This document shows positions 1-64,000 of a stretch of 64,000 nt of DNA, in pieces. This DNA comes from Oligoflexia bacterium (GTDB lineage Bacteria; Bdellovibrionota; Bdellovibrionia; JABDDW01). Both the position numbers and the translations under genes were made by a program. The stretch is taken from the NCBI GenBank assembly GCA_023250675.1, contig JAHFAE010000004.1, positions 120 through 64,119 on the forward strand. The letters run 5' to 3'. How positions within the stretch are numbered: position 1 is the stretch's first letter; each line of letters starts with the position of its first letter. The notes beneath the pieces were generated by a model, which was not told where the DNA came from, made no database searches, and was given only the letters and a program-made list of their open reading frames with translations.

Positions 1-594
1 CCTACTTTTCAAATAATCAATAAGAAATAATATTATGGGGAACGTAACGGCCATGGGTTTGGACAGAAGGGATAACCCTAAAAAAATTAGGGCCCCCAAA
101 TAGAATAATTTATGTCCTTCCAAATATCTTAAGTAAGACAAAAGCCCCGATAAGAAAAATAATCCATAAAGAACATCTTTTCTTTCAGTCACCCAGGCCA
201 CCGATTCTACATGAAGAGGGCATGTTGCAAAAGTGAGGGCGCCCAAGGTTGTAACGGTTATATTTTTTTCTGATAGTCTGTAGAGTAAAAAAATAACAAG
301 AATGCAGTTAATCAGGTGTAAAATAATATTAGTTGTATGAAATACGAGGGGATTAGGGCCGAAAAAATAAAATTCAATGGCAAATGAGGCCAACGTTAAA
401 GGAACATAGTCGCCTTCTCCCCGTTTGGTAAAAATGTCATAGAAGTTTTGATTTGCTACCATATGATTTTTCGTTAAATATCCCGGATCGTCAAAATTCA
501 CAAAATCAAATGTGAACGACTGGCAAAATATGAGGAGTATGGCGGCGGCCACGATAAACACAAGCCATCGCAATTTGAGATTGTCAGTCGCCAT
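1..594 (-). CDS. TMTC-like GT-C glycosyltransferase (protein O-mannosyltransferase-like membrane protein), runs off the left edge
   Basis: Not in ORF track. Manual translation from ATG at 594: MATDNLKLRWLVFIVAAAILLIFCQSFTFDFVNFDDPGYLTKN...DYVPLTLASF...FHTTNIILHLINC...FALHPLHVESVAWVTERKDVL; these are the DD, YxPL, HxxNxxLH and HP...VESVAW..ERK motifs of TMTC/DUF1736-type enzymes. Confidence 0.85.
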   Translation of the reverse strand, partial: MATDNLKLRWLVFIVAAAILLIFCQSFTFDFVNFDDPGYLTKNHMVANQNFYDIFTKRGEGDYVPLTLASFAIEFYFFGPNPLVFHTTNIILHLINCILVIFLLYRLSEKNITVTTLGALTFATCPLHVESVAWVTERKDVLYGLFFLSGLLSYLRYLEGHKLFYLGALIFLGLSLLSKPMAVTFPIILFLIDYLKSR

Positions 595-882
595 GGGTCA
601 TTTTATCTCACTTTAACTTTTGAGATTAGCAGTTACAAATTTCAATTATGAAATTGGACCAGTCCTTTGGTTCAGAAAGATTCTTTCACAGCCTAAAGTG
701 GAGATCATCAGCTAATAAAAAAACCAGGTTTAACATATTTTGGTGACCATTATCGTGAAGTCAAATCAATAAAATATTTTTTATCCACGGCTTTGGCTGT
801 AGTGCTTTGTCCTCGTCCTATAGAATACCACCTCTTTATATATGTTGATTTATTACAGTGAAACTGCAATAATCAAACATAT

Positions 883-2025
883 ATGGCGCACAAGAGATTG
901 CGATTATTGAAGCAAAATTTTTTGAAGCATACCAAAGTCTGGCCGGTGGTGTCTTTGTTGGGTCCACGGCAATGCGGAAAAAGCACATTTCTTAGGGACC
1001 TGACATGGCCAAAAGATACATTTACCTACTTAACTTTAGATAATGCATCAACTCGTAGAAGGGCCATAGAAAATCCAGAGCTTTTTTTGTCTGAATCCGA
1101 GAGACTTCCTTTCGTCGTTGATGAAATACAGAAAGCCCCCGAACTTTTTGATGAGATTAAAGCTGTCGTTGATCAAAAGAGAGTTCCAGGTAGATTTATT
1201 TTATCAGGTAGTGTTCAGTTTTCGAGAAAAATAGGCATACGCGAGTCTCTGACAGGCCGTACGGCGACATTGTACCTCGACACCTTGACTCTTCGTGAGT
1301 CTTCCCAGGTAAAGACCCTAGAATTAAAACATATTCAGCAGTATATGAAATTAGGTGGAATGCCTGGAGTCTGCTTTTTTCGTGACTCCAAGATCAGAAC
1401 TGACTACTGGGAACAATGGCTCGAGACTCTCTGCGAAAGAGATCTAAAGACTTTCAGCAAAGGCCGACTTTCAGGAGATCTGGCTAGGCGTATTCTCGAA
1501 CAATGTGCGACATTGCAACTTCCGATGATACAAAATATTGCCAAAAATACCCGTATCGACGCTCGACGAATTCAAACGCATATTGATGCATTAGTCGATC
1601 TGTTCGTTGTTAGACCAATCCAACCCCATGCGGGAAGTACAGGTAAAACAATCTATATTCCTTTTGACTGTGGACTTTCAAGCCACTTGGGAGCCGGTAT
1701 GAATAGACTTTGGCAAGTCTGGTTTTTAGTTGAGTGGTACAATCAGCGCGCTTTTAACTTTAAACAAACTGTGCATCCGCAGTTCTATTTAACTTCTCGT
1801 CATTCTTTTGTAGATTTTGTCACAGAGAACACTGGTCATCTCTTTTGTGGCGAGCCTTCACCTTCAAGGTCTTATCTCATGACAGCCCAAGCTGCCGCAA
1901 AGAAACTTTCTAACAAACCCTTCATCATTCATTGTGCCACGAACCAGAGCAGCCATAGTGTGAACAAAGGAATCCAGGCTCTGCCTTGGCCTCAATTGAC
2001 TCATTTCATTGATAAAACACATTGA
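883..2025 (+). CDS. AAA_14 ATPase with DUF4143-type C-terminal region
   Basis: Walker A GPRQCGKST, Walker B VVDEIQKAPELF, FILSGS, RESLTGR, GGMP motifs. Confidence 0.85.
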   Translation: MAHKRLRLLKQNFLKHTKVWPVVSLLGPRQCGKSTFLRDLTWPKDTFTYLTLDNASTRRRAIENPELFLSESERLPFVVDEIQKAPELFDEIKAVVDQKRVPGRFILSGSVQFSRKIGIRESLTGRTATLYLDTLTLRESSQVKTLELKHIQQYMKLGGMPGVCFFRDSKIRTDYWEQWLETLCERDLKTFSKGRLSGDLARRILEQCATLQLPMIQNIAKNTRIDARRIQTHIDALVDLFVVRPIQPHAGSTGKTIYIPFDCGLSSHLGAGMNRLWQVWFLVEWYNQRAFNFKQTVHPQFYLTSRHSFVDFVTENTGHLFCGEPSPSRSYLMTAQAAAKKLSNKPFIIHCATNQSSHSVNKGIQALPWPQLTHFIDKTH

Positions 2026-2210
2026 GAGAAGGGGGAGGTCTGGTCGAAGCTGAAACTGATACCATAATGTCATTTTTGCGTCATTTTCGCCAATATCATG
2101 TCGGTTTTGGAATCTAGACTAGATGGCATCTACAGTGAGTTTCATTAAAACTCGCCCTTGGCGACTTAAGTAACTTGCATTCAAATAAATCCATATAGAA
2201 AATCAAGAAT

Positions 2211-4103
2211 GTGACATCTCCCGACGAAGTAAACTCTCCACCTAAAGGCGGCCATGATATCGATGATACCAAATATTGGGCCTCTTTTTTACTACCTTTC
2301 TTTGTTCTAGTTTTCAATTTTTTTAGGCTTGCGGAATCACCTCAAAGTCCCGACGGTGCTGAGATGGTTATGGCAGCAATTCAAGGGGGAGTATTACACT
2401 CCCCCGGTTTTCCGCTTCAGGCTTGGATTGATCGGCTCTTTGTTCAATTTCCGACTGCAAACACAGCTTATAATTTATCACTTTTATCTTTGTTTTCGTT
2501 TTGTATTGCGTCGTTTGTTTTTCTTAAATGTCTGAAAGCTTTAGAAGTGAGTTTTTTGCCGGCACTTGGAGCGTTTCTTTGTTTTATTTTTTTTCCCGCT
2601 TCATGGCCTATGGCCTTGCAACCGGAGAAATACTCACTCCTGATTCTAGTTTTAATGACCCTTGCTTATTTTTCTATAATGGAAATCAAACAAGGCAAAA
2701 GTAGAGCCCCCCTTATCGGTTTATTATTAGGATTAGGATTCGCTCAACATATAGCTGCGGTTTTATTCATCCCATTTTTATTAGCTGCTGCGTGGGCTTC
2801 GGGTGGCCATTTGATACCGCGGGCTCGTTATCTTTTTGTCAGCATGGGAATAGCTTTTCTGATTTCTTCTCTTTTTTACGTAAGTCTTTTTCAGATGACC
2901 TCACCTGATGCGTGGCCTGATTGGGGTAAAATTCAAAATCTGCACGATCTTTTTCGTTTAGTGACTCGCCAAGATTTTCATTTTTTCTACGGTTTTGATA
3001 TCAATCGAACAGGGTGGATTACGGGGTTAGGTTTACTCAAAAATGATCTATTCAAAACTCTTTTACTACCGTTCTTAATAATTGGCTTATGCCAAATTCC
3101 TATTAATTTTCGAAATCTTCAATATCTCTCTCTTGGCATCACCTTTATTTTCACTCTCGTAGCTTTATTTTTTACTCAACTTCCAGGCAACTCGCCGCTT
3201 GATACTGTTTACCTTGGCCGATTTGAAAATCTGGCTCTAATACCTATTTGCCTCATCGCAGGTTTAGGTTTTGAATTTTCGTGGAAATTTCTAATGGTCA
3301 ATATGATTGAATTCTCTTTAATCAAATATCATAAATTTATATTTTTGGTTTTGGGTTCTGGAATTGTGCTTTTTGCATTAGGCCAATCCGAATCAGATTT
3401 TTCTGAAGATCGAACTCTAGAAATCTATCGCGAAGCCTTAGGCGCTCAATTGCCTGAAAAGGCATTTTACATGGCGACGAGCGATCTTGAGCCCTTCTAT
3501 GGGGTTCCAAATCGTAGGGTTCTAAACCATAGTGAAGAGCCGGGTAAAAGTGGAATCCGCTTTCCACAGACCGGCGATTTTGACTGGTACATAGAGAGGA
3601 TGACGTTGAGAAATGAGCCACGAATTGCATCTCTGGAATTAGGCCAGAAAACGCCAGGTCTCTACAATGTTTTGCAAAAGGCTTTTGAAAAAGGGTTTGA
3701 GATTTATTCAACGAGCCCCGAATTACTAGTGGCTTCAGGGCATCCGGTGGCGAAGGTTGGGCTATTTTACGTTATCACTTCTCTTCCCACTGAAAAATTG
3801 AAGCATAAAATATTAGAAGCTTGCATAAATATTTGCGGAGTTTTGAGCAAGAACCACAGGCCGTTCCCGCAGAATGGGCATGGCTATTCTCGATTTCTTC
3901 TTAAAGAATTTAAATCGGCGTTCGCGGGAGCCGCTAAATTTTTGTCTCGTCCCGAAAATTTACTTTCTGGTTTCCCTGAGAAAATACTCACGACAAAAAC
4001 ATCCACCGAAAAAATACCTACAGCCCTCAAAAAAATATCCAACGCCCTAGAAAAAGGCGAGGACCCCCAAGCCTGGATCCAAGGCTGCCAATCCCTTTAC
4101 TAA
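2211..4103 (+). CDS. DUF2723 (TMEM260-like) GT-C membrane glycosyltransferase
   Basis: DGAEMVMAA..GGVLHSPGFPL matches the DUF2723 DSGE...HPPGYPLY motif; many hydrophobic helices; GL...H motif (GLGFAQH). Confidence 0.8.
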   Translation: MTSPDEVNSPPKGGHDIDDTKYWASFLLPFFVLVFNFFRLAESPQSPDGAEMVMAAIQGGVLHSPGFPLQAWIDRLFVQFPTANTAYNLSLLSLFSFCIASFVFLKCLKALEVSFLPALGAFLCFIFFPASWPMALQPEKYSLLILVLMTLAYFSIMEIKQGKSRAPLIGLLLGLGFAQHIAAVLFIPFLLAAAWASGGHLIPRARYLFVSMGIAFLISSLFYVSLFQMTSPDAWPDWGKIQNLHDLFRLVTRQDFHFFYGFDINRTGWITGLGLLKNDLFKTLLLPFLIIGLCQIPINFRNLQYLSLGITFIFTLVALFFTQLPGNSPLDTVYLGRFENLALIPICLIAGLGFEFSWKFLMVNMIEFSLIKYHKFIFLVLGSGIVLFALGQSESDFSEDRTLEIYREALGAQLPEKAFYMATSDLEPFYGVPNRRVLNHSEEPGKSGIRFPQTGDFDWYIERMTLRNEPRIASLELGQKTPGLYNVLQKAFEKGFEIYSTSPELLVASGHPVAKVGLFYVITSLPTEKLKHKILEACINICGVLSKNHRPFPQNGHGYSRFLLKEFKSAFAGAAKFLSRPENLLSGFPEKILTTKTSTEKIPTALKKISNALEKGEDPQAWIQGCQSLY

Positions 4104-4110
4104 GGTGCCC

Positions 4111-4211
4111 CCGCGGTGCCTGGCACCGTGGGGTGCCCTTATATTTGCGCAAAAGGTGCCAGGCACCGCGGGAAGTCTCTATATTTGCGGAAAAACCGCC
4201 TGGCACCTTTT
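4111..4211. repeat. Cluster of short GGTGCC(A/T)GGCACC palindromes (REP-like)
   Basis: ccgcggtgcctggcacc (4111-4127) is the exact reverse complement of ggtgccaggcaccgcgg (4155-4171); degenerate third copy gcctggcacctttt near 4198-4211; direct repeat tatatttgcg at 4140 and 4180. Confidence 0.75.
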
Positions 4212-4302
4212 GCACCTCACTAAGGTCCTGCGCCGTCGATATGGCCTGTCTTCTTTGCCTAAAAACCGATAAAATAATTAAGATCAGAACTAAGGATTCC
4301 AT

Positions 4303-4795
4303 ATGAAACTAAATAAATTTCTTTTTATTTTGGTATTCATACCAACTTGTTTTGGCGCGAACCCATCGTTTGCTTCCCTCCAACTAGGAGTTGGTGGTTC
4401 GTTTCTTTCGACTACGGCAAACGTTAGCACTACGGCATCTTATGCAACTGTCGCAGGAAAACCTGAGAGCACGTATGGAGGTGGAGTACTCCTATTTTGG
4501 GACGCCCCTGCATTAATTGGAGTTGAAATAGGGGCAATGTACGTCCAAAGAAAGGCCACTTCTGATATTTCAGTTCTGGGCATTCCACTTTCCCAAAGTG
4601 AAACCGTCACTGATCTTCAAATTCCTATTTTGCTAAGAGCCAATATTTTGCCCTTTCCTAGTGTCGGCGTAGGAATTTCACAATATATCGCCCAAGGGCA
4701 ACCAAACCAGCGTCGCCGACATGGACACCTCGGCCACCACCACTACGAAAGTAAACATTGTTCAAGCACTTGCAGGAGTTACAATTCGATTGTAA
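4303..4795 (+). pseudogene. Outer-membrane beta-barrel (OmpA-like/porin family) with internal deletion and frameshift
   Basis: Frame 1 gives a signal peptide and barrel strands (GVEIGAMYVQR, LQIPILLRAN) up to SVGVG, then non-barrel text. The +1 frame from ~4673 reads EFHNISPKGNQTSVADMDTSATTTTKVNIVQALAGVTIRL* (TAA 4793-4795), a typical terminal barrel strand. Confidence 0.7.
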
Positions 4796-4806
4796 AAATA
4801 TGACCG

Positions 4807-6267
4807 ATGGCCATTAATATTACTAAATATACTAGTCATAATTTGCTCTTTATTCTTAATAGCGACCAGTCTATTAAATTGGCAACGGCTGTTTTAAAGG
4901 GGTATTCCCATAACCTTAAAATAACACATAATCTTGTGGAAGCAGTGACAGCCCTCCCCTCTTTTGACGCCGATATTCTTTTTATCAGCTGGAATCTTAA
5001 AAAAACCAATGTAAAAAAGTTCTACGAAATCATGACCAAAAAATTTGGCTACCTCTGCGTAGTTATGGCAGAATCAAATTCACCTCTAGTTGTAAATGAT
5101 TTAATGAAGAGTCGCATTCCTAACATGCTTCTTCCTCCTGTGACCGGAGATTCTATACATAAGCGCACTTTAGAACTTCTCATGAAGAAAAAGACTTTTT
5201 TTGAAACCTTTAGGAGAATAAGTATATCAGCCTTACCAGCTCAAGGAAATTGGGGAAAGCTTGAAGGCTCAAAATCGGGCTCGGGTACCTGGCAACTCTC
5301 AGACAATGAAAATATAGAGCAGAAATACTATGGGCGAGGGGACTACAAACCCAAATTTGATAAAGAAAAAGGACTTTGGGGAAGATTTAGAGATGAATTT
5401 GCTTTTGAAAGAATCGTACCCCTTACAGCCAGGCAAAAAGCCGGAAAAGACGAAATAGAAGATCCATATCAATTGGCTGAATACCTCCCTTCATCGGCAG
5501 AAGTTCAAAAAGGCCTAGGACTAGATGCCCTCATTAATGATTTAGAACTTAAATCTGTCCCTGCCGAAACAACTATTACAGGCAAAGCCAGAGCTACGAC
5601 GGCTAAAATTGCAAAGAGTGTTCAAAGTGCTGTTGATACGTCGGTTATTCGCACATCTCAAGAAACTCAAAGCATTAAGAAAGTTTCAAAAGCCACTCTA
5701 ACCTTGGTGAAAACTGATAACTTCAAAGGATATATTTTGGGGGTCAATGCTAGCGATAGCCAAGATGAAGATCTTATGGGTAAGGTGAGATCGAATTTAA
5801 AAGGCTCCTTGGGCAAAGAATCTCCTGACCAGCAATCTCATGTCACTGTGCATAAAATGCAGCTTGATGAGGTCGCCTTTAAAGTTTGGGCCGATCGCAA
5901 CGCAGAATTTGTTATTAATTCGCAACATGGTGAAGATGACGTGGCCTTTGCATGTTTTGCCAGCAGCACCATTATGGAACAAGCAGGCAAAGACAGCGGT
6001 GTCTTCAATGTGGACTTAGAAAAATTCTTGATTCCTGATACTGACCTTACGTTTGATGTTTACATACATTTTCCTGAAAACAAAAAGTTCATTCAGTATC
6101 TGAGAAAGGGATCTCGAGCTTCAGCCATTACCAAAGAAAAACTCCTTAAAATGGGAATCAAGAATTTCTCTATTAAAAATGAAGAGAAAGAATTTTTTAA
6201 TTCCTATTGCATCAACCATGAAATCAATGTGTCTATTCGAGAATTCAAGAAAAAAGGTGAAAAGTAA
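4807..6267 (+). CDS. Cytoplasmic signalling-like protein: degenerate receiver-like N-terminus, C-terminal module resembling the N-terminal domain of Bdellovibrio-type HD-GYP proteins
   Basis: N-terminal alpha/beta pattern (LLFIL...DADILFISWNL...LCVVMA...NMLLPP); C-terminal TFDVYIHFPENKKFIQYLRKG...EKLLKMGIKNFSIKNEEKEFF; family link is from memory. Confidence 0.45.
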   Translation: MAINITKYTSHNLLFILNSDQSIKLATAVLKGYSHNLKITHNLVEAVTALPSFDADILFISWNLKKTNVKKFYEIMTKKFGYLCVVMAESNSPLVVNDLMKSRIPNMLLPPVTGDSIHKRTLELLMKKKTFFETFRRISISALPAQGNWGKLEGSKSGSGTWQLSDNENIEQKYYGRGDYKPKFDKEKGLWGRFRDEFAFERIVPLTARQKAGKDEIEDPYQLAEYLPSSAEVQKGLGLDALINDLELKSVPAETTITGKARATTAKIAKSVQSAVDTSVIRTSQETQSIKKVSKATLTLVKTDNFKGYILGVNASDSQDEDLMGKVRSNLKGSLGKESPDQQSHVTVHKMQLDEVAFKVWADRNAEFVINSQHGEDDVAFACFASSTIMEQAGKDSGVFNVDLEKFLIPDTDLTFDVYIHFPENKKFIQYLRKGSRASAITKEKLLKMGIKNFSIKNEEKEFFNSYCINHEINVSIREFKKKGEK

Positions 6268-6297
6268 TTCCCTATGAAATCAACAAATCGCTATCAA

Positions 6298-7716
6298 TTA
6301 GAACAAAGCCAATAATTTTATAGAAAATCCGTACTGGGCTTCAATGAGGGATCCCGTAGCATTAGCCAGAGCTTCTCTTAGAACTCTTGCATCTAGTCCC
6401 GCTTCAACCGCAAAAGTTTTGTTAAGATACATTCTTGTACCGCCATTGATACCTACTCCACCACTGGTATAGGGCATAGTCGCTCCGTTTTCTACATCGC
6501 TTGAATAAATGGGGTAATAAAGCTGCCCTGTGAGCCAAAGAATGGCTCTCGTGCCCAACGCCCATTGGTATCGCCTTTCTAACAATGGAGAAATGAGTTG
6601 GGAAGAAACAAGCGGCAACGTAGCACCTTGATTTGTCGTCACGTTATAATTGGCGTAATAAGCACCTAGAGAAGTTATAGTACCTCGCCGATCATTTTGT
6701 GAGCCGGCAAATTCAAAACTTGCTGAGGTCTGCAAAAATTTGACAGTGTTGCTGTCGTTGGCGGCCCCCCCAAAAATCCCTGTGGCTTTAAAGCCGGAGT
6801 ATCCCAACTCTAAACTTGAAAAGGGAGAAAGAGGTACCTGATATATTCTCTTGCTCAACGCCCCTTCAAGGGAACTTACTTTAACATCTAAAAAGAAAAA
6901 CTGAGTTCCTCCACCAATCCAAAACTTTCTGTGCGTACGAGTGCTCAATCGATCTTCTAAATCAACACCGGGTTTTGAATATTCTACCTTTAAAAAAGGA
7001 GCCAATGCTCCGTCAGTATTATTAACTTTAGCGATGACCGATTGAGCACCCACTTCTGTAACGGTAATAGTCGCCATATACTTTTTTGAACTTGAAAAAC
7101 TAGGTTGGTCACCTTCAAATTCAAAGACTTTAAATTGAGTGCCAACAGAAAATCCTCTCGTTTTGCCCATATTTAAAGTAATCTTAGTTCCTTCGACGGC
7201 AGTCACTATACCCAGGTAAGGAAACCCCGTGACCACACTTCTGACAGCTTGAGCGACCATTTCATCGTCTTTGCCACGATCAGTGATCGTTACGGGCACA
7301 ACCCAGCTTGCCAAATTCTTACCCGTCGCGGAACTTTTAAGAGACATTTCTAAAATGCTACCTTTAAACTCCCCTTCTAGAATTCCCTCTACCCCACCAC
7401 CTCGATATTCTTTACTTGATCGATTTTTAGATACAGCTGAAACTTCAAAGTTAAAAGAATCTTGGAGGCCTGCAATAATATCTTGTTGAATAGATAATTT
7501 TTTTTGAGCCCAAAGGGAATTCAAATTTGCTTCTTTTGCCTTTTCAGTAAAAATAGCAACGGAAATTCTATCGACCGCAGTTGCGCGGGGTGACCCCCCA
7601 TAAGCTTGGTTGCAAAAAAATGCAGCAATGGCAAATGCCGCGCCTTGAAATAATATGAAATTACAATTCATTGGCTTATTGAAACTTAATATTTTATGAA
7701 TCATTAATTCTTTCAT
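6298..7716 (-). CDS. Exported protein with FlgT-C-like domain and C-terminal outer-membrane beta-barrel
   Basis: Signal peptide; ITLNMGKTRGFSVGTQFKVF...ATITVTEV...VIAKV (FlgT-C-like); alternating amphipathic strands ending ...GFSIKLLALF. Confidence 0.6.
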   Translation of the reverse strand: MKELMIHKILSFNKPMNCNFILFQGAAFAIAAFFCNQAYGGSPRATAVDRISVAIFTEKAKEANLNSLWAQKKLSIQQDIIAGLQDSFNFEVSAVSKNRSSKEYRGGGVEGILEGEFKGSILEMSLKSSATGKNLASWVVPVTITDRGKDDEMVAQAVRSVVTGFPYLGIVTAVEGTKITLNMGKTRGFSVGTQFKVFEFEGDQPSFSSSKKYMATITVTEVGAQSVIAKVNNTDGALAPFLKVEYSKPGVDLEDRLSTRTHRKFWIGGGTQFFFLDVKVSSLEGALSKRIYQVPLSPFSSLELGYSGFKATGIFGGAANDSNTVKFLQTSASFEFAGSQNDRRGTITSLGAYYANYNVTTNQGATLPLVSSQLISPLLERRYQWALGTRAILWLTGQLYYPIYSSDVENGATMPYTSGGVGINGGTRMYLNKTFAVEAGLDARVLREALANATGSLIEAQYGFSIKLLALF

Positions 7717-7719
7717 AGA

Positions 7720-8982
7720 TTAATATTTATTGTAATACCCCGACAATAAAACGTTTACATTAAATTGACCTGAACTCTGAGGATTAATAACCAGGACTTT
7801 AGCAGATGATGACCCACTAAATGGCATCCCATAGGCTTTGCCGTCGCCAGCCATCGTAACGCCATGCCAAGTTTCAAGAGCCGTATTTGTGATGCTCGTA
7901 CTTATAGTAGCTGTGTCCGTTGCTGGATCAATCATTAGCATAGAAACAGGATTTGTTTGAATTGTGGGAATACCATAGATTTTTCCGTCGGCAACATATA
8001 CCCCGCCCTGCCAAACCACGTTGCTCGCATTGACGATAGAAACAAAAGTTGTGCCGGCAATATTGGTTGGGTCGATAACGCCTACTTTTGCAGGATTTCC
8101 ACCGCTATTTGGAACACAATAAATTTTGCCATTTGAAGCAAGAACTCCACCCTGCCAAGTTGTATTACTCGCGTTAACAAAAGTGTGGGTCGTGTCTATT
8201 AAATTCGTATCAGGATCAATAACCAAAACTGTTTCTGGGTTGCGCCCCCCCGAAGGAATTCCATAAATTTTTCCATCGGGTCCCAGAACTGCCGCAGACC
8301 AGCTGGCGTTTGTGGCATTAGTAAATGTAATTGTTCCGGCGGCCGCCCCCCCAGGATCTATGACTAAAACTGTAGTTGGATTTGTTCCCCCTTCAGAGAC
8401 CGCATATATTTTTCCGTTGGGTGCAAGAACACCACCTGTCCAGCGAAAACCAGGCGACGGATTATCAAATGTAATTTTGCTTATACTGTCGTTAGTGGGA
8501 TCAATGACAAGCACCTCTTGGGGCGTGTTGCCGCCATTGGCGCTATCATTTGGAATTCCGTAAATCAGCCCGTTGCCTGCTAGAACTCCACCGTTCCAAA
8601 TAACCTGACTTGTGTTTGTTACTTCTATAGTTGTGGCAGTTTGACTGGCAGGTGTGACAACCAAGACTTTGGCCGGGTTCTTGGCCGGTGATGCGCCGCC
8701 GGGGATTCCATAAATTTTTCCGTTGGGGGCTAAAACTCCTGATTCCCATTGTTGGCCTGTTGAATTGGCCACACTGATAGTACTAAAACTTGGTGCCGAG
8801 GGGCCGCCTAGTCTTATAGTGTTGACGATACATTGTTTGAAGTCGCCCCAAGGACCTGCGCCCGTTATATACCAAAATACGGAACCGCAGGCGCCAAAGT
8901 AAGAATCTGATTGGCTTGACCCCAGCGGATTACATGCAGTCAGGCCAGAAAATGCTAAAAATAAACTGAGGAACCTTTTCAT
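7720..8982 (-). CDS. Lipoprotein with seven WxGGVLAxNGKIYGIP repeats (predicted 7-blade beta-propeller)
   Basis: Lipobox GLTAC; repeats WESGVLAPNGKIYGIP, WNGGVLAGNGLIYGIP, WTGGVLAPNGKIYAVS, WSAAVLGPDGKIYGIP, WQGGVLASNGKIYCVP, WQGGVYVADGKIYGIP, WHGVTMAGDGKAYGMP. Confidence 0.8.
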   Translation of the reverse strand: MKRFLSLFLAFSGLTACNPLGSSQSDSYFGACGSVFWYITGAGPWGDFKQCIVNTIRLGGPSAPSFSTISVANSTGQQWESGVLAPNGKIYGIPGGASPAKNPAKVLVVTPASQTATTIEVTNTSQVIWNGGVLAGNGLIYGIPNDSANGGNTPQEVLVIDPTNDSISKITFDNPSPGFRWTGGVLAPNGKIYAVSEGGTNPTTVLVIDPGGAAAGTITFTNATNASWSAAVLGPDGKIYGIPSGGRNPETVLVIDPDTNLIDTTHTFVNASNTTWQGGVLASNGKIYCVPNSGGNPAKVGVIDPTNIAGTTFVSIVNASNVVWQGGVYVADGKIYGIPTIQTNPVSMLMIDPATDTATISTSITNTALETWHGVTMAGDGKAYGMPFSGSSSAKVLVINPQSSGQFNVNVLLSGYYNKY

Positions 8983-10037
8983 CAGAAATTCCTCGTTATG
9001 CCAAAAGTAAACAAGACTTCTTGATTGGTCTGATTAATGATTTCGGTATTTTTCACTGTGTAACCGTAGCTCAATCCCAGTTCAGAAAGATAAGTCTTAG
9101 AAATAGATTTATTAAGAATCAAACCGACTTTTCCTCCATACCCATCTTTAGAGTGATAAGTTTCTACAGAATTTTTTAGAAAATACATGGGACTAAATTG
9201 GGCCACCAAATTGCCCCCCCAAATCTCAGTAATTTTATAAAAATAAGTTGGGGAAATTTTGTAAACGAAGGCAGAATTTAATGTAAGCTCGTTAACCCTC
9301 ACTCCTTTTATGAAAAACTCTTGTTCACGACTTATTCTGAGCGAAATCGAGCTGTCTTCATCAAATATGTATTTTGCTCCAAGGCCATAGCCAAAAAATA
9401 AATAGGACGGGTGATCAAAAGCAAAATTATCTGGTGGATTCATTGTTAACCCTCTAACGGTCCCAAAAGGGAAAAGGAAAAACTTTTCGCTTAACTTGAA
9501 GGCTAGCCCAAGACTAACAAGAGCATCAATTCGAGACACGACAGACAATTTGGAACCATCAAAATTGTCTACTCCATCAATTCGTAAAAAACCTACATTC
9601 GCCATAACAAAAGGATTAAACTTGTTGGCAATGGGTGGTTCTGATCTTGTCTCCATCGACGGCTGCTTTAGTTGAGTGTCATTAGTTTTAACGGGCGATC
9701 CATTTGATTGGGGTTGGGAATTCTGCGATGCATTTGAATTTGTCGAAGGATCGGCATTTCGCCCTTGGGGGGTTTGTTGACTTGATTTTGAGTCAGAATT
9801 TTGCAAGGCACTATGATTCTGATTTACAGATTTTCGATTTTTCGAAGAATCATGTCTCTCTTTCTTGGTTGATTTTATTTTTTTAATCTTCTCTGTTTTG
9901 CTCTGAGTTACAGGGTCGGTCTTTTGTGAATCCGCACTTTGGTTTAAGTTCGATTTATCCCATGGCTTCGCCAAAGAATTATGAAAAAAAAGTATAAAAG
10001 TGACAGAAATTAAAACTAGTTTTTTCAAGTTGTTCAC
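8982..10037 (-). CDS. Outer-membrane beta-barrel with long disordered S/Q/N/K-rich N-terminal region
   Basis: Signal peptide, ~110-aa low-complexity segment, amphipathic strands, C-terminal ...LFTFGITRNF. Confidence 0.65.
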   Translation of the reverse strand: MNNLKKLVLISVTFILFFHNSLAKPWDKSNLNQSADSQKTDPVTQSKTEKIKKIKSTKKERHDSSKNRKSVNQNHSALQNSDSKSSQQTPQGRNADPSTNSNASQNSQPQSNGSPVKTNDTQLKQPSMETRSEPPIANKFNPFVMANVGFLRIDGVDNFDGSKLSVVSRIDALVSLGLAFKLSEKFFLFPFGTVRGLTMNPPDNFAFDHPSYLFFGYGLGAKYIFDEDSSISLRISREQEFFIKGVRVNELTLNSAFVYKISPTYFYKITEIWGGNLVAQFSPMYFLKNSVETYHSKDGYGGKVGLILNKSISKTYLSELGLSYGYTVKNTEIINQTNQEVLFTFGITRNF

Positions 10038-10080
10038 GGTCCCTTCCTGTTGATTTTGACAAACCAGGTTAGGAAGTCAA

Positions 10081-10659
10081 TTAGTTTAGAACTTGAAGCT
10101 GGCTCTTTAAAATAGCGACAGATAAGAACGGAACAAACATGAGGATCAAAAAGACAAGAATATTTTCAATATCTGGTTGAGCCATCGACGTTTCGGCATT
10201 GTTCACCAAGGCGCAGCTTGTTTTTGAAAGCATATTTGTATTTCTCAAATCAAAATCATTTGCCTGAAGTGCTTGATTTTGCCCACCAGACGATCCACCG
10301 CCGCCTCCACCACCCGCAGAAATATCGGGCACGTTATTGGGGTTACTCATGGGGTCACCGGGGTTACTTCCGGCCATAATCTCTTGAATATTAGCAAAAC
10401 CGTCGACGTCTGAATCAACAGCTTCGATACCTGTGATGGATGTGGCTTGGTTTCTTCCCATTGCTTTGTAATTGACACCGTAAGCAGTTAAGTTCGTATT
10501 AACCGCAATATTCTTGTGGCAAATGGCGCAACTGAAATTGGAAAACGAGCGAGAACTTGGGTAGAGGGAATTAAAAAGGGCGGCGTCCCCAGTGTTTGCT
10601 CCCGCGAGCAATGGGCCCATACCTGATATAATAAATGTGGTGATTATGCTAATTTTCAT
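10081..10659 (-). CDS. Exported monoheme c-type cytochrome with TSP3-like Ca-binding motif and C-terminal membrane anchor/sorting-like segment
   Basis: Signal peptide, CAICH, DSDVDGFANIQEIMAGSNPGDP, Gly linker, SC motif then a hydrophobic helix and LKSQ tail. Confidence 0.7.
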   Translation of the reverse strand: MKISIITTFIISGMGPLLAGANTGDAALFNSLYPSSRSFSNFSCAICHKNIAVNTNLTAYGVNYKAMGRNQATSITGIEAVDSDVDGFANIQEIMAGSNPGDPMSNPNNVPDISAGGGGGGGSSGGQNQALQANDFDLRNTNMLSKTSCALVNNAETSMAQPDIENILVFLILMFVPFLSVAILKSQLQVLN

Positions 10660-10685
10660 GTCCCCCCCTTATTATCGATATACTA

Positions 10686-10701
10686 AGCAATTCCGATACC
10701 A
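10686..10701 (-). promoter_or_regulatory. Sigma-54 (-24/-12) promoter for the leftward operon
   Basis: Minus strand TGGTATCGGAATTGCT: GG-N10-GC, 27 nt before ATG 10659. Confidence 0.65.
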
Positions 10702-10831
10702 CGGGGGCCCGTTCGTTATAACAGGCCCACAACTGTATAACTATTTGATACTCAAGATGTATTTATCTAAGAATGAGCTCGTAAACCCCTATGACTCATA
10801 GCGAAAACAAATTTTCAATTTTAAATGTAAA

Positions 10832-10848
10832 AGTCAGGCAATTAGACA
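10832..10848. promoter_or_regulatory. Candidate activator site GTC-N9-GACA
   Basis: AGTCAGGCAATTAGACA, ~40 nt upstream of the sigma-54 GG at 10887; similar 17-mers at 54708 and 63599. Confidence 0.4.
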
Positions 10849-10885
10849 GTCTGCCTAACTCTAAAGCATTTTAAAGCTGCTTGGG

Positions 10886-10901
10886 CGGCACGGCCTTTGC
10901 T
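10886..10901 (+). promoter_or_regulatory. Sigma-54 promoter for the rightward operon
   Basis: CGGCACGGCCTTTGCT, near-consensus TGGCAC-N5-TTGC, upstream of RBS GGGGGAG and ATG 10928. Confidence 0.8.
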
Positions 10902-10927
10902 CAATACATCGTTACAGGGGGAGAACA

Positions 10928-12223
10928 ATGAAAGCATATTATGTTATCGCACTCATCGCCATAGCGCTGCTTTCGGGATCAAGTGTTAAAACGCAAACCG
11001 CCACACTTGGATTGACTGACACCATCACCGCCGCTCGCGTCACCGCAAGAACAATGTTTGCTAGAATCACTGGAACCATTCCTCCAATCGAATCTCAAGA
11101 TCTAACTAACATGGAAAATTTAATTGCGGCGGGTAAGCGATTTGAAGCTGCTAAGATAGCAACCGAAAACGACAATTTCTATAATGTAACTGTTCGAAAC
11201 CTCGCATCAACGATGTCCAATCGTGATTTACAGGTGAATGTTGCTACCAACGACTTCGTGGCAACTGTTATTGGGAATGTTCGCGATCACCTCAATGCAA
11301 AAGAACTTCTCACAGGCGACTACATATATATGGGTGATCCGAGCAAAATAAATGGCCAAGTGCAGACGAATTTTGTGAACGACGTGCTCAATTCAAACAA
11401 TCACTATATTTCTCTAGATAGCATGAAAGTAAATTTGAGGACGGCGTTGAAAAAAGTTCCTCAAATGATTTTTTCTCGTAGTGGAATGGCCGTAAATCAC
11501 CCTGAACCTGCAGGTCTTTTAACTTCACGGGCCTTTGGGTCTTCACATTTAAGGGCGGGAACAAATCGTCGGGCCGTCCAATTCGCATTTAGCCAGTTTC
11601 TTTGCATCAATATTGACCAGATGGCCGATTCTCAAGGGCCAACAAATATGATTTCACAAGACGTCACTCGAATTCCTCAGGGTGATCCAACAATTTTTGA
11701 CAATAAATGCCGAAGTTGCCACACCATGCTTGATGGAATGCGACCGGCCTTTGCACATTTTGATTATATCGATATGGATAATACATTTGTAAGAAATCTC
11801 TTGGTTCTCGATGCAAATACAAACCTGGGCGGAACTCCAGGAAATAACCAAATCAAACTCGATTTACAAACAGGATTGCCACAAAAATATTATTCTAACA
11901 AAACCGTATTTCCTCAAGGCTACGTGGTGTCGAGTACCAATTGGGTCAATAACGCTACGTCGGGCACCGACGCCGACTTTTTTGGATGGCGCGGGAATAC
12001 TACAGGTTCTGGAATCCAAACCTTTGCAAAAATGTTAGCTGATTCCCAAGCCTTCAGCCGCTGTATGGTTAAACGAGTTTTTCAATCGGTTTGCAACCGT
12101 GAACCCGCCGTTGCTGATAAGGATTTGGTCAGTGCGCTAGCTATGAATTTCGAAGAAAACAACTATCGAATTAAGGGATTGTTTGAGCAAGTTTCAGCTC
12201 GCCCAGAATGTTTGGGGAACTAA
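10928..12223 (+). CDS. Exported heme c protein with C-terminal DUF1585 (PSD2)-like domain
   Basis: Signal peptide, CRSCH, C-terminal FSRCMVKRVFQSVCNREP...LAMNFEENNYRIKGLFEQV typical of planctomycete/myxobacterial PSD-family proteins. Confidence 0.7.
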   Translation: MKAYYVIALIAIALLSGSSVKTQTATLGLTDTITAARVTARTMFARITGTIPPIESQDLTNMENLIAAGKRFEAAKIATENDNFYNVTVRNLASTMSNRDLQVNVATNDFVATVIGNVRDHLNAKELLTGDYIYMGDPSKINGQVQTNFVNDVLNSNNHYISLDSMKVNLRTALKKVPQMIFSRSGMAVNHPEPAGLLTSRAFGSSHLRAGTNRRAVQFAFSQFLCINIDQMADSQGPTNMISQDVTRIPQGDPTIFDNKCRSCHTMLDGMRPAFAHFDYIDMDNTFVRNLLVLDANTNLGGTPGNNQIKLDLQTGLPQKYYSNKTVFPQGYVVSSTNWVNNATSGTDADFFGWRGNTTGSGIQTFAKMLADSQAFSRCMVKRVFQSVCNREPAVADKDLVSALAMNFEENNYRIKGLFEQVSARPECLGN

Positions 12224-12224
12224 T

Positions 12225-12905
12225 ATGAAGACACTTTTATTATTGAAGATATTTATGCTGCTCATGATGTTTTCTCTTACGGCATGCTTTAATCTTTCGC
12301 CCCAAACCAGAAGTATGACGTCTAATGATTCATTGCCTGACGACCAACTCTATGATCTGCAAAAAATGGATTTTGCTACTGGAACACCTGTGCAAACAGC
12401 ACAGGTCCTCAATTTTCGCGGCGTCTCAAAATCATTTGAAAATTTAACTGGCTCATCTGTGGTGGATCTTGGAGCGGGCGAGCCAAACGTTACTAACGAT
12501 ATGCCTACTTATTCGTTAAGCGGGGCGCCGGGCTCCATAACAGCTTCGATGCTTTACAATGAAGTAAAATTGGCTGCGGGCCTTTGTTTGCTCACGGTTA
12601 GAAAAGAAAGGGCCATGGCACCAGCTGCAAGAAAGTTTTTTGCTCTTTTAGATTTTACGGCGCCTTCGTCAAATCAAAATATGGTTTCAGCTATTAAAGA
12701 TGCCGCAAATCGGGTGTCTCGAACCATTTGCGGGAGTAATGCTGACTCTGCAACTCAAGACATGGTTCAGACCGAAATCGCATCGTCATTTGCTCCAACT
12801 GATTCTTTGGTCACTGAGGGCACTTATTACTCTAACGTCGTGGACAGTGCTTTAATGGTTTGTACTTCGTTTTTATCAAGTAGTTGCGCTTTGGTGAATA
12901 ACTAG
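12225..12905 (+). CDS. Lipoprotein, partner of the DUF1585-like protein (DUF1595/PSD-like helical C-terminus)
   Basis: ATG 1 nt after the upstream stop (track start 12183 overlaps the previous gene); lipobox SLTAC; ends ALMVCTSFLSSSCALVNN. Confidence 0.6.
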   Translation: MKTLLLLKIFMLLMMFSLTACFNLSPQTRSMTSNDSLPDDQLYDLQKMDFATGTPVQTAQVLNFRGVSKSFENLTGSSVVDLGAGEPNVTNDMPTYSLSGAPGSITASMLYNEVKLAAGLCLLTVRKERAMAPAARKFFALLDFTAPSSNQNMVSAIKDAANRVSRTICGSNADSATQDMVQTEIASSFAPTDSLVTEGTYYSNVVDSALMVCTSFLSSSCALVNN

Positions 12906-12929
12906 AGTTTTTAAAAAGAGGACGTGCTT

Positions 12930-14360
12930 ATGAGCGGTCATCAACATAAAAAACCGGTAACAAGAAGAGATTTCTTATCTTCAGGCCTCATTCAGGGTAC
13001 GGGCTATATGATGTTGCCATCGGTCCTTGATATTTTACTGAATCATGGCATCGCTCGCGCTCAGGCCGTCTGTGCTTCAACGGGCGCAAATAATATGCCT
13101 GCTCTTATTACAATAGACGCTTCCGGTGGAGCTTGCTTTGCTTGGGATATTCCGCCCATGGACGCAGGTAATAATCCATTGTCATCATACAGTCGTCTCG
13201 GTTTAGGAACAGCGCCAACAACAATTCAAACTTTATTTGCCAATGCCATTAAACGATCTACGACGGGAACAATGATTCCCCAAGTTGAGATAACATTAAA
13301 TAGCGCAACCGTTACAACGGCTACGAGTGGCGCCAATGCTACGACTATTTTAGGAAAAACAACTTGCATTCCCATTTGGACTTCTTCTCGAGACGACTCA
13401 TCAACGGTCGCCAACGGAATCCAAACAGCGGCCATAAACGCTGGTCTTAACGGTAAACTTAAACTTTTAGGAACTCGGGATTCTAAAACCGGAGTTGCCG
13501 ACGTAGATGCTTTTGATCTTCCTTCGGTGACGCCTTTTATTCCTCGTTCTATCGACGACATTGTCAATTCTTTGGGTGCGCCGGCCTCAGGAGCCTTTGG
13601 TCGATTGGCTCAAAATAAAAGAGATAGCCTCATGAAAATTATCAAAAATCTCAATTCGAACCAAGCCCGGCAATTAGCAGCTGCCAGTGGCGGACAAACA
13701 GCGGTTGATCTCATTGGCTGCTCCCACGATCAAAATATTGTTATCACTCAAAGTCCTCCCACGGGGGACCCAAGATCAAGTGCTATCGCGCCAATTTGGA
13801 ATATAGCCGCTAACACGGCACCTACAGCGACAAACGCTGTTCGTGCTGGAATGGTTTTAGCTGCCTTGACTGGGAATTCGGGTCCACTAGGAATTGAGAT
13901 GGGTGGTTATGATTACCATGGTCAGGGTCAAACAGTTCAAAACAATCAGCATACGGCTCTTGGAACTTTAATTGGGCAAATTCTTGCCAGTGCGCAAGTT
14001 TTAAATCGAGACGTTTTTATTTATTTAATTACCGATGGTGCTACAGATTCAACAGATTCAGCCACTCCAGCCGCCCCCCAAGGTGATTCTGGTCAGAATG
14101 GTGGCAATATCATGTTTATGTTCAAAGCCAACGGCGCTGTGATTCCAGCGACCAAGCAACAAGTTGGTTACTTTAATGGTTCCCAGCAAAATGATCCTGG
14201 TTCGCCCTCTGAGAACATTCAGATGGGGTCTATTTCAGCACTTGTTAACTATCTTGGCTTTGCCGGTGGGATGACCAAGGTCAACACAGTGACGTCATTA
14301 ATCCCCAGCATGAATTTAAGTAGTGCTCAGATTCTGGCGTTGTTGGCGCTAGGGGTTTAG
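12930..14360 (+). CDS. Tat-exported DUF1501/DUF1552-like protein (family often mislabelled 'general secretion pathway protein GspF')
   Basis: Twin-arginine TRRDFL signal; GGA.FA, GGYDYH, YLITDG and GDSG motifs; RBS AAGAGGA; no PilC/GspF membrane architecture. Confidence 0.65.
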   Translation: MSGHQHKKPVTRRDFLSSGLIQGTGYMMLPSVLDILLNHGIARAQAVCASTGANNMPALITIDASGGACFAWDIPPMDAGNNPLSSYSRLGLGTAPTTIQTLFANAIKRSTTGTMIPQVEITLNSATVTTATSGANATTILGKTTCIPIWTSSRDDSSTVANGIQTAAINAGLNGKLKLLGTRDSKTGVADVDAFDLPSVTPFIPRSIDDIVNSLGAPASGAFGRLAQNKRDSLMKIIKNLNSNQARQLAAASGGQTAVDLIGCSHDQNIVITQSPPTGDPRSSAIAPIWNIAANTAPTATNAVRAGMVLAALTGNSGPLGIEMGGYDYHGQGQTVQNNQHTALGTLIGQILASAQVLNRDVFIYLITDGATDSTDSATPAAPQGDSGQNGGNIMFMFKANGAVIPATKQQVGYFNGSQQNDPGSPSENIQMGSISALVNYLGFAGGMTKVNTVTSLIPSMNLSSAQILALLALGV

Positions 14361-14460
14361 TCGACTTGCCGCGTTTGTTTGTTTGCCAACGTTCCCATTT
14401 AGCCACATCCATGCAACTTTTAATCTCAGTTTCTTAACCAGCAAAACCATATTAGTAGAT

Positions 14461-14498
14461 CGCCGTCCGCTGAGACCCATGAAGGTCTCGCGGCGGCG
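14461..14498. repeat. GC-rich REP-like hairpin, divergent member of the 34330/48481 family
   Basis: CGCCG-T-CCGC-T-GAGACC-CATGAA-GGTCTC-GCGG-CGGCG. Confidence 0.55.
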
Positions 14499-14680
14499 GC
14501 CTCAGCAATTTAGTCGAAGCATTTAGGATACAGATTACCTTACTGTCGTTATTCTTTTTTATTTTCCCCATGTTATTTTGCGCAATCAAGAATTACATTT
14601 TACGGCCTTTTGCTCATAAGATATGCGGTGTTTCTCTAGGATTCCAGTATCTTAGAGAGATTCCATTGCCCTTAGGTGGA

Positions 14681-17600
14681 ATGTTTTTTGCTCAGATTTT
14701 AGGTGTGCAAAAGGTTAATGCCAAAATCTATATTCTTGCGCTTTTGTTAAGCGTCTTCTCTTTTCAAACAAAAGCTATTGAGGAGCCGTCTCAATTTCAA
14801 TTTACAAATTCAGTTTCTGATTTAAGTGACGCCGATTTTTCAAATTACCTGGGTAGCCAAGTTCATAAAGTTTCAGAATTTCAATTTATTCAGCAAGAAG
14901 CACAGAAATTGGGTGTTCGAGCCTGGCTCTTCGGCGGTACTGCTGCTGCCTTTGCCCATTACACCCATTGGGATCTCATGCGCCTGGCTGGCGACCAACG
15001 TTTTCAAGCAAATCGGTTCGACTATCAGTACTTTAATATCTTCAGATCAACTCAAGATCTGGACATCGTCATAGATGGCACCCCTGGCCAAGTGCTAACG
15101 ATAGAGAATCTAATTCGTGAAAAATTTGATTACATGCAGGGGTCACGATCAGCATGGGAGGTCCGGGCCCTTCGATATTCGCGCGGTCAGGTCTCTGACC
15201 CGGGTTTCAAAGAAGCCCTTCTTCGTGATCCAGACTTTCTAAATCAAAATACCGACTCTCATTCCACAGGAATGATTGAAATCACCTCTGTTCCTGAAGG
15301 AGAATTTCCGGTTAAAGACCTACGTGATTGGGATTCAGAATACCCAGTTTTTCTGAAAGACGTCAAACTAGGCAAAATTCACTTTTACTTTTCAAACAAA
15401 CATGAAACCACTTCTCGCTTTAGAGCTGGGAATAACCCCCCTATTTTTTCGGCCATCAGAGTGTTAACTAAGGCATTTCAATTTGAACCGACACTTTGGG
15501 CAGACGATCTTCAGACCATCAAAAAAATAATAGAAGAATTTGATCCTCAAAAAGATCTGACCACGAATTTTGCGAAGAACTGGATCGAAAAAAATGCAAA
15601 AAAACTCATCATGCATGCCGTTAACGTGGAGTATGCGGTTAATCTAATGGAATCTTTGGGGCTCCGACAAAAGCTCATCTCCATCAGCAATCCTGCCGAA
15701 GTTAAATCCATGGGTTGGTGGCTCAATAAAGAACCCTTGCGATCATTCCCCTTGGGCAACGGAGATGGCAAAACTGCTCGAGAACTGGGTATAAAAATAG
15801 TCGCCCATGAAACTTCTGATTTTTTGGCCTATGAATCCCTGACACGAGCCCATACGGGAGACCCAAACGTCTTGATTTCCAGAAAAAACCAACCAGGTGA
15901 ATCCGCCAGTTTTGGGCCAGGCTTTTACACACTAAATGGACGAAAAGGTGCGAAGGAGACAGGATACACGATTCGATTTCGTTTGAATCCCCAAGCCAAA
16001 GAAGGAACTGACTTTGCAGTTGCCGGTGATATGATTCTCATTAAAAATAAATTGGCCATTAAAGTCATTCCACACAGCCTCAACTTAAGCCTTCCCAATT
16101 ATTTTCGAACAATTCAATTAGATACGACTATAAACAAAACTGACCGGGGGGTTGTAGAAAAATATAAACTGATCTTAAAAGCAAAAAAACCATCACAACT
16201 AGAGATTGATGAAACAGAAAAAATAGTACTCGCTGAAATTAAAAAACCGGTGCTTAACTATACTCTCCTTAAAGAGTGGTTTAGTATTATGGGTTTCAAT
16301 ACGAATTCAAGAATAGATAAAGGTATTAATTCTCGGCTTCAACGAGAATTAGAGCTTGAAGAACCCAATCAGGAATTTCTAAAAATAATTCTCCATCTTA
16401 ATAAAGCGGGTTTTAACATGGTCTTACCCTTAACTGTAAGAATGGCTGTCGCGACTCAAATGCATTCAAACCGAGACTGGGGGGACCTCAAAGTTTTGAT
16501 CACAGAATCGAAATCTCTAAACCCTTCTCGACAGGATTTGGATGCTAGTGCCAAAATTGTGATTCGCGAACTCAACAAGAAAAATCCTAACATTGCAGTA
16601 TTGGATCTTTGGGAACATATCCCTGGGACTAAAGGGAATGAGCAAGTGGCTCGGATTTTTACCGAAAAGATAAAAAGCGAAATCGAAAAATCCAACCCCA
16701 ACTCCTATTTGATCTGGAGTTGGTTAGGTATCGAAGATAGGCCCCATGCTGTCGTGGAGACAATATTAAAGAAAATCAACGATCAACTTCGATCAAATCA
16801 GCCAGAAGTGACAGTGTTGTCGGCCCTTATGGATAGCTTTCCCAGCCGTTATGTATTTGAAAACTCCCCTGCAATTCAGGAAATTCGAAAATTTGTAACT
16901 CCACCAAAGTATTTTGAAATCATAAGTAGGTACCATTCGTACTTTCGAGCTTGGTCGCCTTTTAACGAAACCCTCAAAGCCATGATTGACTTGGACAAAC
17001 TCCAACTTACTTCAGCAGATGTCCAAGCCATTTCAAAAATCATAAGTCATGAAATTGAAAAATTGCTTGTGAATGATCACTACCTGGCCGATGCCGGCTC
17101 TTCAAGTTCTTTGATTCATGAGTGGGTCAAATTACCCGTGAGTCTCAACTTTCCTCATCTCGCATTAAAAGCTCTAAGACTTCCCAATATTCGCGGCGCC
17201 CATATTTTTTCACATTCGTTTCTTAATCAAAGTGATGATTCCATCTGGTTGAAGGATCTTAGATGGATTCCCCTTATTTTGGGTCAGAGACCCCCAGACC
17301 CCGAAAAGCTCCTTGAGAAACCCGAAGTTATCAATCTTGTATTGAGTATCTCCATGCTTTATAAATCTGAAGAAGTTAAAAAAATCATGCACCACCCTTC
17401 AATTCAAAATCTTTTTTCAACAATATATCATAATTCAGAATTCGATCATCTCGCTCTCTCCATTTTAGAACTTAAGGAGCGCAATGAAATGCCTGGAATA
17501 GGCTGGTCTCTGGCCATTGAACGAATGTTACGTGGTGAGAAGCGCGAAGCATTAATCTCTGTGGCCATGGAGGTTAGAAATGACGATATTTTGAAACGCG

Positions 17601-17983
17601 ATGCCGTTCAAAAAATCATAGCCGAAGAGGATTTTTGGTTAAAAATCAGAGGAGATAAAAAAAAGGACTCAGAACTCCAACTATCCTTTGGTAACGAAGA
17701 CGAAGACACTGGGAGTTTTTATGGTACGGTCTTAGTGAACCCAGAACTGCAATTGCGATTTTTGGAGGAAATAAATAAGCCTCTAAACGAATCCAATCAA
17801 GAATATTGGCGCCGTGCCATTGAAAATGCCCATATAACTGATCCAAGAGTCAAACGTGCCTTTCTACGATTAAGAATTCATGCGACCGGTGAAACTCAAT
17901 CTTGGGCAAGGGGTGCTTATAAAAAACTCTTTGGAAACCTACCCGAGAATTGCGCTGACCTATTAGCTAGTATCAATCAATAA
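14681..17983 (+). CDS. Large signal-peptide protein: nucleotidyltransferase (CCA/PAP-like) + ADP-ribosyltransferase-like domain + helical repeats
   Basis: Likely start ATG 14681 (AGGTGGA upstream) or GTG 14705; signal KIYILALLLSVFSFQTKA; WLFGG...DLDIVIDG; FLKDVKLGKI...RF...PP..AIRVL..AFQF; AHET...FGPGFYT; repeated I..EL.K..PN..LL..W. Confidence 0.6.
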   Translation: MFFAQILGVQKVNAKIYILALLLSVFSFQTKAIEEPSQFQFTNSVSDLSDADFSNYLGSQVHKVSEFQFIQQEAQKLGVRAWLFGGTAAAFAHYTHWDLMRLAGDQRFQANRFDYQYFNIFRSTQDLDIVIDGTPGQVLTIENLIREKFDYMQGSRSAWEVRALRYSRGQVSDPGFKEALLRDPDFLNQNTDSHSTGMIEITSVPEGEFPVKDLRDWDSEYPVFLKDVKLGKIHFYFSNKHETTSRFRAGNNPPIFSAIRVLTKAFQFEPTLWADDLQTIKKIIEEFDPQKDLTTNFAKNWIEKNAKKLIMHAVNVEYAVNLMESLGLRQKLISISNPAEVKSMGWWLNKEPLRSFPLGNGDGKTARELGIKIVAHETSDFLAYESLTRAHTGDPNVLISRKNQPGESASFGPGFYTLNGRKGAKETGYTIRFRLNPQAKEGTDFAVAGDMILIKNKLAIKVIPHSLNLSLPNYFRTIQLDTTINKTDRGVVEKYKLILKAKKPSQLEIDETEKIVLAEIKKPVLNYTLLKEWFSIMGFNTNSRIDKGINSRLQRELELEEPNQEFLKIILHLNKAGFNMVLPLTVRMAVATQMHSNRDWGDLKVLITESKSLNPSRQDLDASAKIVIRELNKKNPNIAVLDLWEHIPGTKGNEQVARIFTEKIKSEIEKSNPNSYLIWSWLGIEDRPHAVVETILKKINDQLRSNQPEVTVLSALMDSFPSRYVFENSPAIQEIRKFVTPPKYFEIISRYHSYFRAWSPFNETLKAMIDLDKLQLTSADVQAISKIISHEIEKLLVNDHYLADAGSSSSLIHEWVKLPVSLNFPHLALKALRLPNIRGAHIFSHSFLNQSDDSIWLKDLRWIPLILGQRPPDPEKLLEKPEVINLVLSISMLYKSEEVKKIMHHPSIQNLFSTIYHNSEFDHLALSILELKERNEMPGIGWSLAIERMLRGEKREALISVAMEVRNDDILKRDAVQKIIAEEDFWLKIRGDKKKDSELQLSFGNEDEDTGSFYGTVLVNPELQLRFLEEINKPLNESNQEYWRRAIENAHITDPRVKRAFLRLRIHATGETQSWARGAYKKLFGNLPENCADLLASINQ

Positions 17984-18105
17984 GCATTGGCCTTAAGCAT
18001 TGGTTCGCTCATGGCGTGCGTGATGATAGCTTGGCAACCCGCCTCATTGGAAATTTGTTCTATTTCATCCGCTTTTGGCCGGATAACGGACCTCAAATTG
18101 AAATA

Positions 18106-18133
18106 AAAGCAGTTCCAGGGTTGGAACTGCTTT
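18106..18133. terminator. Perfect 12-bp hairpin between convergent units, probable bidirectional terminator
   Basis: AAAGCAGTTCCA-GGGT-TGGAACTGCTTT. Confidence 0.6.
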
Positions 18134-18441
18134 GCATTAACTCCATTTTCCGCGGTCTGCTTGGTGCAAACCAATGGGCTTATGGAATAAACCCTCCTAT
18201 CAAAAGTAGGGGGCAGATATGAACAACAACCAAGTTGTTGTCTCTATCGAAAAAAAATGTAGAAAACTGAAGTTTTGGATTCGTTGCACGTTTGTGATTA
18301 TATCCATAATTAGGTTTCTACATTGGTTCTGGACCTTGATCCAATCGTTGGGGCTTTCTGTTGTGGGTGGCTCTTATTGCATTTACATGGAAGGCACTAA
18401 GCGACCGCGGCCCCTTCAACGACTTTCTAAATGGACAAACA

Positions 18442-18867
18442 CTATTGAGGCAAGACGTAATTGTTGACCCAATCGATCAAATTCTGAATCTGGGTGCTGC
18501 TATAGCGATTGCCGCCATGATACTCGCTCATAGGGTGAGTGATAAGAGTTTTATTCGTTGATTTTTGACCCAGAGAATATGAAATGCAGAGATTATTTTT
18601 TTGATCGATTGCCGTAGGATCAACAGAATGAATCTTAAAACGGGTCTTGTATTGCGCATATTCAACACTACTGCCATGGCAAGTCAGGCAGTTTTGATTT
18701 AAGTAGACTTGAGTAAACACATTGGTTTGAAAATTTGAAACGTCGGTATCTGTAGGCTTACAATTAAATGCTCCCACCGTATCTGATGAATTTTCCACCG
18801 CACAGCCAAATAAATTAATCAAAATAGTTAATATAAATGTCGTTTTCTTAATACTCTTTGTTTCCAT
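18442..18867 (-). CDS. Monoheme c-type cytochrome lipoprotein
   Basis: Lipobox LFGC; CLTCH; distal HP..HGG motif; ends ..LIDWVN. Confidence 0.7.
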   Translation of the reverse strand: METKSIKKTTFILTILINLFGCAVENSSDTVGAFNCKPTDTDVSNFQTNVFTQVYLNQNCLTCHGSSVEYAQYKTRFKIHSVDPTAIDQKNNLCISYSLGQKSTNKTLITHPMSEYHGGNRYSSTQIQNLIDWVNNYVLPQ

Positions 18868-18957
18868 TTTTCTCTATAGCCTGTCCAATTACTAACTTCT
18901 GCCCACTACTCTTTTTCTTCAGCTCTCTGATATTCGATACTTAAGTTTTTCTCACGG

Positions 18958-19209
18958 TCAATTACATCCACAGCCGCCGCCGCCCCCCCCAAAACCACCC
19001 GACGAACCCTCTCGGGCGTTGAACATGTGTTGCTTGCCAATTTCTTCTGTGGGGTAAGACAAAACTTTCATGCTGTGTTTAGCTAAAACTTCTCGCTCAA
19101 ATGGCGCCACATTTTTTTTAAATAGAGAGCACCCTGAAAGGGCAAGAACAAAAAACACCAAAATAGTGCCACTAAACAATTTCAGAAAGTCTAAAATTTT
19201 AGAGTTCAT
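18958..19209 (-). CDS. DUF4266 lipoprotein
   Basis: Likely start ATG 19209; lipobox ALSGC; VAPFEREVLA...HMFNAREGSSGGFGGGGGGCGCN. Confidence 0.85.
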   Translation of the reverse strand: MNSKILDFLKLFSGTILVFFVLALSGCSLFKKNVAPFEREVLAKHSMKVLSYPTEEIGKQHMFNAREGSSGGFGGGGGGCGCN

Positions 19210-19297
19210 TAGAGTTGCCTCTGAATCTTGCCACTCATTGCAGCTTGATATTGTCCAAAAAATACTCAAATTTTATGACTCCCGATCCTATACCCAC

Positions 19298-20518
19298 CTA
19301 AAAATTTCTCAAGATTCCCAATGAAAATACCTGTGCCGTCAAACCATAGAGTTTATCATCGTTTGGATTTGACGGAACACCAATATCGGTAAAATTAGTA
19401 TACTTAAGCATATAGTACTCAACCCTTCCGTAAATCTCCCACCCATAGGATAATTTCAAAACAGGGCGAATGCCGACAAGTCCAGTCCAATACTCTGACA
19501 AAGTTTTATTACCAGTCAAAAAGGGGCTTAAACTCGTTTGATCATACTTATCTTTGTAAAAACTTGACTGAGTTTGGCGGTAATATCGAAAGTCAAGGCT
19601 CATCGAAAAATCTTTACTAAAATCCCGCGTCAATTGGGGTTCTAGCGTAATACTTCGAACGCCCCAATTATCCCAGTATAGCCGAACCGCTGTTGAGGTG
19701 GCCATGGACGAACCCAAAGCATAGTAAATATATTTTAGAGTCACATCTTGTTTTGCCCGCAAATTTGGAACGTTTTCTGAAATGGCAATCACACTCCCAT
19801 CAGTTTGACCTATGCGCGCTGCTCGGTAGGGACTAGCTAAATATCCCGACTGAATCGTATACTCATATAAAATTTGCATCAGACTAATTTTATTTAAAAC
19901 TTGAGTAATTCCCACTGACATAGAACCGGTTTTCATCACTTGATCAAAACCTTTGTCACTGGAGGATTGCACATGGTCGTTCCCCATGGATAAACCCAAA
20001 TCCACCGTCGTGTTCTTATCAAAAAAATCTCGAGAGCCACCAATAGAATAGGTCTGCGAATGGTAGTCGTTTTCGTCACTGACGACAACGCCGACAGTCA
20101 AGGCTCCACCTTCGAGATTAGCCCCAAGGCTTCCGCTCACTTCACGTCTCGTATCTGAAATCTTTCCTTGGCTAGCCCAACTCCTCACGTCAGCAGAACT
20201 GCTTGTCACAATGTCCATGGCATAACCAGCACCGACAGTAACATCGTCATTTAAGATACTCGCCTTGGCATTGACGTGGGGAGAAATTACTTGAGTCTCT
20301 GAGTCATCATAGTATCGCGCAATAAAATCAAAATTGCTTTCTTGAGCTTCACAGATGTTTGAAAATGGTAATTGGACCAAGGTAAGACCAAATAAAAGAC
20401 CTACTACAAATTGCTCCACAAAAGATTTTTTCTGATTTCGAAGAATCTTGATTATCAGAAACAAGGTATCAAAGAAAAATTGGGGGGCTCGACGAAAAAT
20501 CAGCGGGGACAAAATCAT
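19298..20518 (-). CDS. DUF3570 outer-membrane beta-barrel
   Basis: YYDD..TQVISP, DIVTSSS, SDENDYHS, GYLASPYR, ENVPNLR, RLYWDNWGV.S, FRYYRQ motifs; adjacent to DUF4266. Confidence 0.85.
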   Translation of the reverse strand: MILSPLIFRRAPQFFFDTLFLIIKILRNQKKSFVEQFVVGLLFGLTLVQLPFSNICEAQESNFDFIARYYDDSETQVISPHVNAKASILNDDVTVGAGYAMDIVTSSSADVRSWASQGKISDTRREVSGSLGANLEGGALTVGVVVSDENDYHSQTYSIGGSRDFFDKNTTVDLGLSMGNDHVQSSSDKGFDQVMKTGSMSVGITQVLNKISLMQILYEYTIQSGYLASPYRAARIGQTDGSVIAISENVPNLRAKQDVTLKYIYYALGSSMATSTAVRLYWDNWGVRSITLEPQLTRDFSKDFSMSLDFRYYRQTQSSFYKDKYDQTSLSPFLTGNKTLSEYWTGLVGIRPVLKLSYGWEIYGRVEYYMLKYTNFTDIGVPSNPNDDKLYGLTAQVFSLGILRNF

Positions 20519-21366
20519 AACCCCACCTCAAGTGTAATCATCATCCCCGACAACAACACACCAGTGGCCGTATTAAAATAACCCGCCTGCAATAAACCAA
20601 AGCTCAAGGCTGCATGTTCGCCCGCGTTATACCGTAGCCCCGCCCCGCCTTGTATGACTTGGGTAACGGGTTTACTGCCTAAAAAAAGTTGATCGCTCCC
20701 ATTTGAAAAAACCATGCCCGGAGCAAACGAGAGATATGCACTCCACGGGCCACCAATAAAATAATCAACGCCAACTTCAATACCAGCGAGAAAGCTAGCT
20801 CGAGTTAAACTCAAAGCTTGCCCAACAAAGGCTTTCAAATACAAGTTAGGCAAGGGGTAAATCAAATATCCAAGGGCAACCTGATAGTTCTTGTCATTTA
20901 AAACTGCAAAAGCCAACTGCACTGCAGATTTCGCAAGCAAGAAATCTTGATAGCTATCGATGTTTTCATCTTCTGACGTATGTTCAATTCGAACTTGTTC
21001 TGAGGAAGAAATATAACCCAATCGCTTTCGATTGCCGGGTTTAACTTTGACTAAGACTTTATAAAAGTCCCCCACCTCTTTATAGCCAGGGATTTTTTGT
21101 AGAGAGACCGGAAGTTTTTGACCTCTATCAGTAATTCCGATGGCTCGGTATTTAACGCTGGGCCCGGAGTAAACGATAATCCCTTCGCCATCGATGACGA
21201 GCTGGGCGCCGGTACTTGCCATACCGTCACAAAATAAAAGTGTAATGGCCAGAACGGCAAAAACCTTTGTGATTTTTAAAATGAATACTTCATTGGATTT
21301 CTGCTGCAAAGCCCGCTTCATATTTATGGTCGCCCCACTCCAGGTAAATCTGGGAAATTTTTTCAT
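20515..21366 (-). CDS. Exported SH3-like domain + beta-barrel protein
   Basis: VYSGPSVKYRAIG...FYKV....LGYI (bacterial SH3-like) followed by amphipathic strands ending ..LEVGL. Confidence 0.55.
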   Translation of the reverse strand: MKKFPRFTWSGATINMKRALQQKSNEVFILKITKVFAVLAITLLFCDGMASTGAQLVIDGEGIIVYSGPSVKYRAIGITDRGQKLPVSLQKIPGYKEVGDFYKVLVKVKPGNRKRLGYISSSEQVRIEHTSEDENIDSYQDFLLAKSAVQLAFAVLNDKNYQVALGYLIYPLPNLYLKAFVGQALSLTRASFLAGIEVGVDYFIGGPWSAYLSFAPGMVFSNGSDQLFLGSKPVTQVIQGGAGLRYNAGEHAALSFGLLQAGYFNTATGVLLSGMMITLEVGL

Positions 21367-22415
21367 TTACCTTTGCTGTATACACATCCCGTAAATTTCA
21401 GAGGATAAGCCTTAATCATGGCAATCAATTCTTTGTTTAAAAAACTATTTTGATCCACGATCATATTATTAATTTGAACGGTTAAATCGACAAAAGCTCC
21501 ACCCACATCACCTGATAACTCCGAACTTAGATTCAAGACTTTTAGAGGGGTGGGGCATTGGTAGTCCAAACTAGAAAGTCTCAAGGATTTAATTAAAGTG
21601 TTTGCTTTTGTACGAAAGTGAACTTGCCCTTGGGTATTATTATAAACAATATTCCATTGGCTAATACCGCCGTTACGAACGCGAGACAAAATCTCAAATG
21701 AAAAACTGATAGGGTCAATTCCTTGTTCAAAGGTACTTGCCAATGCGGTAGCTCGCACAAAACGAGATAATGAACTAGGATCTTGAGGAATGGGTTTATC
21801 GCCTCCAAATCCTTGATGAAGCTTCAAAAATTCTATGGAGCCAAAGTAACTATTGTTTGCCAAAGTAGGTATTTGCGCTGGTGAAATAACGAGTTTTCCA
21901 CCCAGGTATTCAAATGACCCGCAAACACCTAAAGAATCACAAACAAAGTAATGAACCTTCGCCTGAAAAGGCACAACGCGAATGTCTTGAGCGAAATCCA
22001 CGGCTTCAAGAAAGGTTGCTGCGCTGTCCAAAATATACTGGATCCATTGAAGTTCGTTAATTCCGGGCATTTCTAGCGGTCCTTGGGGGTATTTGGTCTC
22101 GTCTAAATTCAATACTTCAACAGAGAGCCCCCGTTCATTTATGCCCCCATACGGAAATTCTAAACCCACTTGATTAAAGCTAACACTTCCGTATTTTGAA
22201 ACCCAAACGAGAGGCAACGCTTGAGGATCACCAACCAAGGCCTGCTTCTTTTTGAATCGTTTATTGACGACCACCATTCCGTGTCCCAGTGGCCAATCTA
22301 AGCTTTTTGCCATAGTATGGATGGAGCTTCTAGGAAGAGAAAACACCGTACAGCTATTGACAGGAACGTTGTAAATAAAGACAAAAGCAATGGCTAACGA
22401 AATGATCATTTTCAT
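21363..22415 (-). CDS. Exported linear amide C-N hydrolase (choloylglycine hydrolase/penicillin V acylase, Ntn fold)
   Basis: Signal peptide then CT (nucleophile Cys); G.NE.GL, WIQY.LD, HYFVCD, LANN, S.SRFVR, SQW motifs; start ATG 22415. Confidence 0.85.
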   Translation of the reverse strand: MKMIISLAIAFVFIYNVPVNSCTVFSLPRSSIHTMAKSLDWPLGHGMVVVNKRFKKKQALVGDPQALPLVWVSKYGSVSFNQVGLEFPYGGINERGLSVEVLNLDETKYPQGPLEMPGINELQWIQYILDSAATFLEAVDFAQDIRVVPFQAKVHYFVCDSLGVCGSFEYLGGKLVISPAQIPTLANNSYFGSIEFLKLHQGFGGDKPIPQDPSSLSRFVRATALASTFEQGIDPISFSFEILSRVRNGGISQWNIVYNNTQGQVHFRTKANTLIKSLRLSSLDYQCPTPLKVLNLSSELSGDVGGAFVDLTVQINNMIVDQNSFLNKELIAMIKAYPLKFTGCVYSKGK

Positions 22416-22522
22416 GGGTAATCCCCCTTCGCAACGGAAAAACATAGCCTACTTGACCAAGCGTTGCCAAGAAGTTAAATTGAATCAGTTTTTTCATATT
22501 ACATCGTCAGGAGTCATGGATT

Positions 22523-23533
22523 ATGTCACTACGTCCTAAAGTCGGAATTAATGGTTTTGGAAGAATCGGTCGTGTTCTTTTTCGAGCAGGTTTTGATAAA
22601 CTCGAAGTCTTAGCAATCAACGACATGACCGATTGTAAAACTCTAGCCCATCTTCTTGCCTACGACAGTATTCATGGGCGATTTCCCGGTACTGTTGAAG
22701 CAAAAGAAAATGCTCTTGTGGTCAATGGAAAAACAATACCCGTCGTGACTACAAAAGATCCCGGAGGAATTCCCTGGAAATCCTATGGTGTTGATCTGGT
22801 TTTAGAATGCACAGGGGCACTCAAGAAAAAAGATGATGCCCTCTTGCATATCAATAAAGGTGGGGCGAAACGGGTTATGATTTCTGCTCCCGCTGACGAT
22901 TCAGATTTCACCGTAGTTTACGGTGTGAATCACACCGAATATTCTCCTGCCAAACACCTTGTTGTGAGTAACGCTAGCTGCACCACAAATTGTCTTGCCC
23001 CCATTGTAAAAATACTTCATAGCACTTTTGGAATTGAAAGTGGATTTATGACGACGGTTCATTCTTACACCAACGACCAAAGGTTGATGGATGCAGGTCA
23101 TAAAGACATGAGACGAGCCCGTGCTGCGGCTTTAAGCATGATTCCCACGACAACGGGTGCCGCAAAAACCGTGGGCCGAGTTATTTCAGATCTTAAAGGA
23201 AAAATCGACGGTGTGAGTATTCGAGTTCCAACTCCCAACGTAAGCCTCATTGATTTTGTGGCCGTCGTGAAAAAAGACACGACCGTTGCTCAAGTTAATG
23301 AAGTTCTCACCAAAGCCGCTACGGGTGATTACAAAGAAATTATGGTGGCGGAAAAAAATGAACTGGTAAGTTGTGACTTTAATGGGGCCACTCCTTCTGC
23401 GACAATTGATTTGCCAAGCACCCAGATGATTGGGACAAGAATGGTCAAAGTTTTAGCTTGGTATGATAACGAAACCGGATTTAGCAACCGCATGGTTGAC
23501 CTCGCCCTTTACATGGCCAAACTGGGTCTATGA
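22523..23533 (+). CDS. gap: Type I glyceraldehyde-3-phosphate dehydrogenase
   Basis: GINGFGRIGR, SNASCTTNCLAP, WYDNE. Confidence 0.98.
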   Translation: MSLRPKVGINGFGRIGRVLFRAGFDKLEVLAINDMTDCKTLAHLLAYDSIHGRFPGTVEAKENALVVNGKTIPVVTTKDPGGIPWKSYGVDLVLECTGALKKKDDALLHINKGGAKRVMISAPADDSDFTVVYGVNHTEYSPAKHLVVSNASCTTNCLAPIVKILHSTFGIESGFMTTVHSYTNDQRLMDAGHKDMRRARAAALSMIPTTTGAAKTVGRVISDLKGKIDGVSIRVPTPNVSLIDFVAVVKKDTTVAQVNEVLTKAATGDYKEIMVAEKNELVSCDFNGATPSATIDLPSTQMIGTRMVKVLAWYDNETGFSNRMVDLALYMAKLGL

Positions 23534-24735
23534 AATCAGGCCTCACAAGAATAAAATCAATAGAAGATCTCGATATTAGTGGGAAGCGAGTTTTCATTCG
23601 ATTAGATTTAAACGTCCCCATAAAAAATCAAATAATCACCGATGATACGAGAATTCGCGGGGCACTTCCAACCATACAATATGCGATAAGTAAGAAAGCA
23701 AAAATTGTTTTGGCAAGTCATCTAGGACGACCCCAAAAACCTGAGGATCGTGAAAAGTATTCTCTCACCCCCGTAGGTGATCGTTTAAGTGAACTCCTTA
23801 ACCGAGAAATCGTACTATTTGAAGATCCCAATGGAGAGGGAATAAAAGGAGTATTAGGCGGAATAGCTTCGAATCAAATGTTACTTCTTGAAAATACGCG
23901 CTTTGCGCCGGGAGAAGAAAAAAACTCCATGGACATGGCTGCAAATCTTGCTTCTTTTACAGAAGTTTACGTTAACGACGGTTTTGGAGCTATTCACCGC
24001 GCCCACTGCACCGTGGCGGCTCTTCCAAGTCTCGTTACAAACAAGGGTATTGGCTTTTTAATAAAACGTGAAATCCAAATGCTTGATCAAGTTCTCTACA
24101 ATACTAAACATCCGTTCGTCGCCATTTTGGGTGGGGCAAAAGTAAGTGATAAGATCGACGTCATCGGCAACCTTATGGACCGCGTCGATGTCTTTGTTAT
24201 TGGCGGTGCCATGGCATTTACGTTTTTGGCTGCTCAAGATATTCCTGTTGGAAAATCTTTAGTAGAAAAAGACAAGATTCATACAGCCAAAGAACTTTTA
24301 AGTCGATTTCGTCACAGAAATAAAAAAGTAATTTTACCTGTGGATCATGTGGTGGCAGGCCAACTTAAAGAAGATGTTTCATGCCAAATTACTCCTACGG
24401 CTGCCATTAGTTCAGAGTTTATGGGTCTAGATATCGGCCCCAGAACCATTGACCTTATCGGTACTGAGTTACAAAAAGCCTCTTTGATTTTTTGGAATGG
24501 ACCCATGGGTGCCTTTGAAACAAAACCCTTTCATAAAGGAAGTTTCGCCGTCGCCCAAATGTTGTCTGAAAGTAAAGCCTTTACTATCGTTGGCGGCGGA
24601 GATTCGGTGACGGCGGTTGAACAATCGGGCCTAGCAAGTAAAATGGGACATATTTCAACCGGAGGTGGTGCGAGCCTAGAATATTTAGAAGGCAAAGCGA
24701 TGCCGGGACTTGAAGTCTTAAGAGAAAAATCATGA
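23530..24735 (+). CDS. pgk: Phosphoglycerate kinase
   Basis: RLDLNVP, SHLGRP, LLENTRF, GGAKVSDK, WNGPMG.FE, GGGDS, HISTGGGASLEYLEG. Confidence 0.98.
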   Translation: MKSGLTRIKSIEDLDISGKRVFIRLDLNVPIKNQIITDDTRIRGALPTIQYAISKKAKIVLASHLGRPQKPEDREKYSLTPVGDRLSELLNREIVLFEDPNGEGIKGVLGGIASNQMLLLENTRFAPGEEKNSMDMAANLASFTEVYVNDGFGAIHRAHCTVAALPSLVTNKGIGFLIKREIQMLDQVLYNTKHPFVAILGGAKVSDKIDVIGNLMDRVDVFVIGGAMAFTFLAAQDIPVGKSLVEKDKIHTAKELLSRFRHRNKKVILPVDHVVAGQLKEDVSCQITPTAAISSEFMGLDIGPRTIDLIGTELQKASLIFWNGPMGAFETKPFHKGSFAVAQMLSESKAFTIVGGGDSVTAVEQSGLASKMGHISTGGGASLEYLEGKAMPGLEVLREKS

Positions 24736-25481
24736 GAAAATCGATTTTTGCAGGTAATTGGAAAATGCAAATGGGTCCCCATGAAGCCACGAAATATTTG
24801 AATGAATTTATCCCCCAAATTCATCCTGATAAGTCTCGAGAGTGGATAATTTTTGCGCCGTTTGTAAGCCTTCCTACCCTGCAAAATAATTTAAAAAATA
24901 CTCCCATAAAATGGGGTGGACAAAACTGTCATCACGAACCCAAAGGCGCATTTACCGGCGAAATCAGCGCCCCCATGCTTAAAGAATTAGATTGTCAGTA
25001 TGGCCTGGTAGGTCATTCAGAGCGTAGACAATTCTTTGGTGAGACCGACAAATCCTGTGCTCTAAAGATTAAAGCACTTTTAGAATCAGATATTACCCCT
25101 ATGCTCTGTGTTGGTGAGACGCAAAAAGAGCGAGATGGGGGTATGACACAAGAAATTATTAAAAGTCAGATTGAACAAGGACTAGAATACGGGGACCCTC
25201 TGAGGCCGCTAGTTATTGCCTATGAACCCGTTTGGGCCATCGGTACAGGAAAAGTCGCCACTGCGGGGATGGCCGAAGAAGTCCATGTATTTATTAGAAA
25301 GGTTTTATCTTCGAAATTCGGCCAAGAAAGGGCAGGCCAAATTCAGATTCTCTATGGCGGCAGCGTTAAGCCTGAAAACTGTCGTGAACTTATTGCCCTG
25401 CCTAATATTGACGGATTTCTCATTGGTGGAGCATCTTTAACAGCAAAATCATTTGCCCAAATTGGTCTTATTCCACTATAG
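24732..25481 (+). CDS. tpiA: Triosephosphate isomerase
   Basis: AGNWKM, GAFTGEIS, GHSERR, AYEPVWAIGTG, YGGSVKP, LIGGASL. Confidence 0.98.
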   Translation: MRKSIFAGNWKMQMGPHEATKYLNEFIPQIHPDKSREWIIFAPFVSLPTLQNNLKNTPIKWGGQNCHHEPKGAFTGEISAPMLKELDCQYGLVGHSERRQFFGETDKSCALKIKALLESDITPMLCVGETQKERDGGMTQEIIKSQIEQGLEYGDPLRPLVIAYEPVWAIGTGKVATAGMAEEVHVFIRKVLSSKFGQERAGQIQILYGGSVKPENCRELIALPNIDGFLIGGASLTAKSFAQIGLIPL

Positions 25482-25523
25482 TGGCGCCCGATAACAAAAC
25501 ATTGCCAGTAGGAGTTATTTTAA

Positions 25524-25979
25524 ATGGAACAAGGTACTACGCTCATTGCTATTCTTCATATTTTTGTCGCCGTCCTTTTAATCACCATCGTTTTGTTACA
25601 AGACAGTAAAGGTGGAGGAGCAGGTGGTGCCTTTGGCGGCGGTTCAAGTAACACGATTTTCGGCGCCACAGGTGCTGCGTCGTTTCTGGTTAAAGTAACC
25701 AGAGGATTGGCAGTCACTTTTATGATAACCTGTATCGCCTTAACTTTGATTGCAACTCATAAAAGCAACCGATCGGTTGTAGACAATTTGCCCAGATCTG
25801 TTCCTGCCCTTCCTGGTCAACCTCCTGCGGGCCAAGCCGCTGCAGTAGCCGTTGGTACTTCGCCAGCTCCCGCATCTACAGCCGCAGTGCCAGCTTCGCC
25901 TGCAGTTCCATCTGTTCCTACAGGTCGTGGGGCGCCTGTTCCCGCAGTACTTCCTGTACCTGCAGCAAAATCTAAGTAA
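25524..25979 (+). CDS. secG: Preprotein translocase subunit SecG with Pro/Ala-rich C-terminal tail
   Basis: VLLQDSKGGG..GAFGGG..TIFG..GA..FL.K.T; follows tpiA. Confidence 0.92.
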   Translation: MEQGTTLIAILHIFVAVLLITIVLLQDSKGGGAGGAFGGGSSNTIFGATGAASFLVKVTRGLAVTFMITCIALTLIATHKSNRSVVDNLPRSVPALPGQPPAGQAAAVAVGTSPAPASTAAVPASPAVPSVPTGRGAPVPAVLPVPAAKSK

Positions 25980-25991
25980 GGCCTAAACTTA

Positions 25992-26867
25992 GTGGGCAAC
26001 CGCCAGGTTCAAAACATCATTGCCGCGGCTGTTATTCTCGTTGCCCTTGCAGCACTTTTATTTCAAAATCAGATTTGGAATTGGTGGCAAGAACTCGGCC
26101 TTCTCAACGATAAGAGACCACCTATTGCTGAGATTATTTCTCTCGGGGGAAACGTAAAGTTTCGATTGCCCGAGTCATTGACTTATTACCGAGCACGAAA
26201 ATCTATGTCTTTAAGGGCCAAAGACACAGTCTTGACCGATCAGGATGGTTCGGCTGTCATTTCATTTAAATCAGGACTTAAAGTAGAACTTCAACCAAAC
26301 TCTCTTATTATCGTAGAAGACTACGGAACTGGCCCGGGCTCCATGGAGCTCACATTCTTGCGCGGGGAAGTTCGAATTCTTGACCAGGGCGAAGGCCTAA
26401 AACTTTCGGGGGCCGAACTCAAAAAAGAATTGGCAACCAAACCACAATCTATTGAAGTTGATTTGACCATGTTAGAAAAAGCATCTACTCCTGTCCCCGT
26501 TATTTTGCCTAAAATCAATTTAGAAGAAAAACGAGAGAAACTCAAAAATCAACCCCAAGCTAAAAAGAAAAAAGAAGAAAAAGAGACTCTTCCCGATAGC
26601 TACATCGCAAGTGTAATTCGTAACCAAAAGACGTTTCTAAATCGTTGTTATGCACAGCACTTACGATTAAACCCTGAGGCGCGAGGGAGAATCGACACGT
26701 CTTTGACCATTGAGCCCGATGGTACGATCTCGGCTGCTCGTGTTATTGGTAGCACTATCCCCGACCCGGTTTTACAACAATGTGTGGTATCGACGTTGCA
26801 GCGAGCGCGATTTAAGGCCTTTAATGGCGATCCGATTATGGTCAATTATCCTATTAATTTTGAATAA
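25992..26867 (+). CDS. Membrane-anchored FecR-like domain + AgmX/PglI (TonB-C-like) C-terminal domain
   Basis: GTG start; N-terminal TM; D.V.T...GSA.I.F..G..V.L.PNS.I (FecR-like); FLNRCY...L..NP..RG.I...LTI..DG......V.......CV...L....F. Confidence 0.75.
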   Translation: MGNRQVQNIIAAAVILVALAALLFQNQIWNWWQELGLLNDKRPPIAEIISLGGNVKFRLPESLTYYRARKSMSLRAKDTVLTDQDGSAVISFKSGLKVELQPNSLIIVEDYGTGPGSMELTFLRGEVRILDQGEGLKLSGAELKKELATKPQSIEVDLTMLEKASTPVPVILPKINLEEKREKLKNQPQAKKKKEEKETLPDSYIASVIRNQKTFLNRCYAQHLRLNPEARGRIDTSLTIEPDGTISAARVIGSTIPDPVLQQCVVSTLQRARFKAFNGDPIMVNYPINFE

Positions 26868-26890
26868 ACATCTTTTATTGTGTCATTGAA

Positions 26891-27014
26891 CCTCAAATAG
26901 AAAATATTTTGTTCCCGAAGCCAAGAGGCTTCGGCCCCGGATGGCTCTTGCCGAGCTTGAGCGCATGGATGCGCGACCTCTTGGCGAAGGGGACAAAATA
27001 TTTTTTATTTGAGG
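26891..27014. repeat. 124-bp element with 38-bp terminal inverted repeats (MITE-like)
   Basis: cctcaaatagaaaatattttgttcccgaagccaagagg (26891-26928) versus reverse complement of 26977-27014: 33/38 identical. Confidence 0.7.
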
Positions 27015-27043
27015 CTTGCGAAATTAAATGGTAATTGCCTTTG

Positions 27044-28099
27044 CTATCTAAAATCATGGAGGTAATCAATATGAGTCGGTACCCATGGTTCTTCCAAATC
27101 TAAACCTAAAATTTTCTCACCCAATTTCTGTAAAGTCTGGGAAGGAATAAAACTCGGAGCATAGTGATCGGGTACCATACCCTGTTCTTTTAAAATCGGC
27201 AAAACTTGGTTTTGGGTTGGAGATTTTAGGAAACCCCTTTTATGTAAATCTTCAAAGCTCTTCGCCAATTCTTCAGGGGTGAAACCATAATTTTTAAGCA
27301 GGTCCTGAGCCACAGTGAGAAGAGAAGTTTGGTCTATACGGTTGTCTTGAAATAAATCCAAAGCCGCCTGAAACGTCGTAAATGTAGCAAGGACCCGTCT
27401 ACCAAATTTCCCGTAATAGTCAGGATCTGTATCTGCCACCAAATTAATATAAATCTTTTCTACGGGATCCGACTCGGGAATTTCTCGTTGAAGCCTTAAG
27501 ATTTTTTGTCTTTGTTCTGGTTGCACATGAAGAGCTTCAAGAAGAGAAAGTATTTCTCTTACAGATATTCGCCTACAACAGATATCGCTAAACAGGCTGT
27601 AAATAACTGCGTCACTTTCACTGTCGTCACCAAATAAGATCAGGCGGTTTTTTTCTGATAATTGTTTTCTTAATTCTAATAAAGCCTGAACTTTAAAACC
27701 CACATGGTGTTTGAGGCGGCCAAATTTTCTTGGTCTAAAATTCTTAAGGTTGTCTTTAAAGTAAACCCCCCACGGGCTGATCCGATCAATTTGCATTTTT
27801 TGAAAAATCTTAGACGCCATCTGAGGAGGCGATGCAGAAATAAAATAAATAGGTAGGTTTTTAGAGGCGGTTTTAGTTGCCTCCAAGGCACGAATCAGAG
27901 TGGCAGTCCCCGGCACATTTCTCTTTTGAAAAGCCTTTTCAAAGGCCGTACGAAATAACCCTCTTAAGGTTTCAAATTGGGTGTCTAAATAGGTTTTATC
28001 TATATCCCAAACATAGACCAATGCCTCAGGAAAAGGTTTATTGTTCGTACACTCAAAATAAATAACATCGCCGCTCTTTGTCGGCTTAGAAACACCCAT
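27044..28099 (-). CDS. HAD-superfamily phosphatase, App1/DUF2183-like
   Basis: WDIDKT (DxDxT), ISASP, LFGDDSESDA; likely start ATG 28099. Confidence 0.75.
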   Translation of the reverse strand: MGVSKPTKSGDVIYFECTNNKPFPEALVYVWDIDKTYLDTQFETLRGLFRTAFEKAFQKRNVPGTATLIRALEATKTASKNLPIYFISASPPQMASKIFQKMQIDRISPWGVYFKDNLKNFRPRKFGRLKHHVGFKVQALLELRKQLSEKNRLILFGDDSESDAVIYSLFSDICCRRISVREILSLLEALHVQPEQRQKILRLQREIPESDPVEKIYINLVADTDPDYYGKFGRRVLATFTTFQAALDLFQDNRIDQTSLLTVAQDLLKNYGFTPEELAKSFEDLHKRGFLKSPTQNQVLPILKEQGMVPDHYAPSFIPSQTLQKLGEKILGLDLEEPWVPTHIDYLHDFR

Positions 28100-28168
28100 C
28101 AATTTCCATCGTATTAGACCCCTCTCTAGTTGCCAAGATTTACATGGCATGCTACGAACTAAAGCTAT

Positions 28169-28906
28169 ATGGAGTTTAAGATCCTTAACTCATCAGAACT
28201 GCAGTGGGAATTAAATTTTCACCCCACCGAACCATGGCCCGAGATTATTCCTGTAATAGCTTGTAAATGGGAGAATGGATTTAAAGTCATCGCAGGTTTT
28301 GACCGGATGGGTCAAAATCACTTGCCCACAATCATTTTGGCTCGCGGCCCCTGGATAACCTTTAATCGGTATTGGCAAGAAATACCCTTAAGGCCTATCG
28401 AGCGAATTCGCTTTGAAAATAAAGTTGGGATCGATATTAAAGGTCAACATATTTTGGCCTGGCCATTGGAGTTTCAGATTTACCTGGACGGACGCCAAAT
28501 ACCCCTCAAAAATCTGCACCCTTTGGAGTATTTGCAACCTTGGATGGGCGAACTGGTCCCCGTATTTTTAACTTCCTCTTTTACAGCTTCTGAGGTCAGA
28601 GAAATTATAGAACTTCTTTGTGATCTTAAGCTCACGGGCTTCACGTGGGAACAAGTTTATGTAAAAGAAAACTGGCTTGGTCATTTGAAACGAATTCGAT
28701 TTCCCAAAACCTATCAGGCCGATTTGACAAGAGAAGAAAAGGTTCAAGAAATTCCCTGGCCCCGGGGCATCAGAGCAAAATGGGAACGACAAGGCGATAC
28801 GGCGGGCATTTCAATTCAGACTAAAGTGACGACCCCTCTAGAATGGGATCGCCTCCGCGATGTGATATCCCGATTAGAAATCAAAAGGGATTTGTGGGAT
28901 CTTTAG
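28169..28906 (+). CDS. Hypothetical protein with possible degenerate ParB/Srx-like N-terminus, coupled to the SPL gene
   Basis: IIPVIAC...FKVIAGFDR resembles the ParB 'Y.li.G.RR' motif; overlaps the downstream start. Confidence 0.4.
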   Translation: MEFKILNSSELQWELNFHPTEPWPEIIPVIACKWENGFKVIAGFDRMGQNHLPTIILARGPWITFNRYWQEIPLRPIERIRFENKVGIDIKGQHILAWPLEFQIYLDGRQIPLKNLHPLEYLQPWMGELVPVFLTSSFTASEVREIIELLCDLKLTGFTWEQVYVKENWLGHLKRIRFPKTYQADLTREEKVQEIPWPRGIRAKWERQGDTAGISIQTKVTTPLEWDRLRDVISRLEIKRDLWDL

Positions 28907-29994
28907 AAAACCAGTTCACTGAGCTTTACATTCACGATTCAGTATGGAATTCAGAGGTCGCAAAAAGAACAAGAAGCCTCTTAAAAGTTTCTGCCATTCG
29001 AGTTGATTCAAAACCTTATGCTGATCAAAGATCGCAATTATCAGGCGACGAGTTTACGAAATCTAAGAAAAGACTATATCTGGCACCCCACTTAGGTCAG
29101 TTTTTTCGAAAATGCCCAGGCACTCAAGGGGCTGCGTGTTGTAATTACTTTGTTTTAAATTTGGGTGTTCAGTGCAATATGAACTGCAGTTACTGTTACC
29201 TGCAATCTTACATCAATTCCCCGCTGAGCCAAATTTACACTAATATTGAAGAAGCTCTTTTTGAGCTTGAAGGTAAAGCACGTGAATTTCCCAATGCACC
29301 GTTTAGAGTGGGAACAGGCGAAACAATTGATTCATTAAGCCTTGATGATTTGACACTTTATTCAGCTGTGGTAGTTCGATGGTTTCAAAACTTTCCCAAA
29401 CTTACTTGTGAATTTAAAACAAAATCGGCCAATATAAAAAATTTCATTAACTTGCCCCATTCAGGAAATGTCGTCGTCAGTTTTTCGGTGAACCCAGAAA
29501 AAATTGTCGAAGCCGAAGAACATGAAACTGCAAGACTTTGGCAGCGACTCAAAGCGGCTCGTGATGCCGCTGATGCGGGCTTTCCCGTGGCATTTCATTT
29601 TGATCCCATGATTTATGTATCTGGTTGGCAAAAACTATACTCAGAGCTCGTGCATTTAATTTGCAGTCTCTTTGAACCACTTGAGGTCAAATGGATCAGC
29701 GTTGGCGCTTTAAGATTTCCACCTCAAATGAAGCATATTTTACGCGAAAGATTTGGTGGAGATTCGATCGGGAATAGTTCTGAGCTTTTTTTGGGAAAAG
29801 ACGGCAAACTTCGCTACGATCTTGGCTTAAGAACCAAGATGTTTACACATGTCAAAGATGAGTTTCTAGAACATGGCAAAAAATTTCCTGTATTTTTATG
29901 TATGGAAACTCCTGAATCCTGGCTCGGTACTTTTCAAAACACTCCTCGGAAAGTAAAAGGTCTAGATGAATTATTCGTTGCGATGCCAAGTTAG
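28894..29994 (+). CDS. Spore photoproduct lyase-family radical SAM enzyme
   Basis: CxxxCxxC (CNMNCSYC)YLQ, GE..DSL.LD, EFKTKS, SFSVNP, FHFDPM, YLCME-like FLCME; probable GTG start 28894. Confidence 0.85.
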   Translation: MGSLENQFTELYIHDSVWNSEVAKRTRSLLKVSAIRVDSKPYADQRSQLSGDEFTKSKKRLYLAPHLGQFFRKCPGTQGAACCNYFVLNLGVQCNMNCSYCYLQSYINSPLSQIYTNIEEALFELEGKAREFPNAPFRVGTGETIDSLSLDDLTLYSAVVVRWFQNFPKLTCEFKTKSANIKNFINLPHSGNVVVSFSVNPEKIVEAEEHETARLWQRLKAARDAADAGFPVAFHFDPMIYVSGWQKLYSELVHLICSLFEPLEVKWISVGALRFPPQMKHILRERFGGDSIGNSSELFLGKDGKLRYDLGLRTKMFTHVKDEFLEHGKKFPVFLCMETPESWLGTFQNTPRKVKGLDELFVAMPS

Positions 29995-30503
29995 CTTGGG
30001 TTTTTGGCCCAAACCCCATTACCTGCAAAACCGGTATCTGCATTGAGAACATTCCAGTAAACCTTTGCATTGGGGGCCGGATTGTTAAAGTCTGAATCCG
30101 TCGGCATATTTGAACAACCTGAGGCGACGAAATCAATAATAAAGATGTTTTGAGTACCGTCTCTTTGGTTACTCCATGCATAAGCTAAAATATCTCTGGG
30201 AATTCTCGTCGGACCAGATTTGAGAAAAAATCCCCAACGAGGGTCTTTCAGTTGAAGTGCTCTTACAACGGTAAAGAGAAAATCATTGACCAGTGGTTTC
30301 CCAATACAATCATGAATTAAACTTGGATTCGTATTTGAGAGATATTCTACGAGAGCTTCTTCGTTGGGTGGTCCATTGTTGAAGAGGTTCTCAGGAGTGA
30401 CGGCCGTAGGCTGAGCTTGCGTAAGACCGTTGAATCTAAAAGCCTTATTGCACCCACTATTCACGATCCAAATGCAGAATATAGCTAAAAAGAGCAATTT
30501 CAT
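29991..30503 (-). CDS. Hypothetical lipoprotein
   Basis: Lipobox NSGC; conserved-looking FL..VV..L...DPRWG...K.G...DI.AY...IDF motif. Confidence 0.6.
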   Translation of the reverse strand: MKLLFLAIFCIWIVNSGCNKAFRFNGLTQAQPTAVTPENLFNNGPPNEEALVEYLSNTNPSLIHDCIGKPLVNDFLFTVVRALQLKDPRWGFFLKSGPTRIPRDILAYAWSNQRDGTQNIFIIDFVASGCSNMPTDSDFNNPAPNAKVYWNVLNADTGFAGNGVWAKNPS

Positions 30504-30715
30504 TAATTCATGGTAATAAGCAATCTATGCCAACTCTTAGCTCCGTTTAAGTGACAGTTTTTTGACTAGGACTCATGTATGTGATGAACAAATAATGTCA
30601 CCCCCTCTACGACCAGTCCTTAGAGCTAACTCTGATAAAGCCCAATGTATTTTATTGGGCCTAAGTCGCCGCCCTTCTGGCCTCAAAAGTGGCCGCCCCA
30701 TAGACGATAAGTAGG

Positions 30716-32629
30716 GTGATGAAAATCTTCTCAAATTTCAATAGTCAACGGGCGACCAATGCATCATTAAGTTTGCTAATTTTAATTTTCATACTTCAAG
30801 GTGGCTGTCATCCTAAGTCAGAAATTTCGCCTCCTTCTTTACCATCAACGCCAGATTCGACGCCACCTCACTTGGAACCTCCAGGAACTGGCTCCAATGA
30901 TTCTGGTAACCCAACCCAGCGTAAGGCTGCTTGCAGCACCGCTGGAGCTTGGGTTGACCACGCCGAAAGCGAATACGTCGTTAATTTAGAAGCAGTTAAC
31001 GGCAAGTTTATTGTCGCTGAATGTGGAGGCGATGACTTTGGCGTGGTGAATGCAAATCGAACCGTGGCTGGCGAATGGGAGGCCTTTTATCTTAGACCAT
31101 TGGATGACGGAAACTATAGCATCAAATCTAGTCATGGCCGATATTTAAGTGCAGAATTAGGAGGTGGTGGGGAGCTTCACGCGAATCGAAACCAACGAGG
31201 TCCTTGGGAGACTTTTCAAGTTCAGGGCCAATTGAGCGACGGTGCCACTATTGCCCTCAAATCTTTCGATGGCAAACATTTTGTTTCTGCAAGAATTGAT
31301 TCTGAACAAGGTAAAGTATCTAGTGAAGCACCTGCTTTGGGGCCGTGGGAGCAAATCAAAGTCCATTTGATTCATTCTCCGGTGAAACAGCGCCATGGCA
31401 TTGTTCATGGTGAGGGTCGATCATTTGTCGATGACGACGGCTCGTTTTACCCATTAGGTGCCACTCTATTTTGGGCTTTAAGGGGATGGAAGTTTGAACA
31501 ACCAAGACTCAAACAAAACTTGGAATTTTTAGCAAATCATCACTACGATTACGTTCGAATCTTGGGTGAAGTATCTTGGGTTGGGAACGAAATTGACCCA
31601 GATTGGTCAGACTATCAAAAAAATCTTGGCGAGTTTTTAGATTTTGCTTACGATAGATATGGATTAAGATCGGAGATTACACTCATTGGTGGCGGCCATG
31701 AAGCTCAAGCGATGGCCCTTGCTGAAAAAATAACCTCGGTAGTTAAATCTGGAAGAGAACACAAAATTTTAGATTTTGAAGTAGCTAACGAATCCTATGG
31801 TCGACATATCACTATAGACGAAATGAGAAAAATTGGCCGCTATCTACGTCAAAATTTTCCAAAACATCTCGTTGCCATTTCCTCCGGCGAAGGCACGAAT
31901 TCGTATATGACTCCCACGACCGATTGGCGCACTGACTTTGTAAATGTCTTTATGCAACTCGGTAGCGCAAATTTGGCAACCATTCACATGGATCGCGGTT
32001 TTGGGGATTTCGGTTGGCGCGCAATTAGGCAACCGTGGGATTGGAAGGATTTTCCTTTCCCAGTCTCCCACAACGAACCTATAGGGCCCCGATCAAGTGT
32101 GGCCGAAGAAGTTGATCCAGTAAGATTAGCCATGCTCAGGGCTGTCGGAATTATCAATGGAGTGAGTGCGTTTGTACTTCACAATGGATCAGGAGTGACC
32201 GGTCAAATTGATCTGAGTCGCAACCGCCCCGCCAATCTTTGGGAAGTTCCAGGAATAGACGGTATTATGAAAGCAGTTCGCGACGTTGATACACTACTTC
32301 CACCTAGAGCTGGAGAAGGTAATCACTGGAACAATGGTTGGCCCGGAGCTCCATTTAATGTAGATGGATTTTGGGCCAGTGGGTCTGACCATGGTGTGAA
32401 TCGAAATTACACCGCGTCTACTTCTGACGGCTGGATTTCAACAGCGAGTGGAGTTAAAGATTACGTCGTATTCACCGCCTCTAGGAATAGTCTCGTTGAC
32501 GTATTTGACGTATTGAAAGGGAAAGTGCAGGAGGTGGAATTAAAAGCCAATGAGACTTTTAAACTAACACCCTTTTCTCGAGACAACTATGGTTTTGGCG
32601 CCTTTATTATTGTTGGTCATTACCGATAG
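30716..32629 (+). CDS. Lipoprotein: fascin-like beta-trefoil + clan GH-A-like TIM-barrel glycoside hydrolase domain
   Basis: Lipobox QGGC; three G.WE.F repeats (GEWEAF, GPWETF, GPWEQI); FEVANES and HNEP at the expected acid/base and nucleophile positions. Confidence 0.6.
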   Translation: MMKIFSNFNSQRATNASLSLLILIFILQGGCHPKSEISPPSLPSTPDSTPPHLEPPGTGSNDSGNPTQRKAACSTAGAWVDHAESEYVVNLEAVNGKFIVAECGGDDFGVVNANRTVAGEWEAFYLRPLDDGNYSIKSSHGRYLSAELGGGGELHANRNQRGPWETFQVQGQLSDGATIALKSFDGKHFVSARIDSEQGKVSSEAPALGPWEQIKVHLIHSPVKQRHGIVHGEGRSFVDDDGSFYPLGATLFWALRGWKFEQPRLKQNLEFLANHHYDYVRILGEVSWVGNEIDPDWSDYQKNLGEFLDFAYDRYGLRSEITLIGGGHEAQAMALAEKITSVVKSGREHKILDFEVANESYGRHITIDEMRKIGRYLRQNFPKHLVAISSGEGTNSYMTPTTDWRTDFVNVFMQLGSANLATIHMDRGFGDFGWRAIRQPWDWKDFPFPVSHNEPIGPRSSVAEEVDPVRLAMLRAVGIINGVSAFVLHNGSGVTGQIDLSRNRPANLWEVPGIDGIMKAVRDVDTLLPPRAGEGNHWNNGWPGAPFNVDGFWASGSDHGVNRNYTASTSDGWISTASGVKDYVVFTASRNSLVDVFDVLKGKVQEVELKANETFKLTPFSRDNYGFGAFIIVGHYR

Positions 32630-32683
32630 TCTTGGTTTAATATCGTTGCAAAATATTGATGACCCTTTCTAAAATAGAATACG

Positions 32684-33628
32684 ATGATAAAATTTATGAT
32701 TTCAGTCATTGTGATCCATTTGTTTTCACTCTCCGTGTGCGGTGAAAATCTCAATCTTTTACGCCGTTGGGTTGTATTTCCCTTTGATTCAGAAGAGGGC
32801 CTTAAAACTTCTGCGGATAATGCCTGGTGGAAGTGCCGAGAGCGAATCACCGATAAGAAGAAATACCTGGTGGCCAGCCGCCAGTTCCTAGTGCAAAAAG
32901 ATGTGTTCCAACCCCGGCGCTCCTTAAGGCCTGAAGATGTTAAATTATTAGCTCACCTCCTTGATGCTGATATAATTGTGACTGGTTTTAGTGAGCACCG
33001 CCAATTTACCTTAAATGTTTATCTTGCTCAAAATGGCCAACTTTTTTGGACAAAGCATATGAACTTTCATCCAAGTTTACGTGCAGCCGATCAGTTAGAA
33101 CTTATTAGTGATAAGTTAACTCAAGAATTTATGAATGCTATTCCTTACCAAGCTTTTACGTTGCTTGATCCCTTAATTGGCAAGCCTGTTTACACTGAAA
33201 GTGAGAAAAAATATGCAGCAATTGATACGGGACTGACCGAAGATGTAGCGGTAGGGACCGATGTCCAGTGGGTTCAAATTCAATTGCCAGAAAATTCCCC
33301 CGGCGATCCGAGTTTAAGCACATCCAAAATTGAAATTGTTGGTGAAGGTCGCATTGTAAAATATAAACGTGGCGTTGGTACCGTAGAAATATTGCGAGCA
33401 AAGTCTATGGAACTCATTTCTGAACGGGCCCTGGTTCGAATCCCCAGCATTGCCGACAAGATTGCCCAGAGCTATGTGGCTACCACTGATCCCAACGAGC
33501 GACTGGCTCCTGAAATTTTGCCGACCATCATTAATCCTGTGAGCCCTGAATCTACTTCGGCTAAAAAGAACACTATGATATTCGGGAGTATTTTGAGCGT
33601 ATTGGGTATATTGGCGCTGGCGTTTTGA
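32684..33628 (+). CDS. Exported hypothetical protein with CsgG/TolB-N-like and FlgT-C-like segments and C-terminal TM
   Basis: Signal peptide; WVVFPF...LLDADIIVTG...; AAIDTG...VGT....G.GRIV. Confidence 0.45.
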   Translation: MIKFMISVIVIHLFSLSVCGENLNLLRRWVVFPFDSEEGLKTSADNAWWKCRERITDKKKYLVASRQFLVQKDVFQPRRSLRPEDVKLLAHLLDADIIVTGFSEHRQFTLNVYLAQNGQLFWTKHMNFHPSLRAADQLELISDKLTQEFMNAIPYQAFTLLDPLIGKPVYTESEKKYAAIDTGLTEDVAVGTDVQWVQIQLPENSPGDPSLSTSKIEIVGEGRIVKYKRGVGTVEILRAKSMELISERALVRIPSIADKIAQSYVATTDPNERLAPEILPTIINPVSPESTSAKKNTMIFGSILSVLGILALAF

Positions 33629-33673
33629 TTGGGCTTGGTAAATCTTATTCTCAAGTTTTTCCTTTGCTAGACA

Positions 33674-33994
33674 ATGGACAAGAAAATCACCGAGTATTGG
33701 AATGAGTTTATAAAAACAAGGCCTCTTAATGTTCGACCGACAAGATATTCTGCATGGGCGTTTGGGAACACACCTGAAATGAACGATAAATTAGGTAATT
33801 TGGTTTTGCATGGACCTAAACGAGCCACGACATCTCTTAAGTGGATCTATGAGAGATTTCCAAATGAAAAGAAGCCTGGGGTTGGCGATTACAATGTAAT
33901 ATTAAATTCATCAGGTGAGCCCTTTTGTACATATTTAAAAAGGTATAGAAGAATGGCCCAGCTTGCATTGTGTATGCATCGCTGGGCTTTTTAG
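33674..33994 (+). pseudogene. Truncated ASCH-domain protein
   Basis: AWAFG....DKL..LVL.G.KRATTS...E..P.VGD..VIL...GEP.C is the ASCH N-half; the C-half (EGEGD.SL..WR..H) is missing after ~33930. Confidence 0.75.
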
Positions 33995-34237
33995 TTGCTA
34001 CAGGTGAAGGAATACCTCCTGATCCGGAGGTGCTTTATGAGAAGACCCCTAAGATGTCTTCTTCATCGGAAGATCACCAAATTGCTAAAGAAAAACTCGA
34101 CCTTAATCATGATTTTTCTCCGTTTAGCAGAGTTGGTTTTAAGAGTCTTTTTTTCACACTAGGGCTTAATGCGGATTATCTGCGGCAGTCTCATTCTATT
34201 ACGGATGACGGCTAGGAGGCCCGGCTTATCATCAAAC

Positions 34238-34259
34238 AATCTCGTCTAAAAAAGTGAAA
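34238..34259 (+). repeat. 22-bp direct repeat, copy 1
   Basis: aatctcgtctaaaaaagtgaaa, identical at 34586-34607. Confidence 0.8.
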
Positions 34260-34329
34260 TAATCTTACTTCTACAATCCTTAAGGAAAGTTTGTGTAAGG
34301 AAATTTCAGTTTTTTCAATGGAACGGTTT

Positions 34330-34374
34330 GGGCGGCTGGCCGGCACCACATGAAAGGTCCCAAGGCCGCCGCCC
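34330..34374. repeat. 45-nt GC-rich REP-like hairpin
   Basis: GGGCGGCTGGCCGGCACCACATGAAAGGTCCCAAGGCCGCCGCCC, 40/45 identical to 48481-48525. Confidence 0.8.
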
Positions 34375-34585
34375 CCTCCCAAATTCTAGCTCTAAGGGAC
34401 TTCTTTTTTGCTCCGTATTTGACGAAATTTGGTGAAGACATCTAATATTCATTCAATATGAAAATTGATTTACCCAATGGAATTCCATTATTTCTTAGAG
34501 CTCCCCCGAATGACAATTCCGTCTGGGCATATGCATCTATTGAATGAGCTGGCTGGTACGATTTCTGTAATAATTTCCATTTAAA

Positions 34586-34607
34586 AATCTCGTCTAAAAA
34601 AGTGAAA
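34586..34607 (+). repeat. 22-bp direct repeat, copy 2, just upstream of a sigma-54 site
   Basis: Identical to 34238-34259. Confidence 0.8.
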
Positions 34608-34618
34608 AAAGATCAAAG

Positions 34619-34634
34619 TGGCCTCACTTTTGCT
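34619..34634 (+). promoter_or_regulatory. Sigma-54 promoter
   Basis: TGGCCTCACTTTTGCT, GG-N10-GC, upstream of gene 34733. Confidence 0.6.
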
Positions 34635-34732
34635 GTTTGAATAAGGTCACTATTCTAAATGAGGACATTTGCTTAGGGATTCAATCCCTCTGTAATAAAT
34701 ACTGAAACGTCAGTTTACTGACAGGAGCTATT

Positions 34733-35140
34733 ATGAGGATTTTTTTATTTAGTTTTCTTATACTATTGAGCACAGCGACGGCTTTTGGTAGCCAATTAGT
34801 CTGCGATTACGCTCAAGTCACTGGTACCCAAACAGGTGACTTAGTGAGTGTTAAGCTATTTAAAATAGGGATGTTCAAGGTGGATCTCGAAACTCTCACT
34901 CCTAATGGCGTAACACATTCTGCCGAACTGGGCGGTGTTCAATTCAAGGTGCATGGACCCGCGTCTTCAAGCCTTAATGGAATGGTTTATGTTGTTGTTA
35001 GCAATGATGCAGCAGAGTCTTCGAGCTCAGGCCTGGCTACATTGACCGACTCCACAAAAACCATTAACACCGGGTTGACCTCCAAGTTGCCAAATTCCGA
35101 TATAATATACAGTGATATTAGCTGCTACATTAAGAAATAA
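34733..35140 (+). CDS. Small exported hypothetical protein
   Basis: RBS AGGAG; signal ...STATAFG; two Cys (N- and C-terminal). Confidence 0.7.
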   Translation: MRIFLFSFLILLSTATAFGSQLVCDYAQVTGTQTGDLVSVKLFKIGMFKVDLETLTPNGVTHSAELGGVQFKVHGPASSSLNGMVYVVVSNDAAESSSSGLATLTDSTKTINTGLTSKLPNSDIIYSDISCYIKK

Positions 35141-35232
35141 ATTTTAATTGAATAGACCTACGCCAACCGTTTGGTCATCTAAAAATAAATCTTGGCCGAC
35201 CCGGGATAAAGTGACCAGGAGTTCTCTTCCTC

Positions 35233-35263
35233 GGGTTTGAGTTTATATTGTAAACTCAAACCC
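35233..35263. terminator. Perfect 13-bp hairpin between convergent genes
   Basis: GGGTTTGAGTTTA-TATTG-TAAACTCAAACCC; no clear U-tract. Confidence 0.45.
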
Positions 35264-35395
35264 TAATATGTGACCGAGGGTATAGTACCGACACTGCTGT
35301 ATGGATTATCGAGACCCATTAAACGCTGAGTTTGTTAATAAAAGAAAAGAAAATCCTTACAAAGCAACAGATGGATCACAAATTTGGTTACAAGC

Positions 35396-36289
35396 CTAAT
35401 ACAGCTCCGGATTTTTCACGGGAAACTCAATCCACCCATCCCGCAGCGGAAAATCCTTAGGGGGCTTTTCACATTGATCTTTGAATTTTAAAAAGCCAGT
35501 GAAGGCACAGACAAACGCATCAAAGCTGTTACAGTTTTCAATAAGCTTATTGAAATCTTGCTGGTAAATAAAAACTAAATCTCTTTTCACCATGTGCTGC
35601 AAAATCACTTGGCGGCTTTCATCACCACCGACTTGGTGTTTATAGTGCAAAAGATGACTTTTATTTATTTTCATCCCCTGACCCATGCGCACCAATGAAA
35701 GCTTGGGATAGACTTCGATAATACTCATTTGACTTGGCAAACGACGCTTTAAGAAATGAGCCCGCGCTGTTAGTGGAGCGATATTGGCCCCTAAAGTTTC
35801 CATGGGATTCAACGCTTCTTCTATCTCTGTGGCAATATACATCTCAGCCGCGCGCTGGGTATAGGGAGTGAAAAGTTTAGCTCGAGGTTTCTTTTTAATA
35901 TTTTTTCGATGTTGCTTCCACATCCATGCAATTTCTTTTTCTTTACAGTTTTCATAGCCGGGGCAAGCCAATCGACATCGAATGCATTTGGGAAAACCCA
36001 TAGGTGCATCAATACAGAGATATTCTAAATTTTGGCGATGCTCCATGATGATTTCATAGAGCGCAAGATCGGCTGAAGTTTCATTTTCTTGCTGAATATT
36101 TTCATAGATGTGAGTGAGAAATAATTTATTTTGGCCCACGTAGTAGTCCAATACGGCAAGGCTCGTGCGATCATTTTTGCCTCCGCTTAAGTCTAAACCA
36201 ATAAATCGGTAGACCTTTAGCTTGTTTTGATCTCTAGCCCCACCGCTGTGGGCTTGGCTGCTAGAACTTGAAACCCTTCTTGCCGACAT
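35396..36289 (-). CDS. DUF429 (RNase H-like fold) protein
   Basis: FIGLDLSGG, LCIDAP.GFP, R.AE, IIEVYP, FDAFVCA. Confidence 0.8.
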   Translation of the reverse strand: MSARRVSSSSSQAHSGGARDQNKLKVYRFIGLDLSGGKNDRTSLAVLDYYVGQNKLFLTHIYENIQQENETSADLALYEIIMEHRQNLEYLCIDAPMGFPKCIRCRLACPGYENCKEKEIAWMWKQHRKNIKKKPRAKLFTPYTQRAAEMYIATEIEEALNPMETLGANIAPLTARAHFLKRRLPSQMSIIEVYPKLSLVRMGQGMKINKSHLLHYKHQVGGDESRQVILQHMVKRDLVFIYQQDFNKLIENCNSFDAFVCAFTGFLKFKDQCEKPPKDFPLRDGWIEFPVKNPELY

Positions 36290-37139
36290 TGGTTCTCCAC
36301 ATTTTTCTTTTTATCGGGAGGACACCATAAAAATGCACATCCTCCACCCCCTGCCCCGCAAATTTTTAGAGCCATGGCACCAGCTTTTAACCCTACGGCT
36401 CTCAATCGTTCAATTTCAGGACTCGTAAATACTTTTGAAAGACCTACTCGAGCATGAAACTCTTGGTCAAAGAGTTTGCCAAAGTTAGATAAATTGCCAT
36501 TACCGCACGCTTCGGCCAATTATTAAGACCCGAATGATGAGGCCGGCCTGTGTAAACCAAAACAAAATATTTTTCAAATTCTGAAAGATCCATATCTATG
36601 GCCGAACGCTTAGGGCCCAGTTCAGTGAGGTCAATGCGGTTTAAACCCCCAAAAAGAGCCGGAAAATAATCTTGGCACCCCGTAGGTGTTTGAATAACCC
36701 GGGCCTCTAAGTTCCCTGCTAATGTGACGATTTGCTCTGTTGTTAATTTTCGGCCTGTTAAAGTAGAAAAAGCACCACAGAGACTAATATTAAGACTTGA
36801 ACTGGCGGCTATACCAGCACCAATGGGAGATTCAGATTGGGTGTGTAGTTCAAAACCGGTCTTGGGCTTCCAAAATTCTACATGAACTCTCAAAAGATGT
36901 AAATCATGGTCTTTACCCTCAGGCACCTCATGAATATTCTTGTAAACCTTTTCAACTTTCGTATCTTGGCTAGATAAAATAATTTTCTCGTCTTGCCTCG
37001 GGATCAAAGTAACTCGGGTATAAATATTAATGGCCAAATTAACTGTGACACAATTTTTATGAAAGACGTACAAAGGCCAGAGATCAAGGGTCCCCCCCGC
37101 AAGATCAATTCGTGTGGGACTCACCGCTTCAATTTTCAC
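36217..37139 (-). pseudogene. GHMP kinase (HddA/galactokinase-like) split by a frameshifting deletion
   Basis: 5' ORF: SPTRIDLAGGTLD, P.GAGIAASS, GCQDY, YTGRPHHSGLNNW; 3' ORF in another frame: KICGAGGGGC. Frames meet at AAT-TGG / TTG-GCC near 36517. Confidence 0.85.
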
Positions 37140-38536
37140 GGCTTCTTTTTTTCTGGTGCAGGGGAGCTCGATGCAGGAGTTTTGGTCTCAATCATGGTTT
37201 GTCCCGGGAACGAATCAACAAGACTCTTTTCAACTCCATAGACATCTTTAGATTTATTGGGCTGTACAAAATAACTCTTCTTAGATTTAGTACCCTCACC
37301 CCATCTCATGGTAAAAAGTGACTTACCCGATTTATCCATTAAAATCACCGAACCCTTGGGGGGATTTAGGCCTTGAGGTTTTTCACCATCCAAGAATTCC
37401 GAAACTTTTAATGTGGTCAATTTGTCGATAAAAGTAGTCACCTGAATCTGGCTCACCTGTTTTTGGGGATTAGGTTGGGCAAGATCCCAGTTTTCTCCTT
37501 TTTTTAATAAATCCACATCGACAAGTCCCGTTTTCAAAATAATTTCACCGATGTCGTCTTTATTAAATAAAAAAGCTGACCTCTTGTCTCGAAAGTCATC
37601 GGCCTTGTGAACAAATTGCTCAGAGCTTGATGCAAAGATCTGGTATACAGTTTTTGTAGAACCGATAGAAACATAAACATTGTTATCTTTTTTAGGACTA
37701 AACTTTAACGTCTCAAGAGATTTTGCGCCTTCACCTGCAAGTTGAATTATAATTTCAGGATCACTCAGTCCAAATTGTTTCATTTCACTGGCATCATCAG
37801 ATTTCTCAGAGGCAAAATCATTAGCTCTTAAATTTTCAATTGCCGTTAAGAGACCTTGCACCGTTTCTGAATCTGATTTTTCTGAATCTGAACCTGCCAT
37901 AAACCATTCTGACTTCTTTTTATCTAGAACTATTTTAAAGTCCCCATCTTTTTTATGATACTTCAACGAAATTTGTGAAATATCAGAACTTGTCTTTCTA
38001 AAAATCTTTTTATCCCTTAAATCTTTTAAGGACTTATCAACTTGATTTTTAAGGGCAGAGTTCCCGTACAAAACTTTTTTCTCAGCATCACGCTGCAAAT
38101 AAATTTTACCTCGAATGGCTCCTTCACTGCCAAAACTCACCTTTTTTACAGACCCATCTTTTAATGTGAGGGCCATTGACATTTTGGGTTTGTCTAGTTC
38201 AAAGGGTTTTAAATCTGCGTCGCCTTCGGCCACCACCTCATCGTACTTCTCAGTTGTTGCTGAAGTTAAAAGTGAAGAAACACCGTAGTCATCGGCTAGA
38301 TCATGGACTGGTTCTGTGATTTGCCATGCGCCTTTGTCGTCTTTTTCTAATTTAATTTTGCCCTTGGGATTTACAAGTTCAACGGCCTTGACCTTGTCTG
38401 ATTCGGCATTAATAATTCTTTCATTGGCCTCTTTGGTAGCTTCGTCATTTTGGGCCTTTTTAATTTCTACCAAATAGATATAGGCCCCCAAGGCCAAAGC
38501 GAGGGCCGCAAATATCCACGTGGATTTAAACTTCAT
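37136..38536 (-). CDS. DUF4340 domain protein (tandem domains)
   Basis: N-terminal anchor; repeated W.....P....AD......L...L..L...F....L..FGL..P; DLRDK/DFRDK motifs; follows GldG-like gene. Confidence 0.85.
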   Translation of the reverse strand: MKFKSTWIFAALALALGAYIYLVEIKKAQNDEATKEANERIINAESDKVKAVELVNPKGKIKLEKDDKGAWQITEPVHDLADDYGVSSLLTSATTEKYDEVVAEGDADLKPFELDKPKMSMALTLKDGSVKKVSFGSEGAIRGKIYLQRDAEKKVLYGNSALKNQVDKSLKDLRDKKIFRKTSSDISQISLKYHKKDGDFKIVLDKKKSEWFMAGSDSEKSDSETVQGLLTAIENLRANDFASEKSDDASEMKQFGLSDPEIIIQLAGEGAKSLETLKFSPKKDNNVYVSIGSTKTVYQIFASSSEQFVHKADDFRDKRSAFLFNKDDIGEIILKTGLVDVDLLKKGENWDLAQPNPQKQVSQIQVTTFIDKLTTLKVSEFLDGEKPQGLNPPKGSVILMDKSGKSLFTMRWGEGTKSKKSYFVQPNKSKDVYGVEKSLVDSFPGQTMIETKTPASSSPAPEKKKP

Positions 38537-40083
38537 GCAGTCCGTCTCCTATACCAAATTGAACCGCCACTTACAAAGATGAGAAGAGGTGCAATAAAGA
38601 CGAGGCCATAGAGGAGCAATGTTTTTTGAATGCTGGTAACTGTAATGGTAGTTCCTTCAGGCGTCTTTGGCCTTATGCTTACCAATTCTTTATCCTTAGC
38701 TAAAAAAGCCACAGAATTTAGGGCCAAATCATGATTCATGGCCGCATCAATAAGTTGGTTTGAAAGAAAATCACTATCCCCCGCTACAACGGCTTGAAAT
38801 TCTTTAGGTGCAGGCTTGCCCGCTTCTTCTTTAAGTTTGCCAATAGCCGATGCAACGATGGTCAGTGGGCCTTGTTCGTCTTGCCCGGGAATTTGCCGAA
38901 CCTGTTCGCCTTTTAATTCAGCTTTACTAAAACTTCGCGGAGAAGATCTGACTAAATCTTCAATAGTGATTCCGTCTGGTTTACCAGAGAGTGGTTTGAG
39001 CTGACTTGCTAGATAAAACACGGTCATGGCGTTAAAACCTTTAGTGATTTCACTGGTATTTGAATAGCTGGCCCCAATGGCCATGGCAGCGCTTTGCCCC
39101 ATGAGTTGACCTAATTGGTCGATGATAAAGTTATTTTTAAATTCTATGCCAACCATTTGAGCTAGTTTAGTCACATTGGATTTTGTATCAGGGTCTAAAG
39201 CTAAAAATAATTTCCCGCCGTTGTAGAGATACTCTCTTACTGCAGCAATTTCTGGATCAAAATAGGGATGCTTGGGGCCCGCTATAACAAGAAGGGCCGC
39301 ATCTTCGGGAACCTTTGTTTGCTCCGTAAAGCTTAAAGTTTTAATATCGTAACTCGAATCGGTCATGTACTTTTTAAAAGTACCCAGGCCATTGGGTTCA
39401 GAAACTTCGATGTCATGCTCCCCGTGGCCTTTGACCACATAGACGATCTTATTTTTATCTCGTGTGATTTTAATAAGCGCATTTGTAAAACCTTGTTCTG
39501 TGAGATCTTCAACACGAGCTTTTCTTGTTTTGTATTCGATCATCACAGTGCCAAAAGAAGTGACCTCGTAAGTTTTAGCGATGTCGGGTCGTTTCACAGG
39601 ATTAAATGAAGTAAATTTCACATGAGTCGTCTGTGCGGCGTAAAGATCAGTAAGGCTTTTAAATCGATCCCCCTCACCACCTGAGACCATTTGGTTATCA
39701 TTAAAAAACCCACGCACTTGAACATCGTCGTCGAGATTTTTTAAAATCTTAGTTGTTTGCTCAGAGATAGAGTGGAGTTTTTCTTTTGTAAAATCAAATT
39801 TTTTCACATGACGGTAACTAATAAAATTTACTCCTACTAAAATGCCCGTGACAATAAGGACCAGTGCACCGAGATTGAGCCCATGCTTTGTTGTCCTTTG
39901 GCCCGCCAATTCTGTGAAAAACTTTATGTCTTTAAAGATGGCCGCCAAAATACAAGCAACCCCTAGGCCCAAAATAACCCAGACAATGGGCATGAGGTTT
40001 CCACCTAGCGCTCGCATGGCAATGAACCAACAAATTAGAAAGATAAAACCCAAAAATAAAAGGACTCGGCTTAATCGACTCAT
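38533..40083 (-). CDS. gldG: GldG-family ABC-associated auxiliary protein
   Basis: DFTKEKLHSIS.QT.KIL..L, GHGE, LLVIAGP, GG.L...LDP, GDSDFLSN, N.DL..N...L. Confidence 0.8.
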   Translation of the reverse strand: MSRLSRVLLFLGFIFLICWFIAMRALGGNLMPIVWVILGLGVACILAAIFKDIKFFTELAGQRTTKHGLNLGALVLIVTGILVGVNFISYRHVKKFDFTKEKLHSISEQTTKILKNLDDDVQVRGFFNDNQMVSGGEGDRFKSLTDLYAAQTTHVKFTSFNPVKRPDIAKTYEVTSFGTVMIEYKTRKARVEDLTEQGFTNALIKITRDKNKIVYVVKGHGEHDIEVSEPNGLGTFKKYMTDSSYDIKTLSFTEQTKVPEDAALLVIAGPKHPYFDPEIAAVREYLYNGGKLFLALDPDTKSNVTKLAQMVGIEFKNNFIIDQLGQLMGQSAAMAIGASYSNTSEITKGFNAMTVFYLASQLKPLSGKPDGITIEDLVRSSPRSFSKAELKGEQVRQIPGQDEQGPLTIVASAIGKLKEEAGKPAPKEFQAVVAGDSDFLSNQLIDAAMNHDLALNSVAFLAKDKELVSIRPKTPEGTTITVTSIQKTLLLYGLVFIAPLLIFVSGGSIWYRRRTA

Positions 40084-40086
40084 AAT

Positions 40087-40854
40087 CTACCTCCACCTTG
40101 CGCTTTCAAGAACTCGTTGACTTAAAAAGCAAAAGAAAAATGCCATGCTCACGTAATAAATGACTCCACTGGTGTCTATAATGCCTTTGGTGAAATCAGC
40201 ATAATGCCCAACGATAGATAGGTAATTAAATACAGTTTGACCCATGGCACTCTCCATACTCGCCCCTGCCCAACCAATGACCCAAAAAAACATTTCAATA
40301 ACAAAAGCGACTATGAAAGCGATGATGGCACTTTCAGTTAAACTAGACGCGAAAATCCCAATGGCCACATACACACTGGTGAGTAATCCTAAACCCAAGA
40401 AAGTTGTCAAAATGGGCCCTTTATCAAAGTGCCCAAAAAACGAAGTGACTATTGGGTAAAGCGCAAGAGTACCGATGATGGTCCAAACAATTCCAAGTCC
40501 TGCTATAAATTTTCCTGCGACAATTTGCCCTGCTGTCAAAGGAGAGGTCATAAGTAAGTCTAAGGTGCGATTTTTTCTTTCTTCGGCAAAAAGTCGCATC
40601 GTCAGAGCTGGGATCATTATAAGTAAAATGACATTGACGTTACTAAAGTGGGGCGCAAAAACATATTCATTAAGACTAAAACTCTGATGGTTGCCCTGGG
40701 CCATCATCTGATATTGGTTATTGGCAAAATAGACAAAGACGTTAAAAAACATCCAACTCATGAGCATCATAAATAGGCCTGCGGCCACATAGGCGACAAG
40801 GCCCGTGAAGTAAGATTTAAAGTCTCGATTGGCAATGTAAAGTATTTTTGTCAT
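40087..40854 (-). CDS. ABC-2 permease, GldF-like
   Basis: PALTMRLFAEERK..TL.LL.T.P, IGIFASSLT, S...HY..F..G.ID. Confidence 0.88.
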   Translation of the reverse strand: MTKILYIANRDFKSYFTGLVAYVAAGLFMMLMSWMFFNVFVYFANNQYQMMAQGNHQSFSLNEYVFAPHFSNVNVILLIMIPALTMRLFAEERKNRTLDLLMTSPLTAGQIVAGKFIAGLGIVWTIIGTLALYPIVTSFFGHFDKGPILTTFLGLGLLTSVYVAIGIFASSLTESAIIAFIVAFVIEMFFWVIGWAGASMESAMGQTVFNYLSIVGHYADFTKGIIDTSGVIYYVSMAFFFCFLSQRVLESARWR

Positions 40855-41795
40855 AGGGTTGCTCCTTGCTGAGCGACATCGGTAGTCGTTAGTTTCAAGA
40901 AAATATCTTCTAAGCTGACATCTATTGAACGAAACTCCATAAGGCCTGCTCCTGATTTTACAATGGCCTCAGCCAGCATTTCGTTAGAGTCATCGTTTTT
41001 GTCTAACTCTACTTCATAAGAATTTCCTGCTGTCCCTGGACGAATTCCTTTTACACCCACTATTTTTTTAACTTGAGCTTCAAAATCACCTGTGCGCCTG
41101 ATTTTCACATAAAATCTTCTCGTAGAAGTCATGCGTTTACTAAGACCTTCAAAAGTATCTTCGGCAGCAATTTCACCTTTATTGATAATAATAATTCTTT
41201 GGCAAGTGGCGGTCACTTCGGGCAAAACATGGGTGGACAAAACAACGGTGTGATCACCAGATAATTCTTTAATGAGATTTCTGATTTCAATAACCTGTTT
41301 TGGATCAAGGCCAACTGTGGGCTCGTCTAAAATCAAAACATCAGGATTATGCACAAGAGCTTGAGCCACACCGACTCGTTGACGAAACCCTTTTGATAGA
41401 TTGCCAATAAGGCGCTTTTGAACTTGCCCCAGATTTGCTTTTTCAATGGCGCGCGCTACACCCGGTTCAATTTGGGAACTGGGCAAACCCTTAATTTGGG
41501 CAACATAGCGCAAATAATCTTTAACCAACATATCAGAATAAAGAGGTGGAGTTTCAGGCAAGTAGCCAATTCTTTTTTTAACTTCAATGGGATTTTCAAA
41601 AACATCAAAGCCAGCGATTTTAACTGAACCTGAAGTTGGCGCCATAAAACCTGTTATGATTTTCATGGTGGTCGTTTTGCCAGCACCGTTGGGGCCAAGA
41701 AACCCAATAATTTCACCTTTTTTTACTGAAAAGTTCAGATTGTGTATGGCGTTGATTGACCCGTACCGTTTGGTCAGATTTGATATCTCAATCAT
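40851..41795 (-). CDS. ABC transporter ATP-binding protein, GldA-like
   Basis: GPNGAGKTT, LSKGFRQR, LILDEPT.GLDP, STH. Confidence 0.93.
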   Translation of the reverse strand: MIEISNLTKRYGSINAIHNLNFSVKKGEIIGFLGPNGAGKTTTMKIITGFMAPTSGSVKIAGFDVFENPIEVKKRIGYLPETPPLYSDMLVKDYLRYVAQIKGLPSSQIEPGVARAIEKANLGQVQKRLIGNLSKGFRQRVGVAQALVHNPDVLILDEPTVGLDPKQVIEIRNLIKELSGDHTVVLSTHVLPEVTATCQRIIIINKGEIAAEDTFEGLSKRMTSTRRFYVKIRRTGDFEAQVKKIVGVKGIRPGTAGNSYEVELDKNDDSNEMLAEAIVKSGAGLMEFRSIDVSLEDIFLKLTTTDVAQQGATL

Positions 41796-41862
41796 AGGCA
41801 CCCTCTCTCAAAAGATGATTTTCTGAATCAATCTAGGTAAGGGCCAAGCGAGAGTCAAGTAC

Positions 41863-43101
41863 TCAACTCACCTCAAATTCGACGGTTTTATACACAACGC
41901 GTCTTACTTTTTCGCGCTCCACGTTAACGCGACCAGGCATGGCGCCCTTGGGCTTTTTCACAAACTTTCGAGGGACCACGATAAAGTCTAATTTCTGCCC
42001 TTGAACAAACGGATTTTTCTTCGCCTGGCTCAGTTTAGCAACAATGCAGCATGCTTTCTCAAGGATTTCAAAGGGAGGTTCTTTTTTCTTTGGGCCTTTT
42101 AGAATTCCATGGGCTCCTGCGTAGTCCCGCAGGTGAATCCAAAGATCTTCAGGTGCCGCCATTTTTATGAGTTCGTCGTTTTGGCTGGCGTTTCGGCCCA
42201 CCCAAAGTTCCCAATGGGGATCAAGCTGAGTTCTTGTACCGGGGAAAGCTTTGATCCTCTGAGTCTTCGGTACATTTACCGGTTCATCCCCCTTTAACTC
42301 TTTAACTCTTTCTATTTTTTTAAGAATTTCATTTCGTCTTTGCCGTGAAGACAGTAATCCCGTTTTAAGTTTTTTGATCTTATCGAATATGGAATTGTAC
42401 TGGGTTCCATCTAATTTTTCAGTTTGACCCATTTCAAGGGCTTTGGTTTTTAATTCTGCTATGAGGTTTAATGTCTCTTTCTCCTTTTCTATCTGAGCTT
42501 TGTCAAAATTCTCCAAAGCTTTTTCAAATTTAGAGACTTTTGGTTCGGTGATTTCTGGCTTTGGTGGCTTTTCAGCAAACCTGTTTTGAAATTGAATATC
42601 ATTGAGGGCCCACGAATTGACTGACTCGGGCTCGACAAAGACAACGTTTTCGTCTTCCTGAATTTTCGTAACATCTTTTGCTCTTCTGGGTGAGACTACG
42701 GATTTTCCTTCTGCTGTTAGAGAAAGTTCTTGCCCATGAGGAAAACACTTGAATTGGAGGATTTGATTTTCTACGCCATTGGAGAATTCAATGCGCAAGG
42801 TTCGATTAGGTTTTTGAGCCACTTCAATTTTTTGAAGCCTTGAACCAACACAATGAGCGCGCAAAAAATTACTCACTGGAGTCGGTTTGTTTTTTAACTT
42901 AATTTTTGTCGAATCCGTTGACAGGAAAAAGGGCTGACTAGGTGTGAGATCTACGACCAGGATTTTTGTGATTCCCGGCATTCGAAAAAAAAGTGCATGA
43001 CGAGTCAAATTCCAACTTGATGCCTCTTGGAGTGAAGTTCCTTTTAACTGTTGAAGTTCTTCACAGAGTTCGTAAATGTCGCCATACGCCAAAATTCCCA
43101 T
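41863..43101 (-). CDS. NFACT-family (RqcH/FbpA-like) RNA-binding protein
   Basis: N-terminal NFACT-N-like (NRTLRIEF), C-terminal NFACT-R GRNA.QND....A..DLWIH.....GAH. Confidence 0.8.
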   Translation of the reverse strand: MGILAYGDIYELCEELQQLKGTSLQEASSWNLTRHALFFRMPGITKILVVDLTPSQPFFLSTDSTKIKLKNKPTPVSNFLRAHCVGSRLQKIEVAQKPNRTLRIEFSNGVENQILQFKCFPHGQELSLTAEGKSVVSPRRAKDVTKIQEDENVVFVEPESVNSWALNDIQFQNRFAEKPPKPEITEPKVSKFEKALENFDKAQIEKEKETLNLIAELKTKALEMGQTEKLDGTQYNSIFDKIKKLKTGLLSSRQRRNEILKKIERVKELKGDEPVNVPKTQRIKAFPGTRTQLDPHWELWVGRNASQNDELIKMAAPEDLWIHLRDYAGAHGILKGPKKKEPPFEILEKACCIVAKLSQAKKNPFVQGQKLDFIVVPRKFVKKPKGAMPGRVNVEREKVRRVVYKTVEFEVS

Positions 43102-43177
43102 GCACTTAAGTGAATAATATTATTAAGAAAAAATCTATTAGTAACCGATTATTTCAATAGGAAGGGGTATAATTTTT

Positions 43178-43462
43178 TTGAAAAAGCAACACCTGAGAGA
43201 CCCACTTTTTGAAATCCTTGAGCGCCATATTTTTCGTGCCGCTAATGAACTAGAGAAATCAGGCCAAATGGTTCAAGACGTCATAAATGAGTACCTTCAG
43301 TTCTTGAGTTCTCAGGGTGTCCATATTCCGGGACCTGTTAAAGGCATTTTTATTGAAGATCTAAGAGAAGAAATTAAGGAATTAACACTTAAAAGGACCG
43401 TGGGAGTTTTTGTCGATTGCCCACCACCAGTTCTTAAGAATCACCGTTTAAAACCCCAATAG
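43178..43462 (+). CDS. Small hypothetical protein
   Basis: TTG start after a TATAAT-like box; helical, non-random composition. Confidence 0.6.
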   Translation: MKKQHLRDPLFEILERHIFRAANELEKSGQMVQDVINEYLQFLSSQGVHIPGPVKGIFIEDLREEIKELTLKRTVGVFVDCPPPVLKNHRLKPQ

Positions 43463-43589
43463 AAAAGTTATTCCGGGCATCTACCCAAGAATCCGAGCGA
43501 CATCGGATTCATTACTGCTTCTACGACAAGATACGTTCAACTTCAATTTCACGCAACGTTCTTGAGTAGAAGCCCAGAGTGTAACCTTT
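43463..43589 (-). ncRNA. Candidate structured RNA or inverted-repeat element
   Basis: Arms gggcatctacccaagaa (43475-43491) and ttcttgagtagaagccc (43559-43575) pair (15/17, one extra G-U on the minus strand); internal hairpin gaatccga/tcggattc. Confidence 0.3.
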
Positions 43590-43708
43590 GAGCTTCCAAG
43601 CTCGACTAGGTCTTATTCAAAATCTATGCTGAGCCTTAGTTGCTTATTGTGGAATTGGCAGATTTTTAGGACCAAAAACTGTCATTCAAAGACGAATTTT
43701 GTGGAGGC

Positions 43709-43740
43709 AAAAAAATGCCGGTTCCCTTGTGAGAACCGGC
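43709..43740 (-). terminator. Rho-independent terminator of the 43799-45163 gene
   Basis: Minus strand GCCGGTTC-TCACAAGG-GAACCGGC-ATTTTTTT. Confidence 0.8.
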
Positions 43741-43798
43741 TAAGAGGAGAGAGAAGGATCTTTCGCCATCCATAGCGAAACTTTAAATACTTAGTTAA

Positions 43799-45163
43799 TC
43801 AACCGCCTACTGGTGCACGAGGGGCTGGGGCTTGTGCAGGTGCTGCTGGTTTTGGTGCAGGAGCTACGGTTGTTTTGGGAGCCGGCGCGGGGGCCGCTGC
43901 TGTTGCTGGTGCGGACGCAGCTTTTGCGGGGGCTGCCGCAGGTGCCGGAGCTTCAACTTTTGCAGTAGGTGTAATCCCTTGCTCTTCATCATCGAAATCG
44001 GGATCAGTTGCTGTAGTGACTACGGGGCCTGGCACCTCTGGTGCCGCCGGAGCTGCTGGTGCTGAAGCTTCAGGAGCTTTCCCTGAAGGAACCACAACAG
44101 GAACTTTCACATTGGGAATTTGGCCTTTTTGATTCTTATCAGTAACCAACTTAGAAGCTCCAATTTTATTTAGATCAAGACTGAGGTTGCCAATGTCATC
44201 GGGTGAAATTTTGACGTCCATTTGAACCGTACTATCTAGCTCTTTTTCAGTCGATGCTGACAAGTAAATGGAAAAACCAGATTCGGTTGCAATAAATTTA
44301 GCGTCTGGAGCTAACGATTTTGACTTCTTAAGATCAAAAACTTTACCGTCTTTGTCTGACACTACACCGTCAATGATGGTTGTTGAAGTCAAGGTGGTCC
44401 TGACATTGCTATCGGTAGCTTTGCAATCAGATGTCGTACCAATAGTCGTACTATTAGAAGTTGCTCTAACAGATGAAATACAAACAATTGATGTGGACAC
44501 TATTTTAGATACTGTTCTAGAGGTGTCATTTGAGAGCCCCTTTGCCATTAAAAGGTTTTGAAATTTGGAAACTGCATGAGTTTTGCCATCAGTTAAAGTG
44601 ATAAGAGCCACCATCGCTGCACCCCAAACGCCATCTTGCTTTGGAACGGTTAACGAAACTGGCAAGTCGGCTTTGAGATCAATTCGACCTTGGAGTTCTG
44701 TTCCATTTATATTGATAGTGTTCAAGATGATGTGGGTACAAGCTAGTAAACCTTTAGAAACATCAGCTTTTACATCGGCACAAGTAAAATCCCCTGCAAA
44801 GTCACCGGCAATTTTACCAACGGCTTTTCCTTTGTTAGCCTTATCATCGTAAGCCAGGGTTACTGATCTTTCTGTAGCCACATTTTTCAGAGTCCAAGTC
44901 AAAATAAGCACTCGGTGGGTCATATCGGGCTGAACGATAACGTTATCTAACCCAACACTTAAATCTCTATCATTAGTTACAGTTGGAGGTGGCACTGATC
45001 CATCAGGAAGCGGTTTTGGCTCAGGAACTGTGGTTTGAGGACCAACTCCCCCGTTGCCTTTTGCTTGGCTCACCGGATTTGGAGATCGACGCTGAGGCTG
45101 GCAACCAGCTACAAACACCAATATCATCAAAACAGAAAAACTAGTTACAAGAACTTTGTTCAT
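43799..45163 (-). CDS. Lipoprotein with Thr/Ser/Asp-rich beta region and Pro/Ala-rich tail
   Basis: Lipobox VAGC; C-terminal APAAAPAKAASAPA repeats. Confidence 0.8.
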   Translation of the reverse strand: MNKVLVTSFSVLMILVFVAGCQPQRRSPNPVSQAKGNGGVGPQTTVPEPKPLPDGSVPPPTVTNDRDLSVGLDNVIVQPDMTHRVLILTWTLKNVATERSVTLAYDDKANKGKAVGKIAGDFAGDFTCADVKADVSKGLLACTHIILNTININGTELQGRIDLKADLPVSLTVPKQDGVWGAAMVALITLTDGKTHAVSKFQNLLMAKGLSNDTSRTVSKIVSTSIVCISSVRATSNSTTIGTTSDCKATDSNVRTTLTSTTIIDGVVSDKDGKVFDLKKSKSLAPDAKFIATESGFSIYLSASTEKELDSTVQMDVKISPDDIGNLSLDLNKIGASKLVTDKNQKGQIPNVKVPVVVPSGKAPEASAPAAPAAPEVPGPVVTTATDPDFDDEEQGITPTAKVEAPAPAAAPAKAASAPATAAAPAPAPKTTVAPAPKPAAPAQAPAPRAPVGG

Positions 45164-45209
45164 TTTATCTCTCCTATGGTCCTATCAAAGTGGACGCCAA
45201 GCCCTTATG

Positions 45210-45225
45210 AGCAAAGGCCACGCCA
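45210..45225 (-). promoter_or_regulatory. Sigma-54 promoter
   Basis: Minus strand TGGCGTGGCCTTTGCT, 47 nt before ATG 45163. Confidence 0.65.
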
Positions 45226-45425
45226 AACCTAAAACCCATAGAACTCATTTAAAATGACCTAATATGGATTTAAGGCCTAGGGCGCGAAAAACCGTCGACA
45301 CTGAGCCGTTAACAGTCACTTTTTTTAGAGAAATTTCACGATTGATAAAACTTAATGCAGGAAAATTATTTGCACTCCACAGTCACGGTAGTAACCGTTC
45401 GAAAAGCCCCACGATCGCATTCCTA

Positions 45426-45441
45426 TGGCATATTTCGTGCT
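45426..45441 (+). promoter_or_regulatory. Sigma-54 promoter
   Basis: TGGCATATTTCGTGCT; implies the real start is ATG 45456, with an almost leaderless transcript. Confidence 0.55.
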
Positions 45442-45455
45442 TTAGATCCACTCGT

Positions 45456-46094
45456 ATGAAATTTTGGAGAAAATCAAATCAAAGTATTCTATCAATTAAG
45501 CTCATATTTTTATCTTCCATTTTATTGATGGGACTTCGGGCAGAAGCCGCGACTTGTCTGACTCTACTTAAATTCGAAGCTGGATTTAAACTTGTGTTTG
45601 AAACACATGGTTGGGATTATGGGTTGGAGTATAGAAAATGGAATACCCTCATTAAAGAATTACTCGAGAGTCAAGAAATTCCAAATTTGGATTTGCCTAA
45701 AATATTAAAGGTCTCTGACGGGATATTAGGTTTTGCTCTGGAAAATGCAATGCAGCACGGCTCCCAATACAGCAACGAGCAATACCCGCGCTATGATAGA
45801 GGGCCCAAGAGGATAATTGTAACTTTAAGTGGTCAAAGAGATGAATCAGATATTTACTTGAGTGTGTCCAATCCACAAATGAAACCATTCCCAGAAGCAT
45901 TACAAAAAGAGGTTTTTGCACCTTCTATCTTAGGTATACATATACCTGACGAGCAGCGCTGCGGATATCAGTGCAATGGATGGGCCCATAACATCATGAT
46001 TGGTTATTTACATGACCTGCCGAAAGGCTCAAGTCTAAAATGGGCAGCAGATGGAACCAATGTTACTTTCACACTTAAAATTCATATTCAATAG
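45456..46094 (+). CDS. Signal-peptide protein with GHKL/HATPase_c-like domain
   Basis: Hydrophobic signal ending RAEA; LENAMQHG (N box), LSVSNP (degenerate G1), GYQCNGWA (G2-like), GTNVTFTL. Confidence 0.55.
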   Translation: MKFWRKSNQSILSIKLIFLSSILLMGLRAEAATCLTLLKFEAGFKLVFETHGWDYGLEYRKWNTLIKELLESQEIPNLDLPKILKVSDGILGFALENAMQHGSQYSNEQYPRYDRGPKRIIVTLSGQRDESDIYLSVSNPQMKPFPEALQKEVFAPSILGIHIPDEQRCGYQCNGWAHNIMIGYLHDLPKGSSLKWAADGTNVTFTLKIHIQ

Positions 46095-46491
46095 CGCGAT
46101 GGTTCTTGTCTACAACATCGTTCGTAATTGGCTGAAGAGGTGGGGCTCAGTCACAAAAGTAAGGCAAATCGAGACAAAGTTTATCGTGACTAGCCTTCCT
46201 AGAATATCCGGTTTTGCCAGCATTAAGGCGCGAACGTAATGTTTAAACCATTTGATTTCGAGTCGTGAATGTACACAATAAATTTTTTGAGCTTATGAAG
46301 GGCCCGGTCCTTTCTAAACATTGACACATATGTGTCACAATGATGAAAAACGAATTGGTCCATAAGGGATTCTTGGATAGAAAAAAGCTAGAATCTGTCC
46401 GATGGGTTTTCCATCCCTACCATTTTACATCTATGCACCCCGCCCGTCTTTCGTAGTAGGTCCAGGGCGCTAGCGTATTCTTTCGCCTTAT

Positions 46492-46507
46492 TGGCCTAAT
46501 TCTTGTA
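46492..46507 (+). promoter_or_regulatory. Possible sigma-54 promoter (GT at -12)
   Basis: TGGCCTAATTCTTGTA upstream of ATG 46552. Confidence 0.35.
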
Positions 46508-46551
46508 CGTGGATAGTTCAGACAATTATGTGACCATTTGGAGGAATTTTC

Positions 46552-47025
46552 ATGGCAAACTTATTTTCAGTTGTACTCATTTTTGTTACACAGGCCGCTC
46601 TAGCCCAGAATAATGAATCAGGCAAAGGTCTTACAATTCCGCGAAAAATAGTCTGCTCCGTGCTTGACGAAGGCACTATGGCTAAAAATGGGCAGGTAAC
46701 GATCCTTAGTGATTTTGGAGCTGATCCGTTAGTAATTGTGAAGTCCTCGACTGAACCGCTTCTAAATTTTAGAATAGGAAGAGGTTTTGCCGCTGGCGAA
46801 TTCCATAAACAAGGTTCTGATCTGATATGTGAAAATAAGATTTCTAAAGACAAGTCCCCTTTGTATTTCGAATATTCATGCAGATACGTGAATACCACCT
46901 TCTCCCTTGCGAAGAGTCGATTTGTTTATTCAACGTCAGGCGCCTATTTCCGTGAAGTATGTAGGGATGTAATGCCGGCAGGTATGGGTGGAAACATCTG
47001 TTGGAAACTGGCAGACTGCAAATAA
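46552..47025 (+). CDS. Small exported Cys-containing hypothetical protein
   Basis: RBS GGAGG; signal ...QAALA; six Cys. Confidence 0.75.
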   Translation: MANLFSVVLIFVTQAALAQNNESGKGLTIPRKIVCSVLDEGTMAKNGQVTILSDFGADPLVIVKSSTEPLLNFRIGRGFAAGEFHKQGSDLICENKISKDKSPLYFEYSCRYVNTTFSLAKSRFVYSTSGAYFREVCRDVMPAGMGGNICWKLADCK

Positions 47026-47105
47026 TCCTGTTTCAAAACCACTTACTTTAAGCTCATCCCCACAGCAAGATAGCTAGGACTTTCAGACTTTGCCCTTTTT
47101 GCTTT

Positions 47106-48047
47106 TCACCAACTGTTAATCGGTTTTTCGTTACTTTTCATGGCGAAATTTCTATGTTCGTCATCGTCATTTAAGTATTTATCCATTTGGTCCATTCCTA
47201 ATGCTTCTATGGCTTCTCTTTGATTGCATGATCGACATAATAGCCTAAGATTATTGGCGTTGTCTCCTCCTCCTAAAGACTTCGGAATTCGATGGTCCAA
47301 TTCGATGGCGTATGCTGAGCCACATAGCTGGCACTTCCTTTTGTCTCTAGTCCAAACGTCTTTTTTCACTTGGGCTTTGGATTTTGGGTGTTTAGGTGCA
47401 GGTGCATTTCGTCCCTGCGCTGGCGCGGGTAAACTCTTGTCCCACTTCTCAAGTCCCAGGTCACAGAGTTGGTCAATGAGTTCAGAAAGCTGGAGATTTG
47501 GATTTTTATGAGCCAAGATGCCCTTTAGTTTTTGGATCTTCTTAATAAGCGTCTCTTTTGCGGTGAATTTGATTTCGACATCTTCATTAGAAATGGCTCT
47601 GATTTTTTCAAAAGGTACAACTACCGTCGTAATTTGCGAAACTATTTTTTCGGCCTCTCGTTTTGATGTCGTCTCAAGTTTTTGCAAGAGGTCAACTTTG
47701 TCTTGTCTAGAAAAGGTCTTTTGACCGGATCTCTCTTCTCTTTTAAATAAAGACTGTGCCATACCAAGATGGGTCAGAGTTAAAGTGCCATCTTCAAGTT
47801 TTTCTTCAATCTGAGGTATTTCTTTGACCAGACGCATCGCTTGAATCCTGCGGTAAGCTTGATCTTCACTGTATTTTAAAACTTTGGTGGCATACTCAAA
47901 TAGCGACCCATACTTGCTATAGAGTCTTCGTCTTTCTATCTCACGAAGATGTTGGAGTACTTGAGATAGGATTTCTCGCTCTTGATGAACGAGCTTTTGA
48001 GTCTCGTTCAAAAGAGTTTCATCAGACATTTGTTTTAAGTTATACAT
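47106..48047 (-). mobile_element. HNH endonuclease with DUF222-like N-terminal domain (multicopy-type family)
   Basis: L...ER......L.HL.EIERRRLY...Y.SLFEY....L.YSE..AYRRI.A.R; C-terminal CQLCG...ELDHRIPKSLGG.D..NNLRLLCRSCN; RBS AGGAGG. Confidence 0.8.
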
Positions 48048-48480
48048 TATAGCCTTACCTCCTGCTGAAAAAGTTCGAAAAACAAAAAAAGTTTCAACAT
48101 CTTCGCATCATCACAACGCCATGACATTATCACCGGTTCTAAAATTCAATTTTTCGACTGGCTCAATTTTCAAAGTGGGATTGAAGAGGATAGGATTTAA
48201 AAATCACCAATGGCGCACCTTCAAATCATAATCAAAAAAATGGCAAAACAAAGTAAAACCACACGATCGTCTCGCGTAAGGCAAATTAGGAATTAGAAAT
48301 ACAGGTCAAGGATTATTTTTTATTCTAGTCTTTTTCTGATCTTTTTTAAAAAAAGTAGATCAACTGCTTTACCAACAGTTTCATTTTAAAACCGTTAAAA
48401 AGAACTTTAGACGAAGACATTAAAAACAAATTTATATTTTGACTATTTGCTTCCTAGCGAAATCCTCATGATTCTTGGTT

Positions 48481-48525
48481 GGGCGGCTGGCCGGGACCTC
48501 CTGAAAGGTCCCGCGGCCGCCGCCC
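48481..48525. repeat. 45-nt GC-rich REP-like hairpin (best-preserved copy)
   Basis: GGGCGGC-T-GGCCG-GGACC-TCCTGAAA-GGTCC-CG-CGGCC-GCCGCCC. Confidence 0.8.
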
Positions 48526-48774
48526 CCAAAACTGAATTCGGTCTGATTTCACCTAGGGCAAGATCGGAACTGTCGACTCACAGGGTGGTAGCCATCAATC
48601 GCCTGTAAAATTGAGCTTAGGATAAGCACCGGTCATTTCATTTAGGGCACCAACGGCCGTCGTAATGGAAAATAATTACGAGAAGTAAACTCGGGAGTTA
48701 TATTTATTACCTACCACTGTTCAGTTTATCGGCACTGAAATATCCACCAAATCCAATTGACTAAGGATTAATAC

Positions 48775-48790
48775 TGGCATCATTCCTGCT
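48775..48790 (+). promoter_or_regulatory. Sigma-54 promoter
   Basis: TGGCATCATTCCTGCT upstream of gene 48885. Confidence 0.55.
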
Positions 48791-48884
48791 CTATCCAGAT
48801 TCTTATTCGGTTCTATTTGAGGTTTGAGGCGGTGGGTGTCTCCCAAAAAAATAGGGCGTTACTAATAAAAAGAGAGGCATTTTT

Positions 48885-49271
48885 ATGAAAAAAACTATTG
48901 GCCTGGTGGCTTTGCTTGTTGGCTTTTCAACAGTTGCGAGTGCAGCTACTCGTGGGTATTTGTATACAGACCGAAGAGGCGAGTTGTATTTCGATGGTCT
49001 GAATGACGCTGGCGAAAAGGGAAGTGGATTTCAAATCAAGTTTGCGCTGCAAATGGGATCTATTACTCAAGCACAGTATAGCGTAATGAACACTTGTATG
49101 CAGAAAAAGACGACTCATGCAATCCAAGTCGTCGAAAGCGTAAGTGCGATTCCTGTACCTAGCGATATCCCCGGAAGAAACACGAGTTTCCATAAAGCAA
49201 CTTATGGCATTGCTTGTATTCGTGCCCCAGGCTTCTTGCAGGTTTGGCGACAAAAAATGTGGGCCCAATAA
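48885..49271 (+). CDS. Small exported hypothetical protein
   Basis: Signal MKKTIGLVALLVGFSTVASA. Confidence 0.75.
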   Translation: MKKTIGLVALLVGFSTVASAATRGYLYTDRRGELYFDGLNDAGEKGSGFQIKFALQMGSITQAQYSVMNTCMQKKTTHAIQVVESVSAIPVPSDIPGRNTSFHKATYGIACIRAPGFLQVWRQKMWAQ

Positions 49272-49511
49272 AAATTTTTGATAAAGGGTGACAATTTATC
49301 ACTCTTTGGTTCGACCTGCTTCTACTCAGAAATGAAGTAATTAAACCACTTCTCCTTGACCTACAGATTAAAGTGACTTTCTTGGGCTTTTAAACTGTCT
49401 AAGAATTTGTCGAAAAAATAGTGGTTTCAATCTCTTGTGCGATTTTACAATAGAAAATTAAAGCACAACACTTGCAACTGATTTCTAGGTCACATTCCTG
49501 GAGAGTTTAAA

Positions 49512-51695
49512 GTGAAATGTGCTGCCTTTGTCTTATTGATGTTTTTCCCTGTCTTGGGCTTTGCACTAGACGTTGTGTATGACATCAATGTCGATTATCA
49601 AACGATGAACTTCACTGGCAAGAACGTCAAAGGTATTACTTTAAGCAACGCTGGCGAAAGTGGGGAAATTCCGGGACCAACTTTAGAGTTCACTGAAGGC
49701 GACAACGCCGTCATAACAATTCATAATAATTTGAATGAGGAGACCTCTATCCATTGGCATGGATTGCTTGTTCCCAATGACCAGGACGGTGTTCCACATA
49801 TTACAAATAAACCAATTAAAGGTCACAGCTCTTACACTTATCGTTTTCCAATAAAGCAAAATGGAACGTACTGGTACCATTCCCATACAAGTCTTCAAGA
49901 ACAAAAAGGTGTTTACGGACCCATTGTTATTCATGCGAAAAATGAAGTTAAGTATGATTACGACCAAGTCGTGCTATTTTCGGATTGGACCAATGAAAAT
50001 CCAAACGAAGTTATGCGGGACTTGAAAACTGATCCTGAGTATCAGCAACAATGTAAAGACACCCAACGTACTTGGTCTAAAGACTTAAGAGAGCACACTG
50101 TTAATGCTCGTTTAAAATCTGAATGGAATCGCATGGGCCCTATGGATGTTGCTGACGTTTGCTATTCAGGTAATGGCGCCTTTTTAATAAACGGTCGTCG
50201 CCAATCAAAATTTGAAAGTATTCTACCTGGGCAAACGGCTAGGCTTCGTTTTATTAACGCTGCTACATCAACTTACTTTCACGTCGCATTTGGTAAACAG
50301 CCGATTCAAGTTATCTCTGCCGACGGGAAAGACGTTGTTCCAGTAGCCGTGAATGGCTTCAAAATAGGAAGCGCGGAGACCTATGATGTTCTTGTCACAA
50401 TGCCAAAAGATATTTCTGTTGAGTTGAGGGCCACGAGTAATGACGTAACTGGTCACACATCTGTATTCTTCGGTACGGGCCCCATGGAAAAAGCCCCGGA
50501 TGTGCCAAAGCCTCCCCCCTACATGGACATGAGCGGCGGAAGTGGGAGCCACAATTGTAAGCCTAATGAACATTGGGATGACAAAATGAAGATGTGTATG
50601 CCAAACAATACAAATCTTCAGGCAACAAATTACTCCCAAATACTGAAAATGGATGATGATTGCACTCCGGGTGAACCTGGCTGCGGAGACGACTTAGTTC
50701 CATTAAATTATGGAATGCTCAAATCGGTTGGAGCAACAACTCTTGATCCTCGTCCTACAAAGGAAATCGAACTTGATCTCGACGGAAACATGAGGACGTA
50801 TGTTTGGTCATTTAATAAGAAAGTTTTCGGCGATTCAGAAGAAATAATAATTCAAAAAGGCTCAAATGTTAGAATTAAGTTTGTCAACAAAACTATGATG
50901 GCACACCCAATCCATATTCACGGGCACTTTTTTAGACTGTTAAATGGACAAGAGGATTTTAGCCCGTTGAAACATACGGTCGATATTGCACCGATGCAAA
51001 GTACTATGATTGAATTTTACGCCAATATCGCAGGAAAATGGCTCATGCACTGTCATATCGGGCCTCATATGATAGCAGGAATGGATTTGGTTTTTAACAT
51101 TCAAAGTTCAGGATCAAGCCAGACTATAGTAACTAATGTGATAACATCTTTACCCGACTCCCCGAGTAAGACGATGTCTGATATGTCGGGTAAGCAATGG
51201 TTTTTGGCCGGCAAAGTCGGCGCTACAAATTATAGGTCGGAAGCTGAGTTTAAGGCCATTGAAAAGGACTGGGAATTAATGCTTAGGGCCGAGTACGAAC
51301 CAAGTGACAGTAAAACTCGCATTCGCAGCGAAGTGACTCAGAACACGAGCCTCAATACGGGAATTTATGCGGGTGCAGAAGTCGATACCAAAAAAGACCA
51401 TCTAAACCCCGGAGCGCGAAAAACAATTACAACGGGAGAGATTGGAATCAAATACCGAACCCCAGGCATGATCAATATTACCGCTGGTGTTACAACCGAT
51501 GGCAAACTTTCTTTTTCTGCGGAGAAAGAATTGGCTCTTTTTAAGAAAACCTCCGTCAATCTCATGTTTGAAAGAAAATATGGTATTACAGAGTGGCACG
51601 CTTTTGTTGAAAGGCGAATAAAAAAACGCTGGCTATTAAGAGGCGGTCCCTCAGAGCGCGGCGGTTTTGAAGGCGGAATACAATTTAGGCCCTGA
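49512..51695 (+). CDS. CopA-type multicopper oxidase with C-terminal beta-barrel-like (CopB-like) extension
   Basis: HWHG, WYHSH, HPIHIHGH, HCHIGPHM copper ligands; Sec-type signal without RR; ~190-aa C-terminal amphipathic strands ending GGIQFRP. Confidence 0.88.
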   Translation: MKCAAFVLLMFFPVLGFALDVVYDINVDYQTMNFTGKNVKGITLSNAGESGEIPGPTLEFTEGDNAVITIHNNLNEETSIHWHGLLVPNDQDGVPHITNKPIKGHSSYTYRFPIKQNGTYWYHSHTSLQEQKGVYGPIVIHAKNEVKYDYDQVVLFSDWTNENPNEVMRDLKTDPEYQQQCKDTQRTWSKDLREHTVNARLKSEWNRMGPMDVADVCYSGNGAFLINGRRQSKFESILPGQTARLRFINAATSTYFHVAFGKQPIQVISADGKDVVPVAVNGFKIGSAETYDVLVTMPKDISVELRATSNDVTGHTSVFFGTGPMEKAPDVPKPPPYMDMSGGSGSHNCKPNEHWDDKMKMCMPNNTNLQATNYSQILKMDDDCTPGEPGCGDDLVPLNYGMLKSVGATTLDPRPTKEIELDLDGNMRTYVWSFNKKVFGDSEEIIIQKGSNVRIKFVNKTMMAHPIHIHGHFFRLLNGQEDFSPLKHTVDIAPMQSTMIEFYANIAGKWLMHCHIGPHMIAGMDLVFNIQSSGSSQTIVTNVITSLPDSPSKTMSDMSGKQWFLAGKVGATNYRSEAEFKAIEKDWELMLRAEYEPSDSKTRIRSEVTQNTSLNTGIYAGAEVDTKKDHLNPGARKTITTGEIGIKYRTPGMINITAGVTTDGKLSFSAEKELALFKKTSVNLMFERKYGITEWHAFVERRIKKRWLLRGGPSERGGFEGGIQFRP

Positions 51696-51706
51696 TTTCA
51701 GTGATT

Positions 51707-51997
51707 TTATTTTCTAATAGACTTCACCAGCTCCATTATTTCGTTGAGTTTGGAATCAATTTCTTTTTTAGATCCCTTTCGTGCCGCTGTCACGACACAG
51801 GTCTCCACATGTCTTCTCATGATTTCATCTTCAACAGTAACTAAAGCAGCATGAACAGACTTAAATTGCTGGAGAATACTAATACAGTATTTTTCGCTCT
51901 GGACCATCTTTTGAAGGCCACGAATTTGTCCCTCAATGCGCTTAAGTCTATTGATCTGTGCGTGATGAGTTGCGTATTGTACTTTATTTTTAGTCAA
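51707..51997 (-). CDS. csoR: CsoR/RcnR-family metal-sensing repressor
   Basis: RLKRIEGQIRGLQKMV..EKYC..ILQQ..SV.AAL......RH..TC (C-H-C ligands); probable TTG start 51997 after AAGGAG. Confidence 0.85.
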   Translation of the reverse strand: MTKNKVQYATHHAQINRLKRIEGQIRGLQKMVQSEKYCISILQQFKSVHAALVTVEDEIMRRHVETCVVTAARKGSKKEIDSKLNEIMELVKSIRK

Positions 51998-52008
51998 GCA
52001 AAGACTCC

Positions 52009-53124
52009 TTAAAGATAATAGTGAAACAAAAGCCAAGCGTAGTCGGTATAATTATTAGGAAAACTTGCCACTACATTTTGTCTTTCCCAGACACCTTGAA
52101 TTTCAAAATGGGGCCGTGGAAAATACTGTATTCCTAAACCATAAATTCTCTGAATTGTCCCAGAATTGTTGAAGTCGAGCTGAAAAAATTCTTGAGTTAT
52201 AAATGCATGGAGACCTTGAACAATTTCGTAGTCAAGTTTTTGGTATTCAGCGAGCCCGGTTTGCGAACCTGAACTGGCATCAGAAGGCTGGTATTTTTGA
52301 AAATCAACTTCTGATAAAAGAAACAAATGAGGCGTGACACCTAAAATTCCCCAAGGACCTAACAGATGCCTCTGATTTGAGTTTATTGTTCCGTAATAAT
52401 AACTGGCACCTAATTTAAAGCGGTCAAAAAAGGCGTAACTTCCCGTAAAGGCCCCACCCGTTTCACGATTTAAAGTTTGGGCATCGGGCCTTCCGAAAAT
52501 TCCCGTTACGTAAAAATTAAATTCATCACCTAGAAAAGCCGCTTCAATATTATAGGTCTCTCCATTTTCATCCCATCCGAGACCTCGTTTGATGGCTGGG
52601 ATATGGTCAGGCAAGTTGACGCCATAAGCTGGGAAGAAACGGCCCCCTCGAAATGAAAGTGAATCGCTGGGTTTGTAATTCACGTAGTGGCGACGGCTAA
52701 AAAAACCTCCGGTCGGCAGAGGACTTTCCTGAGGACCAAAGGTCGCATCGGCAGTAACTTTTTTATATGAGACAGCTGCTTCAAGGTCAGCCTGCATAGG
52801 AATGTACTTGGCTTGCCTAACCGACGGATTATCAGCATAGAGCTGAAGGATTCTAAGATCACCACCAGCTAAGAGCCACTCTGGTAACGTGACAGTTCCA
52901 TAGACGAACTGTTCTTCTCCCTCCTTACCAAATTGACTTAAGATTTCTTTGGAGAGTTGTCTTCCATACGGAGTAAGTGTCCCGCCACCCGTGGGGCTTA
53001 CGTGACAAGAAATACAGTTCACATAGCCATGACGAACCATCTCGGGAAAGCAAAACGCAGACGCCGTGAAAAGAAGTGCTATAATAACTAAGTAAATAAT
53101 TAAAGCGACTTTTTTAAAATTCAT
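52009..53124 (-). CDS. Outer-membrane beta-barrel with N-terminal heme c motif
   Basis: Signal, HGYVNCISCHVSPTGGG.LTPYGR, then barrel strands ending ..LFHYYL. Confidence 0.75.
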   Translation of the reverse strand: MNFKKVALIIYLVIIALLFTASAFCFPEMVRHGYVNCISCHVSPTGGGTLTPYGRQLSKEILSQFGKEGEEQFVYGTVTLPEWLLAGGDLRILQLYADNPSVRQAKYIPMQADLEAAVSYKKVTADATFGPQESPLPTGGFFSRRHYVNYKPSDSLSFRGGRFFPAYGVNLPDHIPAIKRGLGWDENGETYNIEAAFLGDEFNFYVTGIFGRPDAQTLNRETGGAFTGSYAFFDRFKLGASYYYGTINSNQRHLLGPWGILGVTPHLFLLSEVDFQKYQPSDASSGSQTGLAEYQKLDYEIVQGLHAFITQEFFQLDFNNSGTIQRIYGLGIQYFPRPHFEIQGVWERQNVVASFPNNYTDYAWLLFHYYL

Positions 53125-53735
53125 TTAACGGCAATGATAGTGGGAGCCTTAACGGTAACGGAAACCTTAACGTCTTTTGCCATAGAAACACCCGCGAAAC
53201 TCGGTATCGCGATATTGAAGTCGCTCACGGCAAAGTCAAAATTTGCGCTAAGACTCACTTGGCCAGCTTTACATTCGATTTTTGACCGACCTATTATTAG
53301 CTTTTCCACGCCGTGAAGTTTAAGCACCCCTTCAAACGATGCTTGTGAAATTGAACAATTCTCCAAGGTAAAATCTTTGGGCAAATCAACCTTATTAAGA
53401 GTTAGTGTTGCCCTTGGGAATTTATCGGTTTCAAGGTATTTCTTTTTCATGTGTTCGTTTCTCATCTTGATTCCAGTATCAAGGGATTCCAGGTCAAACG
53501 TGATATTACCAGAGACCACAAGGCCATCAATCGATAACGTTCCACGCGGAACGGCGCCCTTTCCGTGAATTTTTATAGCCCCTGGTCTTCCAATGGCCTC
53601 GAATTCAGTAGCGCCGCTCCCATGGTCAATATCAAAAATATGTTGGCCTTTATCAGCTTTCGCATCGGCGAATAAAGTTAAAGAAGCCAGTAAGCCAATA
53701 GCAATACTTAAAGCCAAGTTTATTCGAAACATCAC
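53121..53735 (-). CDS. YceI-family periplasmic binding protein
   Basis: LDTGIKMRNEHM..KYLET.KFP.A, G.LKLHGV.K, DFNI..P. Confidence 0.9.
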   Translation of the reverse strand: MMFRINLALSIAIGLLASLTLFADAKADKGQHIFDIDHGSGATEFEAIGRPGAIKIHGKGAVPRGTLSIDGLVVSGNITFDLESLDTGIKMRNEHMKKKYLETDKFPRATLTLNKVDLPKDFTLENCSISQASFEGVLKLHGVEKLIIGRSKIECKAGQVSLSANFDFAVSDFNIAIPSFAGVSMAKDVKVSVTVKAPTIIAVK

Positions 53736-53752
53736 TTCACCATTCTAGAATG

Positions 53753-54034
53753 TTATTGCTTATCGCACATCATCATGTCGTTGCCGCCCATATTCACCAT
53801 AAAACAGAGGTAATTGATGGTCGCGTTATTGCTCAGATAAACTTTTACCTGAATTTTATCTGCGACCGGCCAGCCCTTTACTCCTGTAAATTGTTTCATT
53901 GAACCGGCTTCTTCTTTTTCAAATTTCTCTGCGGCTGCAGAAATCGAATCCGCAGTCATCGAGAATGGATTACCATGGGCAAATGCCGTCGCAGAAATGG
54001 TTAAGAGCACGAATGTTAGCGCTAATTTTTTCAT
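53753..54034 (-). CDS. Small exported His/Met/Cys-containing protein
   Basis: Start ATG 54034 with RBS AGGAG; signal ending AFA-H; C-terminal CFMVNMGGNDMMMCD. Confidence 0.7.
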   Translation of the reverse strand: MKKLALTFVLLTISATAFAHGNPFSMTADSISAAAEKFEKEEAGSMKQFTGVKGWPVADKIQVKVYLSNNATINYLCFMVNMGGNDMMMCDKQ

Positions 54035-54059
54035 TTGGTTTCTCTCCTTTTTATTAAAT

Positions 54060-54578
54060 TTAATCGCATAATTTAATTCCCGGTTCGCTTGGGAAGGCTT
54101 GCCCGTCACATGGTTCTAAATTAACACATCCAGGTTCACCCGGCTCACATCCTGGTTCTCCAGGCGTTGGTGAAGGTGAAAGCCCAGGCTGATCTTCAAA
54201 TTGCTTGCTTCCGTTTTTAATCCAGCTATAAACAGCATCAACTACATGTTTAGGAAGGGGCTTTGAGTCTTTAGGCATGCTGCCATCTCTAAGAACTTTA
54301 TAAAGACTACTCGCCTCTGGATTTCCGGGAACTATTAACGGCGGAAAAATGGCGTTGCTCATCATGTGTTCATATGAGGAACACAAAACACCATGTGGAG
54401 CGTTCGGTCCTGAATGACATGAGGCACACTTTGGAGTAAAAACTTTTGCTTGAAGCGAGGTAAACGTAGGTTGTACGGAATAGGCATCAGACCCGTCCTG
54501 ATTTTTATATTCTTTATATGTGCAACTCGTAAGTCCTGTGATCGACAGGACCAAAACAATAGACGCAAGTTGGTTCAT
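54060..54578 (-). CDS. Cytochrome c lipoprotein (planctomycete cytochrome C-like) with PGEPGC tail
   Basis: Lipobox LTSC; CASCH; IVPGNPEASSLY...GSMP...I..WI.NG; PGEPGCEPGEPGC. Confidence 0.8.
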   Translation of the reverse strand: MNQLASIVLVLSITGLTSCTYKEYKNQDGSDAYSVQPTFTSLQAKVFTPKCASCHSGPNAPHGVLCSSYEHMMSNAIFPPLIVPGNPEASSLYKVLRDGSMPKDSKPLPKHVVDAVYSWIKNGSKQFEDQPGLSPSPTPGEPGCEPGEPGCVNLEPCDGQAFPSEPGIKLCD

Positions 54579-54601
54579 TTCTCGCCCCACGCTACGTTGC
54601 A

Positions 54602-54630
54602 AACCTAGTACGCTATTAGGCTTTTGTCAA
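54602..54630 (-). promoter_or_regulatory. Sigma-70-type promoter of the copper operon
   Basis: Minus strand TTGACA-17 nt-TAGGTT. Confidence 0.6.
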
Positions 54631-54640
54631 TTTTTGCCAG

Positions 54641-54657
54641 ATACCCCCTAGGAGTAT
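54641..54657. promoter_or_regulatory. CsoR/RcnR-type operator
   Basis: ATACCCCC-T-AGGAGTAT, TAC-C-tract/G-tract-GTA pseudo-palindrome 11 nt from the -35. Confidence 0.6.
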
Positions 54658-54707
54658 TAGTGCCATAAAATCAATGCCATGAGCGATGGCTCTATAGGGC
54701 TCACTCA

Positions 54708-54724
54708 TGTCAAAGATTTAGACG
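54708..54724. promoter_or_regulatory. Candidate activator site YGTC-N9-GACR
   Basis: TGTCAAAGATTTAGACG, ~42 nt upstream of the sigma-54 GG. Confidence 0.4.
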
Positions 54725-54764
54725 ACATAGATTCAGAATAACCCCACAAACTCACTTAGATTTT

Positions 54765-54780
54765 TGGCCTTCCCATTGCA
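54765..54780 (+). promoter_or_regulatory. Sigma-54 promoter
   Basis: TGGCCTTCCCATTGCA, GG-N10-GC, upstream of ATG 54793. Confidence 0.55.
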
Positions 54781-54792
54781 TTTCACCAGAGC

Positions 54793-56883
54793 ATGAAGTT
54801 GTTGATTCATGTGAATTCTAAACTGAATCTAGGAATGATCTTTGCTCTCATTTCAGTTGGAGGTTGCCAGAGTCAAGACCTGGCCAGCAAATTGGTGGCA
54901 GCTATCAATTCCACTTCCCAAAATAATCATTCTGACGATATTCCTGGTTCGGGTACGGGTTCACATCCAATAGCCACACTTCGTCTTGCACCTCATATTG
55001 AATTTCCTAATAATCGAGATTGTAACAACCCCCTATTTTGGGATGGCGGCACTCTTCATGTTTTTAATTCAGTGAGTGGAGAAGTTTCAAAAGCCTCGGG
55101 TCCAAATGTTTCAGAACTCACAAGTGATGGAGCTTCCCCATTTTCTAATGGTCCCGGTGGATGGATGGAATCGGTCATTAAAGCTGATGATGGAATTCTC
55201 TACGGCTGGTACCATCAAGAACCTTTTGTGGGATGCAACTTACAACGGGCACCTCTTATTGGTGCGGCCATGTCTTTTGATAACGGAAGCACATGGCGAG
55301 ATCTTGGAATCATCATTCGACCCCGATCAGGGACTACTGATTGCAGTACCCAAAACCCATCAACAGCAGGAGGAAACGGCGATTTTTCAGTTTTATTAGA
55401 TGGGAATAATGAAAATCTATATTTCTACTTTTCAAATTACGCAGGCGATATTTCAGAACAAGGAATTTCAGTGGCCCGCATGAATTGGAGTGCCCGTAAA
55501 AATCCAGTAGGAAAAATTCAAAAATGGCACAATGGATCTTGGGGTGAACCCGGACTTGAAGGTCTTGTCACTCCACTTTTCAATGACGCCCTGAAATTTG
55601 ATTGGATGAAAACTGAGAATAATGGGTATTGGGGCCCATCCATTCATTGGAATAACTATCTTAATCAATACATTATTCTCATGAACAGATCCCGAGGAGC
55701 TAACTACTTAACCGAGGGTCTCTATGCTACCTATTCTAAGGATCTCTCAGATCCCAACTCATGGACCGTACCTGATAAAATTCAAATGAAAAATGGTTTT
55801 TACGATTGGTACCCCCAAGTTGTTGGCGATTCAAGTATTCAGGGCACTGATAAACTCGCAGGTCAGACTTCAAGATTTTTCGTCAGTGGCCGATCTGATT
55901 ACGAAATTACTTTTTCTTACCCAGATCAAATGAATGGACCTTTTTTCGGAAACCCTTCTTTTATTCCAGGTTCCATTGAAGCAGAAAATTTTGACACAGG
56001 TACAGAAGGTGTAGCCTTTCACGAAAAATCTCAAGAAAACCAAGGTGGGGAGTTTCGTGCAACACCTGTTGATATTGGGAGAAGTACCGAGGGCGGATAT
56101 GCCGTCGGTGGAATCGATGATGGCGAGTGGCTCAAATACACCGTCAACATCACTGCTAGTGGGACCTACGCCCTTTGGGCTCGAGTGGCCACGCCCAACT
56201 TAAACTCAAGGTTTCATATGGAGATCGATGGAATTAACGTTTCAGGAACCATTACAGTTCCCAACACAGGCGAATGGCAATCCTGGCAAACCGTTGCAAG
56301 TAGAACATTTAATCTAACTAGTGGAACCCACGCTCTAAAAATTGTTTTTGATGGGGGTGGTTTCAATCTAGACAATTTTAAAATTATTGCGCATTGGGGA
56401 GTCACACCGCCAGATAATGCTCCAAGTTTTTTTGGGAATACCCAACCCCAACTGCCCGGCCGCATTGAAGCCGAAAATTTTGATGGAGGAGGAGAAGGAT
56501 TTGCCTACCACGATGTCTCACCCACAAATCTCACAGGTATTTATCGACAGACCGATGTGGACATCGGTGATTGCAGCGAAGGTGGCTATAACGTGGGCTG
56601 GGCTGAGTCTGGTGAATGGCTCAACTATTCTGCTAAAGTTACCGCAGTTGGAAGTTACACTATCAGCGCACGGGTTGCGACCATTGGCAACACAAGTAAA
56701 TTTCATGTTGAAGTTGATGGTAAAAATGTGACCGGTACCATTAACGTGCCAAACACCGGGGATTGGCAACAATGGCACACAGTCACAAGCAAATCATTTA
56801 GTTTATCTGAAGGGGAACACACCTTCAGATTCGTCTTCGACTCCGGTGGATTTAATTTTAATTACTTTGATTTAGTGCAATAG
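54793..56883 (+). CDS. Lipoprotein: Asp-box beta-propeller glycosidase-like domain + two CBM6-like modules
   Basis: Lipobox VGGC; SFDNGSTW Asp-box; GDFSV; two repeats of IEAENFD.G.EG.A.H...GY.VG....GEWL.Y..V...G.Y....RVA...TG.WQ.W. Confidence 0.75.
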   Translation: MKLLIHVNSKLNLGMIFALISVGGCQSQDLASKLVAAINSTSQNNHSDDIPGSGTGSHPIATLRLAPHIEFPNNRDCNNPLFWDGGTLHVFNSVSGEVSKASGPNVSELTSDGASPFSNGPGGWMESVIKADDGILYGWYHQEPFVGCNLQRAPLIGAAMSFDNGSTWRDLGIIIRPRSGTTDCSTQNPSTAGGNGDFSVLLDGNNENLYFYFSNYAGDISEQGISVARMNWSARKNPVGKIQKWHNGSWGEPGLEGLVTPLFNDALKFDWMKTENNGYWGPSIHWNNYLNQYIILMNRSRGANYLTEGLYATYSKDLSDPNSWTVPDKIQMKNGFYDWYPQVVGDSSIQGTDKLAGQTSRFFVSGRSDYEITFSYPDQMNGPFFGNPSFIPGSIEAENFDTGTEGVAFHEKSQENQGGEFRATPVDIGRSTEGGYAVGGIDDGEWLKYTVNITASGTYALWARVATPNLNSRFHMEIDGINVSGTITVPNTGEWQSWQTVASRTFNLTSGTHALKIVFDGGGFNLDNFKIIAHWGVTPPDNAPSFFGNTQPQLPGRIEAENFDGGGEGFAYHDVSPTNLTGIYRQTDVDIGDCSEGGYNVGWAESGEWLNYSAKVTAVGSYTISARVATIGNTSKFHVEVDGKNVTGTINVPNTGDWQQWHTVTSKSFSLSEGEHTFRFVFDSGGFNFNYFDLVQ

Positions 56884-58162
56884 CCTTTTTAACCGCCGCT
56901 TCAACATTAAGAATTCCCCCGGTCAGGATCTTGCTTTTAAGTTTTTGGCTTTGAGTCACGGTCGATAACAAAATGTCTTTAACTTGTCGCCAATTCAATT
57001 TTGGATTGGCTGCGTAGATAAGACCGACGGCACCCGTTACATGGGGAGCCGCCATAGAAGTTCCATCTAAATAATAATACCAATCTCTATGAGCTGACGA
57101 ATACATGGGGTTAAACGTGCTAAATATTCTTTCACCTGGGGCTGCAAGATCAACTGATTTTAAACCGTAACAAGAAAAGTAAGACAGGGTTTGATCAAAA
57201 CCTGATATAGACGCAACAGAAATGACGTTTTCATTTTCATATGAAGCTGGGTAGGCCGGAATCTTGTCGTTATCTGTACCGTCATTACCCGCAGCTGCCA
57301 CGAAGAGCATTCCCCGCTCTTTTGCGTAATCAAGTGCATCCACAAAGGCTTGGCTGTAATCATCTCCACCCCAACTGGCATTTAAAGCTTTGGCTCCATT
57401 TTGGGCAGCATAAATAATTGTACGAATTCCATTTTCACTCGTCCCACTTCCATCACCACCAATGAACTTCACAACCATGATGCTGGTATTCCAATTTACA
57501 CCCACAACTCCAAATCCATTGTGAGCTGCGCCGATGGTGCCTGAGACGTGGGTACCATGATAGTGATCGTCGCGGGGATCGTTATTATCTGTTTCAAAAT
57601 TCCAGCCGATTACGTCGTCAATGTAACCGTTGCCGTCATCGTCTACGCCGTTTGTAGACTTGTCTTTACCATTTGAATCTTTTCCCGTTTCTCCGGGGTT
57701 TTTCCAAATATTTTCTTGAAGATCAGGATGGAGTTTCCAAGCTCCCGTATCTGAAACAGCAATAATGACTGATTTGCTCCCTGTCGTCACAGTCCAGGCA
57801 CCGGCGGCATTTATGACTTTCATACCCCAGAGTTGTCCTGTCTCATCATAAGAGGCCGGGTTGGATCTAGACTTAAAAAGGTGAAGTTTATAATTTGGTT
57901 CAATGTACTCGATCATTCCTTGAGCTGCCTGAGCAAAAAGAGCTGCTTGAGCAGGGGCTAATTCACCAACCACCATACCCAGCTCCGGAATCGTAGATCG
58001 AATTTTAACTCCCAATTGATTTAACGCTCTTAAACTTTGAACCGTGATGGCGCCTTGAGTTCGAACCGAAGACTTCTTTAATTTAATGATGTAGCTGTTA
58101 CTTGCATGACCGTTTACCGAGACAAATACAAATGCAAAAAGTAAAATCAGTTTCATTTTCAT
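56858..58162 (-). CDS. Exported subtilisin-like S8 serine protease with inhibitor I9-like propeptide
   Basis: AVSDTG, HGTHVSG, AAAGN, GTSMAAPHV; start ATG 58162. Confidence 0.95.
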   Translation of the reverse strand: MKMKLILLFAFVFVSVNGHASNSYIIKLKKSSVRTQGAITVQSLRALNQLGVKIRSTIPELGMVVGELAPAQAALFAQAAQGMIEYIEPNYKLHLFKSRSNPASYDETGQLWGMKVINAAGAWTVTTGSKSVIIAVSDTGAWKLHPDLQENIWKNPGETGKDSNGKDKSTNGVDDDGNGYIDDVIGWNFETDNNDPRDDHYHGTHVSGTIGAAHNGFGVVGVNWNTSIMVVKFIGGDGSGTSENGIRTIIYAAQNGAKALNASWGGDDYSQAFVDALDYAKERGMLFVAAAGNDGTDNDKIPAYPASYENENVISVASISGFDQTLSYFSCYGLKSVDLAAPGERIFSTFNPMYSSAHRDWYYYLDGTSMAAPHVTGAVGLIYAANPKLNWRQVKDILLSTVTQSQKLKSKILTGGILNVEAAVKKAIALNQSN

Positions 58163-58396
58163 GCGCCCTCCCTGGCCGAAAACTTGACCGTCCCCACTGG
58201 CAAGCATACATCTATTGAATAAAAGTATAGAGAGTGGGGATTAAAACTGGTCCTTGGGCGGAAGCATCTGGACTTTTTGCGAGGAGCTAAGCGGCCTTCC
58301 TAGAACTAATTCAAAGGTAAGGATTTGTTTGTAAACCATTTAAATTCACCAGAGAAAAAGGGGGCCTATCAGACAGTCCAGAAATTTCAGTCAGAT

Positions 58397-58954
58397 CTAT
58401 CTTACCCACTTCACTTTAGTACAGGCTTCTTTGATGGTCTTAATTTCATGGATATACCTTTGCGCAATGAGGCCGGCGATTTCTCGGGGCTCAACACCAA
58501 TATCGATAAGGGAAACGGTTTTAACGGGTGTTCCGTCATTGGTGATGTTCATAGCGAAATGTATGAGGGCTGAAACTGGCGAGACTGTTGCAATGCTAAT
58601 TGAGAGTTTAGAATCATGACGATAAATATCGTCTCCTTCACGTCTCAATTCGGCTCGAGGCGAATATTTTGTTAGTTCGCCCAAGACAAGAGCGGCAAAA
58701 AGTCTTTGCCTCGTCACCGCTAACTCTAAGGACATGCCAAATTCTTCAATAATAAAATGGAGCATACTCTGACCTTGTATGGAGGATTGGGCAAGTACGT
58801 CTTCTCCATCAACCATATTTTCGAAGGGAATTTGGCAGGCCCCTTTAAACGCGATAATGGAATCACCTAATATTCCATTTCCCAAGTAACCAAAAAGACT
58901 ATGGAGTTGGGATCCATCATAATTAAGGTCATTTTCAAGAAATTTAAACTTCAT
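58397..58954 (-). CDS. DUF366 family protein
   Basis: YDGSQL...Y...G..GDSI..F.G.C....M.D.EDV......MLHFI.E.F...R.GDD......KLS.SIAT......IHFA.N. Confidence 0.85.
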   Translation of the reverse strand: MKFKFLENDLNYDGSQLHSLFGYLGNGILGDSIIAFKGACQIPFENMVDGEDVLAQSSIQGQSMLHFIIEEFGMSLELAVTRQRLFAALVLGELTKYSPRAELRREGDDIYRHDSKLSISIATVSPVSALIHFAMNITNDGTPVKTVSLIDIGVEPREIAGLIAQRYIHEIKTIKEACTKVKWVR

Positions 58955-58988
58955 GAAATCTCCTAGTGAAATAGGCTTGTCACAAATA

Positions 58989-59654
58989 TCAACTTGCCCC
59001 CAAGGCTCTTGAAAATCTTAGACAACTCTCACATTTTCCACATCGTGAAGGTCCATTTTCATAGCAACTCCAAACCTGATCTAAATTCACACCTAACTCT
59101 TGAGCTTTAGTCGCCATTTGTCTCTTATTAAGATTAGATGTGAAACACTTTACTTGCACACCTGCCAAAGTGCTAAGTTTAAAAGCGCCATTAGATGCAT
59201 CGATGAATTTTTGAGAATTATCAGGAAATGTCGCAGCCTCTTCAATATTAAACCCCGGAACAATAAAGTTTGCCCCGTGAGACTCAGCAAAGCTTGCTGC
59301 AATATTTAAGAATACTCCATTTCTATTGGGTACCCAGACTTTAGCCGCACTGGTATTGCCTTCTTCTAAATCATCTAAATCTTTAAGTGTAGGAAGCCTT
59401 TCACTTTTATTTACGAGAGCCGTCTTTGTAATTTCAGAAAGCCAGGTTAATCTGATCACCTTATGTTGCACACCAAGCTCACTGCAAAAAAACTCAGAAG
59501 CTTGAATCTCGCGCTCCGCTGCCCTCTGTCCGTAATCAAAGGTTAGGGCTAATACTATTTCGCCTTGTGATTCGGCCCAATAAAAATTGACGACCGAATC
59601 AAGGCCCCCCGATAAGAGGACGACGTATTTTTCTTTTTTAAAACTTTGATTCAT
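58989..59654 (-). CDS. queC: 7-cyano-7-deazaguanine synthase
   Basis: LLSGGLDS, DYGQR...E, VPNRN, FPD, WSCY....CGKCESC. Confidence 0.95.
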   Translation of the reverse strand: MNQSFKKEKYVVLLSGGLDSVVNFYWAESQGEIVLALTFDYGQRAAEREIQASEFFCSELGVQHKVIRLTWLSEITKTALVNKSERLPTLKDLDDLEEGNTSAAKVWVPNRNGVFLNIAASFAESHGANFIVPGFNIEEAATFPDNSQKFIDASNGAFKLSTLAGVQVKCFTSNLNKRQMATKAQELGVNLDQVWSCYENGPSRCGKCESCLRFSRALGAS

Positions 59655-59665
59655 AAGAAAGAAGT

Positions 59666-60046
59666 CTATTCAAAATAGCTGGCAGAACAGGTTTCGGTTT
59701 CGTAGAGATCGACCCGCCTTAAATTCACTTCGGGAAATTGATTTCTCAGTCTCCCTTTTACCTGCAAAAAAATATGTCGCGAGATAACTTCGGCCGAAGG
59801 ATTATTTTCTACAGAAGAAAAATCAATAAGGTCATTGAGATTCACGTGATCAAGCGGATTAATAACTTCTTTCACTACTTCTTTGAGCTGTGAAAAGTCA
59901 AGAGCAAGGCCGATGCGATTGAGTTGCGAGGATTGTATGATTACATCCACGTTCCAATTATGACCATGAAGCCGACCACATTTTCCGGGATGATCGACGA
60001 TTCGGTGGGCAGCAGAAAAATGGGTTCGGACTTTTAATTCAAACAT
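59666..60046 (-). CDS. queD: 6-carboxytetrahydropterin synthase
   Basis: FSAAH...C.RLHGHNW, LDH..LN, NPSAE, YET. Confidence 0.93.
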   Translation of the reverse strand: MFELKVRTHFSAAHRIVDHPGKCGRLHGHNWNVDVIIQSSQLNRIGLALDFSQLKEVVKEVINPLDHVNLNDLIDFSSVENNPSAEVISRHIFLQVKGRLRNQFPEVNLRRVDLYETETCSASYFE

Positions 60047-60414
60047 TAACTCTTCTTCTTACTGCCTCGAGTTTTTGCCTTGATTGTAATGTCCGTAATT
60101 TTCGAATCTGACTTTTGAGTTTTGCCCAAAGTTTCTCTCAGGTGTTCAACAATTTCGCCCGCATTCTTTGTTACAGCTTTTTCAAGTTGCTCTGATAAGG
60201 TAAGAATGCGACTTCTCAATTTTGCCACCCGTGGCAAATGAGTTAGGTCTTTTGACTTAACAATGGTCACGATCTGTTCTAACTTTTTAAGAACTTCCTT
60301 TCGAGAATCTGTTTTTGCTTTAAGAGCAAACTCAGAGAGCTGGGTTCTTGCCACCATAGCCCGTTCTCTTAAATTCTTTTTGATTTCATCCACATCAAGG
60401 GAAATTTTAGCCAT
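60046..60414 (-). CDS. Basic helical hypothetical protein
   Basis: Start ATG 60414 after AGGAGG; coiled, Lys-rich; coupled to queD. Confidence 0.65.
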   Translation of the reverse strand: MAKISLDVDEIKKNLRERAMVARTQLSEFALKAKTDSRKEVLKKLEQIVTIVKSKDLTHLPRVAKLRSRILTLSEQLEKAVTKNAGEIVEHLRETLGKTQKSDSKITDITIKAKTRGSKKKS

Positions 60415-60464
60415 AAACCACCTCCTGAAAACCGCGGCAACCATAACATATTGGCTTTGGCGGG

Positions 60465-61466
60465 TCAAGCTCGCGCAGGTTTTTTACCAGGTTTAGTACC
60501 GGTTTCCGTGTCGTGACCACGCCATTTATCTAAAAGCAAGATAAACGGGCTTGCCACATAGATCGATGAATATGTCCCGAGAATGATACCGATCAACATG
60601 GCGAAGGCAAACTCTTCAATGACACCTCCAGCAAATAAATAAAGAGAGAGTGTGGCAAGAAAAACCGTAAGACTGGTTAGAATGGTTCTGTTCAACGTAT
60701 CGTTAATACTTTTATTTATCAGGCCACCAAGAGGTTGGCCCTTAAATTTATTAAAATTTTCTCTGATTCTGTCATAAACAACAATCGTGTCATTCAGCGA
60801 ATAGCCAATAATGGTAAGTACGGCAGCCATAATCTGCACATTCACTTCGCGGCCTAAAAATGAAAAGACACCTAAAGTTACGACACTGTCATGAAAAAGA
60901 CAAATGACCGCACCAGGTGCAAACTTGTAGTCAAATCTTAATCCAATATAAATAAGAATACACAGAAGAGAATAAAATACGGCTAAGATTCCGTTTCGTT
61001 TAAGCTGGCTACCGACTTGGGGGCCTACTGTATCGATACGTCGAATTTCTACATCGGGCCATTTGGCACGCAAACTAGTTTGGGCTTTGGCAAGAGTGGT
61101 TTTGAGGTTTTCGTTTGTCTCTTTGTCAGTGGAGCCGGGTTTTGCTTCTAATCGAATTAAATACTCACCTGTTTCTCCCGTACCAAATTGTTGGACCGAA
61201 GCATTTTTGAATCCCTGTTCATTGACAAAAGTTCTAACGTCTTCTGCAGGAGTGATATGAGCAAAACGAACTTGAATCTCAGTTCCACCCGAAAAATCGA
61301 TTCCGTAATTAAGCCCTTTTGTAAAAATAAATATAAGCGACGCAAGAGTAAGGCCACCGCTAATAACAGCCCAAATGCCGATAGCTTTTACAAAATCAAT
61401 ATTGACCACATCCTTTTTTTCTATGGGACGATGGACTTCTGAATGGTGAGCTTTATTAAGTTCCAT
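60465..61466 (-). CDS. secF: Protein translocase subunit SecF
   Basis: GLNYGIDFSGG, VGPQVG.QL, IIGYSLNDTIVVYDRIREN, RTILTS. Confidence 0.96.
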   Translation of the reverse strand: MELNKAHHSEVHRPIEKKDVVNIDFVKAIGIWAVISGGLTLASLIFIFTKGLNYGIDFSGGTEIQVRFAHITPAEDVRTFVNEQGFKNASVQQFGTGETGEYLIRLEAKPGSTDKETNENLKTTLAKAQTSLRAKWPDVEIRRIDTVGPQVGSQLKRNGILAVFYSLLCILIYIGLRFDYKFAPGAVICLFHDSVVTLGVFSFLGREVNVQIMAAVLTIIGYSLNDTIVVYDRIRENFNKFKGQPLGGLINKSINDTLNRTILTSLTVFLATLSLYLFAGGVIEEFAFAMLIGIILGTYSSIYVASPFILLLDKWRGHDTETGTKPGKKPARA

Positions 61467-61475
61467 TTTTCTTCC

Positions 61476-63167
61476 TTACACGCTTAATTTTTTCAAACCG
61501 ATTCTATCGATGAGAAGATCAATCAAAGTTCTAGTTACAAAAACTGCGGTAAACATAGATGTAAAAATACCGGTGACAAGTGTGACCGCAAATCCTCGAA
61601 CCGGCCCTGTTCCATAGTGCATCAAAATGAGACTTGTGATGGCAGAACATATATTGGCATCAAAAATGGCCCAAAAGGCCCGATCATAGCCAAGTTCAAT
61701 TGCGGTGCGATAACTGGCTCCATGTCGTAACTCTTCGCGTATTCGCTCAAAAATAATGACGTTTGCATCAACGGCCATTCCAATTGTTAACGCAATACCG
61801 GCAATGCCTGGAAGAGTGAGTGTGGCATCAAGGGCCGTTAAAACTGAGAGAATTAAAAAGACGTTAATAAGCAGTGCGATGTCAGCCAAGAGCCCTGCAC
61901 CTTTGTAATAAAAAAGCATAAATAAAATAACGAGAATGGCACCAATGGCGCTGGCTTTTTTGCCCTTAGCAATGCTGTCGAGACCCATAGTCGGACCTAC
62001 GGTTCTTTCTTCTAATTGCTCCAGCGCTGCAGGGAGTGCACCGGCACGCAACGCCATGCTTATCCCTTTTGCTTCGTCCATCTGGGCTTGATAATTTCGA
62101 CCTCCGCCCAAGGTGATTTGTGCATTCCCACCTGCAATTTTTGATCTAATATTGGGAGCTGAGTAGACCACATTGTCTAAAACGATAGCCAAATTTCGCC
62201 CCACATTATCACCCGTTAATTGAGCAAATTTTGCTGCTCCCGACGAGTTAAAGGAAAGCGAAACGTAAGGCGAATTGTCCTCGTGATTTATTCCCACGTA
62301 AGCATCTTTTAAACTTTCTCCTGCAATGGGAACATCGGATTTCAAGAGATAGGGTACTTTTCCAGCCTCAAGATTAATGGCACTCTGGTTTTTTTCAAAT
62401 AATATGACAGTACCTTCAGGAATTTTCCCTTTCACTGCTTCATTAAGTTTTTTGATATACTCACTGTACTTCATGCCTCGAAGTTGAAAACCGCCTGATT
62501 TTTCTGCCTCAGAAACAATGGTTGCCACCGAGCCTGCCGCTTGGGTGTTATCAACAAGATGAAATTCTAAACGGGCCGTACGATTAATGAGATCTTTGGC
62601 CTTGGCTGCATCTTGAATCCCAGGCAATTGGATCAAAATACGATTATCACCTTGCGCCGCAATGCTAGGTTCACTAACGCCGAATTCATCGATTCGATTT
62701 CTAATGGTCTCGATGCTTTGTTCAATAGTTCGCTTTTTTAGGTCTGTGAGGTAGGGGTCACTGTATCTAGTTGTAAATTCCTGACCACTCCCTTGAGTTA
62801 AAAGATTGGGGCCGTAGCTCTTCGTGAGAAGATCACGAACGGCCTGCTCTTCTTCAGGTCTTGTCAATTTAACTTGAATTTCAAGGCTATCAGAGGGGGT
62901 TTTCAACCTTGAAGCCATTACATCAATATTTTTCTCTTTGGCAATTGAAACGAGGGTTTCGGCTAGGCGATCCGTACTCTCACGAAGTACTGACGGAACA
63001 TCAACGCCCATTACAAGATAAAGACCTCCTTGAATATCGAGTCCGTATCGAATTTTATCTTTGGTAGGCCACCACGAAATAGTGGCTAAATTGGGAACAA
63101 AAAACATGATAGCGGTAAAAAGGACAAAGGCAATGGTCCCAATTCTCCAAGATATTCCGCTTTTCAT
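61476..63167 (-). CDS. secD: Protein translocase subunit SecD
   Basis: GLDIQGG, RNRIDEFGVSEP, LRAGALP, TLTLPGIAG..LTIGMAVDANVIIFERIREE. Confidence 0.97.
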   Translation of the reverse strand: MKSGISWRIGTIAFVLFTAIMFFVPNLATISWWPTKDKIRYGLDIQGGLYLVMGVDVPSVLRESTDRLAETLVSIAKEKNIDVMASRLKTPSDSLEIQVKLTRPEEEQAVRDLLTKSYGPNLLTQGSGQEFTTRYSDPYLTDLKKRTIEQSIETIRNRIDEFGVSEPSIAAQGDNRILIQLPGIQDAAKAKDLINRTARLEFHLVDNTQAAGSVATIVSEAEKSGGFQLRGMKYSEYIKKLNEAVKGKIPEGTVILFEKNQSAINLEAGKVPYLLKSDVPIAGESLKDAYVGINHEDNSPYVSLSFNSSGAAKFAQLTGDNVGRNLAIVLDNVVYSAPNIRSKIAGGNAQITLGGGRNYQAQMDEAKGISMALRAGALPAALEQLEERTVGPTMGLDSIAKGKKASAIGAILVILFMLFYYKGAGLLADIALLINVFLILSVLTALDATLTLPGIAGIALTIGMAVDANVIIFERIREELRHGASYRTAIELGYDRAFWAIFDANICSAITSLILMHYGTGPVRGFAVTLVTGIFTSMFTAVFVTRTLIDLLIDRIGLKKLSV

Positions 63168-63487
63168 AAAGTTCCCTCTTTGGCAGTTCCAAGAACTTGA
63201 GACTTAAGAACTTTGATTCTCACATTTTCGGCAACTTCTAATGTGATAAATTTTTCTGTGAGTCCCGTGACTTCACCAAAAATTCCGCCATTTGTGATGA
63301 CTTGGTCACCTCGTTTAATGCCGGCCAAAAATTTTTGGTGGTCCCCCAATTTTTTTTGCTGGGGACGAAGAAAAAGGAAGTAGCAAATGAGAAGCATCAT
63401 GGCGATGGGAAAAAGCATTTCCATGATCCCAGGTTTTGCCGCAGCCGTGGCAGCAGCAGTTTGTGCTTGCGCTAGTGACCAAAACAT
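63164..63487 (-). CDS. yajC: Preprotein translocase subunit YajC
   Basis: YFLFLRPQQK...I..GD.VIT.GGI.G. Confidence 0.95.
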   Translation of the reverse strand: MFWSLAQAQTAAATAAAKPGIMEMLFPIAMMLLICYFLFLRPQQKKLGDHQKFLAGIKRGDQVITNGGIFGEVTGLTEKFITLEVAENVRIKVLKSQVLGTAKEGTL

Positions 63488-63598
63488 ATTCGATTTACCT
63501 CCAAGCCTCTGAACCTCACACTAATTTGAAAATTAATCAAGGTTGTCGCGTGGCGTCACCTGCGGAATTTAGTAAAATGGACAAAGTGAGAACTTGGC

Positions 63599-63615
63599 CG
63601 TCGAACCTTTGGACA
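63599..63615. promoter_or_regulatory. Candidate activator site YGTC-N9-GACR
   Basis: CGTCGAACCTTTGGACA, ~59 nt upstream of the sigma-54 GG. Confidence 0.4.
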
Positions 63616-63672
63616 CTCCATGAAAAATTCTCCTCAAAACCCAAAAAAGTACCCTCCCAATTAATCTAAATA

Positions 63673-63688
63673 CGGCACTATGATTGCA
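63673..63688 (+). promoter_or_regulatory. Sigma-54 promoter
   Basis: CGGCACTATGATTGCA, near-consensus. Confidence 0.7.
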
Positions 63689-63701
63689 GTGTTTTTCATC
63701 G

Positions 63702-64000
63702 ATGAACGTGTCGCTTTTTTTGAAATCCCTTTTTCTGATTTTCTTAGTCCATTTGAATACGTATGGCCAAGGAGTGAATTCCAGCGATCCCGCAAATAAT
63801 CCGACGTCAATCAACCCACAAATTTATATGATTTCAGGAGCCTGCACGTCGCAAGGATCGTGGACTCAGGCGGCGCTCTCTCAAACTTCGAAAATAAAAG
63901 ACGTCTTTTCCAGTTTAAAAGACAACCCCGCATGCCAAGGCGTACGTGAATCGGTGAATGCGTCGCTAACTCAAATTCAGGAGACTTTAAATAAAGTCGG
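63702..64000 (+). CDS. Exported hypothetical protein, runs off the right edge
   Basis: Not in ORF track; open from ATG 63702: MNVSLFLKSLFLIFLVHLNTYG...GACTSQGSWTQAALSQT...LKDNPACQG. Confidence 0.7.
   Translation, partial: MNVSLFLKSLFLIFLVHLNTYGQGVNSSDPANNPTSINPQIYMISGACTSQGSWTQAALSQTSKIKDVFSSLKDNPACQGVRESVNASLTQIQETLNKV

Follow-up and report, generated by a model that had tools for sequence, protein, structure and literature searches.

The gene described here lies on the + strand of the window, the whole stretch of 64,000 nucleotides that was analysed, with a hairpin on either side and a convergent gene downstream.

14457..14502, + strand: GC-rich hairpin between the upstream gene and the gene described here (-29.4 kcal/mol, z -3.7)
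14681..17983, + strand: coding sequence, 1100 aa from ATG 14681, stop codon 17981-17983 (ORF list, homologue N-termini)
14681..14776, + strand: Sec-type (SPase I) signal peptide, predicted cleavage after QTKA69, without lipobox (read directly from the sequence)
18106..18133, no strand assigned: 12-bp-stem hairpin between two convergent genes (terminator scan)
18442-18867, - strand: next gene, cytochrome c, convergent

In the ORF list, the reading frame spans 14570..17983 on the + strand and encodes 1137 aa counted from its first ATG. Residues are numbered throughout from this ATG 14570, as in an earlier note on this DNA. Alternative starts for the coding sequence are GTG 14705 and ATG 14570. 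ATG 14681 is M38 and stands about 51 residues ahead of the conserved module, in line with the 40-60 of homologues; homologue N-termini favour a start at 14681 or 14705, GTG 14705 being equally possible. Each of these two starts yields a Sec-type signal (n-region (MFFAQILGV)QKVNAK, h-region IYILALLLSVFSF, c-region QTKA followed after the cut by IEE), and a comparable hydrophobic N-terminus is found in 96 of 119 homologues. The homologues without it mostly look like 5'-truncated gene calls. The earlier note had proposed a cleavable signal peptide and had counted a true start further downstream among the risks to its reading; both favoured starts retain the signal. No Cys is present near the predicted cleavage site, the sole one of the mature protein being C1128. 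Export of the protein is thus supported by its sequence.

Contigs of three runs match the window only at 14450-14503 and diverge on either side, and this segment is single copy in the window. The upstream hairpin is likely a terminator or a dispersed REP-like repeat, which suggests that the gene is transcribed on its own. The downstream hairpin is likely a bidirectional terminator. Flanked in this way, the gene appears to be monocistronic. As the earlier note had remarked, no immunity gene is adjacent: the next gene is convergent, and 0 small conserved neighbours were found in 78 related loci. The products of neighbouring genes belong to the envelope or periplasm (cytochrome c, a TAT-signal protein and DUF4266/DUF3570), and a lipoprotein-like protease of the multi-AAA+/FtsH type is encoded next to the gene at nine related loci. 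No delivery system or other route into another cell was seen in the window or linked to the gene, and a Sec signal alone carries a protein to the periplasm only. The Sec-only signal, the missing immunity gene and such neighbours would suit a housekeeping extracytoplasmic enzyme, acting in the periplasm or on the surface of the producer, for example in envelope modification, or in processing or scavenging nucleotides and NAD+ from lysed cells. We come back to this reading with the family data.

The N-terminal part of the mature protein contains the following elements.

14852..15694, + strand: Pol-beta-type nucleotidyltransferase (NTase) head and helical neck, residues ~95-375 (AF2 pLDDT >90, Foldseek)
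14933..14938, + strand: G122-G123, hG[GS] motif at the end of strand 1 (model strand 35-39), invariant in 120/120
15056..15064, + strand: D163-L-D165, metal-binding DxD on strand 2, at the start of model strand 83-87, invariant in 120
15158..15160, + strand: E197 in W-E-V-R, candidate third carboxylate on strand 3 (model strand 115-118), role putative

An AlphaFold (AF2) model of the conserved head, about 480 aa, had a pLDDT of 90. When it was compared with the PDB by Foldseek, its first ~285 residues matched CCA-, CC- or A-adding enzymes or E. coli PAP I at every one of ranks 1-34, including entries 4wby, 3h39, 1vfg, 3wfo and 3aql, with E from 1.8e-4 to 2.4e-2, a prob of 0.99-1.0 and alignments of 273-311 columns; the CCA/PAP family was the sole one matched. 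The model therefore supports a nucleotidyltransferase fold of the class II CCA-adding/poly(A)-polymerase type for the first domain, as the earlier note had proposed from motifs. Sequence profiles were less telling. PF01743 and PF12627 gave 0 matches with the query and 54 homologues at E<=1, and NCBIfam gave none either. An hhalign comparison with a 100-sequence CCA profile was colinear over 192 columns, with a P of 0.088 that is not significant, so that its residue pairing is provisional. It recovers the same motif pairing, aligning GG, DxD, the motif B Asp and the motif D helix, with G122-G123 on GG and D163/D165 on D21/D23 of E. coli CCA. Within this non-significant alignment, only the Asp of motif B 'RRD' is kept, as D250, and the motif D 'ED' pairs with A/G inside '...RAGNNPP...'.

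The domain thus resembles class II CCA-, A- and CC-adding enzymes and PAP I (PolyA_pol, PF01743) in its helical neck and in its Pol-beta head, where hG[G] and DxD occupy the strands expected of them. It differs from CCA enzymes, on the provisional pairing above, by a single Asp, D250, in place of RRD and by G-x-N-P-P in place of EDxxR, and also by being exported rather than cytoplasmic. A further difference is the distance from GG to DxD, about 10-12 residues in CCA enzymes. Here it is 39 residues because of a conserved helical insert, visible in the model, which accounts for the unusually long spacer already pointed out. Finally, the helical body and tail that hold tRNA are absent from the model, where a beta-rich domain (strands at 328-417) follows the neck in their place. 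As the NTase has neither the EDxxR templating motif nor the body/tail that binds tRNA, naming RNA as its substrate is guesswork.

The 120 aligned family members are otherwise about 50-60% identical, at roughly 50-55% to the query, yet GG, DxD and, in the second domain, H413 and Y453 are invariant, at the positions earlier reported (nt 14933-14938, 15056-15064, 15806 and 15926). Judged on this alignment, such invariance is far beyond chance. The earlier observation of a signal peptide joined to these motifs in a real ORF stands, and the loss of conservation that would have spoken against it was not seen. W196, E197 and R199 show no variation in A3, an alignment of 54 members; among the 120 members this still holds for W196 and R199, and E197 is at least 90% conserved.

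Directly after the neck comes the beta-rich domain.

15698..16081, + strand: second domain, probably a PARP-like ADP-ribosyltransferase (ART) fold, residues ~377-504 (model, weak structural matches)
15806..15814, + strand: H413-E-T415 (compare PARP H-G-[ST]), end of the domain's first strand (model strand 328-333)
15914..15931, + strand: G449-P-G451-F-Y453-T, with G449, G451 and Y453 invariant (compare PARP1 'G-K-G-I-Y-F' and Tox-ART-HYD2 'GFY')
16010..16015, + strand: D481-F482, candidate acidic third ART residue, invariant, immediately before model strand 400-403

The second domain had a pLDDT of 90-98 within the head model, against 76 when modelled alone. With the isolated model (pLDDT 76), the ART domain of PARP-1 was the top PDB match (E 0.44, prob 0.51, TMq 0.40), ahead of PARP2 and PARP10. 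In BFVD, viral PARP-domain proteins were among the top matches, and first came a phage protein with a PARP catalytic domain (E 0.01, prob 1.0, TM 0.44-0.48). TM-scores of PARP-type matches were the highest of all in the PDB, where non-ART matches stayed below 0.26, and among the highest in BFVD. Sequence comparisons did not add to this. Against a 103-sequence PARP profile, hhalign gave a non-significant P of 0.22 and aligned the FGxGxY region only, pairing G449-T454 with FGKGIY of PARP1. Pfam on 30 isolated second domains at E<=10 returned one DUF3990 match (E 0.029) and otherwise nothing relevant, Pfam on 54 family members gave no match supporting an ART, and a PDB profile search with the second domain found nothing relevant. 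A PARP-like ART fold is likely from the model, and not statistically secured.

Sixteen residues are invariant in the 130 aa of this domain, including H413, Y453 and D481. H413 is invariant in all alignments. E414 is conserved in 90% or more of the members, as is T415 among the 120, and in the smaller A3 of 54 members T415 has no exception. H413 lies on strand 1 and Y453 on strand 3 (model strand 369-374), as predicted for the NAD+-binding positions of ARTs. The earlier note had assigned the domain to the H-Y-E clade and looked for the third residue in 'G-D-M-ILIKN'. The H and Y of that proposal hold, being invariant in a domain for which PARPs come first in two libraries; scores are weak, however, profiles are non-significant, and its third residue, D487, is not conserved, whereas N493 and D481-F482 are invariant. 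D481 is the best candidate for a third catalytic residue, likened to PARP1 E988-Y989 by motif and topology, not by superposition.

In order and placement, the domain shares with H-Y-E ARTs (PARP, PF00644) an H on strand 1 and GxG-F-Y on strand 3, followed by a candidate acidic residue where a strand begins. Unlike PARPs, it has H-E-T for H-G-[ST], misses the long insert ahead of the catalytic Glu, and is packed onto an NTase. Zhang et al. 2012 (PMC3482391) described the toxin families Tox-ART-PARP, Tox-ART-HYD1 and Tox-ART-HYD2 with their motif lists. 'GFY' and an Asp as candidate third residue are reminiscent of the HYD families (PMC3482391). In contrast to Tox-ART toxins, the protein is accompanied neither by an immunity gene nor by trafficking domains of the RHS, HINT or T6SS/T7SS kinds.

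The borderline structural matches (TM 0.40-0.48), together with the failure of every sequence-based ART test, leave room for an NTase that is the only catalytic unit. The beta-rich domain would then not be an ART: it would replace the body/tail of CCA enzymes, whose substrate-binding-domain position it occupies, packed rigidly on the NTase, and it would bind a substrate or a nucleotide cofactor. We consider this rather unlikely, since PARP-type ARTs lead in both libraries, the H, the GxGxY and the strand-start acidic residue are invariant and come in ART order, and the number of invariant residues exceeds what a binding platform usually needs. In the head model (528 aa, pTM 0.89), the two domains are packed as a single rigid unit, and they always co-occur in the family. 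The rigid joint model and the constant co-occurrence suggest a single composite enzyme, instead of the two independent warheads first imagined.

Beyond the head, the protein is organised as follows.

16082..16294, + strand: family-conserved helical linker (...SDRGxxEKxK...LxEWFxLP...), by BLAST and alignment; model helices 426-491
16295..17950, + strand: orphan C-terminal half, residues 576-1127, predicted helical, with ~4 degenerate copies of the linker unit
17951..17980, + strand: single-cysteine tag C1128-ADLLASINQ, holding the sole Cys of the mature protein

By BLAST and alignment, conservation in the family reaches to about residue 573. The orphan half shows weak internal similarity to the linker region of homologues and has no Pfam, PADLOC or PHROG match; no relative of the 562-aa tail was found among 1.84 billion (1.84e9) representative proteins. 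An assembly chimera at the head/tail junction was rejected, as independent single-run contigs cross 15806-16955 and 16222-16697 with 0 mismatches. The last Cys stands 7-16 residues before the C-terminus in 96 of 120 members, at exactly 10 in 45, within a tag of the form C-[VIL]-x3-L-x3-[LF]-[KR]; the median number of Cys per mature protein is 1. This amphipathic lone-Cys tag is common to members with unrelated tails.

In many family members the tail is a long repeat array, as would be expected if the enzyme folds were relics and the protein a catalytically dead scaffold, with a structural, adhesive or binding role residing in helical repeats. Conservation is nonetheless highest in the head, with tails free to drift, and the invariance of GG, DxD, H and Y among otherwise diverged members is hard to reconcile with lost catalysis. 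Such a scaffold seems to us very improbable.

The family comprises at least 401 proteins, with 147 loci in GTDB species representatives. The earlier note had supposed a probably predatory lineage; the lineage is Bdellovibrionota, and the best 80 of the 147 loci all belong to this phylum (MAGs). The host organisms are uncultured, the source being a groundwater metagenome. The MAGs have 9-19 loci each, corresponding to 10-20+ paralogues in a genome, some in tandem arrays of up to 4. Inside one MAG, the heads are 66-85% identical, whereas the tails are 30-42% identical with differing repeat numbers, or unrelated. The first reading of the sequence had missed that the gene has hundreds of paralogues, in which a conserved head is followed by a hypervariable tail ending in a Cys tag. 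No match to the architecture was found in Pfam, NCBIfam, PADLOC, PHROG, PDB sequences or the searched literature, in agreement with the earlier note, which knew of no such protein. The family is undescribed, and so is its arrangement of signal, NTase/ART-like head, hypervariable tail and Cys tag.

Judged from its sequences, the family looks like an arsenal of secreted enzymes whose activity is inferred. Numerous paralogues with hypervariable tails on a conserved head are the pattern of conflict or effector families, and confinement to one phylum, among the best 80 of 147 loci, likewise argues against the housekeeping role raised above. That role, favoured by the Sec-only signal, the unlinked delivery, the missing immunity gene and the envelope-related neighbours, is in our judgment unlikely.

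Comparable repertoires exist elsewhere. Among Legionella effectors, the SidE family combines an mART with a phosphodiesterase, and DrrA/SidM an NTase-fold AMPylase with a GEF. Like these, the present proteins are exported, join an ART and/or an NTase-fold transferase to targeting regions and form large paralogous repertoires; there is no sequence or detected structural relation, and the Legionella proteins use the Dot/Icm signal and have eukaryotic targets. With polymorphic toxins (PMC3482391), the family shares one constant and one hypervariable part and many copies per genome, some in tandem. Here the polarity is reversed, the constant N-terminal part being enzymatic and the variable part a non-enzymatic helical tail, and immunity genes (78 loci and the window) and cassette arrays are missing. 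MenT/AbiEii-type toxins (PMC10435456) provide a functional analogy: these NTases of the Pol-beta fold poison cells through the nucleotides that they attach to the acceptor ends of tRNA. They belong to another NTase subfamily and are small cytoplasmic toxins with adjacent antitoxins, whereas the protein studied here is multidomain, exported and without antitoxin.

An exported effector is the best reading, with both enzyme activities and delivery into prey inferred. We give about an even chance to the proposal that this modular enzyme is exported by Sec, belongs to a multigene family specific to Bdellovibrionota, and uses its NTase (GG, DxD, E197) and PARP-like domain (H413, Y453, D481) to modify a macromolecule in another cell. 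After export, the protein would be released or passed to another cell, most plausibly prey; a predatory lifestyle of these MAG lineages is assumed from taxonomy. In the recipient cell, the head would spend NTP and NAD+ to modify a macromolecule covalently. A first guess for the NTase target would be an RNA 3' end or tRNA, and for the ART-like site RNA or protein. The variable tail may confer specificity of target or location, and the Cys tag may serve in sorting, tethering or release. Because the producer would export the protein unfolded via Sec, an immunity protein would be unnecessary. The scarcity of NTP and NAD+ in the extracellular space counts against this proposal.

A bolder version, which we hold to be improbable, joins all parts. 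NAD+ and NTP sites in fixed geometry would act sequentially on one nucleic-acid end or residue. The proteins of the family would pass from predator to prey as cargo, by a new route of delivery or tethering that reads the lone-Cys tag, and the 30-residue repeat tails would be interchangeable targeting modules. An example of such chemistry would be an RNA end ADP-ribosylated or capped, then extended or NMPylated; we know of no toxin for which this sequence of reactions has been described.

To our knowledge, Bdellovibrio-like predatory bacteria work without classical injection systems. Little is known of how they incapacitate a prey cell without entering its cytoplasm. The NTase-ART-like fusion, for which Pfam, the PDB and the searched literature gave no counterpart, would add to the class II CCA/PAP enzymes a branch that is exported, has no templating motif and carries a long insert in the active-site hairpin, and it probably also adds a very divergent ART of H-Y-D type. 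The lone C-terminal Cys tag, kept across unrelated tails, is a candidate new sorting or tethering signal. A phylum-restricted family with dozens of copies per genome, which keeps its nucleotide-transfer head invariant and lets its tails evolve freely, is in keeping with an effector arsenal that diversifies, for which it is a testable candidate.

The gene is a single long open reading frame with the following features in its immediate surroundings (window coordinates):

14457-14502: hairpin 5' of the gene (-29.4 kcal/mol, z -3.7)
14570-17983, plus strand: the single long ORF of the ORF listing
17951-17980: C-terminal tag of motif C-[VIL]-x3-L-x3-[LF]-[KR], compared with homologues P0002-P0120 (tag in 96 of the 120 members)
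18106-18133: hairpin 3' of the gene

Residues were counted from the ATG at 14570, a numbering that we checked to be that of the earlier note. The conserved part of the protein starts near residue 90, and because homologues have 40-60 residues ahead of that point, translation most likely starts at ATG 14681 (M38) or GTG 14705, not at 14570. With either start, the N-terminus reads as a Sec signal peptide of textbook type, …QKVNAK-IYILALLLSVFSF-QTKA/IEE (the slash marks cleavage), devoid of a lipobox, in agreement with the cleavable-looking signal peptide proposed earlier. An equivalent hydrophobic N-terminus is found in 96 of 119 homologues, and most of the others look like calls beginning just downstream. 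Export therefore appears to be a property of the family and not peculiar to this ORF.

Contigs from single groundwater-metagenome runs cross the junction between the head and the unique tail without mismatch, so that the ORF is not an assembly chimera. Flanked by two strong hairpins and facing a convergent gene, it looks monocistronic. No RNA-seq evidence for the gene was found, the matching runs being three low-coverage groundwater DNA runs. The upstream hairpin is perfect and GC-rich in a genome of 42% GC, and has one copy in the window. Contigs of the three groundwater runs share just ~14450-14503 with the window and diverge to either side, hence it is likely a dispersed REP-like intergenic repeat. 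In run X1, a second contig variant differs at 11 positions and by 2 indels over 18101-18260, an intergenic segment 3' of the gene, which points to strain heterogeneity in the population.

Neither the whole protein nor its parts matched Pfam, NCBIfam, PADLOC, PHROGs or PDB by phmmer or hmmsearch; the sole Pfam line, RexA (E 0.06), is noise. A search of 5.8 billion proteins gave at least 401 relatives. Each of the best 120 of these, 626-1411 aa long, matches residues ~94-573 only, at ~50% identity. The family is phyletically restricted and expanded. Scanning a single genome for each GTDB species gave 147 coding loci, and all 78 listed come from MAGs labelled Bacteriovoracaceae, Pseudobdellovibrionaceae, Bdellovibrionales, Bdellovibrionia or Bdellovibrionota, or from older ‘Deltaproteobacteria/Proteobacteria bacterium’ bins. 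Counts of 9, 17 and 19 separate loci were reached in single MAGs, with tandem arrays of up to four copies; the 64-kb window has no second copy. Paralogues of one MAG share 66-85% identity in the head, and the median over the whole set is 63%. With 51-59% to all others, the window protein is a divergent member.

Residues 83-610 were modelled with AlphaFold2 from an alignment of 120 sequences (pLDDT 90.3, pTM 0.89). Against PDB, ranks 1 to 34 were exclusively class II CCA-, CC- and A-adding enzymes and E. coli poly(A) polymerase I (E 1.8e-4 to 2.4e-2, probability 0.99-1.0, ~285 aligned columns), and the first match beyond them had an E of 0.34. In the model, G122-G123 come after strand 1 and D163-x-D165 begin strand 2, all four residues being invariant (120/120 sequences). 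E197, on strand 3, does not vary among the 54 members of a smaller alignment and is conserved to at least 90% among the 120. The parallel with class II CCA-adding enzymes and poly(A) polymerases, first noticed on motifs, is thereby upheld at the level of a predicted fold, and the unusually long spacer between GG and DxD is real, a conserved helical insert in the model.

Profile-profile comparison with E. coli CCA enzyme alone gave a misaligned match (P 0.25). With a profile of 100 E. coli-type CCA enzymes, the alignment was colinear over 192 columns, not significant alone (P 0.088), and paired GG with GG, D163/D165 with D21/D23, K-D250-L with the R-R-D of motif B, and ‘…SRF…NPPI…IRVLTKAFQ’ with ‘AFGEDPLRVLRVARF’ of motif D. 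This alignment thus reproduces the pairing that the earlier note proposed for motif D, but the templating E-D of the motif is not retained. Unlike class II CCA enzymes, the protein has neither the base-templating motif nor the tRNA-holding body and tail. We conclude from the model that the first domain is a catalytically plausible, very divergent class-II-type nucleotidyltransferase (NTase).

The second domain (residues ~377-504) is beta-rich, with a pLDDT of 90-98 in context and 75.9 when modelled alone; this loss in isolation suggests that it leans on the NTase. The isolated model had no significant PDB match. The best was the ADP-ribosyltransferase (ART) domain of PARP-1 (E 0.44, prob 0.51, TMq 0.40), and only PARP-1, PARP-2 and PARP-10 exceeded a TMq of 0.3. 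In a viral structure library, the top match was a phage protein of 127 aa named ‘PARP catalytic domain-containing protein’ (E 0.01, prob 1.0, TM 0.44/0.48), and giant-virus PARP and NAD+ ART proteins were among the better TM-scores. In the model, H413-E-T ends the first strand and is followed by a helix and a short strand; G-x-G-F-Y453 lies on the next strand, and later the invariant D481-F482 begins a strand. This predicted order fits the H-Y-E clade. The motifs to compare in PARP1, for which we used a sequence 100% identical to a PDB-derived entry, are ‘H-G-S … F-G-K-G-I-Y … E-Y-I-V-Y’. Every sequence-level test against Pfam and PDB failed, and profile-profile comparisons with PARP1 alone and with a 103-sequence PARP profile were not significant. 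The single Pfam lead, DUF3990, which we take to belong to the ADP-ribosyl clan, came from 1 of 30 members (E 0.029) and does not survive multiple testing. Among toxin families, Tox-ART-PARP is described with the motifs ‘HG[ST], Y, K, E’, and Tox-ART-HYD2 with ‘H, D, GFY, W, R’ (Zhang et al., PMC3482391).

The HYE-clade assignment of the earlier note has the motif order and, from the present searches, PARP top structural matches on its side, but none of the latter is significant in PDB and the sequence tests gave it nothing; the third residue then proposed, D487 in G-D-M-ILIKN, is not conserved in the family alignment. On balance we find an ART fold reasonably probable, and place ART activity lower. 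An ART-like fold is thus likely, and both sites are probably competent for catalysis. As the two domains are rigidly packed in the model and strictly co-occurring, we suggest that the head may work as a single composite enzyme, not as a pair of independent warheads.

The tail behaves differently from the head. For the last 562 residues, no relative turned up among 1.84 billion (1.84e9) representative proteins, nor any match in the PADLOC and PHROGs domain libraries. These residues contain about four degenerate copies of a helical unit (‘…I..EI.K..PN..LL.EW..LP…’) that comes after the head in all members. In many homologue tails a 30-residue helical repeat, ‘D..IAqfVLsqPeWknhPElvekLi’, occurs up to 18 times (P0080 574-1200, P0078 and P0031 are homologues with such family-specific arrays). 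Between tandem paralogues the number of repeats varies, and tail identity is 30-42%. ‘Eukaryote-like’ or decoy domains (Ank, RasGEF, PTS_EIIA_2, RapZ_C, DUF4116), first suspected in homologue tails, were rejected as artefacts because no stretch passes alone and each covers ~40 profile positions; they are summed weak matches on the family's own 30-residue repeat. The INCENP label in precomputed Pfam likewise sums partial matches on the repeat. FGE-sulfatase is the only label confirmed as real (1.5e-26, full length), and HEAT_2 (1.2e-12) is probably so.

Despite unrelated tails, members share the cysteine tag. Of 120 members, 96 have their last Cys 7-16 residues from the end (45 at a distance of exactly 10), and the median number of Cys per mature protein is one. 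C1128 (‘…ENCADLLASINQ’) is the sole Cys of the window protein after the signal peptide. For a membrane anchor this segment lacks the length and is too polar, nor is it a CaaX box. It could be a sorting, tethering (disulfide) or release signal, possibly a new one. No other protein of the window has it. In related loci, a few secreted proteins from outside the family end similarly (L026 162-1529, L016 10-717, L005 708-2780) and may carry the tag, in numbers too small to weigh.

The neighbours of the gene encode envelope or periplasmic proteins, none of which is kept beside family members elsewhere:

10928-14360, plus strand: upstream three-gene cluster
18442-20518, minus strand: convergent downstream cluster (small cytochrome c, DUF4266 lipoprotein, DUF3570 outer-membrane-type protein)

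Other recognisable genes of the window include:

49512-51695: multicopper oxidase
54793-56883: protein with two CBM6/CBM35 modules
61476-63167: SecD

Three genes make up the upstream cluster. One product has a signal peptide, a C-x-x-C-H haem motif and a PSD2/DUF1585 domain, another is small and lipoprotein-like, and the third is a 478-aa twin-arginine-signal protein (TRRDFLSSG) with no Pfam match; the cluster resembles DUF1585/DUF1501-type periplasmic pairs. Scans of the 64-kb window for tRNA genes, and for Rfam families at the gathering threshold, found none. The earlier note saw no immunity gene adjacent here, and 78 related loci showed no conserved immunity-like neighbour. Nine loci, each from another MAG, have beside the family gene a lipoprotein-like protein of 1200-1650 aa, in which several AAA+ (Clp-like) modules are joined to a C-terminal HEAGH metallopeptidase of FtsH type:

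L023 346-4044, L035 1492-5790, L038 926-5959, L050 1493-5803, L054 1617-5819: directly upstream, same strand
L028 1304-5587: opposite strand
L060, L070, L047: adjoining

This protein, which has no counterpart in the window, may serve one subgroup as a dedicated partner in processing or unfolding.

Both folds are known, as are secreted modular nucleotide-transfer enzymes as a kind. Pfam, NCBIfam, PDB and the literature searched have no description of the fusion, of its export, of the reversed polarity (‘constant enzyme / variable tail’) or of the Cys tag. The literature searches gave nothing on the architecture or the family, consistent with the earlier note, which knew of no such protein. The family may act in the periplasm, the Sec signal being the only export signal seen. 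A housekeeping or purely structural role is argued against by the conserved head, the hypervariable tails and the many copies, a combination that has the look of conflict-related effector families. The protein would leave the producer cell and modify RNA or protein in another cell, the variable tail giving specificity and the Cys tag serving delivery. Such a family is of clear interest for work on bacterial predation and on toxin enzymology.
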